DNA of 64,000 nucleotides, taken from positions 8,345 through 72,344 of the forward strand of contig JALSUP010000064.1 in the NCBI GenBank assembly GCA_027071315.1. Reading direction: 5' to 3'. Below are positions 1-64,000 of the stretch, in pieces. The notes beneath the pieces were generated by a model. That model was not told the DNA's origin and ran no database searches. It was given only the letters and a program-made list of their open reading frames with translations. A program made the position numbers and the translations under genes. The number at the start of each line of letters is the position of its first letter. Within the stretch, counting starts at the first letter, position 1. The stretch is from Sulfurovum sp. GTDB lineage: Bacteria; Campylobacterota; Campylobacteria; Campylobacterales; Sulfurovaceae.

Positions 1-264
1 CGTACGGTGATGAAAATACAGAGCCTCATGAGCAGGAAATTGGTACTGGATATTGACCAGAAGTACTGGAAAGTATTGAAAGCGGGACAGACATTTAACT
101 ATACCGTTGATGGTCATGGTCAGAAATACAGCGGGAAGATCGTGAAGGTTTATCCTTATGCTGACAGTGACAACAGAAAGATCCAGGCAGAGGTTCCGGC
201 AAAAGATATTGTTCCGGGACTTTTTGGTGATGGGTATATTGTGATCCCTGATACAAAAAAGTAG
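1..264 (+). CDS. efflux RND periplasmic adaptor (membrane-fusion protein), C-terminal fragment; 5' end lies outside the window
   Basis: The frame is open to base 1. A beta-rich C-terminal tail (KIVKVYPYADSDNRKIQAEVP...GYIVIP) ends 6 nt before an AcrB-type permease, the usual adaptor-pump order. Confidence 0.6.
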   Translation, partial: RTVMKIQSLMSRKLVLDIDQKYWKVLKAGQTFNYTVDGHGQKYSGKIVKVYPYADSDNRKIQAEVPAKDIVPGLFGDGYIVIPDTKK

Positions 265-270
265 GGTAGT

Positions 271-3200
271 ATGTATAAATTAGCCATAAACAGACCGATC
301 ACCACGCTGATGTATGTCATTACGCTGGTGATCTTCGGTCTGATGAGTTTCAAGTCCATGCCGTCGGCACTCTTCCCGAATATTGATTTCCCGATGGTCA
401 CAGTGAAGACCATTTACCCCGGGGCAGAAGCCAGTACCATTGAATCACAGGTGACAGACAAGATCGAAGAGGCCATTTCACGTATTGGCGGAGTAGACAA
501 GATCATCTCGACCTCTTCAGAGGGCGCTTCCGTCATAATGGTGCAATTTTTTCTTGAAAGAAATATTGATGAAGCGACCAATGATGTACGGGACAAGGTT
601 TCTGCTGTTCTGCTGCCCAAAGATGCCAAGACACCCTTGGTAAGTAAACTGGATATTGGTGGTGCCTCTGTCATCAATGTCTTCCTGACGGCAAAAAACG
701 ACTCTGTCAAGAACCTGATGCTTTTTGCTGACGAAAAAGTCAAACCGACCCTGCAGAAGATCAACGGGGTAGGCGCCATCAACATCATCGGGTACAAAGA
801 CAGAGAGATCAAGATCTTCCCGGATCCGAGTATGCTGAATAAATACGGTATTACGGTGGATGAACTCAATCGAATCATTGCAGCTGAAAATGTGAAGATC
901 GGCGGGGGAAAACTGATCTCTTCCGATAAAGAGTACACTTTGAAGACCAGAGCAGATGCACTTTCCATCAATGATCTTAAAGAGATCGTTATTAAAGACA
1001 ACATCAAGCTCAAAGAGATCGCTACCGTGGTGGATGCACTCTCCGATGCCAAGAGTTATGCCTCTTACAATGGGGTAGAAGGTGTCATGCTTGAAGTACA
1101 GAAGATCTCCGGTACCAATACTATTGACATTGTTCAGCGTGTCAAAGATGCCCTGCCGGCACTGCAGGCGGAAGCAGGAGACAAATACGATGTGAAGGCA
1201 ATGAACGATACTTCACCGTTCATCATCGCTTCACTTGAACATGTCAAATTTGACCTGATCTACGGTGCATTCCTTGCGGTCATTATCATCTTCCTCTTTT
1301 TGCGTAACATGACCATTACGCTGGTGTCCGCACTCTCCATTCCTGCCTCTATTTATGGTACTTTTGCACTCATGGACTATATGGGCTTTGACCTGAACAA
1401 AATGACCCTCATCGGTCTGACGCTGGCCATCGGTATTATCATTGATGATGCCATTGTGGTCATTGAAAATATTTATAAAAAGATGGAAGCGGGGATGGAC
1501 AAGTTCCAAGCCGCAGTCGAAGGAACCAAAGAGATGGCTTTTACCATTTTAGCCATCTCTGCCATGCTTCTGGCAGTGTTCATTCCTGTATCGTTCATGA
1601 GCGGTATCGTGGGTAAGTTCTTTGAGTCCTTTGCCATGACCGTCGGTTTTGCCGTCATTATCTCTTATACGGTGGCTTTGAGTTTCATTCCGAGTCTTTC
1701 TGCACGGGTCTTACATAAAAAAGAGAGCAAATTCTATAATATGACGGAACCGCTGTTTCAAGCCATGGAAAAGGTGTATGAGAAGATCTTAAAATTTGTC
1801 TTACGTTTCAAGATCATTACGCTCATTGCTGTTTTCCTGACTTTCTTTGCTTCTTTGAGTCTCTTCCCGAAGATCGGAATGGACTTCATCCCCAAAGAGG
1901 ACAAAGCGGAGTTTGAGATACACATCAAAGCAGATGCCTCAGTTTCACTTAAAGAGATGGTCAAAGAGTCAAAGGTCATTGAGGATCTTGTCAGAAAAGA
2001 TAAAAATGTACTCTATACGACACTCACCGTAGGCTATAATGCGGCACAGGAGAAACACAAGTCAATGATCTACGTGAAGCTCAATGACAGAAAAGACCGT
2101 AGCCTGAATCAGGAAGAAGTTATTCAGGGCTTCAGGGAGCAGTTCAAACCCTATCAGAAAGATCTTTTCATTACGGCGGCGGCCATTCCGAACATAAAAG
2201 GGGCGGGTGTCTCTGTACCGTACCAGATCGTGTTGAAGTCTGACTCCTTTGAAGACTTGAAAGTGGCTGCCAAAAACCTGACAGATTATTTAGCAAAGAA
2301 AAAAGGCTTTGTGGACATCGATACCAATCTGGATGACGGTAAACCGCAGATCGACATTAACATCATCCGTACCAATGCCAACCGTCTGGGTGTCTCCGCC
2401 TCACAGATCGCCCAGGCGATCGCCACGGCATTCTCTTCAGACCTGGAAATTTCCTACTTTGAAGAGAAAGGGAAGCAGTACAACATCACCCTGCGTTTTG
2501 ACGATGCCAACCGTATCACTATTGATGATATTAAAAAGATACAGCTGCGAAACAGAAAAGGGGAACTGGTCTATCTTGATGGACTGGTTACCTTTAGTAA
2601 AAGTAAAGCCCTTGCCACCATTAACCACTTTGACAGACAGAGACAGGTGACGGTATTCTCAGACCTCTTCGGACTTGACCTTGGTGGTGCAGTAGCCTAT
2701 ACCAGAGAAGGGATTGATGCATTGATGCCTGAAGGTGTCAGCTACCGCTTTACCGGTTTTGCTGAAGAGATGGAAAAGACAGGGAAAGCCTTCGGGGCGG
2801 CCCTTGGTCTCTCGGTCATTCTCATGTTCATTATCCTGGCTATTCTTTATGAGTCACTCATTCAGCCGATCATCATTATGATGGCGCTGCCCTTGAGTAT
2901 TATCGGGGTGATGCTGGCACTCTACCTGAGCGGTCTGCAATTCTCACTCTTTGTCATGATCGGCTTCATGCTGCTTATGGGGATGGTAGGGAAAAATGCC
3001 GTGCTTTTGGTGGACTTTGCCAACGAAGCCATGGAGCACGGGAAATCTGTAGATGAAGCACTCCTTGAAGCGGGAGAAAAAAGACTCCGTCCTATTCTTA
3101 TGACAACTATTGCCATGATCTTTGCCATGCTGCCTTTGGCACTTGGTACAGGTCTGGGTGCGGAGACCAATGCACCGATGTCCATTGCCATCATTGGTGG

Positions 3201-3312
3201 ACTTTTGAGCTCTATGGTGTTGACGCTGCTCATTGTCCCTGTCATGTACCGTATGATCAACCCGCTGGACAGATGGTTAAGAAAGTTCTATGAAGGGAAG
3301 ATAGAAGAGTGA
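271..3312 (+). CDS. RND (AcrB/HAE1-type) efflux permease
   Basis: 1013 aa with about 12 TM segments and two large periplasmic loops. Family signatures: MYKLAINRPITT, GLTLAIGIIIDDAIVVIENI, GMVGKNAVLLVDFANE. Confidence 0.9.
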   Translation: MYKLAINRPITTLMYVITLVIFGLMSFKSMPSALFPNIDFPMVTVKTIYPGAEASTIESQVTDKIEEAISRIGGVDKIISTSSEGASVIMVQFFLERNIDEATNDVRDKVSAVLLPKDAKTPLVSKLDIGGASVINVFLTAKNDSVKNLMLFADEKVKPTLQKINGVGAINIIGYKDREIKIFPDPSMLNKYGITVDELNRIIAAENVKIGGGKLISSDKEYTLKTRADALSINDLKEIVIKDNIKLKEIATVVDALSDAKSYASYNGVEGVMLEVQKISGTNTIDIVQRVKDALPALQAEAGDKYDVKAMNDTSPFIIASLEHVKFDLIYGAFLAVIIIFLFLRNMTITLVSALSIPASIYGTFALMDYMGFDLNKMTLIGLTLAIGIIIDDAIVVIENIYKKMEAGMDKFQAAVEGTKEMAFTILAISAMLLAVFIPVSFMSGIVGKFFESFAMTVGFAVIISYTVALSFIPSLSARVLHKKESKFYNMTEPLFQAMEKVYEKILKFVLRFKIITLIAVFLTFFASLSLFPKIGMDFIPKEDKAEFEIHIKADASVSLKEMVKESKVIEDLVRKDKNVLYTTLTVGYNAAQEKHKSMIYVKLNDRKDRSLNQEEVIQGFREQFKPYQKDLFITAAAIPNIKGAGVSVPYQIVLKSDSFEDLKVAAKNLTDYLAKKKGFVDIDTNLDDGKPQIDINIIRTNANRLGVSASQIAQAIATAFSSDLEISYFEEKGKQYNITLRFDDANRITIDDIKKIQLRNRKGELVYLDGLVTFSKSKALATINHFDRQRQVTVFSDLFGLDLGGAVAYTREGIDALMPEGVSYRFTGFAEEMEKTGKAFGAALGLSVILMFIILAILYESLIQPIIIMMALPLSIIGVMLALYLSGLQFSLFVMIGFMLLMGMVGKNAVLLVDFANEAMEHGKSVDEALLEAGEKRLRPILMTTIAMIFAMLPLALGTGLGAETNAPMSIAIIGGLLSSMVLTLLIVPVMYRMINPLDRWLRKFYEGKIEE

Positions 3313-3554
3313 AAAAAGTCACATTCAGCACAGAAGAGAAAGCACACATCGTCCATAAGATCAAAGGCTACTTCAACCGGGAACTGGGAGAAGAGATAGG
3401 ACAGTTCGATGCAGAGTTCCTCCTGGAATTTTTTGCTGAAGAGATCGGCCCCTATTTTTACAACAAGGGGCTGCAAGATGCAACCCACATTATTGAAGCC
3501 CAGACCGATACCATGAAAGACACACTCTATACGATGGAGGAGCCGACGCTGTAG
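3309..3554 (+). CDS. small conserved protein, DUF2164-like (function unknown)
   Basis: 81 aa. The GTG start overlaps the pump stop (GTGA). The EEIGQFDAEFLLEFFAEEIGPYFYN motif matches my recollection of the DUF2164 family. Confidence 0.5.
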   Translation: MKKVTFSTEEKAHIVHKIKGYFNRELGEEIGQFDAEFLLEFFAEEIGPYFYNKGLQDATHIIEAQTDTMKDTLYTMEEPTL

Positions 3555-3555
3555 T

Positions 3556-3945
3556 TTAAAGTTTGAGATACCGCTCCATAATGATCTTCGCAGCAACAGA
3601 ATCAAGCCGTCCGTCTTTTTTATGTTTGAAGTCTCCCATGGTCAGTTCCTTGGCTTCAAAACTGGAACCCTGCTCATCCTGGTATGCCACAGGAATATCA
3701 AGTTCTAAAAGAGAGACAAAATGTTTAATGCGTCTCTCCATCTCCTCTTCAGATGAACCACCTTTAGGTAATCCCACTATGAGTTTTTCTATTTCCCATT
3801 CCGATAAAAAGACATTGATATCTCTTGCTGCCTGATTACGGTTCTTACGTAATATAGCATCTTGCGGCAGGACAATGGACCCATCCAGACAGATAGCCAC
3901 ACCGATACGTTTCAACCCTACATCTATGCTTGCCAGTTTCATCAT
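3556..3945 (-). CDS. ruvX: Holliday-junction resolvase-like / pre-16S rRNA nuclease RuvX (YqgF)
   Basis: 129 aa. N-terminal ASIDVGLKRIGVA and central LIVGLP.....EE, typical of the YqgF family. Confidence 0.85.
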   Translation of the reverse strand: MMKLASIDVGLKRIGVAICLDGSIVLPQDAILRKNRNQAARDINVFLSEWEIEKLIVGLPKGGSSEEEMERRIKHFVSLLELDIPVAYQDEQGSSFEAKELTMGDFKHKKDGRLDSVAAKIIMERYLKL

Positions 3946-3953
3946 GTGTTCCT

Positions 3954-4859
3954 TTAGCGTATTTCTGCGATGAAGGCATCTTTTTGAATATGCTTTCGCA
4001 CACCTTGAAGGACTTCTGCCGCTGATGATCTTGTACTATACGGTCCTATGAGCAGTTTGTTGATCGATTTCCCGCCTTTAGGGAATTTGATGATCTTGTA
4101 TTGGTATCCGGCACGTCTTATGCTGTAAAGCAGGGCAGATTTTGGTTTCCCCACAAAAGAACCGACCTGTACATAGAAGTTCCCTTTTACTGAACTTTGT
4201 TCTATGTTCTGTATATCGGTCTTTAAGACAATGGCTTTCTTCATAGTTTTACGTGCTAATGTACTTGCTGTACTTGGCACGCTGATTTTCTTCGGTAGTA
4301 CCTGCTTGGTATTCCATGGTGTTGCATCTGCCACTATTGTGGTAGATGTCGGTAGGTATCGGCGGCAGACACGCAGTCTCTTTTTGTAGTAGGGAGAAGT
4401 AAAGAGGTTGGAGTAGACCACTTCGTTCTTTACGGTACTGGCATGGGTGAACCAGCCGTCTCCAAGGTACATACCGACATGGGTGATCTTATGTCTGCTG
4501 TTAGACGTAGCAAAGAAAATAAGATCACCGTACTGTAACTGTTTCATGGAAATTTTCTTCCCCACTTTTGCCTGTTCTCTTGCGACACGGGGAATATTTA
4601 TGCCCATAGAACCATACATGTAGTAGGTAAAGCCGGAACAGTCAAAATTGTTCGGTCCCTCTTCAGCCCAGACATAAGGAGAGCCTTGTAAATCTTTAAC
4701 CATCTTTTGCAAACTTTTCTTACTCGGTGTTTTGGTCACACGCGGCTTTTTAATTTCATAATGCGGATGTTTAGGATGGGGGTCCGGTTTACACCCTATA
4801 AGCAGAAAAATTAAAAAGAGGCTGGAAGATAGAAGAAGTGTCCGTTTTATGCTTTGCAT
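3954..4859 (-). CDS. NlpC/P60 (C40) cell-wall peptidase lipoprotein with C-terminal SPOR domain
   Basis: Lipobox LLIGC. Catalytic core NFDCSGFTYYMY...ITHVGMYLGDGWFTHAS. C-terminal SPOR-like segment YVQVGSF...LLIGPYSTRSSAAEV. Confidence 0.8.
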   Translation of the reverse strand: MQSIKRTLLLSSSLFLIFLLIGCKPDPHPKHPHYEIKKPRVTKTPSKKSLQKMVKDLQGSPYVWAEEGPNNFDCSGFTYYMYGSMGINIPRVAREQAKVGKKISMKQLQYGDLIFFATSNSRHKITHVGMYLGDGWFTHASTVKNEVVYSNLFTSPYYKKRLRVCRRYLPTSTTIVADATPWNTKQVLPKKISVPSTASTLARKTMKKAIVLKTDIQNIEQSSVKGNFYVQVGSFVGKPKSALLYSIRRAGYQYKIIKFPKGGKSINKLLIGPYSTRSSAAEVLQGVRKHIQKDAFIAEIR

Positions 4860-4925
4860 ACAATACTCATTTATATAAGATTTAGTTATTAGATTTTATC
4901 GTATTATAGACAAAGCTAGCTAAAA

Positions 4926-5546
4926 CTACGGTACAGCCTTTTTAGGCAGTTTCATTCCTGCTTTCCAGGGTGTGGTATAACGTGTACTTGTCACTTCCAT
5001 TTTTTGCAGTGGTACTTCACAGGTCATATATTTGGCGCGTTCATCTAAACTGAGGTAACGTTTGCATGTCTTGATACGTTTCATGTATCGTGGCTCCTGT
5101 GTGAAGTTGGTCACTTTCACTTTGCGTTTCTTGCTGCTGGCTTCCGCGAACCATCCGTTACCCAGATACATTCCTACATGGGAAATGCGTTTACTTCGTT
5201 TGTTGGTTGAACCAAAGAAGATGAGGTCACCGTAGTGCAGGTCGGAAAAAGGGACTTTTTTCCCCATTTTCGCCTGTTCTCTGGCTGTTCTCGGGATCTC
5301 CATACCCATTTTCCCGTAAATGTTGTAGGTCAAGCCTGAGCAGTCAAAGGCATCGGGTCCCTCTTCTGCCCAGACATAGGGTTTACCTATATAGGAGTCT
5401 AAAAGTGCTTGAATGTTTTTTCGATTCGGATTACAGACAGGTTTGGGTTTGATGATCTCATAGTTGGGGTATTTGTAAGGTTTCTTTTCAGCACAGCCGC
5501 TAAACATGAAGGGTAAAAGTAAAATAAGTGGGAATAGTTTGTTCAT
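4926..5546 (-). CDS. NlpC/P60 (C40) cell-wall peptidase lipoprotein
   Basis: Lipobox MFSGC. AFDCSGLTYNIY...ISHVGMYLGNGWFAEAS. Paralogue of the upstream gene but lacks the SPOR domain. Confidence 0.8.
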   Translation of the reverse strand: MNKLFPLILLLPFMFSGCAEKKPYKYPNYEIIKPKPVCNPNRKNIQALLDSYIGKPYVWAEEGPDAFDCSGLTYNIYGKMGMEIPRTAREQAKMGKKVPFSDLHYGDLIFFGSTNKRSKRISHVGMYLGNGWFAEASSKKRKVKVTNFTQEPRYMKRIKTCKRYLSLDERAKYMTCEVPLQKMEVTSTRYTTPWKAGMKLPKKAVP

Positions 5547-5566
5547 GCAACTTCCTTTTTTGTGTT

Positions 5567-6601
5567 TTAGAGGATAAGCATCGCATCACCGTAAGAGAAA
5601 AACCGATAGTTATTCTCAATAGCTTCTTTATATAATTGTAACGTTTTTTCCCTTCCGATAAAAGCAGAGACCAGCATGATGAGTGTACTTTTGGGCAAAT
5701 GGAAATTAGTGAGCAGATGGGTAACTCTTTGTGGGGGATTGTGCGGATTTAAAAAAAGGTCGCACTCACCCTCTCTTTTCTTTGTTCTGACATAATATTC
5801 AGCTGTTCTGGTCACTGTTGTACCTATGGCCAGTAAGGGTTTGTCATTCTCCAAAGCTTCTGCAGCTTCCCTGGAAATGTGAAAATACTCGGAATGCATC
5901 GGGTGTTCAAGTATGTTTTCTGCGTCAACAGGTTTAAATGTTCCTGCACCGACATGCAGCGTGATCTTATGTGTTTTGTGTCTTTGCTCTAAGGCTTCAA
6001 AGAGTTCAGGGGTAAAGTGCAAAGAGGCTGTAGGGGCAGCAACGGCACCGGCATTTTTTGCAAAGAGGGTCTGGTAGTCCGTCTCATCTTCTTTGGTGTC
6101 TTCTCTCTGCATATAGGGTGGAAGGGGGAGGTGCCCAATCTTATCGAGTATGAGTACAAGGTCTTCAAAACGGATCAAGGCGCCTTTATGTGAAAAAGAG
6201 ACAATACGCGAGCCGTCTTCATTGAGTTGCGTGACCGTGGCAGTCAGCTCTTCATCAAAAAAGAGTTCAGTGCCTACTTTCACTTTTCCGCGTATGAGTA
6301 CCAGAGAATGGTGGGCATCGAGGGTTTTGTTAAAGAGGAGTTCTACTTTTCCACCACTCTCTTTATGCCCGAAAATACGTGCTTTAATGACACGGGTGTC
6401 GTTGAGGAAAACATCGCACTCCTGAGGTAAAAAGTCTAAGAGATGTGTAAATGTGGTATGGGTAACCGTATCACTTTTTCTGTCGTAGACAAGGAGTTTT
6501 GCCTGGTCACGGGGGTGCACAGGCGAAGTGGCTATGAAGCCTTCCGGAAGTGTGTAGTCATAGTTTTCCGTGAGCAGTTCCGGAGAGATGTTTGGAGACA
6601 T
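5567..6601 (-). CDS. queA: S-adenosylmethionine:tRNA ribosyltransferase-isomerase
   Basis: 344 aa. LPEGFIATSPVHPRDQAKLLV, FLNDTRVIKARIFG, LPPYMQRE and SYGDAMLI are QueA hallmarks. The queA/tatC/tatB order is as in Campylobacter. Confidence 0.9.
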   Translation of the reverse strand: MSPNISPELLTENYDYTLPEGFIATSPVHPRDQAKLLVYDRKSDTVTHTTFTHLLDFLPQECDVFLNDTRVIKARIFGHKESGGKVELLFNKTLDAHHSLVLIRGKVKVGTELFFDEELTATVTQLNEDGSRIVSFSHKGALIRFEDLVLILDKIGHLPLPPYMQREDTKEDETDYQTLFAKNAGAVAAPTASLHFTPELFEALEQRHKTHKITLHVGAGTFKPVDAENILEHPMHSEYFHISREAAEALENDKPLLAIGTTVTRTAEYYVRTKKREGECDLFLNPHNPPQRVTHLLTNFHLPKSTLIMLVSAFIGREKTLQLYKEAIENNYRFFSYGDAMLIL

Positions 6602-7621
6602 TTAGCTTTTGTCTGCTTCTGTCTCGTCTTCATCTTCTTCATCCTCGTCATCGGCACTTTTATCCGGATTGACCGCACGTACAATGAGGATCGATACGCC
6701 GTAGAGTATGATGAGCGGTGCAGCCATCAGTAACTGGGTCAATATATCCGGTGGCGTCAAGAGGGCAGCAAGGACAAAGATGATCACGACAGCATATTTG
6801 AAAAAGTCTTTTAAGGTACGGTCAGTTACCAACCCCAGCAGAGCAAGGAAATAGGCAAACACAGGAAGTTCGAATGCCACACCGAAACCTAACATGATCT
6901 TGGTAAAGAAACCGACATAGTCTTCAATATTGATGAAGGGGGTGTAGAGAAAGGAACCAAAAGTGATGAGGAACTGGAAACCAAAAGGTGTCACCACATA
7001 ATAGGCAAACATCACACCAATGAAAAACATGATCGATCCGCCTGCTACAAACGGTATGACCATTTTCTTTTCATTGTTGTAGAGACCTGGTGCGACAAAA
7101 AGCCAGAACTGATAGAGAATGAAAGGCATGGCACCAAGGAGTCCTGCAAAGAAGGAAACTTTTAAAGCAACAAAGAATGCCCCTCCCACCTGATGGGTCG
7201 TGATCTTTCCTTCAAACTCATGATGGGTTTTGATCTGACTCAGGTTCTGGTCAAGTACTTGAAGCGACTGGCTTAAGGCTTTGGCGGAAGCAGCGGCATC
7301 TTCCAAAATAAGGCTGAGTTTGGTATCGGCGATCTTTGCCGCTTCTGCCAAACGTGTCTGTAACTCTGCTGCCAGGCTTGAAGGTTTGGCTGCTGTGACC
7401 GTGGCATTTGTTTCATTTGTCTTCATGGTCCACTGTGCTTTGTCCTGAGACTCTATAATACGTCCTACTTCGGTCAAGGCATTGTTCAGGGGTTCGGTGA
7501 TCCAAGTGAGGATGCCGTTATGAAAAGTAAAGGCAATGATGAAGGCAATGAAAACAGAGAGGACCGAGAGACCCAGTCTTTTACGTAACTCAACAAGGTG
7601 AGGGCGGATATCGTCAAACAT
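6602..7621 (-). CDS. tatC: twin-arginine translocase subunit TatC (with a large insertion and an acidic tail)
   Basis: HLVELRKRL start, FWLFVAPGLYNNEKK, LTPPDILTQLLMAAP. 339 aa versus about 250 aa typical; see findings. Confidence 0.85.
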   Translation of the reverse strand: MFDDIRPHLVELRKRLGLSVLSVFIAFIIAFTFHNGILTWITEPLNNALTEVGRIIESQDKAQWTMKTNETNATVTAAKPSSLAAELQTRLAEAAKIADTKLSLILEDAAASAKALSQSLQVLDQNLSQIKTHHEFEGKITTHQVGGAFFVALKVSFFAGLLGAMPFILYQFWLFVAPGLYNNEKKMVIPFVAGGSIMFFIGVMFAYYVVTPFGFQFLITFGSFLYTPFINIEDYVGFFTKIMLGFGVAFELPVFAYFLALLGLVTDRTLKDFFKYAVVIIFVLAALLTPPDILTQLLMAAPLIILYGVSILIVRAVNPDKSADDEDEEDEDETEADKS

Positions 7622-8088
7622 TAGGCATCACCTTCTTTTTTAAATGTGGCAAGTTCTTCTGACTCAGCCTCTTTTTTATCGGATTGTTGTTTATCGGATT
7701 GTTTTTTGCGCGATTTTTTCTTAAAGGTGACGGTTTCATTTTTCTGTTCGACTTCAACCGAAGAAACCTTTTTATCTGATGCTGCATCCGGTTTTGACAC
7801 TTTTTTCTCTGCAGGTTCATCCAAAATGTCATCCAGGTCAATATTTTTAAAGGCACTGAGTTCACTTGTGGCTGAGTCCAGTTTCTCCTTGTAGGAGAGA
7901 GCTTCCTCTTTGAGGTCTGCGATCTTCATCTCCTCTTCGAGGGTGGATTTTGCATCACCGACTGTTTTTTTGACGCTTTTGATGAATTTCGCTATTTGTA
8001 CCATGGTTTCAGGTAGCTTGTCCGGTCCCAGAAAGAGGATCGCAATAATGGAGATGAGAAGTATTTCGGTAAATCCGATGCCAAACAT
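7621..8088 (-). CDS. tatB: twin-arginine translocase subunit TatB (TatA/B family)
   Basis: MFGIGFTEILLISIIAILFLGPDKLPE N-terminus followed by an amphipathic helix and a long charged tail. Sits directly upstream of tatC (1-nt overlap). Confidence 0.75.
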   Translation of the reverse strand: MFGIGFTEILLISIIAILFLGPDKLPETMVQIAKFIKSVKKTVGDAKSTLEEEMKIADLKEEALSYKEKLDSATSELSAFKNIDLDDILDEPAEKKVSKPDAASDKKVSSVEVEQKNETVTFKKKSRKKQSDKQQSDKKEAESEELATFKKEGDA

Positions 8089-8127
8089 AGAAAAAGCCTT
8101 GTATTTTAATTGCTGTATTTTAGCAAA

Positions 8128-9183
8128 TTATTCTAAAAGGTAGAGGACTAACTCATCACTTAAAAAATAATTGTCATTATATAAAGTGTTGTTATCGCAG
8201 TGTATTTTTCCTGCATCACACAGTATTTGCGCTTTTTGCAGCATTTTTTTGGATAAGAGGCTCTTTTGTATGCCTCTATTGCTGCGCATTCCGAGAAACA
8301 GTCTTTCAGTAAGCAGGTCATCATTTGAAAGAGGCTCTTCTCTTATGCTGAAAGGGTCTTCAATATAGGCTTCAATACCGGTTTGAGGGTAGTAGCGTGT
8401 ATTGCCCAGGAAGCCAACAGCACCGGCACCGGCACCGATATAGTTTTTCAACTCCCAGTAGCCTTTGTTGTGTCTGCTCTCGTAAGTACCGAAATTGGAG
8501 ATCTCGTACTGTGAAAAGCCCCGTTTTTTTATTTCGTCTGCAACAAAAAAAGCCAAATGCTCATTTTCCTGACGTACCTCCGGTGTGGCTGAGAATTTGG
8601 TACCGTCTTCAATGGTGAGTTCATAGGCGGAAATGTGGTCAATGGGGAGTTCAAAAGCCTGTGCAATATCGTTTTCAAGCAGGCTTTTACTGTCACCCTG
8701 GTAATTGTAAATAAGGTCAAGGGAGAGGTGTTCAAAGCCTAATGCTTTGGCCGTTTTTATGGCTTCCTTTGCCTGCTGGGGAGTGTGGGCTCGGTTGAGT
8801 GCCCGGAGTTTTGTTTCATCAAAACTCTGGACACCGAAAGAGACACGGTTGACACCTAAGTCCTTCATGCCTTTGAGCCAGCTTTTGGTTGCTGAATTCG
8901 GGTTGGCTTCTGTGGTGATCTCCGCATCTTTTGCCAAGTAAGGGTTTAAGAGTTCAAAGACGGGTGCATAGAGTTCGGGAACAACGGTTGAAGGCGTACC
9001 CCCGCCGATAAAAAGTGTTTCAATGCTCCCTTCTTTGGCATCAAAACGTTCAAGTTCAAAAGAGAGTTGCTGATGCAGGGCTTTCATGTAGGCTGCACGT
9101 GTGTCGAATTTGTCAACGTAAGAGTTGAAAGAGCAGTAGTGGCATTTCGAATCACAATAGGGGATATGGAGGTAGGCTAACAT
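8128..9183 (-). CDS. hemW: radical SAM haem chaperone HemW (HemN-like, oxygen-independent coproporphyrinogen oxidase family)
   Basis: 351 aa. Radical-SAM CxxxCxxC near the N-terminus (YCDSKCHYCSF). FIGGGTPS and RVSFGVQSF motifs. Confidence 0.8.
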   Translation of the reverse strand: MLAYLHIPYCDSKCHYCSFNSYVDKFDTRAAYMKALHQQLSFELERFDAKEGSIETLFIGGGTPSTVVPELYAPVFELLNPYLAKDAEITTEANPNSATKSWLKGMKDLGVNRVSFGVQSFDETKLRALNRAHTPQQAKEAIKTAKALGFEHLSLDLIYNYQGDSKSLLENDIAQAFELPIDHISAYELTIEDGTKFSATPEVRQENEHLAFFVADEIKKRGFSQYEISNFGTYESRHNKGYWELKNYIGAGAGAVGFLGNTRYYPQTGIEAYIEDPFSIREEPLSNDDLLTERLFLGMRSNRGIQKSLLSKKMLQKAQILCDAGKIHCDNNTLYNDNYFLSDELVLYLLE

Positions 9184-9316
9184 TTTTTGGCTCTTTCATA
9201 TGCTTGTAAACGCATTTTAGGTAAAATCATATCAGAATTTTAGAGCCTTGTCTCTTTAACGAGTAAAAATAATATAAAGCCGGCAGTAATTGACCGGCCT
9301 GTAAACGAGCAGTAGT

Positions 9317-9790
9317 ATGGAATGTGTAAAGCGCTATAGACCAAATGTAGCTGCAGTCATACTCTCTTCGAAATATCCGGGTAAGTGTGAGTTCTTTGTA
9401 GCCCACAGAACTGATATCAAAAATGCGTGGCAGTTTCCACAGGGGGGCATTGACGAGGGTGAAACACCCCAAGAGGCTTTACTGAGGGAACTGCTTGAAG
9501 AAATAGGTTGTAACGATGTGGAGATACTAGGTGAATTCCCCGAGTGGATCACTTATGATTTTCCTCCAACATCCAGAGGGAAGCAATACCCTTTTGACGG
9601 ACAGACACAAAAGTATTTTTTAGTGCGTCTAAAAGAGCAGGCTTCCATAGACCTTGAAGCATATGATATTCCAGAATTCAAAGAGTATGAATTTGTAGCA
9701 TATGAAGCGTTATTTAAAAAAGTAACGTATTTTAAACGGGCAGTGTACCGTAGAGTCATTGATCATTTTATCAAAGAGGGATTAATATAA
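9317..9790 (+). CDS. rppH: Nudix hydrolase, RNA pyrophosphohydrolase RppH/NudA-type
   Basis: Nudix box [22 protein letters not shown]. 157 aa. Sits upstream of lysC as in H. pylori. Confidence 0.8.
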
Positions 9791-10993
9791 ATGTTAGTTG
9801 TACATAAGTACGGTGGTACGAGTGTTGGAGATGTAGAGCGTATAGAAAACGTGACCAACCGTGTGGCCAAAGCAAGAGAAGAAGGTAAAGATATCGTTGT
9901 TGTTGTGTCTGCCATGAGTGGTGAGACCAATAAACTTATTGGCTTTGCAGAGCACTTTACAAAAGAACCGGCTAAAAAAGAGATGGATATGCTTTTGAGT
10001 TCAGGGGAGAGAGTGACCGCAGCGCTGCTTTCCATTGCCCTTCAGGCCAGAGGCTATGATGCAGTGGCGATGACAGGACGTCAGGCGGGTATTCTCACAG
10101 ACGATACCCATACCTATGCACGTATCGAGTCTATTGATCCCGCAGCGGTAAAAAATGCCATAGGTGCAGGGAAGATCGTCATTGTGGCAGGTTTTCAGGG
10201 TATCAATAAAAGCGGCTCGGTCACGACACTGGGACGCGGAGGTTCAGACCTTTCTGCCGTAGCACTGGCTGCAGCGATAGAGGCAGACCAGTGTGAGATC
10301 TATTCGGATGTGAACGGCATTTATACGACCGATCCGCGTATTGAACCCAATGCACGAAAACTTGATATGATCTCTTATGATGAAATGCTTGAACTCTCTT
10401 CTCTGGGAGCAAAAGTGTTACAGAACCGTTCGGTAGAGTTGGCAAAGAAGTTAAATGTGAAACTGTATGCAAAAAGCAGTTTTTCTGACAATCCGGGAAC
10501 ATTAATAGCAGAGGAGAGCAGTATGGAAGCAGTTTTAGTAAGTGGGATCGTTCTAGACAAGAATCAGGCAAGAGTCACACTCAGAGGTGTGGCAGACAGA
10601 CCGGGCATTGCCGCAGACATCTTCAGTAAATTGGCCGAAGCCAACATTAATGTCGATATGATCATCCAGAATATGGGAACAGACGGTTCTACCAACCTTG
10701 GATTTACTGTGCCTCAAAGTGAGCATGAAAATGCTAAAAAAGTGATGGAAAATTTTGACCATGAGTTTGAAGGGATGGATTTTGACGAACATGTCTGTAA
10801 AGTCTCTGTGGTCGGTGTGGGAATGAAGTCACACTCCGGTGTGGCGGCAGCCGCATTCACAGCCATGGCGAAAAATAATATTAACATCCAGATGATCTCC
10901 ACTTCAGAGATCAAAGTCTCTATGATCATTGATGAGAAGTATGGTGAGCTTGCTATCCGTACTTTGCATGATGTGTATGAGCTGGACAAGTAA
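9791..10993 (+). CDS. lysC: aspartate kinase
   Basis: 400 aa. VHKYGGTSVGD N-terminus, TLGRGGSDLSAVALAAA, and two C-terminal ACT-like repeats. Confidence 0.9.
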   Translation: MLVVHKYGGTSVGDVERIENVTNRVAKAREEGKDIVVVVSAMSGETNKLIGFAEHFTKEPAKKEMDMLLSSGERVTAALLSIALQARGYDAVAMTGRQAGILTDDTHTYARIESIDPAAVKNAIGAGKIVIVAGFQGINKSGSVTTLGRGGSDLSAVALAAAIEADQCEIYSDVNGIYTTDPRIEPNARKLDMISYDEMLELSSLGAKVLQNRSVELAKKLNVKLYAKSSFSDNPGTLIAEESSMEAVLVSGIVLDKNQARVTLRGVADRPGIAADIFSKLAEANINVDMIIQNMGTDGSTNLGFTVPQSEHENAKKVMENFDHEFEGMDFDEHVCKVSVVGVGMKSHSGVAAAAFTAMAKNNINIQMISTSEIKVSMIIDEKYGELAIRTLHDVYELDK

Positions 10994-11005
10994 AAGAGCC
11001 TCCGG

Positions 11006-11548
11006 ATGCAGCAACTCTTAAAATGGACACTTGATACAATTCGCGAAGAGGAGTCCTGCTTCTCATGGATGGAAGAGTACCGTTATGAGTGGGCACCTCT
11101 GGTCAACAATGCTGTCTCCCAGATCGTTGAAGGAAAAACCGTACTGGTCATTACCGATGAATCCAGAGAGTGGTTCGGAAAATACATTGTCAATGCGGTG
11201 AATGATCTCTCCAAACACAGGCCGCTTCTGCCTTTTTATCTTTTTTCCGATGCCTTCCCGCAGTTGAACAATATTCAGTCAACAGAAGATATCCAACTGC
11301 TTGAAGATATGCTCGACATCTCCTACCCTAACGGGTATTACATTTGGTATATCGGAAGAGGGGATTTCCCTTTGACAAAACTGGTATATCGCAATCAGGA
11401 CAATTTTCTTTGGGTTTTGAATGAAGAGGTACAGAACAGCTTTACGCTTAGAAGTGCCGACCCTCTGCTTGACATTAAACTCCTGCAACTCTACAAACTT
11501 TTTGACACCACACTCTCTGCAGCACTCTTTGGGGAGTTTGAACTCTAA
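11006..11548 (+). CDS. hobA: DnaA-binding replication initiation factor HobA (assigned by position)
   Basis: 180 aa, located between lysC and holB-folP exactly as H. pylori hobA is. The call rests on synteny and size rather than recognisable motifs. Confidence 0.55.
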   Translation: MQQLLKWTLDTIREEESCFSWMEEYRYEWAPLVNNAVSQIVEGKTVLVITDESREWFGKYIVNAVNDLSKHRPLLPFYLFSDAFPQLNNIQSTEDIQLLEDMLDISYPNGYYIWYIGRGDFPLTKLVYRNQDNFLWVLNEEVQNSFTLRSADPLLDIKLLQLYKLFDTTLSAALFGEFEL

Positions 11549-12238
11549 ATGACACTCACAAGCCAAGTCATCATCTCTGCACAGATAGAGAAGACACTGC
11601 TGGAGCTTGAGGGACTGCGCCGCAGTGAGTCTGTGATCGTTTTTATTTCTCCCTCCATGAAAAAAATACTGGATCCCGAAGAGGAGACTCCCAACCCTCC
11701 CGGAGTACAGCGTATTGTCAGTGAGAGAGAAAGTTTCCGTGTGGATGATGCCAAGATAGTGCTTGAAAAAGCCTATCTTGCCAGTGAAGAGCAGACCATC
11801 ATTATTCTGGCTGCTGAGAGCTTTACGCCGATCATTCAGAACAAACTTTTGAAAGTCATAGAAGAACCTCCTAAAAATAAAGTATTTATTCTCCTTACCC
11901 AAAGTAAATCGACCATTCTTCCTACCATTAAGTCCCGTCTGCCTATTACCGTATTGAGTGAAGCCAAAACATTGGATGAACTGGGTCTTGATTTAAAACA
12001 GCTCTCCCTGCAAAGTGTATATGACTTCAGTCAAAAGCATAAGCGTACAGACTCAAAGACCATGACAGTGATAGTAGAGCGTCTTTCAAAAGAGGCAATG
12101 CTCTCTGACAGCTACAACCTTGACGCTAAAACACTCACTCTCTTTTCCAATGCTTTCAAAGCACTCGATATGGGCTCTCCCGCCTCTTTTGTACTCAATA
12201 CACTGCTCTTGAAACTACTGGCGAGAAAAAAACGCTAA
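11549..12238 (+). CDS. holB: DNA polymerase III delta-prime subunit (short epsilonproteobacterial form)
   Basis: QNKLLKVIEEPPKNKVFILLTQSKSTILPTIKSRL matches the clamp-loader sensor region. The start abuts the hobA stop. Confidence 0.7.
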   Translation: MTLTSQVIISAQIEKTLLELEGLRRSESVIVFISPSMKKILDPEEETPNPPGVQRIVSERESFRVDDAKIVLEKAYLASEEQTIIILAAESFTPIIQNKLLKVIEEPPKNKVFILLTQSKSTILPTIKSRLPITVLSEAKTLDELGLDLKQLSLQSVYDFSQKHKRTDSKTMTVIVERLSKEAMLSDSYNLDAKTLTLFSNAFKALDMGSPASFVLNTLLLKLLARKKR

Positions 12239-12256
12239 AATACTGACAGTCAGTCT

Positions 12257-13417
12257 ATGATTGGTGAAAGGAACCGTATGCAGCTTTATCAACTTGGTGG
12301 CATCTATGACAAAAAAGAATTTTTAAAAGTACTGGGTGTTGAGAGTGGTGGTATTTCCATTATGGCAAAGAAGATGCAGCTTTTCTACTTCTACATCAAA
12401 GACCTTAAAACCCCTGCGGCGAACATACTTAAACAGGATGCCCTGAGTATAGGTGCAGACCTTGCCGTACCGGGTGGCGTGATCACCTGTGAAAAGCCGA
12501 TGTATGACTGCCTGCTCATCGGTACGAAAAAACACATGGAGATCCTCTCCCGTAAAGAGTTGGCACAGCCTTTTGGTTTGAAAAAACTGGCAACAGAATT
12601 GAAAACTTTTTTAAACCCTAAACCTTTTCCGCTTCAGATCATGGGTGTGGTCAATGCCAACGATGACAGCTTTTTTGAGGGAAGCCGTTTTGTCAATGAA
12701 GATGCCATAGCCCAGATAGAGAAGATGATAGAAGAGGGTGCCCACATGATCGATGTGGGTGCGGTCTCTTCCAGACCGGGTGCAGAAGAAGTTGATGAAA
12801 GTGAAGAGCTGGCACGAATAGCACCTATCTGTGACCTGATCAAAGAGCAGAAGCTTTATGAAAAGGCGGTCTTCAGTATAGACTCCTATACCCCCTCTGT
12901 CATTGAGTATGCCCTACAGTCAGGATTCAGCCTTATTAACGATATCAGCGGGGCACGAGACAATGCAGTCATTGCTTTGGCCGTCAAGTATGAGGTAAAA
13001 CTCTGCATTATGCATATGCAGGGCGTACCGCAAAGTATGCAGAAAGATCCGGTCTACGGCAATGTCATACTGGAGATGGATGCGTTCTTTGAAGGGCGTA
13101 TTGCCAAGTGTGAAGCTTTAGGGTTAGCAAGAGAACAGATCATGTTAGATGTGGGTATCGGTTTTGGGAAGACACTGGCACATAACCTGGAACTTCTGAA
13201 AAACCTGTCACATTTCAGACATTTCGGCTGTGAGATCCTTATTGGAGCGAGCCGGAAATCGATGATAGACAAGATCATCCCGACAGAGACAGAAGCCCGT
13301 CTGCCGGGAACCCTTGCCCTGCATTTGAATGCGGTAGAGAATGGCGCGAATATTGTACGCTGTCATGACGTGGCAGAACACAGACAGGCCTTTGCGGTGC
13401 AAAAAGCATTGCAGTAA
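12257..13417 (+). CDS. folP: dihydropteroate synthase (long form with N-terminal extension)
   Basis: IMGVVNANDDSFFEG, IDVGAVSSRPG, GIGFGKT and IGASRKS are pterin-binding domain motifs. Confidence 0.85.
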   Translation: MIGERNRMQLYQLGGIYDKKEFLKVLGVESGGISIMAKKMQLFYFYIKDLKTPAANILKQDALSIGADLAVPGGVITCEKPMYDCLLIGTKKHMEILSRKELAQPFGLKKLATELKTFLNPKPFPLQIMGVVNANDDSFFEGSRFVNEDAIAQIEKMIEEGAHMIDVGAVSSRPGAEEVDESEELARIAPICDLIKEQKLYEKAVFSIDSYTPSVIEYALQSGFSLINDISGARDNAVIALAVKYEVKLCIMHMQGVPQSMQKDPVYGNVILEMDAFFEGRIAKCEALGLAREQIMLDVGIGFGKTLAHNLELLKNLSHFRHFGCEILIGASRKSMIDKIIPTETEARLPGTLALHLNAVENGANIVRCHDVAEHRQAFAVQKALQ

Positions 13418-14085
13418 TGAAGATACTGCGATTCTTCCTGGCACTGATTAAGTGGCTGTTGATCTTAGCTTTTTTGGGGCTTTTGTCCATCTTTCTGCTT
13501 GATCTGTATATGGGTTATACAGCGAAAGAGAAGATCTACACAGATGTTTCCAAAGTTCCGCACCGTAAAGCAGCTCTTTTGCTCGGCACAGCAAAATATG
13601 TGGCAAAAGGGAAGAAAAATTACTTTTATGTCTACCGTATTCGTGCGGCTGTCGCTTTATGGAAAGCAGGCAAAGTAGGTGCCATTCTGGTCTCAGGAGA
13701 CAATGGCAGTAAATACTACAATGAAACCATACGCATGGAAAATGACCTCATAAAAGCAGGGGTGCCTAAAAAATACATTGCGACAGACTATGCAGGTTTC
13801 AGAACCCTGGACTCCATTGTCAGGGCAGAAGCACTTTTTGACCTCAAAGAGTATATAATCGTCTCTCAAAGATTCCATCTGGAGAGGGCACTTTTTATTG
13901 CCAGAGCAAAAGGACAGAAAGATGTCATCGGCTTTGCAGCAAAAGAGATGAAAGGTACAAAAGCAGCACGAAAAATGGCCTTTCGAGAGTATCTGGCAAG
14001 AGTGAAAGCCTTTTTGGATGTCTATATTTTAAATACACAACCTAAATTTTATGGTGAGAAAGTGAAAGTGAATTATCGGAAATGA
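13417..14085 (+). CDS. sanA: SanA/YdcF (DUF218) family membrane-anchored protein
   Basis: N-terminal TM helix. LLLGTAKY...ILVSGDNGSKYYNE...IVSQRFHLERALFIA is typical of the SanA/DUF218 family. The last roughly 22 codons are compositionally island-like. Confidence 0.7.
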   Translation: MKILRFFLALIKWLLILAFLGLLSIFLLDLYMGYTAKEKIYTDVSKVPHRKAALLLGTAKYVAKGKKNYFYVYRIRAAVALWKAGKVGAILVSGDNGSKYYNETIRMENDLIKAGVPKKYIATDYAGFRTLDSIVRAEALFDLKEYIIVSQRFHLERALFIARAKGQKDVIGFAAKEMKGTKAARKMAFREYLARVKAFLDVYILNTQPKFYGEKVKVNYRK

Positions 14086-16742
14086 CAATAACACAAATAG
14101 AAACAAACATTAGCAAACTACTCAAAAACTTTTCACAAGACAACTTTGTATTTGAATTTCTTTTGGCTTATGGTGAGCCGAAGGCTACGATCACAAGACT
14201 TAAAAAGGGTGACTTGAATCAGCTTGAGAGCAAGGGTGAAGTAACTCTACGAAAAAAGCTGTTTTTTAAAGAAGCTAACACAGAATTGCATGGCACTATT
14301 GATACCCTGAGAACCGATAGTGCTGCTTTGAAGCAGAAGCCTAGATTTATCATGGTGACTGACTACAAAACCCTACTGGCTTACGATACCAAAACAACAG
14401 ATACCTTAGATATAAACTTCAAAGAGTTGGCGAAACATTATGATTTCTTTTTGCCTTTGGCGGGTATGGAGAAGTCAACTCATGTAGATGAAAACCCGGC
14501 AGATGTCAAAGCTTCCAATCAGTTAGCCAAACTTTATGATGAAATATTGAAAAGTAATTCTACAGAGACTCACGAAGAGGTGCATGCACTCAATGTATTT
14601 TTGACCAGACTTCTGTTTTGTTATTTTGCAGAGGATTCAAATATTTTTGAAGATAATCTGTTTACAAACTCCATTTCAAACCATACACAGGTTGATGGTA
14701 GCGATTTAGGTAGTTATCTTGAAAGACTGTTTGAAGTGTTCAATACAGACGATAAAAATAGAGATAAAGCATTACCGAAATATTTAAAAGCATTTCCCTA
14801 TGTCAACGGTGGATTGTTTAGAGACACTTACCCTCTTCCAAAATTTACAACCAAGTCTAGGAATATACTTATAGACATTGGTACACTGGACTGGTCAGCA
14901 ATCAACCCTGACATATTTGGTTCTATGATCCAGGCAGTTGTAACACCTGAGCATCGTGGCGATATGGGTATGCACTACACTTCTGTACCGAACATTATGA
15001 AAGTGATGCAACCTCTGTTTTTAGATGAGCTTTATGAGGAATTTGAAAAGAGCAAATCGAGTAAGAAAAAGCTTCAAGGGTTAATCAATAGAATATCAAA
15101 TTTGAAAATCTTTGACCCTGCTTGTGGGTCTGGTAACTTTTTGATTATTGCCTATAAAGAGCTTAGACGATTGGAAATGAAGATACTGAAAGCGATTGAC
15201 GATTTGTCTTCTCAAAAAAGTTTTTCATTTAGTGAAATAAAACTTACACAGTTTTATGGCATAGAGCTAGATGACTTTGCTCATGAAGTAGCCATACTCT
15301 CACTTTGGTTGGCAGAGCACCAGATGAATTTGGAATTTTACAAAGCATTTGGAAGAACTACACCATCTTTGCCACTTCAAGATGGTGGAAATATAGTTCA
15401 TGGTAATGCTACCAGGATTGAGTGGGAGAGTGTTTGCCCTAAAGAGAATGGAGATGAGATTTACATACTTGGTAATCCTCCTTATCAGGGATATGCTAAA
15501 CAAAGTTTAGAACAAAAAGCAGATATGATTTTTGTTTTTGAGAATGTTGAGAACTATAAAAAACTAGACTATATTTCATGTTGGTTTTATAAATCAGCAA
15601 AATACATACAAAGAGTCAATTCTAAATATGCACTAGTTTCAACAAATTCTATAGGTCAAGGAGAACAAGTCGGCTTAATGTGGCCTAATATTTTCAATTT
15701 TGATTTAGAAATATTTTTTGCATATCAATCTTTTAAATGGAAAAATAATGCTAAAAATAATGCTGGTGTAACAGTTGTTATTGTTGGCATTAGAAATATA
15801 ACCAATGAAAAAAAGTATATTTTTAAGAATAATATTAAACATGAAGCTAAACATATTAACTCTTATCTCGTTGATAGTCATAATATATTTGTAAGAGGTA
15901 CAAGAAAAAGTCTTTCAGAACTACCAGAAATGATAATAGGAAGTAAAGCATCAGATGATGGAAACTTAATTTTATCAGTAGAAGAAAGAGATAAATTAAT
16001 AAATGACTATCCCGAAGCAGAACCATTAATGAAAAAGTATATTGGTGCTGATGATTTTTTAAAAAGCAAGGTAAGATATTGTATTTTAATTAATGAAAAA
16101 GATGTTGATTTTGCCTATAGAATTCCTCCTTTGAAAATTAGATTTGATAAATGTGCAGCATTTAGAGAAAAGAGTAAAAAGAAAAGTACTCAAAAATTAG
16201 CATTAAGGCCATATGCTTTTGATGAACAAAAATATCAAGAACTTGATTCAATTATTGTTCCCCAAACCACTTCTGAAAATAGAGAATATATACCTATCGG
16301 ATTTTTTAATTCAGAATATGTAATTTCAAATGGAGTAAGGCTAATTTATAATGTTCACCCTTGGATATTTGGCTTATTGTCTTCTAAGTTGCATAATGTT
16401 TGGATACAAAAAGTTGCAGGAAGATTAGAAACTCGTATTCAATATTCTAATACAATTTGCTATAACACTTTTCCATTTCCAAAAATTACTGATAAAGAAA
16501 GAGAAGAGATAACCGATTTAGTATTTAATATCTTAGATGAAAGAGAACAGCATTCAGAAAAAACATTAGCCCAAATGTATGATCCAGACAAAATGCCACA
16601 AGGCCTAAAAGAAGCTCATCATCAATTAGATTTAGCCATAGAGAAATGTTATAGAAAAAAACCGTTCGAGAGTGATGAAGAGAGACTTGAATATCTTTTT
16701 AGGCTTTATGAAGAGATGGTTGAGGAGGAAGCTAAAAAATGA
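14082..16742 (+). CDS. MmeI-family (type IIL/IIG-like) N6-adenine DNA methyltransferase with a probably inactive N-terminal nuclease-like domain
   Basis: Collinear with my recollection of MmeI: LLFCYFAEDSNIFE, AFPYVNGGLF, GMHYTSVPNIMKVMQPLFLDEL, FDPACGSGNFL (motif I), GNPPYQGY (motif IV), STNSIGQGEQV, SSENREYIPIGF, IFGLLSSKLHNVW, MYDPDKMP. The start overlaps the sanA stop (ATGA). Confidence 0.85.
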   Translation: MTITQIETNISKLLKNFSQDNFVFEFLLAYGEPKATITRLKKGDLNQLESKGEVTLRKKLFFKEANTELHGTIDTLRTDSAALKQKPRFIMVTDYKTLLAYDTKTTDTLDINFKELAKHYDFFLPLAGMEKSTHVDENPADVKASNQLAKLYDEILKSNSTETHEEVHALNVFLTRLLFCYFAEDSNIFEDNLFTNSISNHTQVDGSDLGSYLERLFEVFNTDDKNRDKALPKYLKAFPYVNGGLFRDTYPLPKFTTKSRNILIDIGTLDWSAINPDIFGSMIQAVVTPEHRGDMGMHYTSVPNIMKVMQPLFLDELYEEFEKSKSSKKKLQGLINRISNLKIFDPACGSGNFLIIAYKELRRLEMKILKAIDDLSSQKSFSFSEIKLTQFYGIELDDFAHEVAILSLWLAEHQMNLEFYKAFGRTTPSLPLQDGGNIVHGNATRIEWESVCPKENGDEIYILGNPPYQGYAKQSLEQKADMIFVFENVENYKKLDYISCWFYKSAKYIQRVNSKYALVSTNSIGQGEQVGLMWPNIFNFDLEIFFAYQSFKWKNNAKNNAGVTVVIVGIRNITNEKKYIFKNNIKHEAKHINSYLVDSHNIFVRGTRKSLSELPEMIIGSKASDDGNLILSVEERDKLINDYPEAEPLMKKYIGADDFLKSKVRYCILINEKDVDFAYRIPPLKIRFDKCAAFREKSKKKSTQKLALRPYAFDEQKYQELDSIIVPQTTSENREYIPIGFFNSEYVISNGVRLIYNVHPWIFGLLSSKLHNVWIQKVAGRLETRIQYSNTICYNTFPFPKITDKEREEITDLVFNILDEREQHSEKTLAQMYDPDKMPQGLKEAHHQLDLAIEKCYRKKPFESDEERLEYLFRLYEEMVEEEAKK

Positions 16743-17290
16743 ATGAAATTTCTGTATATTTAGATGGACTAAATAAGTATTCATCTTTAATTTTAATGTT
16801 TGCAACATTGGTTTATGTCTATTTCACATACAAGCTAACAAAAGAGACTACAAAATTAAGAGAGGTAGAAACCACACCCTTTATGTCAATATACATCAAA
16901 GTAGATTCAAAGTTAAGTCTTATTGTAGAAAATATAGGTAAAGCACCTGCTTATGATATTGAATTTAAAATGGATAAAAAGTATATAAGTTGTTTCCCTT
17001 GTGGTTGTGATTTTAAACATAAAATATCCTATTTCTCCCCAAATCAACAGCTTCCTATATGCATGGATCAATATTTTAATCTTGAAAAATTAGACTTTGA
17101 CAGTATACCTATAGAAGTAAAGTACTCTTCAAAAGATGGTCAACTATTTGAAGAAGTTTTTACAATAGAATGGAAGTATCTTTCTGGTAGTGCATTAGAG
17201 ACTGATAATCTTGTTGAAATTAAGAAAGCGATAGAAGAAACAGCTGAAGAGATAAAAGAATTACATAAAACTATAAAAGATAAAGGCTGA
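16739..17290 (+). CDS. single-pass membrane protein of unknown function
   Basis: 183 aa. ATGA overlap with the MTase stop. TM helix SSLILMFATLVYVYFTY, then a beta-rich domain with CFPCGC and a charged C-terminal helix. Confidence 0.6.
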   Translation: MNEISVYLDGLNKYSSLILMFATLVYVYFTYKLTKETTKLREVETTPFMSIYIKVDSKLSLIVENIGKAPAYDIEFKMDKKYISCFPCGCDFKHKISYFSPNQQLPICMDQYFNLEKLDFDSIPIEVKYSSKDGQLFEEVFTIEWKYLSGSALETDNLVEIKKAIEETAEEIKELHKTIKDKG

Positions 17291-17292
17291 AA

Positions 17293-18762
17293 ATGACATG
17301 TGAAACTTTAAAAGATTTAGTGCATCAATATGCTAAAGAGTCCGAATGGGTTGAATTTAAAGTCAATAATGAAGAGCCTCATATGATAGGAAAATATATT
17401 TCTGCACTGGCTAACTCTGCTACACTCCATGATATAGCTAAAGCCTATCTTGTTTATGGTGTTGAGGATGAAACGCTAAAGTTACTTGGAACAGACTTTA
17501 AACCTAAAGTGACTAAAAAGGGAAATGAAGAGCTAGAAAACTGGTTACATAGATTACTTGAACCAAGTGTAGAGTTTGTCATTTATGAGATAGAGTGTGA
17601 TGATTTGTCCTTTTCGGTTTTTGAAATCTATAGTGCGAAACACAGACCCATAAGTTTTGATGGGAAAGAGTACATAAGAGTTGGAAGTTATAAGAAAAAT
17701 CTAAAAGATTATCCTGAAAAAGAGCGTATGTTGTGGCGTAAGTTTTCATCATTTTGTTTTGAAGAAGAGATAGCAAAGAAGAGTCTCACACAGGAAGAAG
17801 TACTTGGACTTATTGATTTTGAAGGCTTCTTTAGTTTGATTGGAATACCTTATAATCATGATATGAGTACAGGTGAGTATGTTATTGGGAAATTGGCAGA
17901 ATATAGTCTTATAGAAATAGACAAGTCGTCATTGGGGATCAGCAATCTTTCCATTACAAATATGGGTGCCATTTTATTTGCGAGAGATCTTTCTAACTTT
18001 CCGCTACTCAACCGAAAGAAACTCAGGGTCATAAAATACAAAGGCAATGGTAAGTTTGATACCGAATTTGAACAAGAGGGTAGAAAAGGTTATGCAATCG
18101 CTTTTCAGGGATTAGTGAAATTCATTATGAATAAACTTCCTCAAAATGAAGTGATAAAAGATGCACTTAGAAAAGATGTATCGCTTTACCCTGAAATTGC
18201 TATTCGGGAATTAATAGCCAATGCGTTGATCCATCAAGACTTTTCCATCGCTGGTACAAATCCGATGATTGAAATATATGATAACCGGATAGAAATTACT
18301 AATTCTGGAAAACCTTTGATAGATACACTCAGGCTTATAGACTATCAGCCCAAATCAAGAAATGAAAAACTTGCAAATCTCATGAGGTTGATGGGGATTT
18401 GTGAAGAAAGAGGTTCAGGGATAGATAAAGTCATAAATGCTATTGAAATTTTTCAGTTACCTGCACCTAAATTTATTGCAGAAGAGGATTATTTTAAAGT
18501 AATACTTTTTGCTCCATTGAGTTTTGAAGACATGGATAAACAAGATCGTATCAGGGCAACATATCAGCACTGTTCATTAAAGTTTTTAAATCAGGAGTAT
18601 ATGACAAACTCTACATTACGAGAACGTTTTGGTTTGGATAAGAAGCAACATTCCAAGGCATCTAAGATGATCAGCGATACACTGGAAAAGGAATTGATCA
18701 AACCTGCTGATCCTGAGAATAAGTCCACTAAACATGTGAAGTATATCCCTTTTTATGGGTAA
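17293..18762 (+). CDS. AlbA_2 (Schlafen-type) + HATPase_c_4 + C-terminal wHTH protein (often annotated 'putative transcriptional regulator / RecG-like')
   Basis: ESEWVEFKVNN...ISALANSA...YLVYGVED (AlbA_2). IRELIANALIHQDF...IEIYDNRIEITNSG (GHKL-type ATPase). C-terminal NSTLRERFGL...ELIKP looks like a winged helix. Confidence 0.75.
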   Translation: MTCETLKDLVHQYAKESEWVEFKVNNEEPHMIGKYISALANSATLHDIAKAYLVYGVEDETLKLLGTDFKPKVTKKGNEELENWLHRLLEPSVEFVIYEIECDDLSFSVFEIYSAKHRPISFDGKEYIRVGSYKKNLKDYPEKERMLWRKFSSFCFEEEIAKKSLTQEEVLGLIDFEGFFSLIGIPYNHDMSTGEYVIGKLAEYSLIEIDKSSLGISNLSITNMGAILFARDLSNFPLLNRKKLRVIKYKGNGKFDTEFEQEGRKGYAIAFQGLVKFIMNKLPQNEVIKDALRKDVSLYPEIAIRELIANALIHQDFSIAGTNPMIEIYDNRIEITNSGKPLIDTLRLIDYQPKSRNEKLANLMRLMGICEERGSGIDKVINAIEIFQLPAPKFIAEEDYFKVILFAPLSFEDMDKQDRIRATYQHCSLKFLNQEYMTNSTLRERFGLDKKQHSKASKMISDTLEKELIKPADPENKSTKHVKYIPFYG

Positions 18763-18953
18763 AATCTTCTGTAATGCTTTCGTCATATTACCTTATGTAA
18801 AGCTTAAAATTATTTGTATGAGTACGTATATACGGCTGCTAGAAGGGGGTGTCTAGAGTTGTATTCTCTGTCATCGTTAAAGAAAAAAGTAAAAATATGA
18901 GTATGTCTAAAGTAAATTTGTTTAGACAACTGAAAAAATCTTAAAGGGAAATA

Positions 18954-20879
18954 ATGCCAAATATTGTAGAAGTAGAGTATGAACAAACAGGGAAAAGTGT
19001 TAATGTAAATGATACTGGGATGAGACCCATGGCAGCCCGTGCTTATGAAGCTCGTACTGCAAAATATTTATTAATCAAAGCCCCTCCCGCATCAGGTAAA
19101 TCAAGAGCACTAATGTTTATAGCTTTGGATAAACTGTATCACCAAGGATTGAAAAAAGTGATTGTGGCTGTTCCAGAGAGATCTATTGGAGGTTCATTCA
19201 CACAAACTGATTTAAAAAATCAGAATAATTTTTTTGAAAATTGGGAGCCAAAAGATAAATATAACCTTTGCAACACAGAAGATAACAAAAGTAAAGTACA
19301 AGCTTTTAAAGAGTTTCTGGATAGCGATGAAAAGATTTTAATCTGCACACATGCTACACTAAGGTTTGCATTTGACCAACTTAATGAATCGGCATTTGAT
19401 AATACTCTTTTAGCAATTGATGAATTTCACCATGTATCATCAGACGGAGAAAATAGACTGGGTGAAGTGCTACGAAACCTCATGGAAAAATCAAACTGTC
19501 ACATCGTTGCTATGACAGGTTCTTATTTTAGAGGCGATAGTGTTCCTGTACTTCTACCGGAAGATGAAGCTAAATTTACAAAAGTACCCTACAACTACTA
19601 TGAGCAATTAAACGGATATGAGTACCTAAAATCACTTGGGATAGGGTATCACTTTTATCAGGGCAGATACACAAGTGCCATTGATGAGATATTGGACACC
19701 GACAAGAAGACTATTTTGCATATACCCAATGTTAATTCCGGAGAGTCCACAAAAGACAAACATAGAGAAGTTGGTACTATCTTAGACATTATAGGTCGGG
19801 TTAAAGAGGTTACGGATGATGGGGTAATCATATTAAAGCGACATACTGACGGGAAGCTTCTGAAAGTAGCAGACCTGGTGAATGACGACCCAAAAGAGAG
19901 AGATAAAATCATTACTTATTTACGAAATATAAAAAGTGTTGATGATATGGATTTGATTATTGCCCTTGGTATGGCAAAAGAGGGGTTTGACTGGCCTTAT
20001 TGTGAACATGCTTTAACGGTTGGGTATAGAAGTTCGCTTACAGAAATCATACAAATTATTGGTCGTGCTACAAGAGACAGCGAGAACAAAACCACCGCAC
20101 AATTTACAAACCTTATAGCCCAACCTGATGCTCACAATGACGAAGTGAAACTCTCTGTAAACAATATGCTCAAAGCAATCACTTCATCACTCCTAATGGA
20201 ACAAGTGTTGGCCCCTAGTTTCAAGTTTAAACCTAAGTTTGATAATGACAATGAACCACCTAAAAAAGGTGAATTGAAAATCAGAGGTTTTAAAAAGCCT
20301 ACGAGTACAAAAGTCAATGATATTATTGAAAGTGATTTAAATGACTTAAAGGCTGCCATTTTGCAAGACCCTCAAATGTTACAGGCAATGCCGGGCAATA
20401 TTGAGCCAGAGGTCATCAATGAAGTTTTAATACCTAAGATCATTAAAGTGAAATATCCTGATTTGGATGAGAATGAAGTCAAAGAGTTAAGCCAATATGT
20501 GGTGCTTGACAGTGTGGTGAGAAATGCCACCATTGAAACCAATGGAGATAAAAAGTTCATACGAATGGCCGATAAATTCATTAATCTGGATGAATTAAAT
20601 ATTGACCTGATTAACAGTATAAATCCATTTCAACAGGCATTTGAAATTTTATCTAAACAAGTGACTACTGGTGTACTTAAATTGATTCAAGAAGCCATTG
20701 AAGGCACCAGGATCAAGATGGACTTTGAAGAAGCAAGTATATTGTGGCCTAAAATTCAAGAGTTTATAAAAGAGCACGGAAGAGAGCCAGACTTGAAATC
20801 TACTGATGGAAAAGAAAAGAGAATGGCAGAGTGTATTATTTACCTAAAAGAAGAAAAGAGAAAACGAGCCAATGGATAA
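18954..20879 (+). CDS. SF2 (DEAD/DEAH, Res-like) helicase with an uncharacterised ~240-aa C-terminal region
   Basis: Motif I KAPPASGKSRA, Ia VAVPERS, II LLAIDEFHHV, III AMTGSYFRGD, VI QIIGRATRD. Preceded by a 191-bp gap and an AAAGGGA RBS. Confidence 0.8.
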   Translation: MPNIVEVEYEQTGKSVNVNDTGMRPMAARAYEARTAKYLLIKAPPASGKSRALMFIALDKLYHQGLKKVIVAVPERSIGGSFTQTDLKNQNNFFENWEPKDKYNLCNTEDNKSKVQAFKEFLDSDEKILICTHATLRFAFDQLNESAFDNTLLAIDEFHHVSSDGENRLGEVLRNLMEKSNCHIVAMTGSYFRGDSVPVLLPEDEAKFTKVPYNYYEQLNGYEYLKSLGIGYHFYQGRYTSAIDEILDTDKKTILHIPNVNSGESTKDKHREVGTILDIIGRVKEVTDDGVIILKRHTDGKLLKVADLVNDDPKERDKIITYLRNIKSVDDMDLIIALGMAKEGFDWPYCEHALTVGYRSSLTEIIQIIGRATRDSENKTTAQFTNLIAQPDAHNDEVKLSVNNMLKAITSSLLMEQVLAPSFKFKPKFDNDNEPPKKGELKIRGFKKPTSTKVNDIIESDLNDLKAAILQDPQMLQAMPGNIEPEVINEVLIPKIIKVKYPDLDENEVKELSQYVVLDSVVRNATIETNGDKKFIRMADKFINLDELNIDLINSINPFQQAFEILSKQVTTGVLKLIQEAIEGTRIKMDFEEASILWPKIQEFIKEHGREPDLKSTDGKEKRMAECIIYLKEEKRKRANG

Positions 20880-21150
20880 AGAAACAATACTAAATAACAT
20901 TTTTGAAAGTGACCCATTGGGATTATTGGAGATAAAAGCCAAAAATCCGGTTATAACGGCTGACGATAGGCTGATAGCTACCTTTGAAGAGATTAATGAC
21001 TTTTATGAAAAGCATGGGTGTGAACCTAAAAAAACAACCGATATGAATGAAAGAGGATTGTTCTCACGACTTAAAGGCTTACGAGCTAATCCACAAAAGA
21101 TACAAGCTCTTAAAAAATATGATAGATTTAATCTACTTGAAGAGGACTAA
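20872..21150 (+). CDS. 92-aa protein resembling the helicase C-terminal module (adaptor-like)
   Basis: 8-nt overlap with the helicase gene. ILNNIFESDPLGLLE and FEEINDFYEKHGCEP parallel helicase IDLINSINPF..FEIL and WPKIQEFIKEHGREP. Confidence 0.55.
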   Translation: MDKETILNNIFESDPLGLLEIKAKNPVITADDRLIATFEEINDFYEKHGCEPKKTTDMNERGLFSRLKGLRANPQKIQALKKYDRFNLLEED

Positions 21151-22050
21151 ATGGCTGATATAAACTCACTTGACGACATTTTAAACAGTGACACTTTTGG
21201 TATTTTGGATAAACAGGATGAAGAGGATATTTTTACACTTAAAAATGTTCCTCATGTTGAAAAAGAACGAGCAGCAACAGACTTTGTAGCAAGAAGAAAA
21301 ACACTTGAAGATTTTGAAGCATATGAAGAGATGTTTGCACAATGTCAGAAAGATTTAAAAAGTGGAAAAAGAAAGCTTGTTAAATTTAATGAGAAATACT
21401 TCGAGAAAGGTGCTTTCTTTGTTTTAAAAGGTGTCTTGGTTTATTTGGAAGATATACAAAATCCAAGGAAAGACAAGAACCATAAGCTGGATGCGAGAAC
21501 TACTACCATATTTGAAAATGGTACATACTCAAATATGCTGCTTCGTTCACTTGGAAAAGGTTTGTATGAAGATGGCTATTTTGTGAGTGAACATGAAGAT
21601 AGAGTGCTCGATAAGCTGAGTCCAATCACCAATGACGATACACAAAATGGTTATATCTATATATTAAAGTCATTAAGTAACGATGACAGAATTGTTACAA
21701 AACAAAACCTATATAAAATTGGTTTTTCAACAACCGCAGTTGAAACAAGAATTAAAAATGCAAAGAAAGACCCCACTTATTTAATGGCAGAGGTTCAAAC
21801 TGTATCGGCTTATGAAGTTTACAATGTTAACCCGCATAAATTAGAACAATTGATACATAAGTTTTTTAGTCATAGCTGTTTAGATATTGATATTATTGAT
21901 GAAAGTGGTAACACATACAAACCAAGAGAATGGTTTGCAGCTCCATTGGAAGTCATTGAAGAGGCTGTTGAGCTTATAATTAATGGTAGGATTGTTGATT
22001 ATCGTTATGATGAAGTGAATGAAGTGATTATTAGCAAGGAAAGAGTGTAG
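21151..22050 (+). CDS. T5orf172 / GIY-YIG-superfamily nuclease-domain protein
   Basis: C-terminal NGYIYILKS...NLYKIGFSTTAVETRIKNAKK...HKLEQLIHKFF...PREWF matches the T5orf172 (GIY-YIG-like) pattern. The N-terminus carries the LDDILNSDTFGILD motif shared with the preceding ORF. Confidence 0.75.
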   Translation: MADINSLDDILNSDTFGILDKQDEEDIFTLKNVPHVEKERAATDFVARRKTLEDFEAYEEMFAQCQKDLKSGKRKLVKFNEKYFEKGAFFVLKGVLVYLEDIQNPRKDKNHKLDARTTTIFENGTYSNMLLRSLGKGLYEDGYFVSEHEDRVLDKLSPITNDDTQNGYIYILKSLSNDDRIVTKQNLYKIGFSTTAVETRIKNAKKDPTYLMAEVQTVSAYEVYNVNPHKLEQLIHKFFSHSCLDIDIIDESGNTYKPREWFAAPLEVIEEAVELIINGRIVDYRYDEVNEVIISKERV

Positions 22051-24829
<2,779 letters not shown>

Positions 24830-24833
<4 letters not shown>

Positions 24834-24910
24834 GGTGTTGTACCCTTACAACACCGATAATGGTAATGCAATAAAAATTAAGAAGGTGTTGTCATGGGAC
24901 AACACCCTAC
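24830..24910. repeat. twin 9-bp-stem hairpins with an alternative long-range pairing (REP-like palindromic element / terminator region)
   Basis: GGTGTTGTA-cccT-TACAACACC (24834-24855) and GGTGTTGTC-atgg-GACAACACC (24885-24906). The outer GTAGGGTGTTGT (24830-41) is complementary to ACAACACCCTAC (24899-24910). Confidence 0.6.
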
Positions 24911-24920
24911 GGAGAAATGA

Positions 24921-25742
24921 TTGAAATATAATAACACCATAAAATCCATCGCTATCGGCTCCTTCGACGGTATCCATCTGGCACATCAGAAACTGATAGA
25001 GAAGGTAGATGCCCTTGTGATCATAGAGCGAAACGGAGGCTACCTCACACCGGGATACAAGCGTTCTCTCTACACTTCAAAGGCTTGTCATTTCTACTAC
25101 CTTGATCAATTAAAAGGCTTAAGCCCCGAAGCCTTTGTAGGCAAGTTGCAAGAAGATTTTCCAAAGTTGGAACGTATTGTCGTGGGCTATGATTTTCACT
25201 TTGGAAAAGAGAAATCCGGCAATGCAGGGGTACTGGAGAGTCTTTTTCATAAAGAGGTCGTCATTATTGATGAGGTGACGACGGAGGGTATCTCCATACA
25301 CTCCCGCACTATTAAAAGTTACCTGCGCGAGGGGAATATTGAAATGGCCAACAGGCTTTTGGGGCGTAACTATCGTATTGACGGTGCTGTCATTCGAGGG
25401 CAGGGGCTTGGTAAAAAGGAGCTGGTACCGACGATCAATCTGAAGGTAGAAGATTATCAGCTTCCCAAAGAGGGTGTCTATGTGACAGCTGCGAAAGTTG
25501 GTGAGACCTGGTATGATTCTGTCAGTTTTCTAGGTCACCGTGTCACCACAGACGGCAGTTTCGCAGTAGAGACCCATATACTCGGAGAAGATGTTGAGGT
25601 TGCAGGCAGACATGTATGGATCAGCTTTAAAGCCTTTGTCCGTGACAATATGAAGTTTTCCAGTCTTGAGGGACTTAAAAAACAGATAGCACTTGACATA
25701 GACTATGCCCAAAAGATGATTTCCAACGAAAGCGTGGGATGA
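24921..25742 (+). CDS. ribF: bifunctional riboflavin kinase / FMN adenylyltransferase
   Basis: 273 aa with a TTG start. IGSFDGIHLAHQKLI (nucleotidyltransferase) and C-terminal riboflavin-kinase motifs GRNYRIDGAVIRGQGLGKK...PTINL. Confidence 0.85.
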   Translation: MKYNNTIKSIAIGSFDGIHLAHQKLIEKVDALVIIERNGGYLTPGYKRSLYTSKACHFYYLDQLKGLSPEAFVGKLQEDFPKLERIVVGYDFHFGKEKSGNAGVLESLFHKEVVIIDEVTTEGISIHSRTIKSYLREGNIEMANRLLGRNYRIDGAVIRGQGLGKKELVPTINLKVEDYQLPKEGVYVTAAKVGETWYDSVSFLGHRVTTDGSFAVETHILGEDVEVAGRHVWISFKAFVRDNMKFSSLEGLKKQIALDIDYAQKMISNESVG

Positions 25743-26509
25743 AAAATATGCTGATGATACTCCTCTCCCTTCTCCTCCTTTACCTTGCGGTAGGGCTTTT
25801 TCTCTATTTGAGACAGAGATATTTTTTATATTATCCGACACCCAGGGTCATTGCAAGTCAGTACAAAAATGTGTTAATGGAAAATGAGGGTGAAAAGATC
25901 AATGTGATCGTTCTACATGAAGGAAAACCTAAAGCCATACTCTATTTTGGCGGAAATGCAGAATCTATGGCAGAGAGTGCAGACTACATCGCAGGGCAGT
26001 TTCCCGATTTTACAGTGTACCTGATGGATTACAGAGGGTATGGCCTGAGCTCAGGTGAAGCCAGTGAAGAGGGACTGTACAGTGATGCATTGCATCTCTA
26101 TGACGATGTGAAAGAGAAGCATACTTCCATTTCGGTAGGCGGTCGCAGTCTGGGGACTGCTGTGGCAACGTATGTGGCGGCTAACAGAGAAGTGTCGAAA
26201 CTGGCACTGATAACGCCTTTTGACAGTATTGTCAACGTGGCACAGGCGCGTTACCCTCTCTATCCGGTGGCATGGCTTTTGCATGACAGCTATGATTCCG
26301 TGAACAGAGTGGGAAAAATTAAAGCGAAGACTTTTATTGTGATCGCAGAGAATGATGAAGTGATCCCGAGAGAGCGTACGGAAGCACTTATCAAAGCTTT
26401 TGATCCCCTGCAGTTGGAAACCACAGTCATCAAAAACAGAGGACACAGTGATATCTCATCGGATGAAAGATATTATAAGATCATGCAAACGTTTATAGGA
26501 GAGGGGTAA
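25739..26509 (+). CDS. alpha/beta-fold hydrolase with N-terminal membrane anchor
   Basis: N-terminal TM helix. Nucleophile elbow GRSLGT, and a late D...H (RGHSD) consistent with a Ser-Asp-His triad. Confidence 0.7.
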   Translation: MKNMLMILLSLLLLYLAVGLFLYLRQRYFLYYPTPRVIASQYKNVLMENEGEKINVIVLHEGKPKAILYFGGNAESMAESADYIAGQFPDFTVYLMDYRGYGLSSGEASEEGLYSDALHLYDDVKEKHTSISVGGRSLGTAVATYVAANREVSKLALITPFDSIVNVAQARYPLYPVAWLLHDSYDSVNRVGKIKAKTFIVIAENDEVIPRERTEALIKAFDPLQLETTVIKNRGHSDISSDERYYKIMQTFIGEG

Positions 26510-26512
26510 GCA

Positions 26513-27223
26513 ATGAAAGAAGATAAAGTATTTACAGAGAAAATTAGCAAAAAGTTTGAATTTGACGAAGCTGTGGCATCTGTTTTTGATGATATGCTGA
26601 GCCGTTCTGTTCCTTTTTACGATGAAGTACGAAAGCTCATTATTGCCCTGATCCTCTCTGAACAGGAGGAGGGAAAAAAGGTGCTTGATCTCGGCTCCTC
26701 CACAGCGAAATTCCTTTTGGACCTTCACAGTAAGATGGAAGTGCAGATGCAGCTGAAAGGCTTGGACAATTCACAGGCAATGCTGGACAGAGCAGAGCAG
26801 AAATGTCATGCTTTTGGTGCAGAGATCGACCTGGAACTGGCAGATATGCTGACCTATGACTACAGCGATGAAGATATTATCGTGGCCAATTATACTTTGC
26901 AGTTCATACGCCCCATGCAGCGTGTAGAGCTGGTTAAAAAGCTTTATAATGCTTTAAATGATGAAGGTATGTTCATCTTTTCCGAGAAGGTCGTCTTTGC
27001 CGATAAAAAGCTCGATAAAGACTTGATAGACATCTATTATGCCTATAAGAAAGAGCAGGGCTACAGTGAGTATGAAATAGCACAAAAGCGTGAAGCACTG
27101 GAAAATGTGCTTATACCGTTCACCATTGAAGAAAATATTCAAATGTGTAAAGACGCCGGATTCAATTCTGTCGATACTATTTTCCAGTGGTCGAACTTTG
27201 TGACCTTTGTTTCCAAAAAGTAA
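26513..27223 (+). CDS. cmoA: carboxy-S-adenosyl-L-methionine synthase
   Basis: [24 protein letters not shown] and VLDLGSSTA (SAM fold), then NYTLQFIRP, typical of CmoA. Confidence 0.85.
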
Positions 27224-27271
27224 TATTTTTAAGATATGCCCTGAAACACGGGTTGCATTATTTAATATGAG

Positions 27272-27342
27272 TTATTCACAACTTATTCACTATGTGATAA
27301 AACGACAATTTTTATAAAAAAGATGTGAATAAGAGGTGAAAT
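27272..27342. promoter_or_regulatory. array of TTATTCAC / GTGAATAA octamers (candidate operator) upstream of the DAHP synthase gene
   Basis: TTATTCAC at 27272-79 and 27283-90 (11-bp phasing). Inverted GTGAATAA at 27325-32. Degenerate copies tGTGATAA at 27293-300 and GTGAAAT at 27336-42. Confidence 0.35.
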
Positions 27343-27397
27343 TTAAGATATTTTCAGTAATAGCAGATAATACATATTCTTTTCATATTTTTTAAGC

Positions 27398-27403
27398 TAT
27401 AAT
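27398..27403 (+). promoter_or_regulatory. candidate -10 box (TATAAT) for the DAHP synthase gene
   Basis: Perfect TATAAT preceded by a T-rich tract, 58 nt upstream of the ATG at 27461. Confidence 0.35.
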
Positions 27404-27460
27404 CACTCCATTAATTTTTTAAGGTGATTAGAGATCATACTTGATTTTGAAGGATATACC

Positions 27461-28807
27461 ATGAGTTGGACACCAAGTAGCTGGAGAGCATTTCCCATTA
27501 AGCAGCAACCCACATACCAAGATAAAGAAATGTTGGAAAATGTAGAAGCAGAACTGGCTTCTTACCCACCGCTTATCTTTGCAGGAGAGGCTAGAAAGCT
27601 TAAAGAGAAGCTTGCTGCCGCAGGACGTGGAGAAGCATTTCTGCTCCAGGGCGGTGACTGTGCAGAGAGTTTTTCCGACTTCAATGCAGAGACGATCAAA
27701 AATCTTTTTAAACTGATGCTTCAAATGAATATGGTGCTTATGTACAGCACAGGTAAGCCTGTGGTTAAAGTGGGACGTATTGCAGGTCAATTCGCCAAAC
27801 CGAGATCATCTGATATGGAAGAGATCAATGGCGTGAAATTGCCAAGTTACCGTGGCGATATTATCAACGGTATCGAGTTTACGGAAGAGGCAAGAATTCC
27901 AAACCCGAAAAATATGCTCAAAGCCTATAACCAGTCTGCTGCAACATTAAATTTGTTACGTGCCTTCTCAAGAGGAGGATTGGCAGATTTAAACCAAGTA
28001 CACAAATGGAACCTGGATTTCATTAAAGACAATCCACTCGGAAAGCGCTACGATGAGATCAGTACGAAGATCGATGCCTCTATGAAATTCATGGCAGCCT
28101 GCGGTCTTAACTCAGACACTATGCCTCAGCTGCATCAGACGACACTTTATACTTCGCATGAAGCTTTGCTTTTGAATTATGAAGAAGCCTTGACAAGAGA
28201 AGACTCTGAAACAGGTGAGTACTATGACTGCTCTGCACATATGCTCTGGATCGGTGACAGAACGAGAGATCTGACGGAAGCACACATTGAGTACTTCAGA
28301 GGTATTCAAAACCCTATCGGGTGTAAAGTCGGTCCAAGTATGGAAGAGGATGAACTCATTGAACTCATTGATGCTTTGAATCCTGAAAATGAAGAGGGTA
28401 GACTGAACCTTATCGTCCGTATGGGTGCAAGCGAGATCAGACACTATTTCCCCAAGTTACTCAAGCGTGTCAGAGATGAAGGTAAAAATGTGGTTTGGTC
28501 CTGTGACCCGATGCACGGCAATGTTGAAAAATCTTCTACCGGTTTCAAGACCAGAGATTTTGACAATATTCTTTCAGAAGTGGAGCAGTTCTTTACGATT
28601 CATAAAGAGATGGGAACCATTGCAGCAGGTATACACCTTGAAATGACAGGAAATGATGTCACAGAGTGTACGGGAAGTACTTCCTGTGCCATTACCGCTG
28701 AAGGGCTTGCAAGCCGTTATCACACACAGTGTGACCCGAGACTGAATGCTTCCCAGGCGTTAGAGTTGGCATTTATGCTCTCTGATGCTATTTCGGATGT
28801 AAAATAA
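27461..28807 (+). CDS. class II 3-deoxy-7-phosphoheptulonate (DAHP) synthase
   Basis: 448 aa. WTPSSWR..P..QQPTYQD N-terminus, [25 protein letters not shown] and WSCDPMHGN are class II DAHPS hallmarks. Confidence 0.9.
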
Positions 28808-28822
28808 TAGCCAAGGCCTGCT

Positions 28823-28850
28823 AAGGTGTCTGTCTTTGGACAGCACCCTT
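28823..28850. terminator. imperfect stem-loop between convergent genes (candidate bidirectional terminator)
   Basis: AAGGTGTCTGTC-tttg-GACAGCACCCTT lies between the DAHP synthase stop (28807) and the histidine kinase stop (28877). There is no clear U-tract. Confidence 0.4.
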
Positions 28851-28876
28851 CAGGTCATTACACTCTTTCTCTTCTC

Positions 28877-30073
28877 TTATTTCACAGTAAAAATATTATT
28901 TCCCTCTTCATAACTGTATGCCAGTGTCATGTGGTGTATGTCTAAAATACTTTTCACAATATAGATGCCGAGACCCAGACTGTTCTTGGAAGTATGGAAC
29001 GGCTCATAGTAGTGCTCTAACGGCTGATTAAGCATCTCTCCTTTGTTTAGAAAGGCAATGTGGTCATTCTCTATGCGAACGTTTACATGCTTGTCTGAAC
29101 TGTATTTAATCGCATTGTCCAGCAGGTTCTTGATGACCAGCGTCATAAGTTCAAAATCTGCCTGGAGCATATAGTCTTTTTGTATATCGATCGTAATATA
29201 TCTGGCAGGATCTTCCACCATCAGCAGGTCGATACTTCCTTCAACCAGGTCAGATGCTTTATATGATTTGAGGTGTAATTCAAAGTTCTTGGAGGTGATC
29301 TTCTCAATTTTTGCAAATTCGTCAATGAGAAGATTGAGTCGTTCAAAAATACTGTGCAGGCGCTTTTTGTTCTTTTCGTCACTGAGCATTTCCGAAACCA
29401 GTCTTCCCTTGGCGATCGGTGTTTTCAGTTCATGCATGATCGCACGCAGAAAGAGTTGCCGTGCCTGTATCAGTTCACGTATCATATTGACGGCATGGTC
29501 GAACTCATTGGCGACTTCACCGATCTCATCATCTCTGTCGGAAGCACATTGGATGTCAAGGTTTCCCTGTGAAAAGGTTTTGATCTTGTTCTTCAGCTCA
29601 GAGATAGGACGCAGACTGCGTACAACCCAGAGATAGAGCATAATGATCAGCATAAAGACAAGTGAAAAGACGATAATACGTTTAAGGGGATATTTTGGTT
29701 TATTTTTATTTTCCAAAATTAATTTAAAACGGTCATTGTTAATGAGAATAATACGTTGTAATTTAAAGGTATCCACCACGTAACGCTTATCTTTATTATG
29801 TGGTTTCAGTGCATGTTCAATTTGTACGATCTTCGCTTTGTCCTTGACAAGGAACATATTCTGCGACTCAAGATAGGCCTCATCTATCGTACCGTGAAGC
29901 ATATAGTAGTTGTAAATATAGTGTGTAATGAGTCTCTCATGTGCTTCATTGTGCTCTTCAAACTTCATATGGTCATATTTGATGGAAGAGATGAAAAGCA
30001 CAGCAAGAAGCAGGAGGGTGATCGAAAATACAAGGTTGATCTTACTTCGTAAAGAAGAGAAACCTTTAAACAA
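28877..30073 (-). CDS. sensor histidine kinase (TM - HAMP - HisKA - HATPase_c)
   Basis: H-box AIMHELKTPIA, N-box LLDNAIKYS, G-box GLGLGIYIVKSI. 8-nt overlap with the upstream response regulator gene. Confidence 0.85.
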   Translation of the reverse strand: MFKGFSSLRSKINLVFSITLLLLAVLFISSIKYDHMKFEEHNEAHERLITHYIYNYYMLHGTIDEAYLESQNMFLVKDKAKIVQIEHALKPHNKDKRYVVDTFKLQRIILINNDRFKLILENKNKPKYPLKRIIVFSLVFMLIIMLYLWVVRSLRPISELKNKIKTFSQGNLDIQCASDRDDEIGEVANEFDHAVNMIRELIQARQLFLRAIMHELKTPIAKGRLVSEMLSDEKNKKRLHSIFERLNLLIDEFAKIEKITSKNFELHLKSYKASDLVEGSIDLLMVEDPARYITIDIQKDYMLQADFELMTLVIKNLLDNAIKYSSDKHVNVRIENDHIAFLNKGEMLNQPLEHYYEPFHTSKNSLGLGIYIVKSILDIHHMTLAYSYEEGNNIFTVK

Positions 30074-30743
30074 GTTTGTATCCTACACCACGTACTGCCT
30101 GGATGCGTTTGTTGTCACCCAGCTTGGTACGTATTTTGGAAATGATCACATCAAGGCTTTTCCCCTGGGAGTCAATGCTCATGGTACCTGAAGTGTTGAT
30201 GATCTGTTCACGTGACTGGGTGATACCCTGGTTCTTGACGAGCAGAGAGAGTACTTCAAACTCGGCAGGGGTCAGCGAGAGTGCTTCTCCCTTAAAGTAA
30301 ATGGTATCGCCTTTGAGTTCAAAATCACTTTTTGGCAAGGGGTTGTTTTTACTTTCGCCTTTTTCAAGACGGTTCAAGATAGACATGATCCTTGCATACA
30401 TCTCTTTGGGGTCATAGGGTTTTGGTAGGTAGTCATAGGCTCCCAGCTCAAAACTTTTCACCTTGTCGGAAATATCTGAACGTGCAGAAGAGATGATGAC
30501 GGGCATATCATATTTACGCACGACCTCTTCACAGACTTCAAGTCCGTCCATCCCCGGAAGGGTCAGGTCGAGGATCATCAGGTCATATTTTTTGACACCG
30601 GCACTCAGCCCAAGATAGGGGTCTTCAAAATTGGTGATCTTTATATCAAACTGTGCCAGATATTCTGAAAGAAGTTCTGCAAATTCCGGATCATCTTCTA
30701 TCATAAGAATATTAATCACTTTGTCGCTCCTGTTTGGAAACAT
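30066..30743 (-). CDS. OmpR/PhoB-family response regulator
   Basis: Receiver domain (MIEDD...DLMILDLTLPGMDG) plus a winged-helix output (LTPAEFEVLSLL...VRGVGYKL). Confidence 0.9.
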   Translation of the reverse strand: MFPNRSDKVINILMIEDDPEFAELLSEYLAQFDIKITNFEDPYLGLSAGVKKYDLMILDLTLPGMDGLEVCEEVVRKYDMPVIISSARSDISDKVKSFELGAYDYLPKPYDPKEMYARIMSILNRLEKGESKNNPLPKSDFELKGDTIYFKGEALSLTPAEFEVLSLLVKNQGITQSREQIINTSGTMSIDSQGKSLDVIISKIRTKLGDNKRIQAVRGVGYKLV

Positions 30744-30797
30744 ATTTTCTCCTGTTATTGTATGGTCTTAAGGTTAATTGAAATCAAATAAGACCTT

Positions 30798-32138
30798 TTA
30801 TTTTATGGTTTCTGCCGGAGGCATTTCCAGCTTTTCCCACTCGAGTTTACCCCACTCTTTAAGATTTTCCTGTAGTGAGTCCAGTGTTTTGTCTTTATGG
30901 CAGGCAAAACAGGCATTGGTCTCTGCAGGCATACCGTACGCTTTTGTCTGTGCCGGGTAGGTAAAGGCGAAACGGTGTGAACGTACCGTCAATGGTGACT
31001 TTCCTGTATGCTTTCCCGTTTTAGGCATGTGACACTCTATACAGGAAGAGCCGTTAGAGTCTGCCTTGTGTTTGGTATGCTGTTCCAGACTGGTCTGGTG
31101 GGGACCGATGATGGAGCCGAATGAGTGACACTTCATACAGGCATCATTGCCCTGAGGTTTTTTAGCCGTATTGGTCAACTTATGCGGGTCGTGACAGTTA
31201 ATACAGGTAATACCATGCTGGTACATACGGTCATGAATATACTCATTTCCCTGTGTTCTGTTCTTTTTGGCCGCGCCGTTCGCCCAAAACTCTTTCGTCT
31301 CCTTGCCCATTGCAAAAGGTGCCGGGAGTTTGTAGTCAATGAGCGCTTTCCCCGGTTCGTATCCGGATGGATAATCTTTGGCTTCCATCCAGAGATCTTT
31401 TGCACTTGCATGCTCTGTCTCCATACGTTTGTCACGGTTTCTCATGTGACACTGCAGACAGACTTCGTTGGTACGCATAGGGTCAACGAGACTTGCTTTA
31501 AAAAGTTTTGACTCAGGGTCTTTGGCATGTGCAGACCCCGGACCGTGACAGCTTTCACAGGCAATGGCAGGCTCCACACGTTTCCCTGTTGACATATAGC
31601 CGGTAAAGTGACAACCGTCACACGTATTTGAAGTAGGGAATTGTGTGTTGTCATGCGGGTATGAGCCTTTATACCAGTATTTGTAGGGTTTGAAGTGCTG
31701 CCATTTTTGTGTCTGTGTGTTCCACTGGTAGTTCCCGAGTCTGAAATCTTCCTTGCCGTTAATGCTCGCAGGTATCATATAGCGCTGTTTGAACTTACTC
31801 CCTATGGTATAGACTGCCTGTGCCAGCGTAAAGTCGGCATCTTCGGGAAGCTTTTTAAAGTCAGCCACAACCACAGAAGGGTCTGCTTTTACATCTTGTA
31901 TCATTTTGGAGTGCATTGAGTGCTTCCAGCTCTTGTAGTTCTCTTCATGACACTTCTGACACTTTTTGGAGCCTACGAAAGTAGCCTCTTTCTGTGCTGC
32001 GGGTTGCAGGTCAAGGTTAAGACCGACACGTGGTTTGGTCAACTGTTTGTAGTATGGGGTGATCTTTGGCAGATTGAACCAGACAGTACCAAGAATAATG
32101 AGCAGCAATGTTAGTAGGATAAGAAATAGTTTTTTCAT
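30798..32138 (-). CDS. membrane-anchored octahaem c-type cytochrome
   Basis: Eight CxxCH motifs: CQKCH, CDGCH, CESCH, CLQCH, CINCH, CMKCH, CIECH, CFACH. N-terminal TM/signal anchor. 4-nt overlap with aroE. Confidence 0.85.
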   Translation of the reverse strand: MKKLFLILLTLLLIILGTVWFNLPKITPYYKQLTKPRVGLNLDLQPAAQKEATFVGSKKCQKCHEENYKSWKHSMHSKMIQDVKADPSVVVADFKKLPEDADFTLAQAVYTIGSKFKQRYMIPASINGKEDFRLGNYQWNTQTQKWQHFKPYKYWYKGSYPHDNTQFPTSNTCDGCHFTGYMSTGKRVEPAIACESCHGPGSAHAKDPESKLFKASLVDPMRTNEVCLQCHMRNRDKRMETEHASAKDLWMEAKDYPSGYEPGKALIDYKLPAPFAMGKETKEFWANGAAKKNRTQGNEYIHDRMYQHGITCINCHDPHKLTNTAKKPQGNDACMKCHSFGSIIGPHQTSLEQHTKHKADSNGSSCIECHMPKTGKHTGKSPLTVRSHRFAFTYPAQTKAYGMPAETNACFACHKDKTLDSLQENLKEWGKLEWEKLEMPPAETIK

Positions 32139-32932
32139 AATATAAATGCCTTTTTCATGTGGTTTTTGATCTCGTCGAAGGTGAATTTTTCACCGGTAAA
32201 ATGTTCAAAGGCAATGATGCCCTGATAAAGCAGCATATCACTTCCGTCTTTGGTAGGTTTGTCGTAAGCCCTGGCCAATTTCAAAAAAGGTGTCTCTTTC
32301 CCGTAAATGACATCGACACAGGCCTGGGCTCCGGGAATGATATGGTCGAGTATTGCCTGCGGTGCAGGGAGGGCATCATCTTCCAGACCCGCAGAGGTCA
32401 TGTTGATGACAAGGTCATAGGTTTTCGGAACAAAGTTTTCAAAAGTATAGGTTTCAAATCCATTCTCTTTGAATTTCTCCAGACGTCCTTCGCTTCTGTT
32501 TAAAAGTGTGACATCATAACCTTCATCACGTAGTATAGTTGATGTGGACTGTGCTGTACCGCCTGCACCCAGAAAGAGCACTTTTTTGACATTTTTAAAC
32601 TCTGAAATGGCTTTTAAAAAACCGGGTGCATCGGTGTTGTACCCATAGAGTTTTCCCTCTTTTTCAACAATAGTATTGACCGCACCGACCTTTTGTGCAA
32701 AAGGGTCGAGTACATCACAGGCTTTGTAGGCATGTGCTTTGTGCGGCACGGTAATGTTAATACCTTTGAGTCCCAGTGCAAAAAATGTCTCTTTGAGTTT
32801 TTCTCCCTCTTCAAGTCTGTAACGGGCATAACAGCCGTCATATTTTAGGGCGCTAAAGGCGAGGTTATGCATAAGGGGAGATTTTGAATGTGACACAGGG
32901 TTGCCGAATATAGCAAAAAGTTGTCCTGTCAT
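32135..32932 (-). CDS. aroE: shikimate dehydrogenase
   Basis: FGNPVSHSKSPLMHN, NITVPHK, GYNTD and GAGGTA (NADP fold). Confidence 0.85.
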   Translation of the reverse strand: MTGQLFAIFGNPVSHSKSPLMHNLAFSALKYDGCYARYRLEEGEKLKETFFALGLKGINITVPHKAHAYKACDVLDPFAQKVGAVNTIVEKEGKLYGYNTDAPGFLKAISEFKNVKKVLFLGAGGTAQSTSTILRDEGYDVTLLNRSEGRLEKFKENGFETYTFENFVPKTYDLVINMTSAGLEDDALPAPQAILDHIIPGAQACVDVIYGKETPFLKLARAYDKPTKDGSDMLLYQGIIAFEHFTGEKFTFDEIKNHMKKAFIL

Positions 32933-33151
32933 GATAGTGGGCTTCCTGAGGTAGATTTTTATTATTATACCAATATAAGCTTTTATAAAGATACGCTGCA
33001 GGTACAGCTTATACGTGCAAATATGAAAAAGTGCTCAACCAGCATAGAAGCGTATACCAATAAGATTTTCAAATTGATAACATTTATAATATTATTTATA
33101 ATTTTATAAATAAGTAATCTTAAATTTAATTATAAATTAATCAGCAGTAGT

Positions 33152-33157
33152 TATAAT
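33152..33157 (+). promoter_or_regulatory. candidate -10 box (TATAAT) for the large lipoprotein gene
   Basis: Perfect TATAAT in a 263-bp AT-rich intergenic region, 39 nt upstream of the ATG at 33196 (RBS AAAGGAAA). Confidence 0.3.
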
Positions 33158-33195
33158 ATGTTCGTTTAAAAAACAATATAAGACAAAGGAAAAAA

Positions 33196-35436
33196 ATGAA
33201 AGTTGGATTAATCAAACTTTTAATGTTGGCAAGCTTGCTGATATTGACAGGATGTTCTTCTTTAGATGGAACAGTAAGCGACACTTCGGGGAGTGCAATA
33301 GCAGATGCTCAGGTAGTAGCAGTATATAACGGAGGTAGTAAATCTACCAAAACAGATGCAAACGGACAATATGCCCTTTCTAATTTAGGAAATGGCGGAG
33401 ATGTGACTGTAACAGTGACAAAAGAGGGCTATGAATCAACTACAAAATCAAGTACATTAACAGGATCTGCACTTACACTGAATTTTATTTTGAATTCAGA
33501 TGAGCCTGAGATACTTTACGGAAACGTTTCGGGTACCATCAAAGATGTGACGGGAACAGCGCTTGAGGGTGTGCGTGTCTATCATGGAGCTACAGAGACA
33601 AGTACCGACGACAAAGGTCACTACACGCTGGAGCTAGAAGTAGGGGAGAAGGTCAGTATTACTGCTGAACTGGAAAACTATGCACTGAACAGTCATAATG
33701 TTGCCATTGTTGAAGCGGAAGCTGCAACACTTGATCTGACGCTGGCACATATTGATACAACAGTTACTTTTGATGTGCTGGAAGGTGCAAACATCTCTAC
33801 AAAAGGTGCTTCTGTAGAATTAGGTGCTTCTACTATTGTAAACATGGATGGTTCTGTTTATGAGGGGCAAGTGACTGCAAAAGTATCTTTTAATCAGGTT
33901 ACTTCATTGGCTGGTCGTAATGTATTCCCGGGAGATTATGTAGGGGTTCAGGAGAATGGTGAAGAGACGAATCTTCAATCATATGGTTTCATTGATGTCA
34001 CATTGGAAGATGCAAGTGCTAACCCTCTCCGTCTGGCAGATGCAGCGACAGCAAAGTTAACATATCCAAAAGACACTAACATTGAAACAACACCTGAAAG
34101 TATCCCACTTTGGTATTATGATGTTAAGCAGGGTGCATGGATCGAAGATGGTGTTGCCACGTATGATGCCGCGACAGAGAGTTATTCTGGAACGGTGACA
34201 CACTTTACAACGTGGAATTTAGATGCTAAATTTGACGGTGCAGCACTGAATGGCTGTATTGAAGATGCAAATGGTGCAAGAATCACAGATGCCATGCTTT
34301 ACATTTCAATGGCTGGAAACTATAAGACAAAGCATAACATCGATGCTGACGGAAAATTCAGACTTATTAATGCACCATCAGGTGTCAATTTTGCTTTACG
34401 TGCAAGTGCGGGAACACTCTCATCGGAAGAATTACTTGTGACACTCGCTGCAGGTGAAGACAGAACATTGGCAGATTGTCTTGTGGTAGATCAGGCAGCA
34501 CCGGCAGAACATAGCATTATAGGTAGATTGCTTACTGCAGACGGTACGCCTATTGCCAATCAGTATATTAATATTCGTTCTAACGGTCTTTATTTAGGTT
34601 ATGTCAGAACAGATGCAGCAGGGAATTTTTATAATGGTGATTTCATTAGACCGGAAAACAATACCATTGAGCTTTCTGACAATCTATATATTGATGGAAG
34701 TTATGTTGACTATAAACAGTCATTTGCATTAAACACACTTAGTGATGTAACGAACCTTGGTACGATTGAAGTAAAAACATCTAAAATAATGTCTTGTGTA
34801 CAAAGACCCGATGGTACAAGAGATAATCTTTCCGGTTATGTAAGAATAGATACACCGTATAACTCTGTAGGATCTTGGATCTCTATTGATGAGAATGGTG
34901 CTTTCTCCCATACCTTAATTGAAGATAATAAAGCACATATCTTTTATGCATTTTCAGATGATAATACTTTAACAAAATCATTTACGGTCACAGCAGATAA
35001 AGCGCTTATCGATATGACAAGTAATTGTATTGTTCTGGATCCTGAAATGATTATTGACAAAAATGTACCCGTTTCTATTACAGGAACAGATCCTTCAATC
35101 TTCATTAGTGTGACATATGATACGTATTTTGATGAAGAATACATTGATCCTTACGGTGAAAATGTATTGATTGAAGAAGACCCGGTAAGAGCTGGAAATT
35201 TTAAAATGACACATAATGGTATTTATAATGTGATGCAGACGGCTGATGATTATGCGTTGTTTGATGGTACTATTTCTGTTACTATTGATGGTACGGTTTA
35301 CACGGTCACTATTCCTTCAAGTGATGAAACATATGAAGCATGGTCGGGTTATGCTATTGAGCTCTACCAGGGAAATATAAGAGTCATTGAAACCAACAAA
35401 GAAGTCTGGTATGGTGAATGTGGTCGCGGGTGTTAA
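33196..35436 (+). CDS. large secreted lipoprotein with N-terminal carboxypeptidase-regulatory-like (Ig/prealbumin-fold) repeats; function unknown
   Basis: Lipobox LILTGCSS. Two repeats of the type G(T)(V/I)xDxxGxA(I/L)xxAxVxx....TxTDxxGxYxL. The remaining ~550 aa are beta-rich with no motif I recognise. Confidence 0.65.
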   Translation: MKVGLIKLLMLASLLILTGCSSLDGTVSDTSGSAIADAQVVAVYNGGSKSTKTDANGQYALSNLGNGGDVTVTVTKEGYESTTKSSTLTGSALTLNFILNSDEPEILYGNVSGTIKDVTGTALEGVRVYHGATETSTDDKGHYTLELEVGEKVSITAELENYALNSHNVAIVEAEAATLDLTLAHIDTTVTFDVLEGANISTKGASVELGASTIVNMDGSVYEGQVTAKVSFNQVTSLAGRNVFPGDYVGVQENGEETNLQSYGFIDVTLEDASANPLRLADAATAKLTYPKDTNIETTPESIPLWYYDVKQGAWIEDGVATYDAATESYSGTVTHFTTWNLDAKFDGAALNGCIEDANGARITDAMLYISMAGNYKTKHNIDADGKFRLINAPSGVNFALRASAGTLSSEELLVTLAAGEDRTLADCLVVDQAAPAEHSIIGRLLTADGTPIANQYINIRSNGLYLGYVRTDAAGNFYNGDFIRPENNTIELSDNLYIDGSYVDYKQSFALNTLSDVTNLGTIEVKTSKIMSCVQRPDGTRDNLSGYVRIDTPYNSVGSWISIDENGAFSHTLIEDNKAHIFYAFSDDNTLTKSFTVTADKALIDMTSNCIVLDPEMIIDKNVPVSITGTDPSIFISVTYDTYFDEEYIDPYGENVLIEEDPVRAGNFKMTHNGIYNVMQTADDYALFDGTISVTIDGTVYTVTIPSSDETYEAWSGYAIELYQGNIRVIETNKEVWYGECGRGC

Positions 35437-35471
35437 GACTTAACACGCTTTCGGCTTAGCAGCCATATTCT

Positions 35472-35506
35472 TTACAAGCTCTTTTCTAAATGAAAGGGGC
35501 TTGTAA
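35472..35506. terminator. stem-loop between convergent lipoprotein and trpE genes
   Basis: TTACAAGC(tcttt)...(aaagg)GCTTGTAA followed by AAA/TTT-rich flanks. Usable from either strand. Confidence 0.45.
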
Positions 35507-35624
35507 AATGCCTCTATTATTTTTTACAGGACTGTGAAAATGAGTGTTGTAAAAAATAATAGGTGAGTAGAGGTAAAATGTGTGTGCAGGATCTTGTCAG
35601 TATTGCCTTGGAGATGGAGAAGTT

Positions 35625-37031
35625 TTATAACTTCTCCATCTCCTTCAATGTTGCCAGCAGTGCACCCAGTTTGTTCTTCACTTCAAGGTACTCCAGTTCC
35701 GGAATAGAGTCGGCGACCACACCGGCACCTGCCTGTAGTGTAATGGAGTCAGGCTTTATGAGAGAGGTTCGTATGGTGATGGCGGAGTCCATATTGCCGT
35801 CAAAGGCAAAGTAGCCTACCGCACCTGAGTAGAATCCGCGTTTCAAGCCTTCATATTCGGCAATGAGTTTCATGGCTTCGATCTTTGGTGCACCGGTCAT
35901 GGTGCCTGCGGTGAATGTGGCGGCAAAGAGGTCGAACATATCTTTACCCTCTGCGATCATCGCTTCGACGTCGGAGACCATGTGCATGACGTGAGAGTAC
36001 TTCTCTACACGCATCATGTCGGTCACTTTGACCGTCCCGGTCTCTGCCACACGTCCTACATCGTTACGCCCGAGATCTATGAGCATAAGGTGTTCTGCAC
36101 ACTCTTTGGGGTCGTTGAGCATCTCCTCTTCCAACTCTTTGTCACGCTTGGCATCTTTACCGCGTTTACGCGTCCCTGCAATAGGGCGGAGCAGTATTTC
36201 ACCTTCACTGAGACGTACCATGACTTCAGGGCTTGAACCGCAGATGGAGAAATCTTCATAGTCAAGTAAAAAGAGGTAGGGGGAAGGGTTCTTTGAACGC
36301 AGAACCCTATAGAAAGAGAGAGGGTCTATCTTCCCTTTTTGTGTGTAACGGTTAGCAAGAAGAATTTGGAAAATATCACCGGAGCGTATATTTTCTTTCG
36401 ACTCCAGTACCAGTGCTTTAAAACGTTCTTCCTCTATAGAAAACGAACCTTCACCTTCAAGTACCACAGGTTTTATAGGCATAGGGGTACAGGTACTGTG
36501 CAGAATGTTTTCGATGGATTCCAAGCCTTTTTCCATGCGCTCATCATTGAGTATCATAGTGAGTTTGGCACTCTTGTGTGAGTAGGCAATGATGATCTTC
36601 GGACGGATGAGGTCAAGGTCCGGTGTCTCAAGAGGGTCAAGGAGCGCATCCATACTCTCTTCAAGTACCGGTTCGAAGACCTTCACCATATCATAGGCAA
36701 TGAAACCGATGAAACCGTCCGTGAAGGAGAACCCGACTTCTGCCGCTTTTGCTTTATGGGCCTCTTTGTCTATGTTGGCATAATAGTCTTTTAAAAATGA
36801 AAACGGACTCTCTTCAAGTACCGCTGTACGGCCTTCTTTATTGGTATAAGCACTTATTTTGCCTTTATAGCTCAAACGCTCCTGTGCACCTATGACAATG
36901 AAAGAGAAGTTCCCGTCGGCCGTGTTGACCATACTTTCAAAAAGCATCGTAATTTCATTTGGGAAGATCTCTTTGATCTTGCCATAAAGGGCTACAGGGG
37001 TCAATTGGTCAAAAAGAATGGTCTTATGCAT
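35625..37031 (-). CDS. trpE: anthranilate synthase component I
   Basis: 468 aa. LLANRY, SPYLFLLD, RPIAGTRKRG (Ala rather than the PabB Lys), GAVGYFAFDGNMDSAITIRT. Confidence 0.8.
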   Translation of the reverse strand: MHKTILFDQLTPVALYGKIKEIFPNEITMLFESMVNTADGNFSFIVIGAQERLSYKGKISAYTNKEGRTAVLEESPFSFLKDYYANIDKEAHKAKAAEVGFSFTDGFIGFIAYDMVKVFEPVLEESMDALLDPLETPDLDLIRPKIIIAYSHKSAKLTMILNDERMEKGLESIENILHSTCTPMPIKPVVLEGEGSFSIEEERFKALVLESKENIRSGDIFQILLANRYTQKGKIDPLSFYRVLRSKNPSPYLFLLDYEDFSICGSSPEVMVRLSEGEILLRPIAGTRKRGKDAKRDKELEEEMLNDPKECAEHLMLIDLGRNDVGRVAETGTVKVTDMMRVEKYSHVMHMVSDVEAMIAEGKDMFDLFAATFTAGTMTGAPKIEAMKLIAEYEGLKRGFYSGAVGYFAFDGNMDSAITIRTSLIKPDSITLQAGAGVVADSIPELEYLEVKNKLGALLATLKEMEKL

Positions 37032-37039
37032 GGTTCATC

Positions 37040-37846
37040 CTAGTATTGTTTGACAAAAGCACTTTTGTTAATAAGGTCTTTTACCCGTACAAGTGCATTG
37101 TTTGCAGATTCTCTGTTCGTATATGGTCCGATAAGCAGTTTTTTAATGCTGCTTCCTGAAGTTAGTTTATAACTAAATCCACCGTTCTTGATACTGCGTA
37201 ACAATTGCTGGCTCGGTGCATTTTTATAGGCACCAACCTGAATATAGTAACTTCCACTTGCGACAGGTGCCGGTTTTTTAGCTGGCTTGCTTGCGACTGC
37301 AGGTACAGCAGGTGTGACTTTTTCGGCAACGGGTATGACAGGTGCTTTGTTTTGTGTCTGTTCAAACTCTTTGGTGATCTCAACTTTTTTATTTTCTTTC
37401 ACCGGTGCTGCTTCAACGACTTTTGTTTCCGGTATTTCAGGTGTTTTCACTTTTGGAAGAGGTATCTCTTCTACGATCTCTTTTGCAACAACCTTCTTCT
37501 CTTCAAGCACTTTTACTTCCGGCTTATCAATAGTGACCGCTGTTTTCTTTGCATTCACAGGTTTATTGAGCTCTTCTTCAATAATGTCATTGAGTTTTGG
37601 TTCCGCCTGGGGCTTTTTGACTTTTCCTATGTTGGCAAGTGTCAGTTCCGGGCTTACCATTTCTGTTTCATTATCCTGTGCGGCAGGGTCATTTGACTTG
37701 GGGTCATCAAGGACAACAGAGGTCAGTATGATCGCTACGATCAGGACAACAATAAGAAGTGCGATGATGGTCAGTGCACTTTTGGCTTTACTGCTCTTTG
37801 GTTCAATATTATCGATGATCAGATCATCTAGGTTATGGTCGTTCAT
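37040..37846 (-). CDS. SPOR-domain membrane protein (DedD/FtsN-like) with Lys/Pro/Val/Glu-rich linker
   Basis: One TM helix (LTIIALLIVVLIVAIIL), a low-complexity linker, and C-terminal SPOR (YYIQVGAYKN...LLIGPYTNRESANNAL). Confidence 0.7.
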   Translation of the reverse strand: MNDHNLDDLIIDNIEPKSSKAKSALTIIALLIVVLIVAIILTSVVLDDPKSNDPAAQDNETEMVSPELTLANIGKVKKPQAEPKLNDIIEEELNKPVNAKKTAVTIDKPEVKVLEEKKVVAKEIVEEIPLPKVKTPEIPETKVVEAAPVKENKKVEITKEFEQTQNKAPVIPVAEKVTPAVPAVASKPAKKPAPVASGSYYIQVGAYKNAPSQQLLRSIKNGGFSYKLTSGSSIKKLLIGPYTNRESANNALVRVKDLINKSAFVKQY

Positions 37847-37934
37847 GAGGGGAAAGCTCCGGAAATAATTTTGAATTAATTATATCATATTAATCTATAT
37901 TAATCTTTAGATATAGGATATTGTCTCTTATGGA

Positions 37935-40900
37935 TTATTGACTCAAACCTAACTTTTTCTGATTGAGAATGGTATAGAGTACCGGGAGGTAGAGTAGGTT
38001 CAGTATGGTTCCCCATGCCAGTCCAAAGCCCAAAGAGACTGCCATCGGTTGAAATATGGCGGCTTGTCCCGTAGGAAAAAAGACCAGTGAACTCAAACCG
38101 ATCAAAGTGGTGATGGAAGTCAGAATGATAGGTCTGAAGCGTTTGGATGCATAATAAAAGATCTCATCCATATTGTTTGCTTTCTTCAAATTCATGATCA
38201 TAATAATACCGTCATTGATCACAACACCGGACAGTCCAAGCATTCCAATGATGGAAGGCATAGAAAGGTTCAGTCCCAGTAAAAAGTGTCCAATGAGTAC
38301 ACCGAGGAATGCAAAAGGGATGACAGACATCATCATAAATGTTTCCCTAAATGAGTTGAAAAGGTAGAGTAGGGAGAGCATAATGAGCAGCATGGCAACG
38401 GCAGAGGCCAGCATCATATCACTTTTTAACTCTTTTTTCTTTTCCTGCTCCCCTTTGAGTATGATCTTAATGCCCTCTGCTTTTGCCGAAGCAAGTATGG
38501 GGTCAATTTTTTCCAGGGCTTCTGTCGCGGTGATCTTTGCCGAGTTCACGTTTGCGTAAATGTAAAAATTGGTTTCCCCATTGTCTTTGATGATCTTTTC
38601 AAAAGAGCGTATGGTATGGAAGTCAACGATCTCTTTGAGTGCGACAAAAGAGCCGTTGTCGAGTTTCACCTGAAAATGTTTGAGGGCAGCAAGGGAATCT
38701 TTTTGCGTACTTCGTATTTTTAGTTCTAAAAGATCATTGTCGTCAAAAGCAAGTGACATACGCCGTTCCAAAAAGGCATTGGAAAGCAGAAGTCCCAGTT
38801 TCTGTTCATTGAGTCCCAGAGATTCCCCGTAAGCGTTGACCTGCAGTTTAATTTCATCACGTCCGAAATGCATGGCATCATTGACAGAGACAATGCCATC
38901 CATACCCTGTAAGGCTTTTTTAATCTCATGGGCATACTTCATGACAAGTTGGTTATTATTGGAGACAAGCCCGATCTTAAGGTCAGACTTGATGGGTCCT
39001 ACTTTCTTCTCTACAATTGCCAGGTCGGTCAAATGAAATTTCTCTTTGAAGCCTTTCTCTTTAAGAAAATGTCGTAACCTCTCTGCAATGATGACCGATT
39101 TCTCTTCTCTGGTTCTTCCTTCAGAGTCATAATAGAACGAGAGGGTAGGGGTAATGTATTTGTCTACAAAGTTCTGTGCTTTGAGCTTTTGAAGTTCAAT
39201 GTGTATCTGTCCGACATAAGGGTAGGTTTCAGAATTACCGGAAGCATCCCGTCTCCACCCTGCCACTGAACCCACATGCTCAATATAGAAAGAGTCTCTT
39301 TTCTTATACAGCGCTTTCTCTATGGCTGTCAGATAGTGAAGTGTCTCTTCTGTGGTCGTATTGACATTGGCTTTCAGAGCAATGGTAATGGTGGAAGCAT
39401 CAAAACGGGGGAACATTTGAAATTTACTCATTTTGACACCCAAAACAATGAAGAGGGGTACGAGTATGACAAAAAGCAGTAAAAATGTTTTTCGGTAACG
39501 CATAAAGTAGTGAATGATCTTGCTGTAGATACGGTTTGCCGGTTCCCAGGAAGTGGTTTTCTGATCATTTTTAAGCAGATGTGCCGCATGGATAGGCAAA
39601 AAGATAAAAGACTCGATCAGTGAAGCCAGTACCAGTACAGAGACAGCAATAGGAATGAGTTTGATCACCTCTCCCATGGTCCCCGACATCATCAGGGCAG
39701 GGATGAAAGCAAATAATGTGGTCAGAGAAGCGATGGTCACGGGTTTGAACATCTCTGTGGCTCCCTGTACCGCTGCCTCTTTAGGTACCATTCCCTCTTC
39801 AATATGCTGTTGAATATTTTCCGAGACCACAATGGCATCATCGACAATAATTCCCAAAGCAATGAGCACTCCAATGAGAGAGATCATGTTAATGGTATAT
39901 CCGGCAAAGTAGAGGTAGGTAGCCCCCATCACAAAAGAGGTCGGGATCCCCATAGTGATGATGAAGGACATCCGTTTGTTAATGAGGAGCATGACTAAAA
40001 GTGCAATAAGAATGAGACCCAGGAGAATATTGGATATGACAATATTTAAACGGTCTTTAATGGCAGCAGAACGGTCATCGTGAATAATATAACTGATATT
40101 GCTCTTTTTTTCATTGGCTTCATGAACCAGGCGTTTAATCTCTTTGGAAAGGGTGAGTGCATTTCCTTTATTGCTCTGTTTAATGTTGAGGTCAAGTGCA
40201 TGCTTAGTGTCAATGGAGTAGAGTGTGGCGGTGTCCTCGTAGCGCTTTTGAACCGTTGCAACATCTTTGAGAAAAAAGGTTTTTTCGTTGACCTTTAGCT
40301 GGCTCTCCAGCATCTTTTGGGCATCTTTTGGACCATTATGTGTAGAGATAAAGAAAAAGCCTTTGGCATTGTCTTCTATGGTTCCGATGGGATAAATGTA
40401 AGAGAGTCCCGAGAGTGCCGCCACCACGGCATTCTCATCGAGTCCCAAAGCACGCAGTTTTTCCGAGTCCAGACGGATGTCGTAATACTTGTCCGAATCT
40501 CCGTAAATGAGTACTTCTGAAATGTTTTTAAGTGACGTAATTTTGTCTTTGAGTGCATTGGCAGCGTCAATGAGCTCTTCCTGTGAAGCTTTGTCGGAAG
40601 AGACAGCCACACGCATAAGGTTTCGTTTGACTTCGAGGACTTTGACTGCAGGTTCATCCATGTCATTGGGCAGGTTCTGCCGTGAGAGGGTCACGGCATC
40701 TTTGACTTTTTGTGCCGTGTTGTATTTGTCAACCCTCTTTTCAAGTTCCAGAATAATGTTGAATTTCCCTGCGGAGACAATGGTCGCCATTTTGTCAATG
40801 CCGTCAATATTCTTGATCTCATTTTCTATCTCTTTGACGGCCATTTTGTCAAGCATGTCAATAGAAGCACCGGCATAGTGCCCTGAGACTGAGACCATAT

Positions 40901-41033
40901 CAAGTTCAAAAGAGGGGAAGATCTCCTTGGGTGTTTTGGTGTAAAAGACCACACCAGCAATAAAAACAAAGGCAAAAAGAAAATAATTCAGTCTGGTGTT
41001 ATTGACAAAAAAACGTATTATCTTTTCAAACAT
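37935..41033 (-). CDS. RND-superfamily transporter permease (orphan; no adjacent adaptor or outer-membrane factor)
   Basis: 1032 aa with 12-TM AcrB-like architecture. GVLIALGIIVDDAIVVSENI and GLSGVVINDGIIMIMN. Confidence 0.85.
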   Translation of the reverse strand: MFEKIIRFFVNNTRLNYFLFAFVFIAGVVFYTKTPKEIFPSFELDMVSVSGHYAGASIDMLDKMAVKEIENEIKNIDGIDKMATIVSAGKFNIILELEKRVDKYNTAQKVKDAVTLSRQNLPNDMDEPAVKVLEVKRNLMRVAVSSDKASQEELIDAANALKDKITSLKNISEVLIYGDSDKYYDIRLDSEKLRALGLDENAVVAALSGLSYIYPIGTIEDNAKGFFFISTHNGPKDAQKMLESQLKVNEKTFFLKDVATVQKRYEDTATLYSIDTKHALDLNIKQSNKGNALTLSKEIKRLVHEANEKKSNISYIIHDDRSAAIKDRLNIVISNILLGLILIALLVMLLINKRMSFIITMGIPTSFVMGATYLYFAGYTINMISLIGVLIALGIIVDDAIVVSENIQQHIEEGMVPKEAAVQGATEMFKPVTIASLTTLFAFIPALMMSGTMGEVIKLIPIAVSVLVLASLIESFIFLPIHAAHLLKNDQKTTSWEPANRIYSKIIHYFMRYRKTFLLLFVILVPLFIVLGVKMSKFQMFPRFDASTITIALKANVNTTTEETLHYLTAIEKALYKKRDSFYIEHVGSVAGWRRDASGNSETYPYVGQIHIELQKLKAQNFVDKYITPTLSFYYDSEGRTREEKSVIIAERLRHFLKEKGFKEKFHLTDLAIVEKKVGPIKSDLKIGLVSNNNQLVMKYAHEIKKALQGMDGIVSVNDAMHFGRDEIKLQVNAYGESLGLNEQKLGLLLSNAFLERRMSLAFDDNDLLELKIRSTQKDSLAALKHFQVKLDNGSFVALKEIVDFHTIRSFEKIIKDNGETNFYIYANVNSAKITATEALEKIDPILASAKAEGIKIILKGEQEKKKELKSDMMLASAVAMLLIMLSLLYLFNSFRETFMMMSVIPFAFLGVLIGHFLLGLNLSMPSIIGMLGLSGVVINDGIIMIMNLKKANNMDEIFYYASKRFRPIILTSITTLIGLSSLVFFPTGQAAIFQPMAVSLGFGLAWGTILNLLYLPVLYTILNQKKLGLSQ

Positions 41034-41148
41034 TTCTATCCATTGCTCTTTTTTGGATTTATTGTATCGTAACTAGCATAATGTGTATGATGATTTTTCA
41101 AAAAACAGATCTTTTATGTTAAGATATAAAAACAGTAAAGGAATGTGC

Positions 41149-41958
41149 ATGGTTTTCTTCTCAACTTTGAAATATCTTTTTCATAAGGCACACTTTTTTT
41201 GTCTGCTTTGTTTTGTGCTCTCTTTCTATACTTTCTCCTTTGCAGATGAGTTGATAACAGAAGAGTATCAGTTTGAAGTCAATCCGCAGTGGTATTCAAC
41301 AGAGAGTTATGCCGTCCAGGGGATCATCGGAGCTTCCAGAAGAAATGGACTCGATGAGAGGAACCGTGTCTATGCACGTCCATCTGCTGCCTATGGTCTG
41401 ACCTCGGAAACCACAGCCATCGCAGGACTCTTTACGGCATACAATCAGTTTCAAACCTTTCAGGATAGCATTGAAGTGCGTCCATACTTGGGTGTGAGCT
41501 ACTACCATGGCTTCGACGGGTTTTTTGACAAGTGGGGTGTGAGTGGCTACTTTCGCATCGAAGACAGATTGCGTTACCTGACCGATAACTGGGAGGGCGA
41601 ACAGAATTGGCGGGCACGACTGCGTATTTTGGGTATTTATACCCTCAATTCCAACACTAAAGAGAACAGCTGGCACCGTATCATCTTTGGTGCAGAGGTC
41701 CTTAGAACCTACTTCAACAGTGATGACAAGTATGGTGAATTTGATGACAATTTCGATGTGGAGTCACGACTCTCCCTCTCTATTGAACGTACTCTAACTA
41801 ATAAACAAAAAATACGTTTCAATGTGAATTGGCGCTATCAAGTACCCTTCAATCTGATAGACAAAGCCAAATTCAGTACGGTGGTCTTCCGGATCAGGTA
41901 CTACCCGCAATGGGGTGACCTCTTTAAAAATATACTCTCCCGCAATGTGGATGAGTGA
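41149..41958 (+). CDS. secreted, probably outer-membrane beta-barrel protein (DUF2490-like by recollection)
   Basis: Signal peptide ...FVLSFYTFSFA-DE. Alternating aromatic/hydrophilic beta-strand pattern. The start was moved to the ATG with AAGGA 6 nt upstream (the ORF track starts at 41083). Confidence 0.45.
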   Translation: MVFFSTLKYLFHKAHFFCLLCFVLSFYTFSFADELITEEYQFEVNPQWYSTESYAVQGIIGASRRNGLDERNRVYARPSAAYGLTSETTAIAGLFTAYNQFQTFQDSIEVRPYLGVSYYHGFDGFFDKWGVSGYFRIEDRLRYLTDNWEGEQNWRARLRILGIYTLNSNTKENSWHRIIFGAEVLRTYFNSDDKYGEFDDNFDVESRLSLSIERTLTNKQKIRFNVNWRYQVPFNLIDKAKFSTVVFRIRYYPQWGDLFKNILSRNVDE

Positions 41959-42345
41959 TCAATCGAAAGTTTTGTAGGGAAGGGTGACGATATTGTAATC
42001 TTCAGGCAAAGAGCAGAGCGGCAGACATTTCCAGCGTTTGGTCAGTTTCTGTTTTAAGTTGTCAGAAATGACCTCCAACTGTGCTTCTGCTTCCTCAACA
42101 GTCAGCTGCTCAACCTCTATAAAGACCTGTATTTTCTCTTCATCTTTCCCCTGATAGATATGATAGGCATCTATCTTCATAGTGGCAAAGAGATGCTTCA
42201 CCAGATAATAAAAACGCTGATGCTCTTCTCCTTTGTATTCCATGACCAGATAATCGGTACGATCATTTTTAAGAAGTGGGACAGCAATGGTGTACTGTTT
42301 GTTGAAGTGTTGTTGAATGAGAAGTTCTGTAAGTGGTTCTTCCAT
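41959..42345 (-). CDS. conserved hypothetical protein (DUF1882-like by position next to glyA, as in Campylobacter/Helicobacter)
   Basis: 128 aa with no recognisable catalytic motif. Assigned only by synteny with the lysS-glyA neighbourhood. Confidence 0.45.
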   Translation of the reverse strand: MEEPLTELLIQQHFNKQYTIAVPLLKNDRTDYLVMEYKGEEHQRFYYLVKHLFATMKIDAYHIYQGKDEEKIQVFIEVEQLTVEEAEAQLEVISDNLKQKLTKRWKCLPLCSLPEDYNIVTLPYKTFD

Positions 42346-42465
42346 GCGTTCAAACTTGGCATAGAAGGTACGATTGTCGAACTGTATCTGTTCGACGATC
42401 GAGGGGCGTTTTATGTAGTAATGGTCCGTCGTGAATGCGAGGTCAAAAACTTTTATTGGAAGCCC

Positions 42466-43716
42466 TTAGTAGATTGGCTTTTCATAAATGACAAAGTTGG
42501 AAGCCAAGGCTTTCATCTCTTCTTTGATGCTTGCATGCAGTGCTGTGTCATTTACAGCGTCAAGTACATCAGCGATCTTGTTTGAAATAATTTCAAACTC
42601 TGCCTCTTTCATACCTCTGCTTGTCAATGCTGCAGAACCAATACGCACACCCGAAGTGACGAACGGTGATCTTGTCTCACCCGGTACGGTATTTTTATTG
42701 ACAGTAATACCTGCGGCACCCAGTGCTGCATCGGCATCTTTACCTGAGAACTCTTTGTCAAGGAATGATACTAAAACAAGGTGGTTGTCTGTTCCGCCGG
42801 AGACAACATCATAGCCTCTCTCCATTAACACACGTGCAAGGACTGCTGCATTGGCTTTGACCTGTGCCGCATAGACTTTCCACTCTGGAGACAAGTTATA
42901 TTTGAAACCAACGGCTTTGGCTGCAATGACATGCACCAATGGACCACCCTGAAGACCAGGGAAGATCGCCGAGTTGATCTTTTTGGCCACATCTTCATCG
43001 TTGGTCATGATCATACCACCGCGAGGTCCTGCAAGTGTTTTGTGTGTTGTTGTTGTCACAACATCTGCATATGGGAACGGGCTAGGGTGCTCACCTGCAC
43101 AAACCAGTCCTGCAATGTGTGCAATGTCAGCAAAGAGGATGGCTCCGACTTCATCGGCGATCTCTCTAAATTTCTTGAAGTCGATCTCTCTTGCATAGGC
43201 AGAAGCACCACAGACAATGATCTTTGGCTTAACCGTTTTAGCAATACGAAGTACCTCTTCATAGTTAATGCGACCGTCAAGTTCGACACCATAGGTAAAT
43301 GAAGAGTAGTTCTTCCCTGAAAAACTTGGCTTTGAACCGTGTGTCAGGTGTCCACCATGAGACAGATCCATACCTAGTATCTTCTCTCCGGCTTTAAGCA
43401 ATGCAGCATAGACCGCACCATTTGCTTGAGAACCTGAGTGCGGCTGTACATTGGCATAGTTACAGTCAAAAAGCTCACAAGCTCTGTCTATGGCCAACTG
43501 CTCTACAACGTCTGCATATTCACATCCGCCGTAGTATCTCTTATAGGGGTAACCTTCTGCATACTTGTTCGTAAACACAGAACCCATTGCTTCCATTACA
43601 GCAGGGATGGTAAAGTTCTCAGATGCGATCATCTCAAGGTGATCAGTTTGTCGTTCTCTTTCGTTTTCAATGGCTTGAAAAATCTCCGGGTCAAATGTTT
43701 CTATTGCGTATGACAT
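42466..43716 (-). CDS. glyA: serine hydroxymethyltransferase
   Basis: 416 aa. [36 protein letters not shown] (PLP lysine). Confidence 0.95.
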
Positions 43717-43839
43717 TGGGTTCCTTATTGTGGGAAGTATTTAATGTGTATTTATAGCCAATTTCATCTAAATTTGTTATGAAAGAGGAGTATTTTCTTT
43801 GTTTGCAAGGTCGGCTTCAGCCGACTACATATGTGTTGC

Positions 43840-45489
43840 TTACGTTCTCTCCGAAACACGTGCTTTACAGGCTGCGACATCCATACAGAACATCCCTTTT
43901 CCTTTTTTGGCAGGTTTGAGTTCTTCGAGAACATCGTGTCCGCATTTTTTACAGACATGCACGGCATCGACTTTGACATTTTCCTGTACTGTTTCGGGTC
44001 TCATGGCAGGGAAGAGAAGGACGTCACGGATGGTGTGCTGGTTGGTCAGCATCATGACCAGTCGGTCTATCCCGATACCTTCACCGGCAGTCGGTGTCAT
44101 ACCGTAGCTCAGCGCACGGACGAAGTCTGTGTCCATGTGCATTGCTTCATCGTCACCGGTCGCCTCTTTGGCATCGACCTGACCTTTAAATCTCTCATAC
44201 TGATCGATCGGGTCATTGAGCTCTGAGAAACCGTTGGCGATCTCTTTGCCGGCCATGAAGAGTTCGAAACGTTCCGTCACTTCAGGGTTGCTGTCGCTTC
44301 TTCTTGCCAAAGGCGAGATATCCACCGGGTAGTCCGTAATGAAGGTAGGGTCAATGAGTTTGCCTTCGACAAATTCGTCAAAGAGTTCCGCCTGTACATA
44401 GCCCAGGGTCCAGTTCTCATCGGTCTTGAGGTTGCGTTCTTTGAGGTAAGCGAGTCCTGCGTCTCTATCTTCAGCTACCTCTCTCGGTACACCACCAATG
44501 TCTACGATGGAGTCTACCCATGGCACCTTGGCAAATGGTGTGGCGAAGTTGATCTGCATATCACCGTAGGGCAGGGTTCTCTCCAGCCCGAGATTGTCAA
44601 AAAGATAGTCGAAGAGCTCTTCGGTCACTTCCATCAGTTCAATGTAAGTCTTGTAGGCCCAGTAGAACTCAATAGAGGTGAACTCCGGGTTATGCGTAGC
44701 GTCTATCCCCTCATTTCTGAAGTTTCTGTTAATTTCAAAGACCGCTTCCATACCGCCGACAATGAGACGTTTGAGGTAGAGCTCCGGCGCGATACGCAGG
44801 TAGCGGTCTACATCGAGTGCATTGTGATGCGTGATGAACGGCTTGGCATTGGCACCGCCGGGGATTGGGTGCATCATCGGTGTTTCAACTTCGAGGAAAC
44901 CTTTCTCTTCGAAGAAACGTCTGATGGAAGAGACGATCTTCGAGCGCAGTACAAAACGGTTCTTGACATCCGCATCCATGATCATGTCGAGGTAGCGCTG
45001 TCTGTATTTGATCTCCTGGTCCTGAATACCGTGGAACTTCTCCGGCAGCGGAGAGATGGCTTTGGTTACGAGGTTGACTTCGAGGCAGTGTAGGGTCAGT
45101 TCACCCGTTCCTGTGACAAAAGGATAGCCTTTGACTTCAATGATGTCACCGACTTCAAAGAGTTTTTTGACCACATCGTTGTAGTAACCCTCAGGTAGGT
45201 CGTCACGGTTGAAGTAGACCTGTACCAGACCGTCCGCGTCTTCGATCTTTGCAAAAGCAGCTTTTCCCATGATACGGATAAACTTGATACGCCCGGTAAG
45301 GCTATAAGTCTTGGACTCATCTTTTTTCATCTCATCGGTGTCGATGTCATGGACATAGTGACACTCGGCTAAAAAAGTGGCAGAAGGTGTGCCCTTTTTG
45401 ATCTGGTTCTGGTAAGGGTTGATCCCTTTCTCTTTTAAGATTTCGGTTTTTTTAATTCGTTCCTGAATATATTGATTTTCAAATATCAA
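43840..45489 (-). CDS. lysS: lysine--tRNA ligase (class II) with a ~51-aa Cys-containing C-terminal extension
   Basis: OB-fold N-domain, class II motifs (FLEVETPMMH, FRNEGID, GEGIGIDRLVMMLT), then LLFPAMRP followed by an extra tail. TTG start. Confidence 0.9.
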   Translation of the reverse strand: MIFENQYIQERIKKTEILKEKGINPYQNQIKKGTPSATFLAECHYVHDIDTDEMKKDESKTYSLTGRIKFIRIMGKAAFAKIEDADGLVQVYFNRDDLPEGYYNDVVKKLFEVGDIIEVKGYPFVTGTGELTLHCLEVNLVTKAISPLPEKFHGIQDQEIKYRQRYLDMIMDADVKNRFVLRSKIVSSIRRFFEEKGFLEVETPMMHPIPGGANAKPFITHHNALDVDRYLRIAPELYLKRLIVGGMEAVFEINRNFRNEGIDATHNPEFTSIEFYWAYKTYIELMEVTEELFDYLFDNLGLERTLPYGDMQINFATPFAKVPWVDSIVDIGGVPREVAEDRDAGLAYLKERNLKTDENWTLGYVQAELFDEFVEGKLIDPTFITDYPVDISPLARRSDSNPEVTERFELFMAGKEIANGFSELNDPIDQYERFKGQVDAKEATGDDEAMHMDTDFVRALSYGMTPTAGEGIGIDRLVMMLTNQHTIRDVLLFPAMRPETVQENVKVDAVHVCKKCGHDVLEELKPAKKGKGMFCMDVAACKARVSERT

Positions 45490-45579
45490 GTTGTCTCCTG
45501 TTGGTGAATATTAATCTTGTCCTGAATGCCCAAACGAAATGTGCGTGGCTTTGTATGTTCAGGGTAGTGTGGTTTTTGC

Positions 45580-46020
45580 TTAGTCCTGGCATTTCTCGCA
45601 AAGACCGACGATCTTCATCGTATGGTCTGTCATTTTAAAGTTGTACTTCTCTGCGATCATCTCCTGCTGTGCTTCAATGGTTTCATCGAAAAATTCAATA
45701 ATGTCTCCACACTTTGAACAAATAAGGTGGTCATGATGCTTTTTAAGTCCCAGCTCATATTTTTTCCCTGCGGCACCAAAAGAGATGGAAGAGGCAATGC
45801 CTTCATTTTCAAGAAGTGTCAGTGTTCTATAGACCGTTGCTATACCAATATTGATATTGGGGTTTTCTTTTTTAAGAAGCATATAAATATCTTCAGGTGC
45901 ATAGTGGTCATCATTTTCATAGAGAAATTTTAAAATGAGTTCACGCTGCTTGGTGAACTTCAATGTATTGTTCTTCAGTAAGGCTTTGAACTTTTCCAAA
46001 AGAAGTGGATAGGTGATCAT
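45580..46020 (-). CDS. fur: Fur-family metalloregulator
   Basis: 146 aa. wHTH ATVYRTL, metal sites HHDHLICSKCG...and C-terminal CEKC. Sits upstream of lysS-glyA as in C. jejuni. Confidence 0.8.
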   Translation of the reverse strand: MITYPLLLEKFKALLKNNTLKFTKQRELILKFLYENDDHYAPEDIYMLLKKENPNINIGIATVYRTLTLLENEGIASSISFGAAGKKYELGLKKHHDHLICSKCGDIIEFFDETIEAQQEMIAEKYNFKMTDHTMKIVGLCEKCQD

Positions 46021-46031
46021 AATAGCTTCCT

Positions 46032-46655
46032 TTACTGTGCTGTGCTTTGATTTTGTTCAGTGGTCACTGACGTGTTGACATCTTCTTTTGTGTTGATGTT
46101 CGCAACCTCTTTCAGCATTTCACCGGCACTTGAACTTTGTAAGCCGATATCTTTCGGGTCAAGGTGGATGACACTGGAACCTACACTCAGAAGGTAAGGG
46201 TAGAGCATAGAATCTTTGACGTATTTTTCCAAATTGTCTTTAACAAGCGTTACATGGGAGAGTGCGGTGACGATCAGCGCGAAAATAAGAAAATATTTCC
46301 CGCCTCCGGCAACAAAGCCGAGAAAACGGTTGAGAAATCCCAAACCGCTGACAGAAGTCAGTTTGGAAAAGATGGAACCTAAAATGGTTGCACCCAGCCA
46401 GACAATAATAAGAATGGAGAGGAACCCAAATAGCCTAAGCAGGGCATTATTTTCGATATGTAGGAAGGTACTGTCAATGAACATCGCAGCATCTCCTGAA
46501 AGACGCGATGCCAGGTAGACACCGCCTATAAGACCGACAAGACCAAAAACCTCTTTCACGAAACCGTTCATAAAGCCTTTGATGCCTAAAATAAGTACGA
46601 TCGCTGCGATCGTCACATCAAAATAGTTAAAGTCGATCATTGAAAAGTTTTCCAT
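46032..46655 (-). CDS. cvpA: CvpA-family (colicin V production) membrane protein
   Basis: Four TM helices. FDVTIAAIVLILGIKGFMNGFVKEVFGLVGLIGGVYLA is typical of the CvpA N-terminus. Confidence 0.75.
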   Translation of the reverse strand: MENFSMIDFNYFDVTIAAIVLILGIKGFMNGFVKEVFGLVGLIGGVYLASRLSGDAAMFIDSTFLHIENNALLRLFGFLSILIIVWLGATILGSIFSKLTSVSGLGFLNRFLGFVAGGGKYFLIFALIVTALSHVTLVKDNLEKYVKDSMLYPYLLSVGSSVIHLDPKDIGLQSSSAGEMLKEVANINTKEDVNTSVTTEQNQSTAQ

Positions 46656-46718
46656 ACGTCCCTCTTAGCTTAGAAATTATTTCGTATTGTATCTATAAAA
46701 AGCAATAAAAATGCTTTG

Positions 46719-47783
46719 CTAGCGGATAACCGCTTTTAACAACTCTTCAGGCTTGTTGGAATACTGAAGTGCAGCATCGCGTGATATCTTACCTTCTTTA
46801 ATGTATTTAAGCAGTGCCTGACTCTGGGTGATCATACCCGTACCTTCCTGACCCAGCTGCATTTGTGAATAGATCTGGTGTACTTTGTCTTCACGTATAA
46901 GGTTGGAGATGGCATGGTTCGTCACGAGTATTTCGGAAGCAGCAATACGTCCCCCATCCAGTTTCGGAATCAGGGCCTGTGCCACAACGGCGACCAGTGA
47001 AGTCGAGATCATGGCTCTGATCTGCGGTTGTTCATCACCTGTAAATACATCGATGATACGGTTGATAGTACCCGCGGCAGAAGAGGTGTGAAGCGTACCG
47101 AAAACAAGGTGCCCGGTTTCCGCTGCGGTCAGGGCAGCTTCAATGGTCTCTTTATCTCTCATCTCACCGATCAGGATGATATCCGGATCCTGACGCATGG
47201 CATATTTGAGTGCAGTGGCAAAACTGGCTGTATCTTCACCCACACCTCTGTGTGAGAAGACACATTTTTTGTTCGGGTGTATGAATTCCACCGGGTCTTC
47301 CACGGTGACAACGTGTTTCTGTTCATGTAAATTGATCTCATTGAGCATGGCGGCGAGTGTGGTTGATTTACCTGAACCGGTAGGACCGGTCACAAGAATA
47401 AGGCCTTTTTCTCTTTTGATCAGTTTTTTATAGACATGGGGTGCGCCAAGGTCATCGAGAGAAGGTATCTCAATAGGGATCACCCTGAAGGCTGCTGCTG
47501 TCTCTCCCAATGTACGGTAGTAGTTTGCTCTAAATCGTCCAATACCAGGAAGGAGTACGGCAAAGTCAAGTTCATCATGCTCTTCAAACTGCAGTTTCTG
47601 CTTTTCTGTAATAAGAGAGTAACACATCTCTTCGATGTCCTCTCCTGTCAGTTTTGGAAGGTTCACAGGTTTCAGTGCACCGTCAAGTCTGATCTGCGGT
47701 TCTGTACGGCTGACCAGGTGCAGGTCGGAAGCACCGTATTTTACAACGCTTTGAAGTAGTTTTTTGATATCAAAATTGGACAA
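46719..47783 (-). CDS. pilT: PilT-family type IV pilus retraction / secretion ATPase
   Basis: ASDLHL, Walker A GPTGSGKSTT, Asp box, Walker B ILIGEMRD, His box TGHLVFGTLHT. TTG start. Confidence 0.85.
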   Translation of the reverse strand: MSNFDIKKLLQSVVKYGASDLHLVSRTEPQIRLDGALKPVNLPKLTGEDIEEMCYSLITEKQKLQFEEHDELDFAVLLPGIGRFRANYYRTLGETAAAFRVIPIEIPSLDDLGAPHVYKKLIKREKGLILVTGPTGSGKSTTLAAMLNEINLHEQKHVVTVEDPVEFIHPNKKCVFSHRGVGEDTASFATALKYAMRQDPDIILIGEMRDKETIEAALTAAETGHLVFGTLHTSSAAGTINRIIDVFTGDEQPQIRAMISTSLVAVVAQALIPKLDGGRIAASEILVTNHAISNLIREDKVHQIYSQMQLGQEGTGMITQSQALLKYIKEGKISRDAALQYSNKPEELLKAVIR

Positions 47784-47796
47784 GTGGATCCTTTAA

Positions 47797-48138
47797 TTAA
47801 TGTATGTTTTCGGAATATTGGCTTTCATTATATCCTACTATTATTTTATTTTCATATATAATCACAGGTCTTTTAATAAGCATGTTCTCTTTTGCCATCC
47901 ATGTTACTTTTTGTTCATCTGACAGGTTCATCTCTTTGAGTTTGAGTGTACGGTAGGTTGTCCCTCTTGTATTGAAAAGGGTTTTGATGTCTGTTTTTCT
48001 CAGCCAAGACTGTATCTCTTCAAGAGAAACGGGTGTTTCCCTAAAGTCTATAAAGGTATGTTCAATAGCGTTATTTTTAAGATATTTCCGTGCTTTTCTT
48101 ACCGAGTCACAGTTCTTAATGCCGTATATTTTTAGCAT
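47797..48138 (-). CDS. ArsC/Spx/YffB-family thioredoxin-fold protein
   Basis: MLKIYGIKNCDSVRKARKYL...FIDFRE...LFNTRGTTYR...IKRPVI. Confidence 0.75.
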   Translation of the reverse strand: MLKIYGIKNCDSVRKARKYLKNNAIEHTFIDFRETPVSLEEIQSWLRKTDIKTLFNTRGTTYRTLKLKEMNLSDEQKVTWMAKENMLIKRPVIIYENKIIVGYNESQYSENIH

Positions 48139-48148
48139 AAAATAGAGG

Positions 48149-48478
48149 TTATTCTATGATGGCAGGGACAATGAAGAAATCATCTTTTGCCTGAGGTGCA
48201 TGCGTCAATATATCTTTTGCAACAGTGTTTGCTTCTCGGGGTTTGTCTTCTCTCAGGGGTGTACCGCCTTCGAGTGTTGAGAATGAAGCCGAGAGGGAGT
48301 CTGTATCCAGTTCATTCAGATTGTCAATATATCCGAGGATGTCAGTCAGTTGTCCCATGACCTCTTCCTTCTTTGAATCATCAATACGAAGATGCGATAA
48401 TTTTTCAAGTTTTTTCAAAAGAGTGTTATCTATTTGCACGTTTTGCCTTTTAGTGAGAGAAGTTATTACTTGTATCAT
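48149..48478 (-). CDS. gatC: Asp/Glu-tRNA amidotransferase subunit C
   Basis: QIDNTLLKKLEKLSHLRIDD...IDNLNELDTD. The true start is probably the GTG at 48439 (AAGG 7 nt upstream), giving about 96 aa. Confidence 0.75.
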   Translation of the reverse strand: MIQVITSLTKRQNVQIDNTLLKKLEKLSHLRIDDSKKEEVMGQLTDILGYIDNLNELDTDSLSASFSTLEGGTPLREDKPREANTVAKDILTHAPQAKDDFFIVPAIIE

Positions 48479-48536
48479 TATATATTAATTTGGTTTAAGA
48501 TATAACTACATATATATAATACAGCAAGGATAGATA

Positions 48537-48902
48537 ATGATGAAACAGATTGACATGAGCTCTCCCGAGTTCCTGAAAGAGATGGCAAAAACAAAAAAAT
48601 TCACGGACAAGGTATGTAAAACATTCGGATACGAGTATCACCCGATGGATGATGTCAATGAAGGTGTGACAATGGGACTGGCCAGACATAAAATGCTTTA
48701 CGGAAAAAGATTCTGTCCCTGTTTCATGGTAGACCCGGATCCGGAAAATGAAGGAAAATTCATCTCTTCCGATAACAGAGTCTGTCCCTGTCCACAAGCG
48801 ATTGAGAAAGAGATCCCTGAAGAGGGAAAATGTCACTGTGGTATTTTCTGTACACCTGAATATGTCGCTGAACAGATGAAAAAGACGATGGAAAGTCTAT
48901 AA
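48537..48902 (+). CDS. ferredoxin:thioredoxin reductase catalytic-subunit-like protein
   Basis: CPC...CPC...CHC cysteine triplet pattern (FCPCFMV, RVCPCPQ, KCHCGIF), characteristic of the FTR catalytic chain. Confidence 0.7.
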   Translation: MMKQIDMSSPEFLKEMAKTKKFTDKVCKTFGYEYHPMDDVNEGVTMGLARHKMLYGKRFCPCFMVDPDPENEGKFISSDNRVCPCPQAIEKEIPEEGKCHCGIFCTPEYVAEQMKKTMESL

Positions 48903-48929
48903 AAACCCTTTAAGAAAATATTTTTTCGG

Positions 48930-48935
48930 TATAAT
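48930..48935 (+). promoter_or_regulatory. candidate -10 box (TATAAT) for rhodanese-dapE genes
   Basis: TTTTTTCGGTATAAT lies 33 nt upstream of the ATG at 48968. Confidence 0.3.
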
Positions 48936-48967
48936 ACGCGACTATTTTCTAAGATAAGGGAGAGACC

Positions 48968-49309
48968 ATGCAGGAATTACTAACAAAACAAGATGTCAAC
49001 TCACAGGAATTACAGGCACTTTTAGATGCCAGAGCCAAGGGTGAAGTTGACTTTACACTGATTGATGTACGTGAGCAGTATGAGTATGATTCTTCACACA
49101 TCAGCGGGGTAGACCTTTTGAAGCCGACATCAAGTTTTCAGGCCTGGGCAGAAGAGATCTTCAATGAATATCAGGGCAAAAACCTGATCTTTACCTGTCG
49201 TACCGGAAGCAGAAGCGGACAGGTAGCCAATGTATTTCAAAGCAATGGTCATAAAAATGCGATCAATCATTATGGCGGTATCATGACCTATAGCGGTGAG
49301 ACTGCATAA
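48968..49309 (+). CDS. single-domain rhodanese (sulfurtransferase)
   Basis: 113 aa. LIDVREQYEY and active-site loop CRTGSRS. Confidence 0.8.
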   Translation: MQELLTKQDVNSQELQALLDARAKGEVDFTLIDVREQYEYDSSHISGVDLLKPTSSFQAWAEEIFNEYQGKNLIFTCRTGSRSGQVANVFQSNGHKNAINHYGGIMTYSGETA

Positions 49310-49312
49310 TCA

Positions 49313-50413
49313 ATGAATGTCATTGACCTTCTTTTAAAGCTTTTAAGCTTTGAATCACTCACCCCGGATGATGCCGGCTCTTTAAAGTTCATTGAATCGT
49401 ACTTGGATGGCTATGAAGCTGTCTATTTCAACAAAGAGGGTGTGAAAAACCTTTTTCTGACAAAGAAATTCTCTGAAGGTGAACATCTCTGTTTTGCAGG
49501 TCATGTTGATGTGGTACCTGCAGGCTCCAGTTGGAGCACCAATCCTTTTGTACCGGTCATAAAGGAAGGGCGCATTTTTGCCCGCGGTACCCAGGACATG
49601 AAATCCGGTGTGGCCGCTTTTGTCCAAACACTTAAAGAGACAGAAGATTTTCAAGGGCGACTCTCTGTTCTTCTCACTTCCGATGAAGAGGGTGAAGCAG
49701 AATTCGGTACGGTGATCATGCTCGAACACCTCAAGACACTCAATTTACTTCCCGATTATTGTATCGTTGCCGAACCGACGTGCGAAAGTATTTTTGGTGA
49801 TGCCATTAAAATCGGACGACGGGGTTCTATTAACGGGTATTTGACCATACAGGGCAGACAGGGACATGCTGCTTACCCTGAAAAAGCCATTAACCCGGTA
49901 CATCAGTTGGCACCCATACTCGATAAAATCGCAGGTGTGAATTTAGATGACGGTGATGATGATTTTGCGCCAAGCCAAATGGTCATTACAGACATACGCG
50001 GTGGTATGGAAGTGACCAATGTGACACCCGATTCACTGCGTATTATGTTTAATGTGAGAAACTCCACCAAGACTACACAGGAAGAGATTAAACTGCATAT
50101 TGCAGAACTCTTTAAAGATTTGACGTATGACTTGAAGTTGACACAGGGGTCTTACCCCTTCGTCACAAAAAGAGATTCGAAGATCGTCAAGGTCTTGAGT
50201 CAGAGTATTGAAAAATTGACAGGCATAGAGACAAAACTCTCTACTGCTGGCGGTACTTCCGATGCACGTTTCATGGGGGCATTTGGCATAGATGTGGTTG
50301 AGTTCGGTGTCATTAACGATACCATCCATGCACCGAATGAATCAACAACGATCGTTGAAGTAGAAAGACTCTATGACATTTTTAAAGAGACTGTTAAAGA
50401 TTTCACTGCCTAG
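49313..50413 (+). CDS. dapE: succinyl-diaminopimelate desuccinylase
   Basis: 366 aa M20 peptidase. LSFESLTPDD, FAGHVDVVPAG, GTQDMKSG, SDEEG. Confidence 0.85.
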   Translation: MNVIDLLLKLLSFESLTPDDAGSLKFIESYLDGYEAVYFNKEGVKNLFLTKKFSEGEHLCFAGHVDVVPAGSSWSTNPFVPVIKEGRIFARGTQDMKSGVAAFVQTLKETEDFQGRLSVLLTSDEEGEAEFGTVIMLEHLKTLNLLPDYCIVAEPTCESIFGDAIKIGRRGSINGYLTIQGRQGHAAYPEKAINPVHQLAPILDKIAGVNLDDGDDDFAPSQMVITDIRGGMEVTNVTPDSLRIMFNVRNSTKTTQEEIKLHIAELFKDLTYDLKLTQGSYPFVTKRDSKIVKVLSQSIEKLTGIETKLSTAGGTSDARFMGAFGIDVVEFGVINDTIHAPNESTTIVEVERLYDIFKETVKDFTA

Positions 50414-50431
50414 GCAGTCCAAGGAAAGAAA

Positions 50432-50833
50432 ATGAAAAAAAACCTAATGATCCTCCTCCTCTTACCCCTCTCCCTTTTTGCTGACATTGCATGGCAAAAA
50501 GACCTTTCAACAGCCTTTATCAAGGCTCAGAAAGAGCAGAAAAATGTAATGGTCTTTGTTGAAGGGGGGCACTGTCGCTGGTGTAAGAAAATGAAACACC
50601 GTACGCTGAGCGAAAAGAGTGTAGAAACTGTACTAAAACCTTATGTTGCTGTGAAGGTAGCCGAAGAAGACAGTGCCGCCATGAAAATGTTACCGGCCAT
50701 AGACGGTGTTCCGACCATTTTCTTTATGAGTGCCGACAAAAAAGTGCTGAGTAAAGTGGCAGGCTATTATTCTGAAGAAGAATTTACTGCTATGGTCAAA
50801 GAGATCACCTCTGTGTCAGCCAAGGTAAAATAA
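50432..50833 (+). CDS. secreted thioredoxin-fold protein (CxxC)
   Basis: Signal peptide followed by VMVFVEGGHCRWCKKM (WCxxC-type active site). Confidence 0.65.
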   Translation: MKKNLMILLLLPLSLFADIAWQKDLSTAFIKAQKEQKNVMVFVEGGHCRWCKKMKHRTLSEKSVETVLKPYVAVKVAEEDSAAMKMLPAIDGVPTIFFMSADKKVLSKVAGYYSEEEFTAMVKEITSVSAKVK

Positions 50834-50842
50834 TGCACTGCG

Positions 50843-51883
50843 TTGCAAGGAGATAGAGAAATCGTGTTTTCCCATCCCAGTTTAAAAGAGTATGCGATGG
50901 CAAGGCTTGTGACCATTGCTGTAACGATCTTTCTTCTCTTCTCCGCTTTGCTGCTTCTCGTCATTGGAGAACAGCGTACAGCCTGGATCGCAATTGCTAT
51001 TCTGGGCACCTCTTTTTCTGTTTTTGTTTTTTCTATCTACTCTGTTACTTCCCGTATGCAAAAAGAGTTGGTTATTATTGCTGACTATTTGAAAAACCTT
51101 GAAAATGTAGACAAGATCGACTATAAGACACACTTTTTTACCAGGGAATTTGAAGAGATCAACCAAAATCTCATTAAAGTACTGAATTCTGCCAAAAAAC
51201 GTGAAGAGATCAAGCAGCGCTACAATGCGAAACTCAAACTCAAAAACAGACAGCGCGGTGATATGATCTCCGCCATTGCACATGAATTCAGAAACCCTAT
51301 CGCCTCCATTATGGGGTATTCACAGACGCTTCAGGAAGATCCTGATATTCCAAAACCGCTGCAAGAGAAATTTTTAACCAAGATTTACAACAACGGTAAT
51401 AAAATAGAAGCTTTGCTCTCCCGTCTTATACTCTGGAACAAGTTTGAAAGCGGTGAAGCGACACTGCATAAAAGTACCTTTGATCTCTATAGTCTGAGTG
51501 AAGAGGTCAAACGCTCTATAGAAGAGAAATACAAAGGACGTAAAATTATATTGGAGGGGAAATCCTGCCGTGTTGAAGCGGACCGTACTCTGATCGATGT
51601 CGTATTGAAGAACCTAATAGAAAATGCCCTTAAGTACTCCAAAGAAGAGATCACTGTCACGGTGTATGACGGGTTGGTCTCAGTGAGCGACAAAGGTGTA
51701 GGGATCGGCGCAAAAGATATGAATAATGTTACCAAAAAATTCTACCGTTCCGGTACACACAACTGGGACAACTCAATGGGACTTGGACTCTCAATTGTTA
51801 AAACGATCTTGTCTATGCATCAAAGTCAGCTTGAGATTAGTTCTGAAATTGATGTCGGCTCTACATTCTCCTTTAAAATATAA
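50843..51883 (+). CDS. orphan sensor histidine kinase (start uncertain: TTG 50843, GTG 50864 or ATG 50897)
   Basis: Two TM helices. H-box AIAHEFRNPIASI, N-box LIENALKYS, G-box GLGLSIVKTI. No adjacent response regulator. Confidence 0.8.
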   Translation: MQGDREIVFSHPSLKEYAMARLVTIAVTIFLLFSALLLLVIGEQRTAWIAIAILGTSFSVFVFSIYSVTSRMQKELVIIADYLKNLENVDKIDYKTHFFTREFEEINQNLIKVLNSAKKREEIKQRYNAKLKLKNRQRGDMISAIAHEFRNPIASIMGYSQTLQEDPDIPKPLQEKFLTKIYNNGNKIEALLSRLILWNKFESGEATLHKSTFDLYSLSEEVKRSIEEKYKGRKIILEGKSCRVEADRTLIDVVLKNLIENALKYSKEEITVTVYDGLVSVSDKGVGIGAKDMNNVTKKFYRSGTHNWDNSMGLGLSIVKTILSMHQSQLEISSEIDVGSTFSFKI

Positions 51884-52055
51884 TCATAGCATATATTAAT
51901 TATTTGTCTATTATATAACCCTGACTCTCCGTGATTTTAATTGGGAGTCAATGACTCTTAATAACATTTAATTATCTTATCAGGCATATGAAAAATACTG
52001 TATGATCACTCTTTAAAGCCATGAAATAGTGCACCAGGTGTTACATTTGGCAGAA

Positions 52056-52077
52056 ATGAAAATGAATTCATGAAAAC
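52056..52077. promoter_or_regulatory. ATGAAAA direct repeat flanking a 10-bp palindrome (candidate regulator site) upstream of the Mo-enzyme operon
   Basis: ATGAAAA-TGAATTC-ATGAAAAC, with the perfect palindrome ATGAATTCAT at 52062-52071, 100 nt upstream of the ATG at 52177. Confidence 0.25.
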
Positions 52078-52176
52078 TCATTGAGAGTTAATTTGACTTG
52101 TAATACAATAAAAAGTATTCATTGTAGAGGTCAGAAATGGCCTGTTTATACTGATAATTAATATCGAGGAGTAAAT

Positions 52177-52935
52177 ATGAAACTAGGTTTCTTAGTTGAC
52201 CTTAACCTATGTATGGGTTGTAAAGGTTGTGAAGTGGCTTGTAAAGTGGAAAATGAAGTTCCACTCGGCTCTTGGCGTTTACGTGTAAAATATATTGATA
52301 TCGGGACATTCCCGGACACATCAAGATCTTTTACACCGTTACGCTGTAATCATTGTGAATCTGCGCCATGTGAGCGCATCTGTCCGGTATCTGCCTTACA
52401 CTATCTTGAAAATGGTATTGTAAACATAGATAGCGCAAGATGTATCGGTTGTGCAGGTTGTATGATGGCTTGTCCTTATGGAGCGATCTATATGGACCCT
52501 GAAACAAATACAGCAGACAAGTGTACCTACTGTGCACACCGTGTTGAGTCCGGTATGATGCCGGCATGTGTTGTTATCTGTCCTGTACAGGCAAATATCT
52601 TCGGTGATATTGATGATGACAACAGTCATATTTCACGCTATATCATGGAACATCAGGGTGCTGTTCAGGTACGTAAACCTGAAAAACATACCAGCCCTAA
52701 ACATTTCTATGTCGGTGGTGGTAACCAGACACTGAATCCGCTTGCGCAGCAAAGAATTGAGGGATACAGTCTCTTTAACAACATTACGCATCTGAAGCAT
52801 ATCGGTAATCCACATGAAGGTGTCATTGACAGATTCCTTGAGCCTTTTAAGGGTGAGGAAAAACTTGATAACAGAAGTTTCATAGATTTTGATAACAATG
52901 CACATGAATCATATGAAGAAGAAGGAGGTCACTAA
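52177..52935 (+). CDS. 4Fe-4S electron-transfer subunit of a molybdopterin oxidoreductase (PsrB/PhsB/TtrB/NrfC type)
   Basis: Four ferredoxin-type clusters: CMGCKGCEVAC, CNHCESAPCERICP, CIGCAGCMMACP, CTYCAHR...CVVICP. Confidence 0.85.
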   Translation: MKLGFLVDLNLCMGCKGCEVACKVENEVPLGSWRLRVKYIDIGTFPDTSRSFTPLRCNHCESAPCERICPVSALHYLENGIVNIDSARCIGCAGCMMACPYGAIYMDPETNTADKCTYCAHRVESGMMPACVVICPVQANIFGDIDDDNSHISRYIMEHQGAVQVRKPEKHTSPKHFYVGGGNQTLNPLAQQRIEGYSLFNNITHLKHIGNPHEGVIDRFLEPFKGEEKLDNRSFIDFDNNAHESYEEEGGH

Positions 52936-53882
52936 TGGTAGAACATGGAATTAATGCAACACAGGCTATTGTAACATTGGATGTCGCACTTCCAGGAATT
53001 ATCTGGGGTTGGATGATCACATTGAATATGTGGGCAAAAAGTATCGGTACGGGAGTCATTCTTGTAGGTGCTTTTCTGCTTTACAGACATAAAAAAGAAG
53101 AGATGCCTAATTTAAGATGGATGATGCCACTTATCGCGTTTATCGCGTTGAATGTTTTCTTACTGTTTACTTTAACTGACCTTCACCACCCATATAGAAT
53201 GGTGAATATCTTCTTGCACCCGCACTGGACTTCAGCAATTACAGTTGGCGCATGGATGGCATCACTCTTTACAGGTCTTATTACTGTAATGATGCTTATC
53301 GGTGGGTTTGACGCGTATCCTGATTTCAGAAAGAACTGTGGTATTGCAAAATCTATAAGAGGTATTTCTCCTTTCTATGAGAAGATCTTCCCTTTTGTTG
53401 TTTTCCTTGCGATTCCTGTTACTTTGTATACGGCGATCATTATGGCTGAATCATCAGCAAGAGAGTTATGGCAGGCACCTGCAGAAGTCATGCAAATGAT
53501 GTGGGCAGCATTTATGGCCGGTTCATCTGCACTTATTCTTATTTCGAATAAGTGGAGTGCTGAAGCAAGAAAAGACCTTGCATTGGTACTTGCAATTGCA
53601 ACATTCTTCTCTTTCATGATGTATATGGGTGAGTATTTCTTCTCATTTAAATCATCTGAAGCAGAAGCAACTTTAGCATTTGTACATGCCGGTGGTGCTT
53701 ACAATACGGAATTCTGGTTTGGTATGGTACTAGGATTTATCATCCCATTCTTCATTGCTGTCAGCAGTATGAAGAGTGATAATAAAACGCTGCTTAGATT
53801 TGCAGCAATCTTGGCATTGGTAGGGCTATACATGGCAAAAGATGTATGGCTTAAAATCCCACAAATGCTAAACTTGAGTTAA
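52935..53882 (+). CDS. NrfD/PsrC-type integral membrane quinol-interacting subunit
   Basis: 315 aa with about 8 TM helices. The start overlaps the FeS subunit stop (TAATG). Confidence 0.8.
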   Translation: MVEHGINATQAIVTLDVALPGIIWGWMITLNMWAKSIGTGVILVGAFLLYRHKKEEMPNLRWMMPLIAFIALNVFLLFTLTDLHHPYRMVNIFLHPHWTSAITVGAWMASLFTGLITVMMLIGGFDAYPDFRKNCGIAKSIRGISPFYEKIFPFVVFLAIPVTLYTAIIMAESSARELWQAPAEVMQMMWAAFMAGSSALILISNKWSAEARKDLALVLAIATFFSFMMYMGEYFFSFKSSEAEATLAFVHAGGAYNTEFWFGMVLGFIIPFFIAVSSMKSDNKTLLRFAAILALVGLYMAKDVWLKIPQMLNLS

Positions 53883-53895
53883 GGAGAAGATATCT

Positions 53896-56800
53896 ATGAC
53901 AAAATCAATGAAAAATGACAATAATTTTATAGAAAGTAGAAGAGGATTCCTTAAAGGAACAGCCTATACAGTTGCAGGTGCAACTTTGGCTGTAGGTGTT
54001 TTTGAAACAATTGCAGAAACACCCGCTGTGGCAGAAGATAAAAAATCATTTACTGCCACTCCTGAAACACTTTCTTTCTACCCACCATTAGAAAACTGGG
54101 ACAGTTTTAAAGAGCTTGACGGTGATGACTGGAAAAGAGGGGGAACAGGACGTAACGGTGTTGTAAGTGACGCTAACCCAAAAGGGATCAAAGTCAATGA
54201 ATTCATGCTTGTACCAACAGTATGTTCAAACTGTGAAGCACAGTGTGGATTGACAGCATGGGTTGAGATCGGTGAATACAAAAGAACAAAAAATCCTAAA
54301 GATCTTTTTGTGAAAAAATATATGGGTAACCCGCTTCACGCAGGTTCCCGTGGTCGAAACTGTGCCAAAGGATATGCAGCCCAGTCGCAAATGTACGATC
54401 CGGACAGAATACCTTTCCCACTAATGAGAGCACCAGGTTCTAAAAGAGGTGAAGGTAAGTGGGTAAGAACCACTTGGGATGAAGCAATGGCGAAGATCGG
54501 TAAGAAGATGCACGATACGCTTAAAGTCGGTGATGAAATGTCACGAAAGTCTATCTTGTATCACGTTGGTCGTCCGAATGAAAATGGTTTTGGTCACCGT
54601 GTACCTCACTCAATGGGTTGTGATGGATATGATTCCCACACAAACATCTGTTCTGCAGGTGCAAGAGAGGGTACGATCCAGTGGACAAATGATGACAGAA
54701 ACTCACCGGATTGGGCAAATGCAAAACTTGTACTGCTTCAGTCTTCACACGCAGCGGACGCAGGTCACTACTTCCAGCAATCAGCAGGTTATATTGCCGA
54801 TGCAAGAAGAAAAGGTGCAAAACTCGTTGTTATGGACCCGAGACTTTCCAACTCAGCAGGTATTGCTGACCTTTGGATACCGATCTGGCCGGGAACAGAA
54901 GCAGCACTTTATCTGCACCTTGCAAACAGAATTTTGAATGAGACAGATATTCACGGTAAAGATCTTGTGAACCATGCCTTCTTTAAGAACTGGGTCAACT
55001 GGGATCAGCTTATGACTGACAAAGCGCAGTTGTCACTGATGGTCTCTAAAGGCTATATGAGTGAAGTACCTCAGGATGAGAGTTATGAAAGCTTTATCAA
55101 GATGCTTAAAGAGATCTACTCACCATACACAAAAGACTTTGTGGTCAAAGAGTGTAAAATGGAAGGATTTGATCATAAACTTGATGAGCTTTTCGAAATG
55201 TTCATTGATGCTGGTGATCAGATCTCTACTTTCTTATGGAGAGCAGGTACTATCGGTCACAAAGGCGGATGGATGAATACACGTGCCGGTTTCCTTCCTA
55301 TTGCCCTTCGTGGTGCGATGGCTGGAAATATCGGTGGTGTTGGACTTCACCACTGGCACGTTATTTCCGTCAATGGTAAAGGTGATGCTGCTGCGGTAGC
55401 AGGAGAAAGACCTCCAAGAGTTGATGTATGGAATGAGTTGGCATGGCCACCTGAGTATCCGCTTTCAACGTATGAGATGTCTCATATTCTTCCTCACCTT
55501 CTTCTGGATGATGAGTGGAGAAACAAGTGGAATTCAAAAGGACTGAATGTCCCTGAGAAATTGGCAGTATGGATCCCTCGTATGTATAACCCTGTCTGGA
55601 TCAACCCGGACGGTTTCAGATGGATAGAAGCATTGAAAAGAGAAGACAAAGTTGAGTTAACTTTCAACCTCTCTCCAACCTGGTCAGAGACGAACTGGTT
55701 CTGTGACTTTATTCTTCCTGTAGGACTTGCAGGTGAGAGACATGACCAGTCATCTGAGCCTACAAAACCGGCAAGATGGTTGAGCTTTAAAAACCCTGCA
55801 CTTCGTGTAGCACTTGAAAAACTGGGATGGACGCCAAAAGATCCAGCACGTGCAACCCTGGAAGCACATATCCATGCCGGTCTCGGTGAGATCTGGGAAG
55901 AGGTAGAGTTCTGGGCAAATATCATGGTTCACCATGTTGACCCTGATGGTTCACTGGGTGTTAGAAAATACTGGGCTTCAAAAGAAGATCCTACAAGAGC
56001 GGTTACGATCCCTGAGTGGTATCAGGCAGCGTTGGACAAACTTCCTAACCTCAGAAAAGCAGCGAAAGCAGCTTACCCTGACTCGAAGTATCCGAACTAT
56101 TACTTCATGAGGGACAGAGGTACCTGGCTGGAAGAAGATCATATCTTCAGACCGCAGGAGAGACCACTTAAGAAAGTTGATGACAAATACTTTGCTCACG
56201 GTCATGAGTATGATGAGTCTGATGTTGAGATAGATGAGTATGGTACATTGTTGGTTGAAGACCATGTATTTGGCGGTAAGAAAGCCATTGGTGTTGAAGT
56301 AGACGGTGAGATCAAACAAGGTTTCCATACGCTTTCCGGTAAGCTTGAATTCTACTCCAAGTGGTTTGCTGAGTGGAAATGGCCTGAATACGCGATACCT
56401 ATCTATCCTAGAAATGCACAGGAACGTAAAGACATGACACACCTTGTTACTCAGGTGCACCATGACTTTATGAAGAAAGACAACGAGTTTGCAATGAACA
56501 CTGTATTTAGATTGCCATACAATATTCATACACGTTCAGTCAACTCCAAGCACTTGATGGAGATCTCTCAAAACCATAACCCGGTTTGGATCAACACAGA
56601 AGATGCAAAACGTCTTGGTATTAAAAGAGGTGATGCAGTTAAGGTCACTATTGAAGATACAGTTTCAGACCTTGAGTCAGGTTACTTTATTGCGATGGCT
56701 GTACCGACAGAAGGTTCTATGCCTGGTGTTGTTCAATGTTCTCACCACGCAGGTAGATGGAAATTGACCAATGCTGTTGAGATCCCGGGATTTGAGCATA

Positions 56801-57249
56801 AGCTTGGTGTCCTTGGATTGGGTGCGCCACTTTTCGATATGACCATGGATGGTAAGATCGGTACAATGAAACCTAAAGAGGGAATCATTGAGGGAATGGA
56901 AGCACGTAGAGATACATGGCAGTTTAAAGAGTACAACAAAGACCTTGACAACATTTGGTGGGATGGTCTTTCAGGTTCTTGGCAAAATGCCGTAGCTCCT
57001 TCTCATCCGGATCCGATCGCGGGTAACCACGCTTGGCACCAGAAGGTACGTATTGAAAAGGCTGCTGCATCTGACAAGATCGGTGACATTTATGTGAATT
57101 ATGAAAACAACATGAAAGTCTACCAGGCATGGAGAGATGACTTGACTCGTCCGCTCCAGGCAGGTGATAAACTCAGAAGACCGGTACACATGAAGAGACC
57201 TGCTGTACCATTGTCACTTAAAGCGTATTCTGTAGATATCAAAGGATAA
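53896..57249 (+). CDS. Tat-exported bis-MGD molybdopterin oxidoreductase catalytic subunit (Psr/Phs/Ttr-related, unusually large)
   Basis: Twin-arginine signal SRRGFLKGTA. FS0 cluster CSNCEAQCG...NCAKG. Candidate Mo-ligand Cys in HTNICSAG. 1117 aa. Confidence 0.85.
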   Translation: MTKSMKNDNNFIESRRGFLKGTAYTVAGATLAVGVFETIAETPAVAEDKKSFTATPETLSFYPPLENWDSFKELDGDDWKRGGTGRNGVVSDANPKGIKVNEFMLVPTVCSNCEAQCGLTAWVEIGEYKRTKNPKDLFVKKYMGNPLHAGSRGRNCAKGYAAQSQMYDPDRIPFPLMRAPGSKRGEGKWVRTTWDEAMAKIGKKMHDTLKVGDEMSRKSILYHVGRPNENGFGHRVPHSMGCDGYDSHTNICSAGAREGTIQWTNDDRNSPDWANAKLVLLQSSHAADAGHYFQQSAGYIADARRKGAKLVVMDPRLSNSAGIADLWIPIWPGTEAALYLHLANRILNETDIHGKDLVNHAFFKNWVNWDQLMTDKAQLSLMVSKGYMSEVPQDESYESFIKMLKEIYSPYTKDFVVKECKMEGFDHKLDELFEMFIDAGDQISTFLWRAGTIGHKGGWMNTRAGFLPIALRGAMAGNIGGVGLHHWHVISVNGKGDAAAVAGERPPRVDVWNELAWPPEYPLSTYEMSHILPHLLLDDEWRNKWNSKGLNVPEKLAVWIPRMYNPVWINPDGFRWIEALKREDKVELTFNLSPTWSETNWFCDFILPVGLAGERHDQSSEPTKPARWLSFKNPALRVALEKLGWTPKDPARATLEAHIHAGLGEIWEEVEFWANIMVHHVDPDGSLGVRKYWASKEDPTRAVTIPEWYQAALDKLPNLRKAAKAAYPDSKYPNYYFMRDRGTWLEEDHIFRPQERPLKKVDDKYFAHGHEYDESDVEIDEYGTLLVEDHVFGGKKAIGVEVDGEIKQGFHTLSGKLEFYSKWFAEWKWPEYAIPIYPRNAQERKDMTHLVTQVHHDFMKKDNEFAMNTVFRLPYNIHTRSVNSKHLMEISQNHNPVWINTEDAKRLGIKRGDAVKVTIEDTVSDLESGYFIAMAVPTEGSMPGVVQCSHHAGRWKLTNAVEIPGFEHKLGVLGLGAPLFDMTMDGKIGTMKPKEGIIEGMEARRDTWQFKEYNKDLDNIWWDGLSGSWQNAVAPSHPDPIAGNHAWHQKVRIEKAAASDKIGDIYVNYENNMKVYQAWRDDLTRPLQAGDKLRRPVHMKRPAVPLSLKAYSVDIKG

Positions 57250-57264
57250 CGTTTTACCCTATAC

Positions 57265-57289
57265 CCAGAGAAGGAGACTTCCTCTCTGG
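57265..57289 (+). terminator. stem-loop just after the catalytic subunit stop (attenuator or mRNA-stabilising hairpin; no U-tract)
   Basis: CCAGAGAAGGA-gact-TCCTCTCTGG (11/10 nt arms, one bulge), 16 nt after the stop at 57249. Confidence 0.3.
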
Positions 57290-57415
57290 TGGGTTACTGC
57301 TACACACACTACTTATACAATTTTCCAGATAAATTTTTTTAGCACTCTCCCTTAAGTTGCATTTATCTTGAAAGTGGTATAGTTCGCACACAATAATGAA
57401 CCATAAAGGGTTAAC

Positions 57416-58063
57416 ATGGAAGAGATGAAACAGGAATTAAAAAATAGAATCGCTTTATATGCATTGATGTCAAGATTGATGATCACCGAAGCTGATGAAG
57501 CCTTTTTGAATGAGATTGAGCAAGATGAGCAGATGCTTGCACTTTTCCCAAATTACAAAACCTGGTCTAAACGCAAAGATTTTAATACCAAAGAGTTGAT
57601 TGAACAGCAATACAATGTAGATTATGCCAATCTCTTTTTAATGCATATGGTACCGTATGAGAGTTTTTATGTCAGAGATGATCAAATGATCGACAGCGGC
57701 GGCGGGAATCCTGTAATAGAACTGTATGATGCTTTGGATTTTAAAGTCGAGCTTGAAAAAGCAAGAGTGGTCAGTGGCGACCACATCGGTGTCGAACTGG
57801 AGTTCATGTATATGCTTTGTAATGCACAGCTTAAAGCATTGGAAGCAGAAGACCAGGAGGGGATCTGCGAACTTTACCAGATACAAAAAGGATTCTTGAA
57901 AGACCACCTTCTTGAGTGGGCATCAATGTTCCTGATCAATATGAAGAGAGAGTCAAGAACACCACTGTATCATGATGGTGCAGAATTGACATTGGAATTC
58001 CTTCTGAGTGATTATGAATATATTACTGAAGCACTTTCAAACTCTTGTAAAGATGTTGCATAA
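57416..58063 (+). CDS. TorD/DmsD-family redox-enzyme maturation chaperone
   Basis: 215 aa, all-helical. YALMSRLM, DYANLFL and GDHIGVELEFM fit the TorD-like family pattern. Confidence 0.65.
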   Translation: MEEMKQELKNRIALYALMSRLMITEADEAFLNEIEQDEQMLALFPNYKTWSKRKDFNTKELIEQQYNVDYANLFLMHMVPYESFYVRDDQMIDSGGGNPVIELYDALDFKVELEKARVVSGDHIGVELEFMYMLCNAQLKALEAEDQEGICELYQIQKGFLKDHLLEWASMFLINMKRESRTPLYHDGAELTLEFLLSDYEYITEALSNSCKDVA

Positions 58064-58066
58064 GCG

Positions 58067-59239
58067 ATGAAGTTACATTTAGATCCTGCTCTCTGTGTAA
58101 GAGCTACCAGTAAACTTTCCATCTGTACCAAGTGTGCAGATGCCTGCCCTGAAAGTGTTGAGATCGTAGAACAGCTTCCCTCTTTTGCAAAATCGACAGG
58201 AGTGGAAGCTGCTGCCTGTGTCGGTGCCTGTCCTACCTCTGCTTTTTCACTGTCAGATTTTTCTGTGACAGAATTTTTCTTTACCTTTCTGGAATCCAAA
58301 GTACGTTTGATCTCTTCAAAGTTGAATGTGCCCTGTATTTCTGTCCTGAGTGTGGAACATCTTATCTCTCTGGCTACAGCCAGCCATGAAGCAATAACGA
58401 TCGATCTTACGCCTTATGAAACAGGATCCCACTTACTCGAAGTGATCGAGTTACGCATTGAAGAAGCTAATTATGTGCTCTCCTCTTTTTCCGATAAAGT
58501 TATAGAGACAAACCTTGAAAAAGCGTTGGTCAAAGAGACACTTTCAGATGTCTCTGCCGAAAAAGCAGAGGAGGAGAGTAAAGAAGGTTCAAGACGAGAT
58601 TTTTTTACTAAAAATGCTTCTTTGGAAGGTGTGGCAAAACATAAATATGCATTTGATCAGGCGGTAGAAGCAGATGAACTGCACAACTTCGACATTGACC
58701 AAAATGTGATCGACAAGATCAAGAATAAGCACTTACCGGATAAACGGAAGATCCTTTTTACAGCATTGAAACGTGTAGAAACACCGGAAAATTTTGAAGT
58801 ATTGGCAGAGAGTGATATCAGCTTTGTCTCACAGAAGTATATAGATGACAACTGTACCAACTGTCAGATCTGTTATCGTATCTGTCCTACCGGAGCTTTG
58901 AGCTCGAACGGGAAATTCTCGGTCATTAACTTTGATGCAATGCTTTGTGTCAAGTGTCATCTTTGCCATGATGTCTGTGAACCTGATGCTATTCACCTGC
59001 AGCCGGGCTTTGAAACCAAAGAGTTTTTTGATTCAACGCAGCGTACTTTGGCGACATTTGAAGTCAAACGCTGTAATGAGTGTGCCAACTACTTTACGTA
59101 TACGGGAGGGGAGCTTACTTGTCCCCGTTGTGCGGTAGAAGAGGAAGAAGCACTCTTTTTACACAGCAATGCAAAGCAGATGGAAGCTGAAAAAAAGGCA
59201 GCCCTCGAAGCACAGAAGAAAGAGGATGAAGAGTTATGA
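58067..59239 (+). CDS. multi-cluster ferredoxin-like protein with C-terminal CxxC...CxxC ribbon
   Basis: CTKCADACP, CVGACP, CTNCQICYRICPTGA, CVKCHLCHDVCEPDA, then CNECANYF...CPRCA and an acidic/Lys tail. Confidence 0.7.
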   Translation: MKLHLDPALCVRATSKLSICTKCADACPESVEIVEQLPSFAKSTGVEAAACVGACPTSAFSLSDFSVTEFFFTFLESKVRLISSKLNVPCISVLSVEHLISLATASHEAITIDLTPYETGSHLLEVIELRIEEANYVLSSFSDKVIETNLEKALVKETLSDVSAEKAEEESKEGSRRDFFTKNASLEGVAKHKYAFDQAVEADELHNFDIDQNVIDKIKNKHLPDKRKILFTALKRVETPENFEVLAESDISFVSQKYIDDNCTNCQICYRICPTGALSSNGKFSVINFDAMLCVKCHLCHDVCEPDAIHLQPGFETKEFFDSTQRTLATFEVKRCNECANYFTYTGGELTCPRCAVEEEEALFLHSNAKQMEAEKKAALEAQKKEDEEL

Positions 59240-59706
59240 GACCAGAAGAGATCAAACCGGATACCCGTCTTTGCACCATTCTCGGCTACAATGCCCAGAC
59301 AGGGTATATGCGAAAATATTTCAACAGGATCCTCAAAGACCAGCAGATCAATGCCACTGCCATTGCCTTGAATATTGGTGATGAACACTTTGATTTTACG
59401 ATGCAGAATGTGGGTCAGTCCAAAGTTGATAAAATGATGATAGAACGTGAATTTTCGAAGAAGGCATTGGAGTATTGTGATAGTTTAGATACAGTTGCCC
59501 AACGTGAAGGGTATGTGGATTTCATTGAAGTAGAAGAGGGAAAAGTCAAAGGATTCTGTTTACAGGATGCCTCAAAAGCCCTGTTTGAACAGGCAGAATT
59601 TTTAGATGATAATATACTGTTTGCTGCCAAAATGATGTTGCTTGCTGCACGTTGGTTTGATGCAAAAATAGATGTGGATGAGATACCACTATTAATAGGA
59701 GCGTAA
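59236..59706 (+). CDS. hypothetical protein resembling a catalytically degenerate shikimate-dehydrogenase N-terminal domain
   Basis: 156 aa with an ATGA overlap. LCTILGYNAQTGYMRKYFN...DSLDTVAQREGYVDFIEVEEGKVKGFCLQD parallels this window's AroE (LFAIFGNPVSHSKSPLMHN...[29 protein letters not shown]). Confidence 0.45.
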   Translation: MRPEEIKPDTRLCTILGYNAQTGYMRKYFNRILKDQQINATAIALNIGDEHFDFTMQNVGQSKVDKMMIEREFSKKALEYCDSLDTVAQREGYVDFIEVEEGKVKGFCLQDASKALFEQAEFLDDNILFAAKMMLLAARWFDAKIDVDEIPLLIGA

Positions 59707-59707
59707 G

Positions 59708-60169
59708 ATGAAAGATAAAGATTTACATGATTTAAGAAAAGAGTTTGAGGATTTTAACATTAATGAAGAAGCATGTGTCGATGGTGCATGCAGCAGTGAT
59801 GAAGAGACTGATCTTAAAGATTATCCTTCTTATACGGAAGCACTTTATGCCAAATTGGTCGCTCCCTATGTAAGCGGTATCTATATTTCACGCTGGGACA
59901 TTAAAGATATTGCTCTGGAGGCTGGAGATTCTATGGCGATCCACCCGCGTAAACGTATGTTTGAACTTTTAATGAAGTATGCCACTTCAAAGGAAAATAT
60001 GCAGGCGGTACTGGATGCCCTTGAAAATCATATGCATGAGAAAATTGCTATTTATCAGGAGTTGATGACCTCTTTTCCTACCTCAAAGGAAATATTTCAG
60101 CCAAAGATAGACAAAGCAGAAAAAACCATGAAGCTTTTCCCTCAGATCATTGAAGAGTATTTTGAATAG
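59708..60169 (+). CDS. hypothetical protein (acidic N-terminus with CxxxxC, helical C-terminal part)
   Basis: 153 aa, starting 1 nt after the previous stop. No motif I recognise. Confidence 0.45.
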   Translation: MKDKDLHDLRKEFEDFNINEEACVDGACSSDEETDLKDYPSYTEALYAKLVAPYVSGIYISRWDIKDIALEAGDSMAIHPRKRMFELLMKYATSKENMQAVLDALENHMHEKIAIYQELMTSFPTSKEIFQPKIDKAEKTMKLFPQIIEEYFE

Positions 60170-60247
60170 ACCGCATAAACAGTTTTAATATCTCTTCTCA
60201 CGGATCACCTTTTGAGAGGGATGACTCAGCGTTAACCATCTTTGGAG

Positions 60248-60253
60248 TATAAT
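60248..60253 (+). promoter_or_regulatory. candidate extended -10 promoter (TGgaGTATAAT) for the malic enzyme gene
   Basis: TATAAT lies 35 nt upstream of the ATG at 60289. RBS AAAGG. Confidence 0.35.
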
Positions 60254-60288
60254 ACAATACTGTAGATACATTAAAAAAAGGTCGGTAA

Positions 60289-61566
60289 ATGTCTGAAATT
60301 ACAAAAGAAAAAGCACTTGAATACCATAAACACGGAAAAATAGGTATAGATATCACAAAACCCTGTGAAACACAGCATGAACTCTCTCTGGCCTATACTC
60401 CGGGTGTTGCTATCCCCTGTCTTGAAATTGCCGAAAATGAAGATCTCTCCTTTGAATATACCAACCGGGCCAATCTTGTTGCCGTCATTTCAGATGGTAC
60501 AGCGGTACTTGGACTGGGAGACATAGGTCCTTTAGCCTCGAAACCTGTGATGGAAGGAAAGGCGGTTCTTTTTAAGAAATTTGCCAATGTAGACGCTTTC
60601 GATATTGAACTGGATGTCCACTCTATTGAAGAGATAGTGGCAACATGTAAAGCGATTGCTCCTACCTTTGGAGGTATTAACCTTGAAGATATCAAAGCAC
60701 CGAAATGTTTTGAGATAGAGCGAATTCTGAAGGAAGAACTTGATATTCCTGTTTTTCATGACGATCAGCACGGTACGGCGATCATTACCACGGCAGGTTT
60801 GATGAACACGCTTGATATCACAGGTAAGAAAGTAGATGAGATCAAGGTGATCGTCAATGGTGCAGGTGCAGCAGGACTCTCCTGTGCCAAAATGTATAAA
60901 GCGCTGGGTGTCAAACATATTATCATGTGTGACTCGAAAGGGGTGATATCTACTTCCAGAGATGACTTGAACAAATACAAAGTGGAATTCGCTGTTGAGA
61001 CTGACGCGAAAACCCTTGATGATGTTATTGAAGGGGCAGATATGTTCCTCGGACTCAGTAAGGCGGGAGCACTGACCAAAGAGATGGTAGCCAAAATGGC
61101 ACCTGAACCGATCATTTTTGCATTAGCCAACCCTGTCCCCGAAATACTCCCTTCAGAAGTGAAAGAGGTAAGAGATGACGTTATTATGGGAACAGGCCGT
61201 TCAGACTTCCCGAACCAGACCAACAATGTACTGGGATTCCCTTTTATTTTCAGAGGGGCACTGGATGTCAAAGCCAGAAAGATCACGGAAGGTATGAAAA
61301 TGGCTGCGGCAGAAGCACTGGCGGCACTGGCTAAAGAGCCGGTTCCCTATTATGTCAAGGCAGCCTATCATAAAGACGATATCGTGTATGGTAAAGATCA
61401 TATTATTCCCCTGCCGTTCAACAAAGAAGTACTCATCTGGGTCTCCTCTGCTGTAGCAAAGGCAGCCTTTGATGAAGGTGTAGCACGTGTGGACAGTTAT
61501 GACCATGATGCCTACAAAGAGCATTTGCGCTGTCTTATTTATGGTTGTCCTGCTGATCACAAGTAG
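60289..61566 (+). CDS. NAD(P)-dependent malic enzyme (short form without PTA-like domain)
   Basis: LSLAYTPGVA, VISDGTAVLGLGDIG, FGGINLEDI, VFHDDQHGTAI, NGAGAAG. Confidence 0.9.
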   Translation: MSEITKEKALEYHKHGKIGIDITKPCETQHELSLAYTPGVAIPCLEIAENEDLSFEYTNRANLVAVISDGTAVLGLGDIGPLASKPVMEGKAVLFKKFANVDAFDIELDVHSIEEIVATCKAIAPTFGGINLEDIKAPKCFEIERILKEELDIPVFHDDQHGTAIITTAGLMNTLDITGKKVDEIKVIVNGAGAAGLSCAKMYKALGVKHIIMCDSKGVISTSRDDLNKYKVEFAVETDAKTLDDVIEGADMFLGLSKAGALTKEMVAKMAPEPIIFALANPVPEILPSEVKEVRDDVIMGTGRSDFPNQTNNVLGFPFIFRGALDVKARKITEGMKMAAAEALAALAKEPVPYYVKAAYHKDDIVYGKDHIIPLPFNKEVLIWVSSAVAKAAFDEGVARVDSYDHDAYKEHLRCLIYGCPADHK

Positions 61567-61571
61567 GGCCG

Positions 61572-62975
61572 TTGAACGTGATGAATTTAAAAGCTTATTT
61601 GGATCTCTATGAAGTATTGCAGCAAGACAGGAGTACAAGAGAAGAGAGACGAAATTTCGGGCTTACTTTTCCGGAGCTGAGTAAGCAGCCGCTTCAACAA
61701 CTTTTAAAATGGGCTTCTGAAAAACGCGTGACGCTGAAGAAGCCTCTTTTGAGTGAAACCCTCTCTTCCTATCTTTACGGTATCACTTTGACACTCTCTG
61801 TTTTTGCTTTTATACTGGGACTGTTGTCCGGTGTCGGGTTATTGAGTTATAACGGACATGAGCCTGTGAATGTCATCTATTTTATGGCTATGGTGATCTT
61901 TGTCCCGCTGTTTACCATGCTCCTGGCACTTTTTTCCATGCTGCGGGCAAACAGTGCGCAGAGCATTCTTGTGCATATCTCTCCGGCCTACTGGATGGAA
62001 CGCATGGTCTCCTTGCTGCCAAATAAATTGGAAACACAGTTAAAAGGCTCATTATCAGATTTGAAGGTCAGTCCTTTGGTACTGAACTGGCTGGTCATAA
62101 AACGTTCACAAATGATCGCACTTAGTTTTTCTTTAGGGCTTTTGCTGGCACTGTTGGGTGTGGTGGCCACAAGAGACATTGCGTTCGCCTGGAGTACCAC
62201 GCTCTCGGTCAGTCCGGAGAGTTTTCATTCGTTTTTAAATACCCTTGCATTTGCATGGAGAGACTTTTTCCCCTGGGCGGTACCCTCTGTGGAACTTGTT
62301 GAACAGAGTCAGTATTACAGGCTGGGTGAAAAGCTTGCAGATGAGATGATAAGCAATGCTTCTTTTTTAGGTGAATGGTGGAAATTCCTTCTCTTTGCGA
62401 CACTTTTTTATGCCCTGGTCCTGCGTCTGTTCGTCTATGCACTGAGTGTCTTTGGACTTAAAAGAGCCATAGCCCGTTCTTTTTTGACACTTGAAGGGGC
62501 ACAGGCACTTTTACACGATATGAATGAACCGCTTATCTCTACACGCGCCAGTACACATGAGAAAGGTTTTAACTCAGAAGAGGTGCTCTATCCCCGCACT
62601 ATAGATCGTTTTGACCGCTCATATGATGCTGTCCTGGGATGGGCCATTGACAGGCAAGCCTTAACGGTCATCAATGAAACGACAGAGGTGATCTCTCCTG
62701 CCCTCTATGAAACCGGGGGTGCAAATACACTGGAAGAGGACAGAAGTATTATGGAGCATTGTCATGGAGAGGTTCTGCTGTATGTGAAAGCCTGGGAACC
62801 TCCTACAATGGATTTTATGGATTTTCTTGAAATGCTGCTTCAGAAAACTGATAAGGTGCTCATAGCACCTATGGGTACGCAAAGCAGGCAGTACCAAAGC
62901 AAAGAGAAGGACTTGAATGTCTGGGCAAGAAAACTTTTTGGACTGAACAGTCCAAAAGTCTGGCTGAAGGTTTAA
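61572..62975 (+). CDS. multi-pass membrane protein, DUF2868-like
   Basis: 467 aa with several TM helices. Immediately followed (2 nt) by a DUF3482-type GTPase gene, the pairing I recall for DUF2868. Confidence 0.55.
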   Translation: MNVMNLKAYLDLYEVLQQDRSTREERRNFGLTFPELSKQPLQQLLKWASEKRVTLKKPLLSETLSSYLYGITLTLSVFAFILGLLSGVGLLSYNGHEPVNVIYFMAMVIFVPLFTMLLALFSMLRANSAQSILVHISPAYWMERMVSLLPNKLETQLKGSLSDLKVSPLVLNWLVIKRSQMIALSFSLGLLLALLGVVATRDIAFAWSTTLSVSPESFHSFLNTLAFAWRDFFPWAVPSVELVEQSQYYRLGEKLADEMISNASFLGEWWKFLLFATLFYALVLRLFVYALSVFGLKRAIARSFLTLEGAQALLHDMNEPLISTRASTHEKGFNSEEVLYPRTIDRFDRSYDAVLGWAIDRQALTVINETTEVISPALYETGGANTLEEDRSIMEHCHGEVLLYVKAWEPPTMDFMDFLEMLLQKTDKVLIAPMGTQSRQYQSKEKDLNVWARKLFGLNSPKVWLKV

Positions 62976-62977
62976 GC

Positions 62978-64000
62978 ATGGAAGAGATGACACATCCCAA
63001 ATTTGCCGTTGTCGGACACCCCAATAAAGGTAAAAGTGCCATTGTCTCCTCTCTGGCACTGGATGATTCGGTACAGATATCAGATACCCCCGGTACGACG
63101 ACTGTCAAACGCTCCTTTCCTCTCAAAGTAGACGGGAAGGTCATATATGAACTTTTCGATACCCCCGGTTTCCAGAGAGCAAGGCGTGCTCTGGAATGGC
63201 TGGAAGGGCATGATGTCTCTGCCGATAAAAAGTATGAGGTCGTGAATGCCTTTATTCATACCTTCAAAGAAGACCCCAAATTCAATGATGAGATCGAACT
63301 CCTTGAACCTATTATGGAGGGAGCAGGGATCATTTATGTGGTAGATGCTTCCAAACCCTATGGAGAAGAGTATGAAGCGGAGATGGAAATTTTGCGCTGG
63401 ACAGGGCAGCCTTCGATGGCACTTATTAACCACATTGATGAAGATGATTATACGGCAGAGTGGAAAAGGGCATTGGGACACTACTTTAAAATAGTGAGAA
63501 CCTATAATCCTATGGATGTAAGTCTGGAACAACATTTGTCAATTTTGGAAAGTATGGCACAGCTGAAAGAGGAGTGGACCGCGCCGGTGAAAGCCTCTAT
63601 GGACTTTTTTCAGCACTATTATGATGCCATGCTGCATCAGAGTAGTGAAGCGATCTCTCAGGCACTGCAAAGTGCCATTTCTCTGACTGAAACGTTATAT
63701 TTTGAATCAGACAATGCAACAGAAGCCCAGAAAAAACAGCTTGAAACACACTATAAAAACAGCTTACGTGCCATAGAGAGCGATACACAAAAAAGTATTG
63801 AAAGCATCTGGAAACACGAACATTTGGAAAAAAACCAAAACCCTTTGAGCTTTGACGATATGGATCTTTTTTCCGAAGCTTCGGCTTCTCTCTTTGGCTT
63901 GACGCGTAAAGAGCTTCTTATGACGGGTGTGAGCAGCGGTGCGGTGACGGGTGCAGGGATCGACCTTTTGTTTGCAGGGCATACATTCTTTCTCGGGGGT
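62978..64000 (+). CDS. GTPase (DUF3482-type), N-terminal 341 codons; 3' end lies outside the window
   Basis: My own translation is open to the window edge: MEEMTHPKFAVVGHPNKGKSAIVSS (G1), DTPGTTT, FDTPGF (G3), LINHID (G4-like). Confidence 0.7.
   Translation, partial: MEEMTHPKFAVVGHPNKGKSAIVSSLALDDSVQISDTPGTTTVKRSFPLKVDGKVIYELFDTPGFQRARRALEWLEGHDVSADKKYEVVNAFIHTFKEDPKFNDEIELLEPIMEGAGIIYVVDASKPYGEEYEAEMEILRWTGQPSMALINHIDEDDYTAEWKRALGHYFKIVRTYNPMDVSLEQHLSILESMAQLKEEWTAPVKASMDFFQHYYDAMLHQSSEAISQALQSAISLTETLYFESDNATEAQKKQLETHYKNSLRAIESDTQKSIESIWKHEHLEKNQNPLSFDDMDLFSEASASLFGLTRKELLMTGVSSGAVTGAGIDLLFAGHTFFLGG

What the first reader, a model, noticed from the sequence alone, without database searches (positions are those of the whole stretch)
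20590..21215. One short module is shared by three consecutive gene products: helicase C-terminus, the whole 92-aa protein, and the nuclease N-terminus
Motif 1 occurs three times: helicase IDLINSINPFQQAFEIL, the 92-aa protein ILNNIFESDPLGLLEI, and the nuclease LDDILNSDTFGILDK. Its consensus is roughly (I/L)(L/F)xSDx(L/F)G(L/I)L(D/E). Motif 2 occurs twice: helicase WPKIQEFIKEHGREPDLKSTDGKEKRMAECIIYLK, and the 92-aa protein FEEINDFYEKHGCEPKKTTDMNERGLFSRLKGLR. It is reminiscent of 'helicase-associated' HA-type repeats. The 92-aa ORF therefore looks like a free-standing copy of the helicase's last ~95 residues, and the nuclease starts with the same first motif. A shared peptide module across adjacent subunits is what one would expect for a docking or competition interface that recruits the nuclease to the helicase or gates that recruitment.
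Basis: seen in the sequence. Interest (0 to 1): 0.62.

Follow-up and report, generated by a model that had tools for sequence, protein, structure and literature searches.

The report
Split nuclease front domain, YeeABC operon
The 92-residue gene is the detached front end of the neighbouring nuclease in a known but mechanistically unsolved methylase-helicase-nuclease defence operon; it carries a twice-repeated, probable docking peptide and a small helical module that also ends the helicase.

Summary
The quoted peptides are all present. Profile tests confirm two of the three claimed similarities.

- Motif 1 (phi-[DE]-[DE]-I-phi-x-x-D-x-phi-G-phi-L) is shared by the 92-aa ORF and the nuclease N-terminus (hhalign prob 97%, z=14). 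It is not in the helicase (z<=0.4).
- Motif 2 (helix, GxEP loop, helix) is shared by the 92-aa ORF and helicase residues ~600-634 (E 2.5e-7 to 2.8e-5, z=11.8).

The main correction is that the 92-aa ORF is not an independent adaptor. It lies in frame with the nuclease, separated by one TAA followed directly by ATG. In most relatives the two form one 381-425-aa protein. Motif 1 is therefore an internal twin repeat of one nuclease.

The split state is real and selected: it has its own SD and ATG, and dN/dS is 0.05-0.37. It toggled with the fused state at least 8 times.

The operon belongs to the YeeA(DnmA)-YeeB-YeeC family described in 2009: an MmeI-like methylase without PD-ExK, an SF2 helicase and a T5orf172/GIY-YIG nuclease. 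Here it also holds two cargo genes.

The two motif-1 copies lie in flexible segments and co-vary within proteins. That fits tethered docking peptides, but binding is untested.

The parts
14082..16742 (+). YeeA/DnmA-type MmeI-family methyltransferase with target recognition domain (TRD), 886 aa; its N-terminal ~80 residues cannot be aligned to the MmeI nuclease motif region
   Evidence: Pfam MmeI_N, MmeI_hel, MmeI_Mtase, MmeI_TRD and MmeI_C all match. phmmer against MmeI structure 5hr4 gives E 8e-188, but the alignment only starts at query residue 82, matching MmeI residue 103. Family conservation of the N-terminus is shown.
16739..18762 (+). Two cargo genes lying between the methylase and helicase genes: a 183-aa protein with no family hit, and a 489-aa SLFN_AlbA_2 + HATPase_c_4 protein. 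They are not part of the conserved core.
   Evidence: Canonical operons L030-L034 have nothing in this position. L003/L004 carry different genes of 589 and 471 aa. L029 also carries an AlbA_2/HATPase_c_4 gene.
18954..20879 (+). YeeB-type SF2 (DEAD/ResIII) helicase, 641 aa
   Evidence: Pfam DEAD, ResIII and Helicase_C match. Foldseek finds only generic SF2 helicases such as RadD, Hef, HsdR and MDA5. The gene is 72-90% identical across loci, and 49% identical in a Bacteroidaceae MAG.
20604..20654 (+). The stretch is conserved within helicases but is not related to motif 1.
   Evidence: Conserved in helicases. hhalign against both motif-1 profiles gives z=-1.0 and 0.4. The motif-1 HMM does not hit it.
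20706..20876 (+). Helicase C-terminal helix-loop-helix tail, residues 585-641. The part matched to the 92-aa ORF is residues 600-634 (20751-20855).
   Evidence: AF2 gives H591-608, loop 609-618 (GREPDLKSTD) and H619-639, with pLDDT 84-89. hhalign against the nuclease N-domain gives E 2.5e-7, z=11.8 and E 2.8e-5 against the full helicase profile. The tail is strongly conserved in distant operons.
20872..21150 (+). 92-aa ORF: the detached N-terminal domain of the YeeC-type nuclease. Its start overlaps the helicase stop by 8 nt.
   Evidence: 95 homologues were found. The same domain forms residues 1-92 of the fused 381-425-aa nucleases. dN/dS among split copies is 0.05-0.37.
20884..20934 (+). Motif 1, copy a (92-aa ORF residues 5-21, TILNNIFESDPLGLLEI): an acidic amphipathic helix in a flexible segment
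   Evidence: consensus; z=14.2. In the AF2 model it is helix 3-12 with pLDDT about 62-65.
20959..21120 (+). Three-helix bundle of the N-domain (residues 30-83). Helix 1, the GxEP loop and helix 2 together form motif 2.
   Evidence: AF2 gives H30-48, H58-72 and H74-83 with pLDDT about 88-92. Only sub-threshold Pfam hits were found: PMBR in 12/32 members, DUF4041 in 8/32 and HA in 1/32.
21141..21153 (+). Fission junction: AGAGGA (Shine-Dalgarno, formed by the last codons of the 92-aa ORF), then TAA (21148-21150), then ATG (21151-21153), all in one reading frame
   Evidence: Re-fused relatives read W, Q or K at the former stop and keep 'MADINS'.
21151..22050 (+). YeeC-type nuclease body, 299 aa: motif 1 copy b, an acidic linker, a middle beta-rich domain and a T5orf172/GIY-YIG domain (residues 167-276, nt 21649-21978)
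   Evidence: Pfam T5orf172 8.6e-16 and MUG113 4.9e-14. AF2 model of the fused homologue. Invariant Y261, K280, R291, E351 and W352 in P0098 numbering.
21163..21213 (+). Motif 1, copy b (nuclease residues 5-21, NSLDDILNSDTFGILDK)
   Evidence: In the AF2 model it is helix 99-104 of the fused form, with pLDDT 56-59, followed by a disordered acidic linker. It co-varies with copy a.

Best explanation
SHOWN.

The stretch covers the end of the helicase gene, a 92-aa ORF and the start of the nuclease gene. These lie in a YeeA(DnmA)-YeeB-YeeC-type restriction-like operon: an MmeI-family methyltransferase/TRD that lacks the MmeI nuclease motif, an SF2 helicase and a T5orf172/GIY-YIG nuclease.

The 92-aa ORF is the N-terminal domain of that nuclease. 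A gene fission has cut it off. The fission kept the reading frame (TAA directly followed by ATG) and created a Shine-Dalgarno site from the last codons of the ORF. In most relatives, including other phyla, the two parts form one protein of about 385-415 aa.

The ancestral nuclease has this order:
1. motif 1a
2. a three-helix bundle
3. motif 1b
4. an acidic disordered linker
5. a beta-rich middle domain
6. the GIY-YIG domain

Motif 1 has the consensus phi-[DE]-[DE]-I-[LF]-x-[NDS]-D-x-[LF]-G-[LI]-L. It is an acidic amphipathic helix that sits in low-confidence, flexible segments. Its two copies co-vary within proteins. The first two helices of the bundle (helix, GxEP loop, helix) resemble the last ~50 residues of the helicase.

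INFERRED.

The motif-1 helices are tethered docking peptides that bind the same kind of surface on a partner. The paralogous helix-loop-helix modules on the helicase tail and the nuclease front domain are the attachment points that assemble methylase, motor and nuclease into one ATP-dependent restriction complex. Because split and fused forms interconvert freely under purifying selection, the front domain must work without a covalent link, that is, through non-covalent contacts.

Confidence in the identity and evolution part is about 0.9. Confidence in the docking function is about 0.4.
For: Fusion and fission:
- 41 of the 120 best nuclease homologues are 381-401 aa long and begin with the 92-aa sequence.
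- 15 of 22 fetched loci are fused, 3 including the window have an in-frame stop followed by ATG, and 5 are split in different frames with their own SD.
- The diverse representatives (one per 50%-identity cluster; 35-60% identical to the window N-domain) are fused and carry both motif copies.
- Split and fused states interleave on the nuclease tree, and at least 8 changes are forced by supported branches.
- Re-fused forms keep 'MADINS' with W, Q or K at the old stop.
- dN/dS of the split ORFs is 0.05-0.37.

Operon identity:
- The order MmeI-like gene, helicase, nuclease is found in every locus that is long enough, including Bacteroidota.
- Pfam domain matches.
- The alignment to MmeI omits the catalytic N-terminus.
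- The family is described in PMC2731913, PMC7261158 and PMC9973331.

Motifs:
- hhalign with a shuffle null.
- Genome-wide specificity.
- No such module in the methylase.
- Within-protein co-variation of the two motif-1 copies: 6.81 against 5.81 identities out of 14, with 0 of 2000 permutations reaching the observed value, on 32 representatives from different 50%-identity clusters.

Structure:
- Both motif-1 copies are short helices in segments with pLDDT 54-65, next to domains with pLDDT about 90.
- The helicase tail and the front domain share the same helix, 9-10-residue GxEP loop, helix layout.
Against: - No binding was tested and no multimer model could be run.
- The motif-2 similarity rests on 34-42 columns. 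At HMM-to-sequence level it is not significant genome-wide (E=0.17). A helix, 'G-basic-x-P' loop, helix pattern also gives sub-threshold hits to unrelated Pfam repeats (PMBR), so convergence is possible.
- The column-shuffle null destroys helical periodicity and may overstate z.
- Co-variation of the two motif-1 copies could come from gene conversion rather than a shared partner.
- The AF2 helicase model is mediocre overall (mean pLDDT 64.6).
- The B. subtilis member of the family showed no restriction or phage defence (PMC9973331), so activity of any given copy is not assured.
- Sequence identity to B. subtilis YeeB and YeeC was not checked directly.
Confidence: 0.75

Rival explanations
1. 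The free 92-aa protein acts as a regulator. It competes with the nuclease for one docking site through its own motif 1, or mimics the helicase tail, and so gates nuclease recruitment.
For: After fission, both the 92-aa protein and the nuclease retain a motif-1 copy. The 92-aa protein shares the helix-loop-helix with the helicase tail. The split state is maintained under purifying selection.
Against: Fused forms are ancestral and the most widespread. Stop-to-sense reversions are frequent, which argues that linkage is nearly neutral rather than a new regulatory layer. Both copies already exist in one polypeptide, where competition makes little sense. The helicase lacks motif 1.
Confidence: 0.12
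2. Motif 1 is an intramolecular latch. The acidic amphipathic helices, with the acidic linker, fold back on a basic surface of the nuclease (its own helix-loop-helix or the GIY-YIG DNA-binding face). This would keep the nuclease auto-inhibited until the helicase or methylase displaces them.
For: Motif 1 and the following linker are strongly acidic: net charge -8.4 over nuclease residues 1-45, while the helicase tail is basic at +1.5. There are two motif copies and two helix-loop-helix modules. The copies co-vary within proteins.
Against: AF2 does not dock either helix confidently on any domain of the same chain (pLDDT 54-65, pTM 0.40). The front domain still works when it is a separate polypeptide.
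Confidence: 0.15
3. The helicase-tail similarity (motif 2) is convergent or due to chance. It would be a generic helix, GxxP loop, helix with no common origin or common partner. In that case only motif 1 is a real shared element.
For: Pairwise BLAST gives E=0.011. The HMM-to-sequence search gives E=0.17 genome-wide. Sub-threshold PMBR hits fall on the same stretch. Only 34-42 columns align.
Against: Profile-profile comparison gives E 2.5e-7 to 2.8e-5 and z=11.8, landing exactly on the tail within a 641-column profile. The same profiles find nothing in an 886-column methylase profile. The secondary-structure layout is identical. The two are the best reciprocal or near-best non-self hits in the genome.
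Confidence: 0.2
4. The in-frame TAA is a disabling mutation, or a site of programmed read-through, so that the 92-aa ORF is not a gene in its own right.
For: A single in-frame stop separates the two ORFs. Sense variants occur at the same codon in relatives.
Against: A Shine-Dalgarno site and an ATG directly follow the stop in every split locus. Other split loci are in different frames, where read-through cannot rejoin them. About 80 of 121 close relatives are split. dN/dS is 0.05-0.37. Both halves are intact.
Confidence: 0.04

Closest known systems
YeeA(DnmA)-YeeB-YeeC cluster of Bacillus subtilis, also called the 'second set' of MmeI homologues (Morgan et al. 2009, PMC2731913; Nye et al. 2020, PMC7261158; mBio 2023, PMC9973331); homologues in Vibrio crassostreae are cited there as affecting phage sensitivity
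   Same: It has the same three core genes in the same order: an MmeI-like methyltransferase/TRD without the PD-ExK motif, a DEAD-family SF2 helicase and a GIY-YIG/T5orf172 protein with an N-terminal extension. It also lies in a low-GC island (GC 0.31-0.36 against 0.41-0.46 in flanking 2-kb windows).
   Different: Here two cargo genes sit between the methylase and the helicase, and the nuclease gene is split into a 92-aa and a 299-aa ORF. The twin motif 1 and the helix-loop-helix shared with the helicase tail did not turn up in five full-text searches or in the passages I read of three papers on the family. Direct alignment to the B. subtilis proteins was not done.
Type I restriction enzymes (for example EcoR124I HsdR) and Type ISP enzymes (for example LlaGI)
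   Same: They combine an N6-adenine methylase/specificity unit, an SF2 translocase and a nuclease. Foldseek lists HsdR among the helicase matches. From general knowledge, the HsdR C-terminal helical region contacts the methylase, which is a precedent for a helicase tail acting as a docking module.
   Different: The nuclease here is a separate GIY-YIG-superfamily protein, not a PD-ExK domain on the motor. The specificity unit is MmeI-like, a single chain that modifies one strand. No S subunit is present.
Pfam DUF4041 (PF13250), an N-terminal partner domain of T5orf172 proteins
   Same: It lies N-terminal to T5orf172. It gives weak matches to residues ~27-51 of the 92-aa domain in 8 of 32 members (best E 0.0039).
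   Different: All matches are below the curated cut-off (12.8 bits against 27 for the window protein). There is no evidence that DUF4041 proteins carry motif 1.
   Same: There is a superficial pattern match: an aromatic-containing helix, 'hG..P', then a second helix with basic residues.
   Different: There is no match for the window proteins. Only 1 of 32 family members matches, at E=0.09.

Membership tests
YeeA(DnmA)/YeeB/YeeC-type MmeI-like restriction-like operon | Methyltransferase collinear with MmeI (helical spacer, gamma-class N6A MTase, TRD, C-terminal domain) | tested here: met
   All five MmeI Pfam domains match (E 2.6e-108 to 4.4e-24). phmmer against MmeI 5hr4 gives E 7.9e-188 over residues 82-880.
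YeeA(DnmA)/YeeB/YeeC-type MmeI-like restriction-like operon | The first ~100 residues differ from MmeI and lack its PD-ExK (D70...E80-x-K82) motif | tested here: met
   The alignment to MmeI starts only at query residue 82, matching MmeI residue 103. Across 17 family members no conserved D...E-x-K occurs in residues 40-80. One caveat: a conserved D94...D102-x-K104 lies further downstream, and its meaning is unknown.
YeeA(DnmA)/YeeB/YeeC-type MmeI-like restriction-like operon | Followed on the same strand by a DEAD-family SF2 helicase and then a GIY-YIG/T5orf172 protein | tested here: met
   One search shows the domains. The gene order is conserved in all sufficiently long loci. In the window two cargo genes are intercalated.
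YeeA(DnmA)/YeeB/YeeC-type MmeI-like restriction-like operon | Direct sequence homology to B. subtilis YeeB and YeeC | not tested
The assignment rests on architecture and on the published family description.
YeeA(DnmA)/YeeB/YeeC-type MmeI-like restriction-like operon | Methylation-dependent restriction or phage defence | not testable with these tools
   The literature is mixed: there was no defence in B. subtilis, while PMC9973331 cites an effect in Vibrio crassostreae.
T5orf172 / GIY-YIG superfamily nuclease | Match to the family profile above the curated threshold | tested here: met
   PF10544 scores 58.7 bits (cut-off 20) and PF13455 scores 53.1 bits (cut-off 22.3).
T5orf172 / GIY-YIG superfamily nuclease | Conserved catalytic-type residues (Tyr of the GIY and YIG elements, Arg, Glu) | tested here: inconclusive
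   Y261, K280, R291, E351 and W352 are invariant in 54 diverse sequences. Mapping them onto GIY-YIG catalytic positions is by pattern only (GYIYIL, LYKIG, RIKNA, REWF), not by structural superposition.
Pfam HA (helicase-associated) domain | Match to PF03457 at or near the gathering threshold | tested here: not met
   There is no hit for the 92-aa ORF or the helicase tail. Only 1 of 32 N-domains matches, at E=0.09.
   Only 34-42 columns align, covering helicase residues 585/600-634. Motif 1 is absent from the helicase.
Short linear docking motif (functional class, not a sequence family) | Short, conserved, located in disordered or flexible segments, repeated, and co-evolving with a partner | tested here: inconclusive
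   It is short and conserved. It lies in segments with pLDDT 54-65. It occurs twice per protein, and the copies co-vary. The partner is unidentified and binding is untested.

The most novel reading that the evidence does not exclude
Motif 1 and the helix-loop-helix may form a peptide-receptor pair that works as the assembly code of YeeABC-type restriction machines. There are two acidic motif-1 helices on the nuclease and two receptor helix-loop-helix modules, one on the nuclease front domain and one on the helicase tail. One helix would clamp the nuclease to the motor, and the other would bind in cis or bridge to a second protomer or to the methylase. Lineage-specific co-variation of the helices would then set which nuclease pairs with which motor. 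The recurrent fission would turn the front domain into a diffusible adaptor. This would give the first concrete handle on how this widespread but unsolved restriction class is put together. It might also explain why the B. subtilis copy, reported to lack C-terminal stretches of YeeB and YeeC, is inactive.
Probability: 0.3. Interest if true: 0.55.

Novelty: new variant of a known kind. Interest (0 to 1): 0.36.

Why it matters
YeeA/YeeB/YeeC-type operons are common in defence islands across phyla, yet nobody knows how the nuclease-less MmeI-like methylase, the motor and the GIY-YIG nuclease communicate.

Morgan et al. (2009) only speculated that some domain mediates subunit contacts. This analysis points to three concrete elements that can be mutated:
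- a twin, co-varying acidic helix on the nuclease;
- a separable three-helix front domain;
- a related helix-loop-helix tail on the helicase.

Nature has also run the domain-separation experiment many times, through split and fused interconversion under purifying selection.

For annotation, the result prevents the small ORF from being filed as a new adaptor family, or the stop codon as a pseudogene lesion.

Tried and rejected
- Pairwise BLASTP of the three window proteins was too weak to decide anything.
- Pfam, NCBIfam and PADLOC scans of the 92-aa ORF gave no family. PADLOC has no model for this operon beyond 'Type IIG REase_MTase' for the methylase and weak PbeA/Cas3 helicase hits.
- HA-domain assignment was rejected.
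- A profile search of the N-domain against PDB sequences found nothing credible; the best hit was E=0.33 to a capsid protein.
- Foldseek of the fused nuclease model against the PDB gave no hit at E<=0.001. There was only a weak likeness of the middle beta domain to eIF5A/EF-P domain I.
- Foldseek of the helicase found only generic SF2 helicases.
- Tandem duplication of the whole ~92-aa unit: a first hhalign run with shallow alignments suggested it (E 5.7e-6 over 87 columns). With diverse alignments only the 17 motif-1 columns align, and motif 2 against nuclease unit 2 gives z=1.1. Rejected.
- Searching for either module in the MmeI-like protein or the cargo proteins found nothing.
- A homopolymer or phase-variation tract at the fission junction: none was seen.
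- Literature searches for a description of the motif, the DUF4041/T5orf172 pairing, or a solved mechanism found nothing.

Full report
**What is in the sequence**

Window 14082-22050 is a low-GC island. Its GC content is 0.31-0.36, against 0.41-0.46 in the flanking 2-kb windows. It holds six co-directional ORFs.

Pfam assigns the ORFs as follows:
- an 886-aa protein with all five MmeI domains
- a 183-aa protein with no family hit
- a 489-aa SLFN_AlbA_2 + HATPase_c_4 protein
- a 641-aa DEAD/ResIII/Helicase_C helicase
- a 92-aa ORF with no hit
- a 299-aa T5orf172/MUG113 (GIY-YIG superfamily) protein

**Checking the similarity**

Inside the window the evidence is thin. BLASTP of the 92-aa ORF against the helicase gives E=0.011 over 25 residues for motif 2. 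It does not report motif 1 in any pair.

I therefore collected homologues:
- 95 for the small ORF
- thousands for the nuclease and the helicase tail
- 594 hits for a profile of the small ORF in a representative library clustered at 50% identity
- 35 genomic loci

I compared profiles with hhalign, calibrating each comparison against 60 column-shuffled versions of the target.

| Comparison | hhalign result | z against shuffles |
|---|---|---|
| Motif 1: small ORF vs nuclease N-terminus | prob 97.3%, E 1.7e-11 | 14.2 |
| Motif 2: small ORF vs helicase tail | prob 93.4%, E 2.5e-7 | 11.8 |
| Motif 2: vs the second unit of the nuclease | not significant | 1.1 |

Against the full 641-column helicase profile, motif 2 lands exactly on residues 600-634 (E 2.8e-5). 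The same query profiles find nothing in an 886-column profile of the methylase.

An HMM of motif 1 hits only the 92-aa ORF and the nuclease among 27,531 ORFs of the whole 2.59-Mb assembly. The next hit has E=3.7.

An HMM of the small ORF's helical part ranks the helicase tail as the best non-self hit in the genome, but only at E=0.17. I therefore rate motif 2 as supported by profile-profile comparison, not proven.

**What the 92-aa ORF is**

The nuclease search gave the key result. Of the 120 best hits, 79 are 295-306 aa and 41 are 381-401 aa. The long forms begin with the 92-aa sequence.

In the window, the small ORF and the nuclease lie in the same frame. They are separated by one TAA that is directly followed by ATG. 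The last codons of the small ORF (GAA GAG GAC) supply an AGAGGA Shine-Dalgarno site.

Among 22 loci with both parts:
- 15 are fused, including the most distant ones (a Flavipsychrobacter MAG at 49% identity and a Bacteroidaceae MAG at 41%)
- 3, counting the window, have the in-frame stop followed by ATG
- 5 are split in different frames, each with its own SD and ATG

The diverse representatives are also fused. They come from different 50%-identity clusters and their N-domains are 35-60% identical to the window's. They sit in compact, overlapping three-gene operons: an MmeI-like gene of 887-921 aa, a helicase of 639-699 aa and a nuclease of 385-416 aa.

The 92-aa ORF is therefore the detached N-terminal domain of the nuclease. 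It is neither a separate adaptor family nor a copy of the helicase tail.

**The fission is real, selected and recurrent**

Pairwise dN/dS among seven stand-alone copies is 0.05-0.37.

On a tree built from the C-terminal 285 residues of the nuclease, split and fused states interleave. Parsimony needs 18 changes, and well-supported branches force at least 8.

Some fused proteins still carry the split-type start inside them, with a sense codon where the stop was: LLEGEW-MADINS, LLEDEQ-MADINS, LLEEDK-MANINS and LLEEEG-VADINS. These are stop-to-sense reversions.

Recombination could add to the interleaving. Either way, covalent linkage of the front domain is dispensable.

**Anatomy**

I modelled a natural fused homologue (P0098, 90% identical to the window nuclease) with AF2, using 54 diverse sequences. 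Mean pLDDT is 83 and pTM is 0.40. The elements in order are:
- motif 1a: a short helix, residues 3-12, pLDDT about 62-65
- a flexible stretch
- a three-helix bundle (H30-48, H58-72, H74-83), pLDDT about 90
- a linker
- motif 1b: helix 99-104, pLDDT 56-59
- a disordered acidic linker
- a beta-rich middle domain
- the T5orf172 domain

The helicase model is mediocre overall (mean pLDDT 64.6). Its tail, however, is confident (pLDDT 84-89): H591-608, a 10-residue GREP loop and H619-639. This is the same helix, GxEP loop, helix layout as H30-48, loop, H58-72 of the front domain.

The motif-1 consensus is the same in both copies: [S]-[LI]-[DE]-[DE]-I-[LF]-x-[NDS]-D-x-[LF]-G-[LI]-L-[DE].

In 32 representatives from different 50%-identity clusters, the two copies within one protein share 6.81 of 14 positions. 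With partners permuted the figure is 5.81 (sd 0.22), and 0 of 2000 permutations reach the observed value. Striking cases include P0404 (DDIFNDDDFGLLD twice) and P0430 (both copies end D-L/I-F).

**System identity**

The operon type is already described. Morgan et al. 2009 (PMC2731913) defined a second set of MmeI homologues. These lack the PD-ExK motif, differ from MmeI in the first ~100 residues and are 'invariably' flanked by a DEAD helicase (YeeB) and a GIY-YIG protein (YeeC). The authors proposed a type I-like division of labour.

Nye et al. 2020 (PMC7261158) and the 2023 mBio paper (PMC9973331) named YeeA DnmA. They showed the conserved synteny and found no restriction or phage defence in B. 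subtilis. They also cite an effect of the homologues on phage sensitivity in Vibrio crassostreae, and note that B. subtilis YeeB and YeeC lack stretches in their C-terminal domains.

The window protein fits this family. phmmer aligns it to MmeI (5hr4) only from residue 82, matching MmeI residue 103, at E 8e-188. The family shows no conserved D...E-x-K in residues 40-80.

Two things differ in the window and its Campylobacterota relatives: the two cargo genes between methylase and helicase, and the split nuclease.

**How it most likely works**

Shown:
- the domain order
- the twin motif in flexible segments
- the co-variation of the two copies
- the related helix-loop-helix on the motor's tail
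- the separability of the front domain

Inferred (about 0.4): the acidic amphipathic motif-1 helices are tethered docking peptides for one kind of surface. The helix-loop-helix modules are the attachment points that bring nuclease and motor, and through them the methylase/TRD, into one ATP-dependent restriction complex.

Charge distribution is compatible with this reading. Nuclease residues 1-45 carry a net charge of -8.4, and the helicase tail carries +1.5.

Rival readings are an auto-inhibitory latch, a competitive gate in split lineages, and convergence of motif 2. Each is listed with its refuting experiment. None is excluded by my data.

**Novelty and value**

Three things did not turn up in five full-text searches or in the passages I read of three papers on the family:
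- the twin co-varying motif
- the helix-loop-helix shared by nuclease front domain and helicase tail
- the repeated fission and re-fusion at one linker

These give testable handles on an unsolved restriction class. On their own they are modest, computational and without binding data. I score interest at 0.36.

Earlier notes of this scan on other genomes independently reached the same family assignment. Two of them also saw a split nuclease gene. I consulted them only after forming my reading.

Noticed in passing
window 16739-18762; L003:4888-8069; L029:1631-3271: The space between the methylase and helicase genes acts as a cargo slot. It is empty in canonical operons (L030-L034). In the window it holds a 183-aa protein plus an AlbA_2/HATPase_c_4 protein. 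In L029 it again holds an AlbA_2/HATPase_c_4 protein (546 aa). In L003/L004 it holds unrelated 589-aa and 471-aa proteins.
   Followed up: partly
window 14361-14393 (methylase residues 94-104): YeeA-type proteins keep a nearly invariant D94...D102-x-K104 pattern (VTDYKTLLAYDTK) in the N-terminal domain. In MmeI the aligned stretch reads D...D-L-I-T-K. I did not examine whether this is a shifted PD-(D/E)xK remnant or a structural feature.
   Followed up: no
It is conserved among helicases, but the match is not significant (hhalign E 0.1-0.2 over 8 columns).
   Followed up: partly
window 22051-22215: The ligA ORF starts at the ATG immediately after the nuclease stop. It has a ~55-residue repeat-like, lysine/glutamate-rich extension ([28 protein letters not shown]) before the usual LigA start region. 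The true start codon may lie further downstream.
   Followed up: no
L001:8596-11174 and L002:7887-11174 (Aliarcobacter): These are degraded copies. In L001 the small ORF and nuclease sit next to DDE transposases with no helicase or methylase. In L002 only the C-terminal 340 residues of the helicase remain beside a transposase.
   Followed up: partly
model of P0098, residues ~165-236 (equivalent to window nuclease residues ~75-145, nt ~21373-21585): The beta-rich middle domain between the acidic linker and T5orf172 shows only a weak Foldseek likeness to eIF5A/EF-P domain I (best E 0.014). The fold is unassigned.
   Followed up: partly
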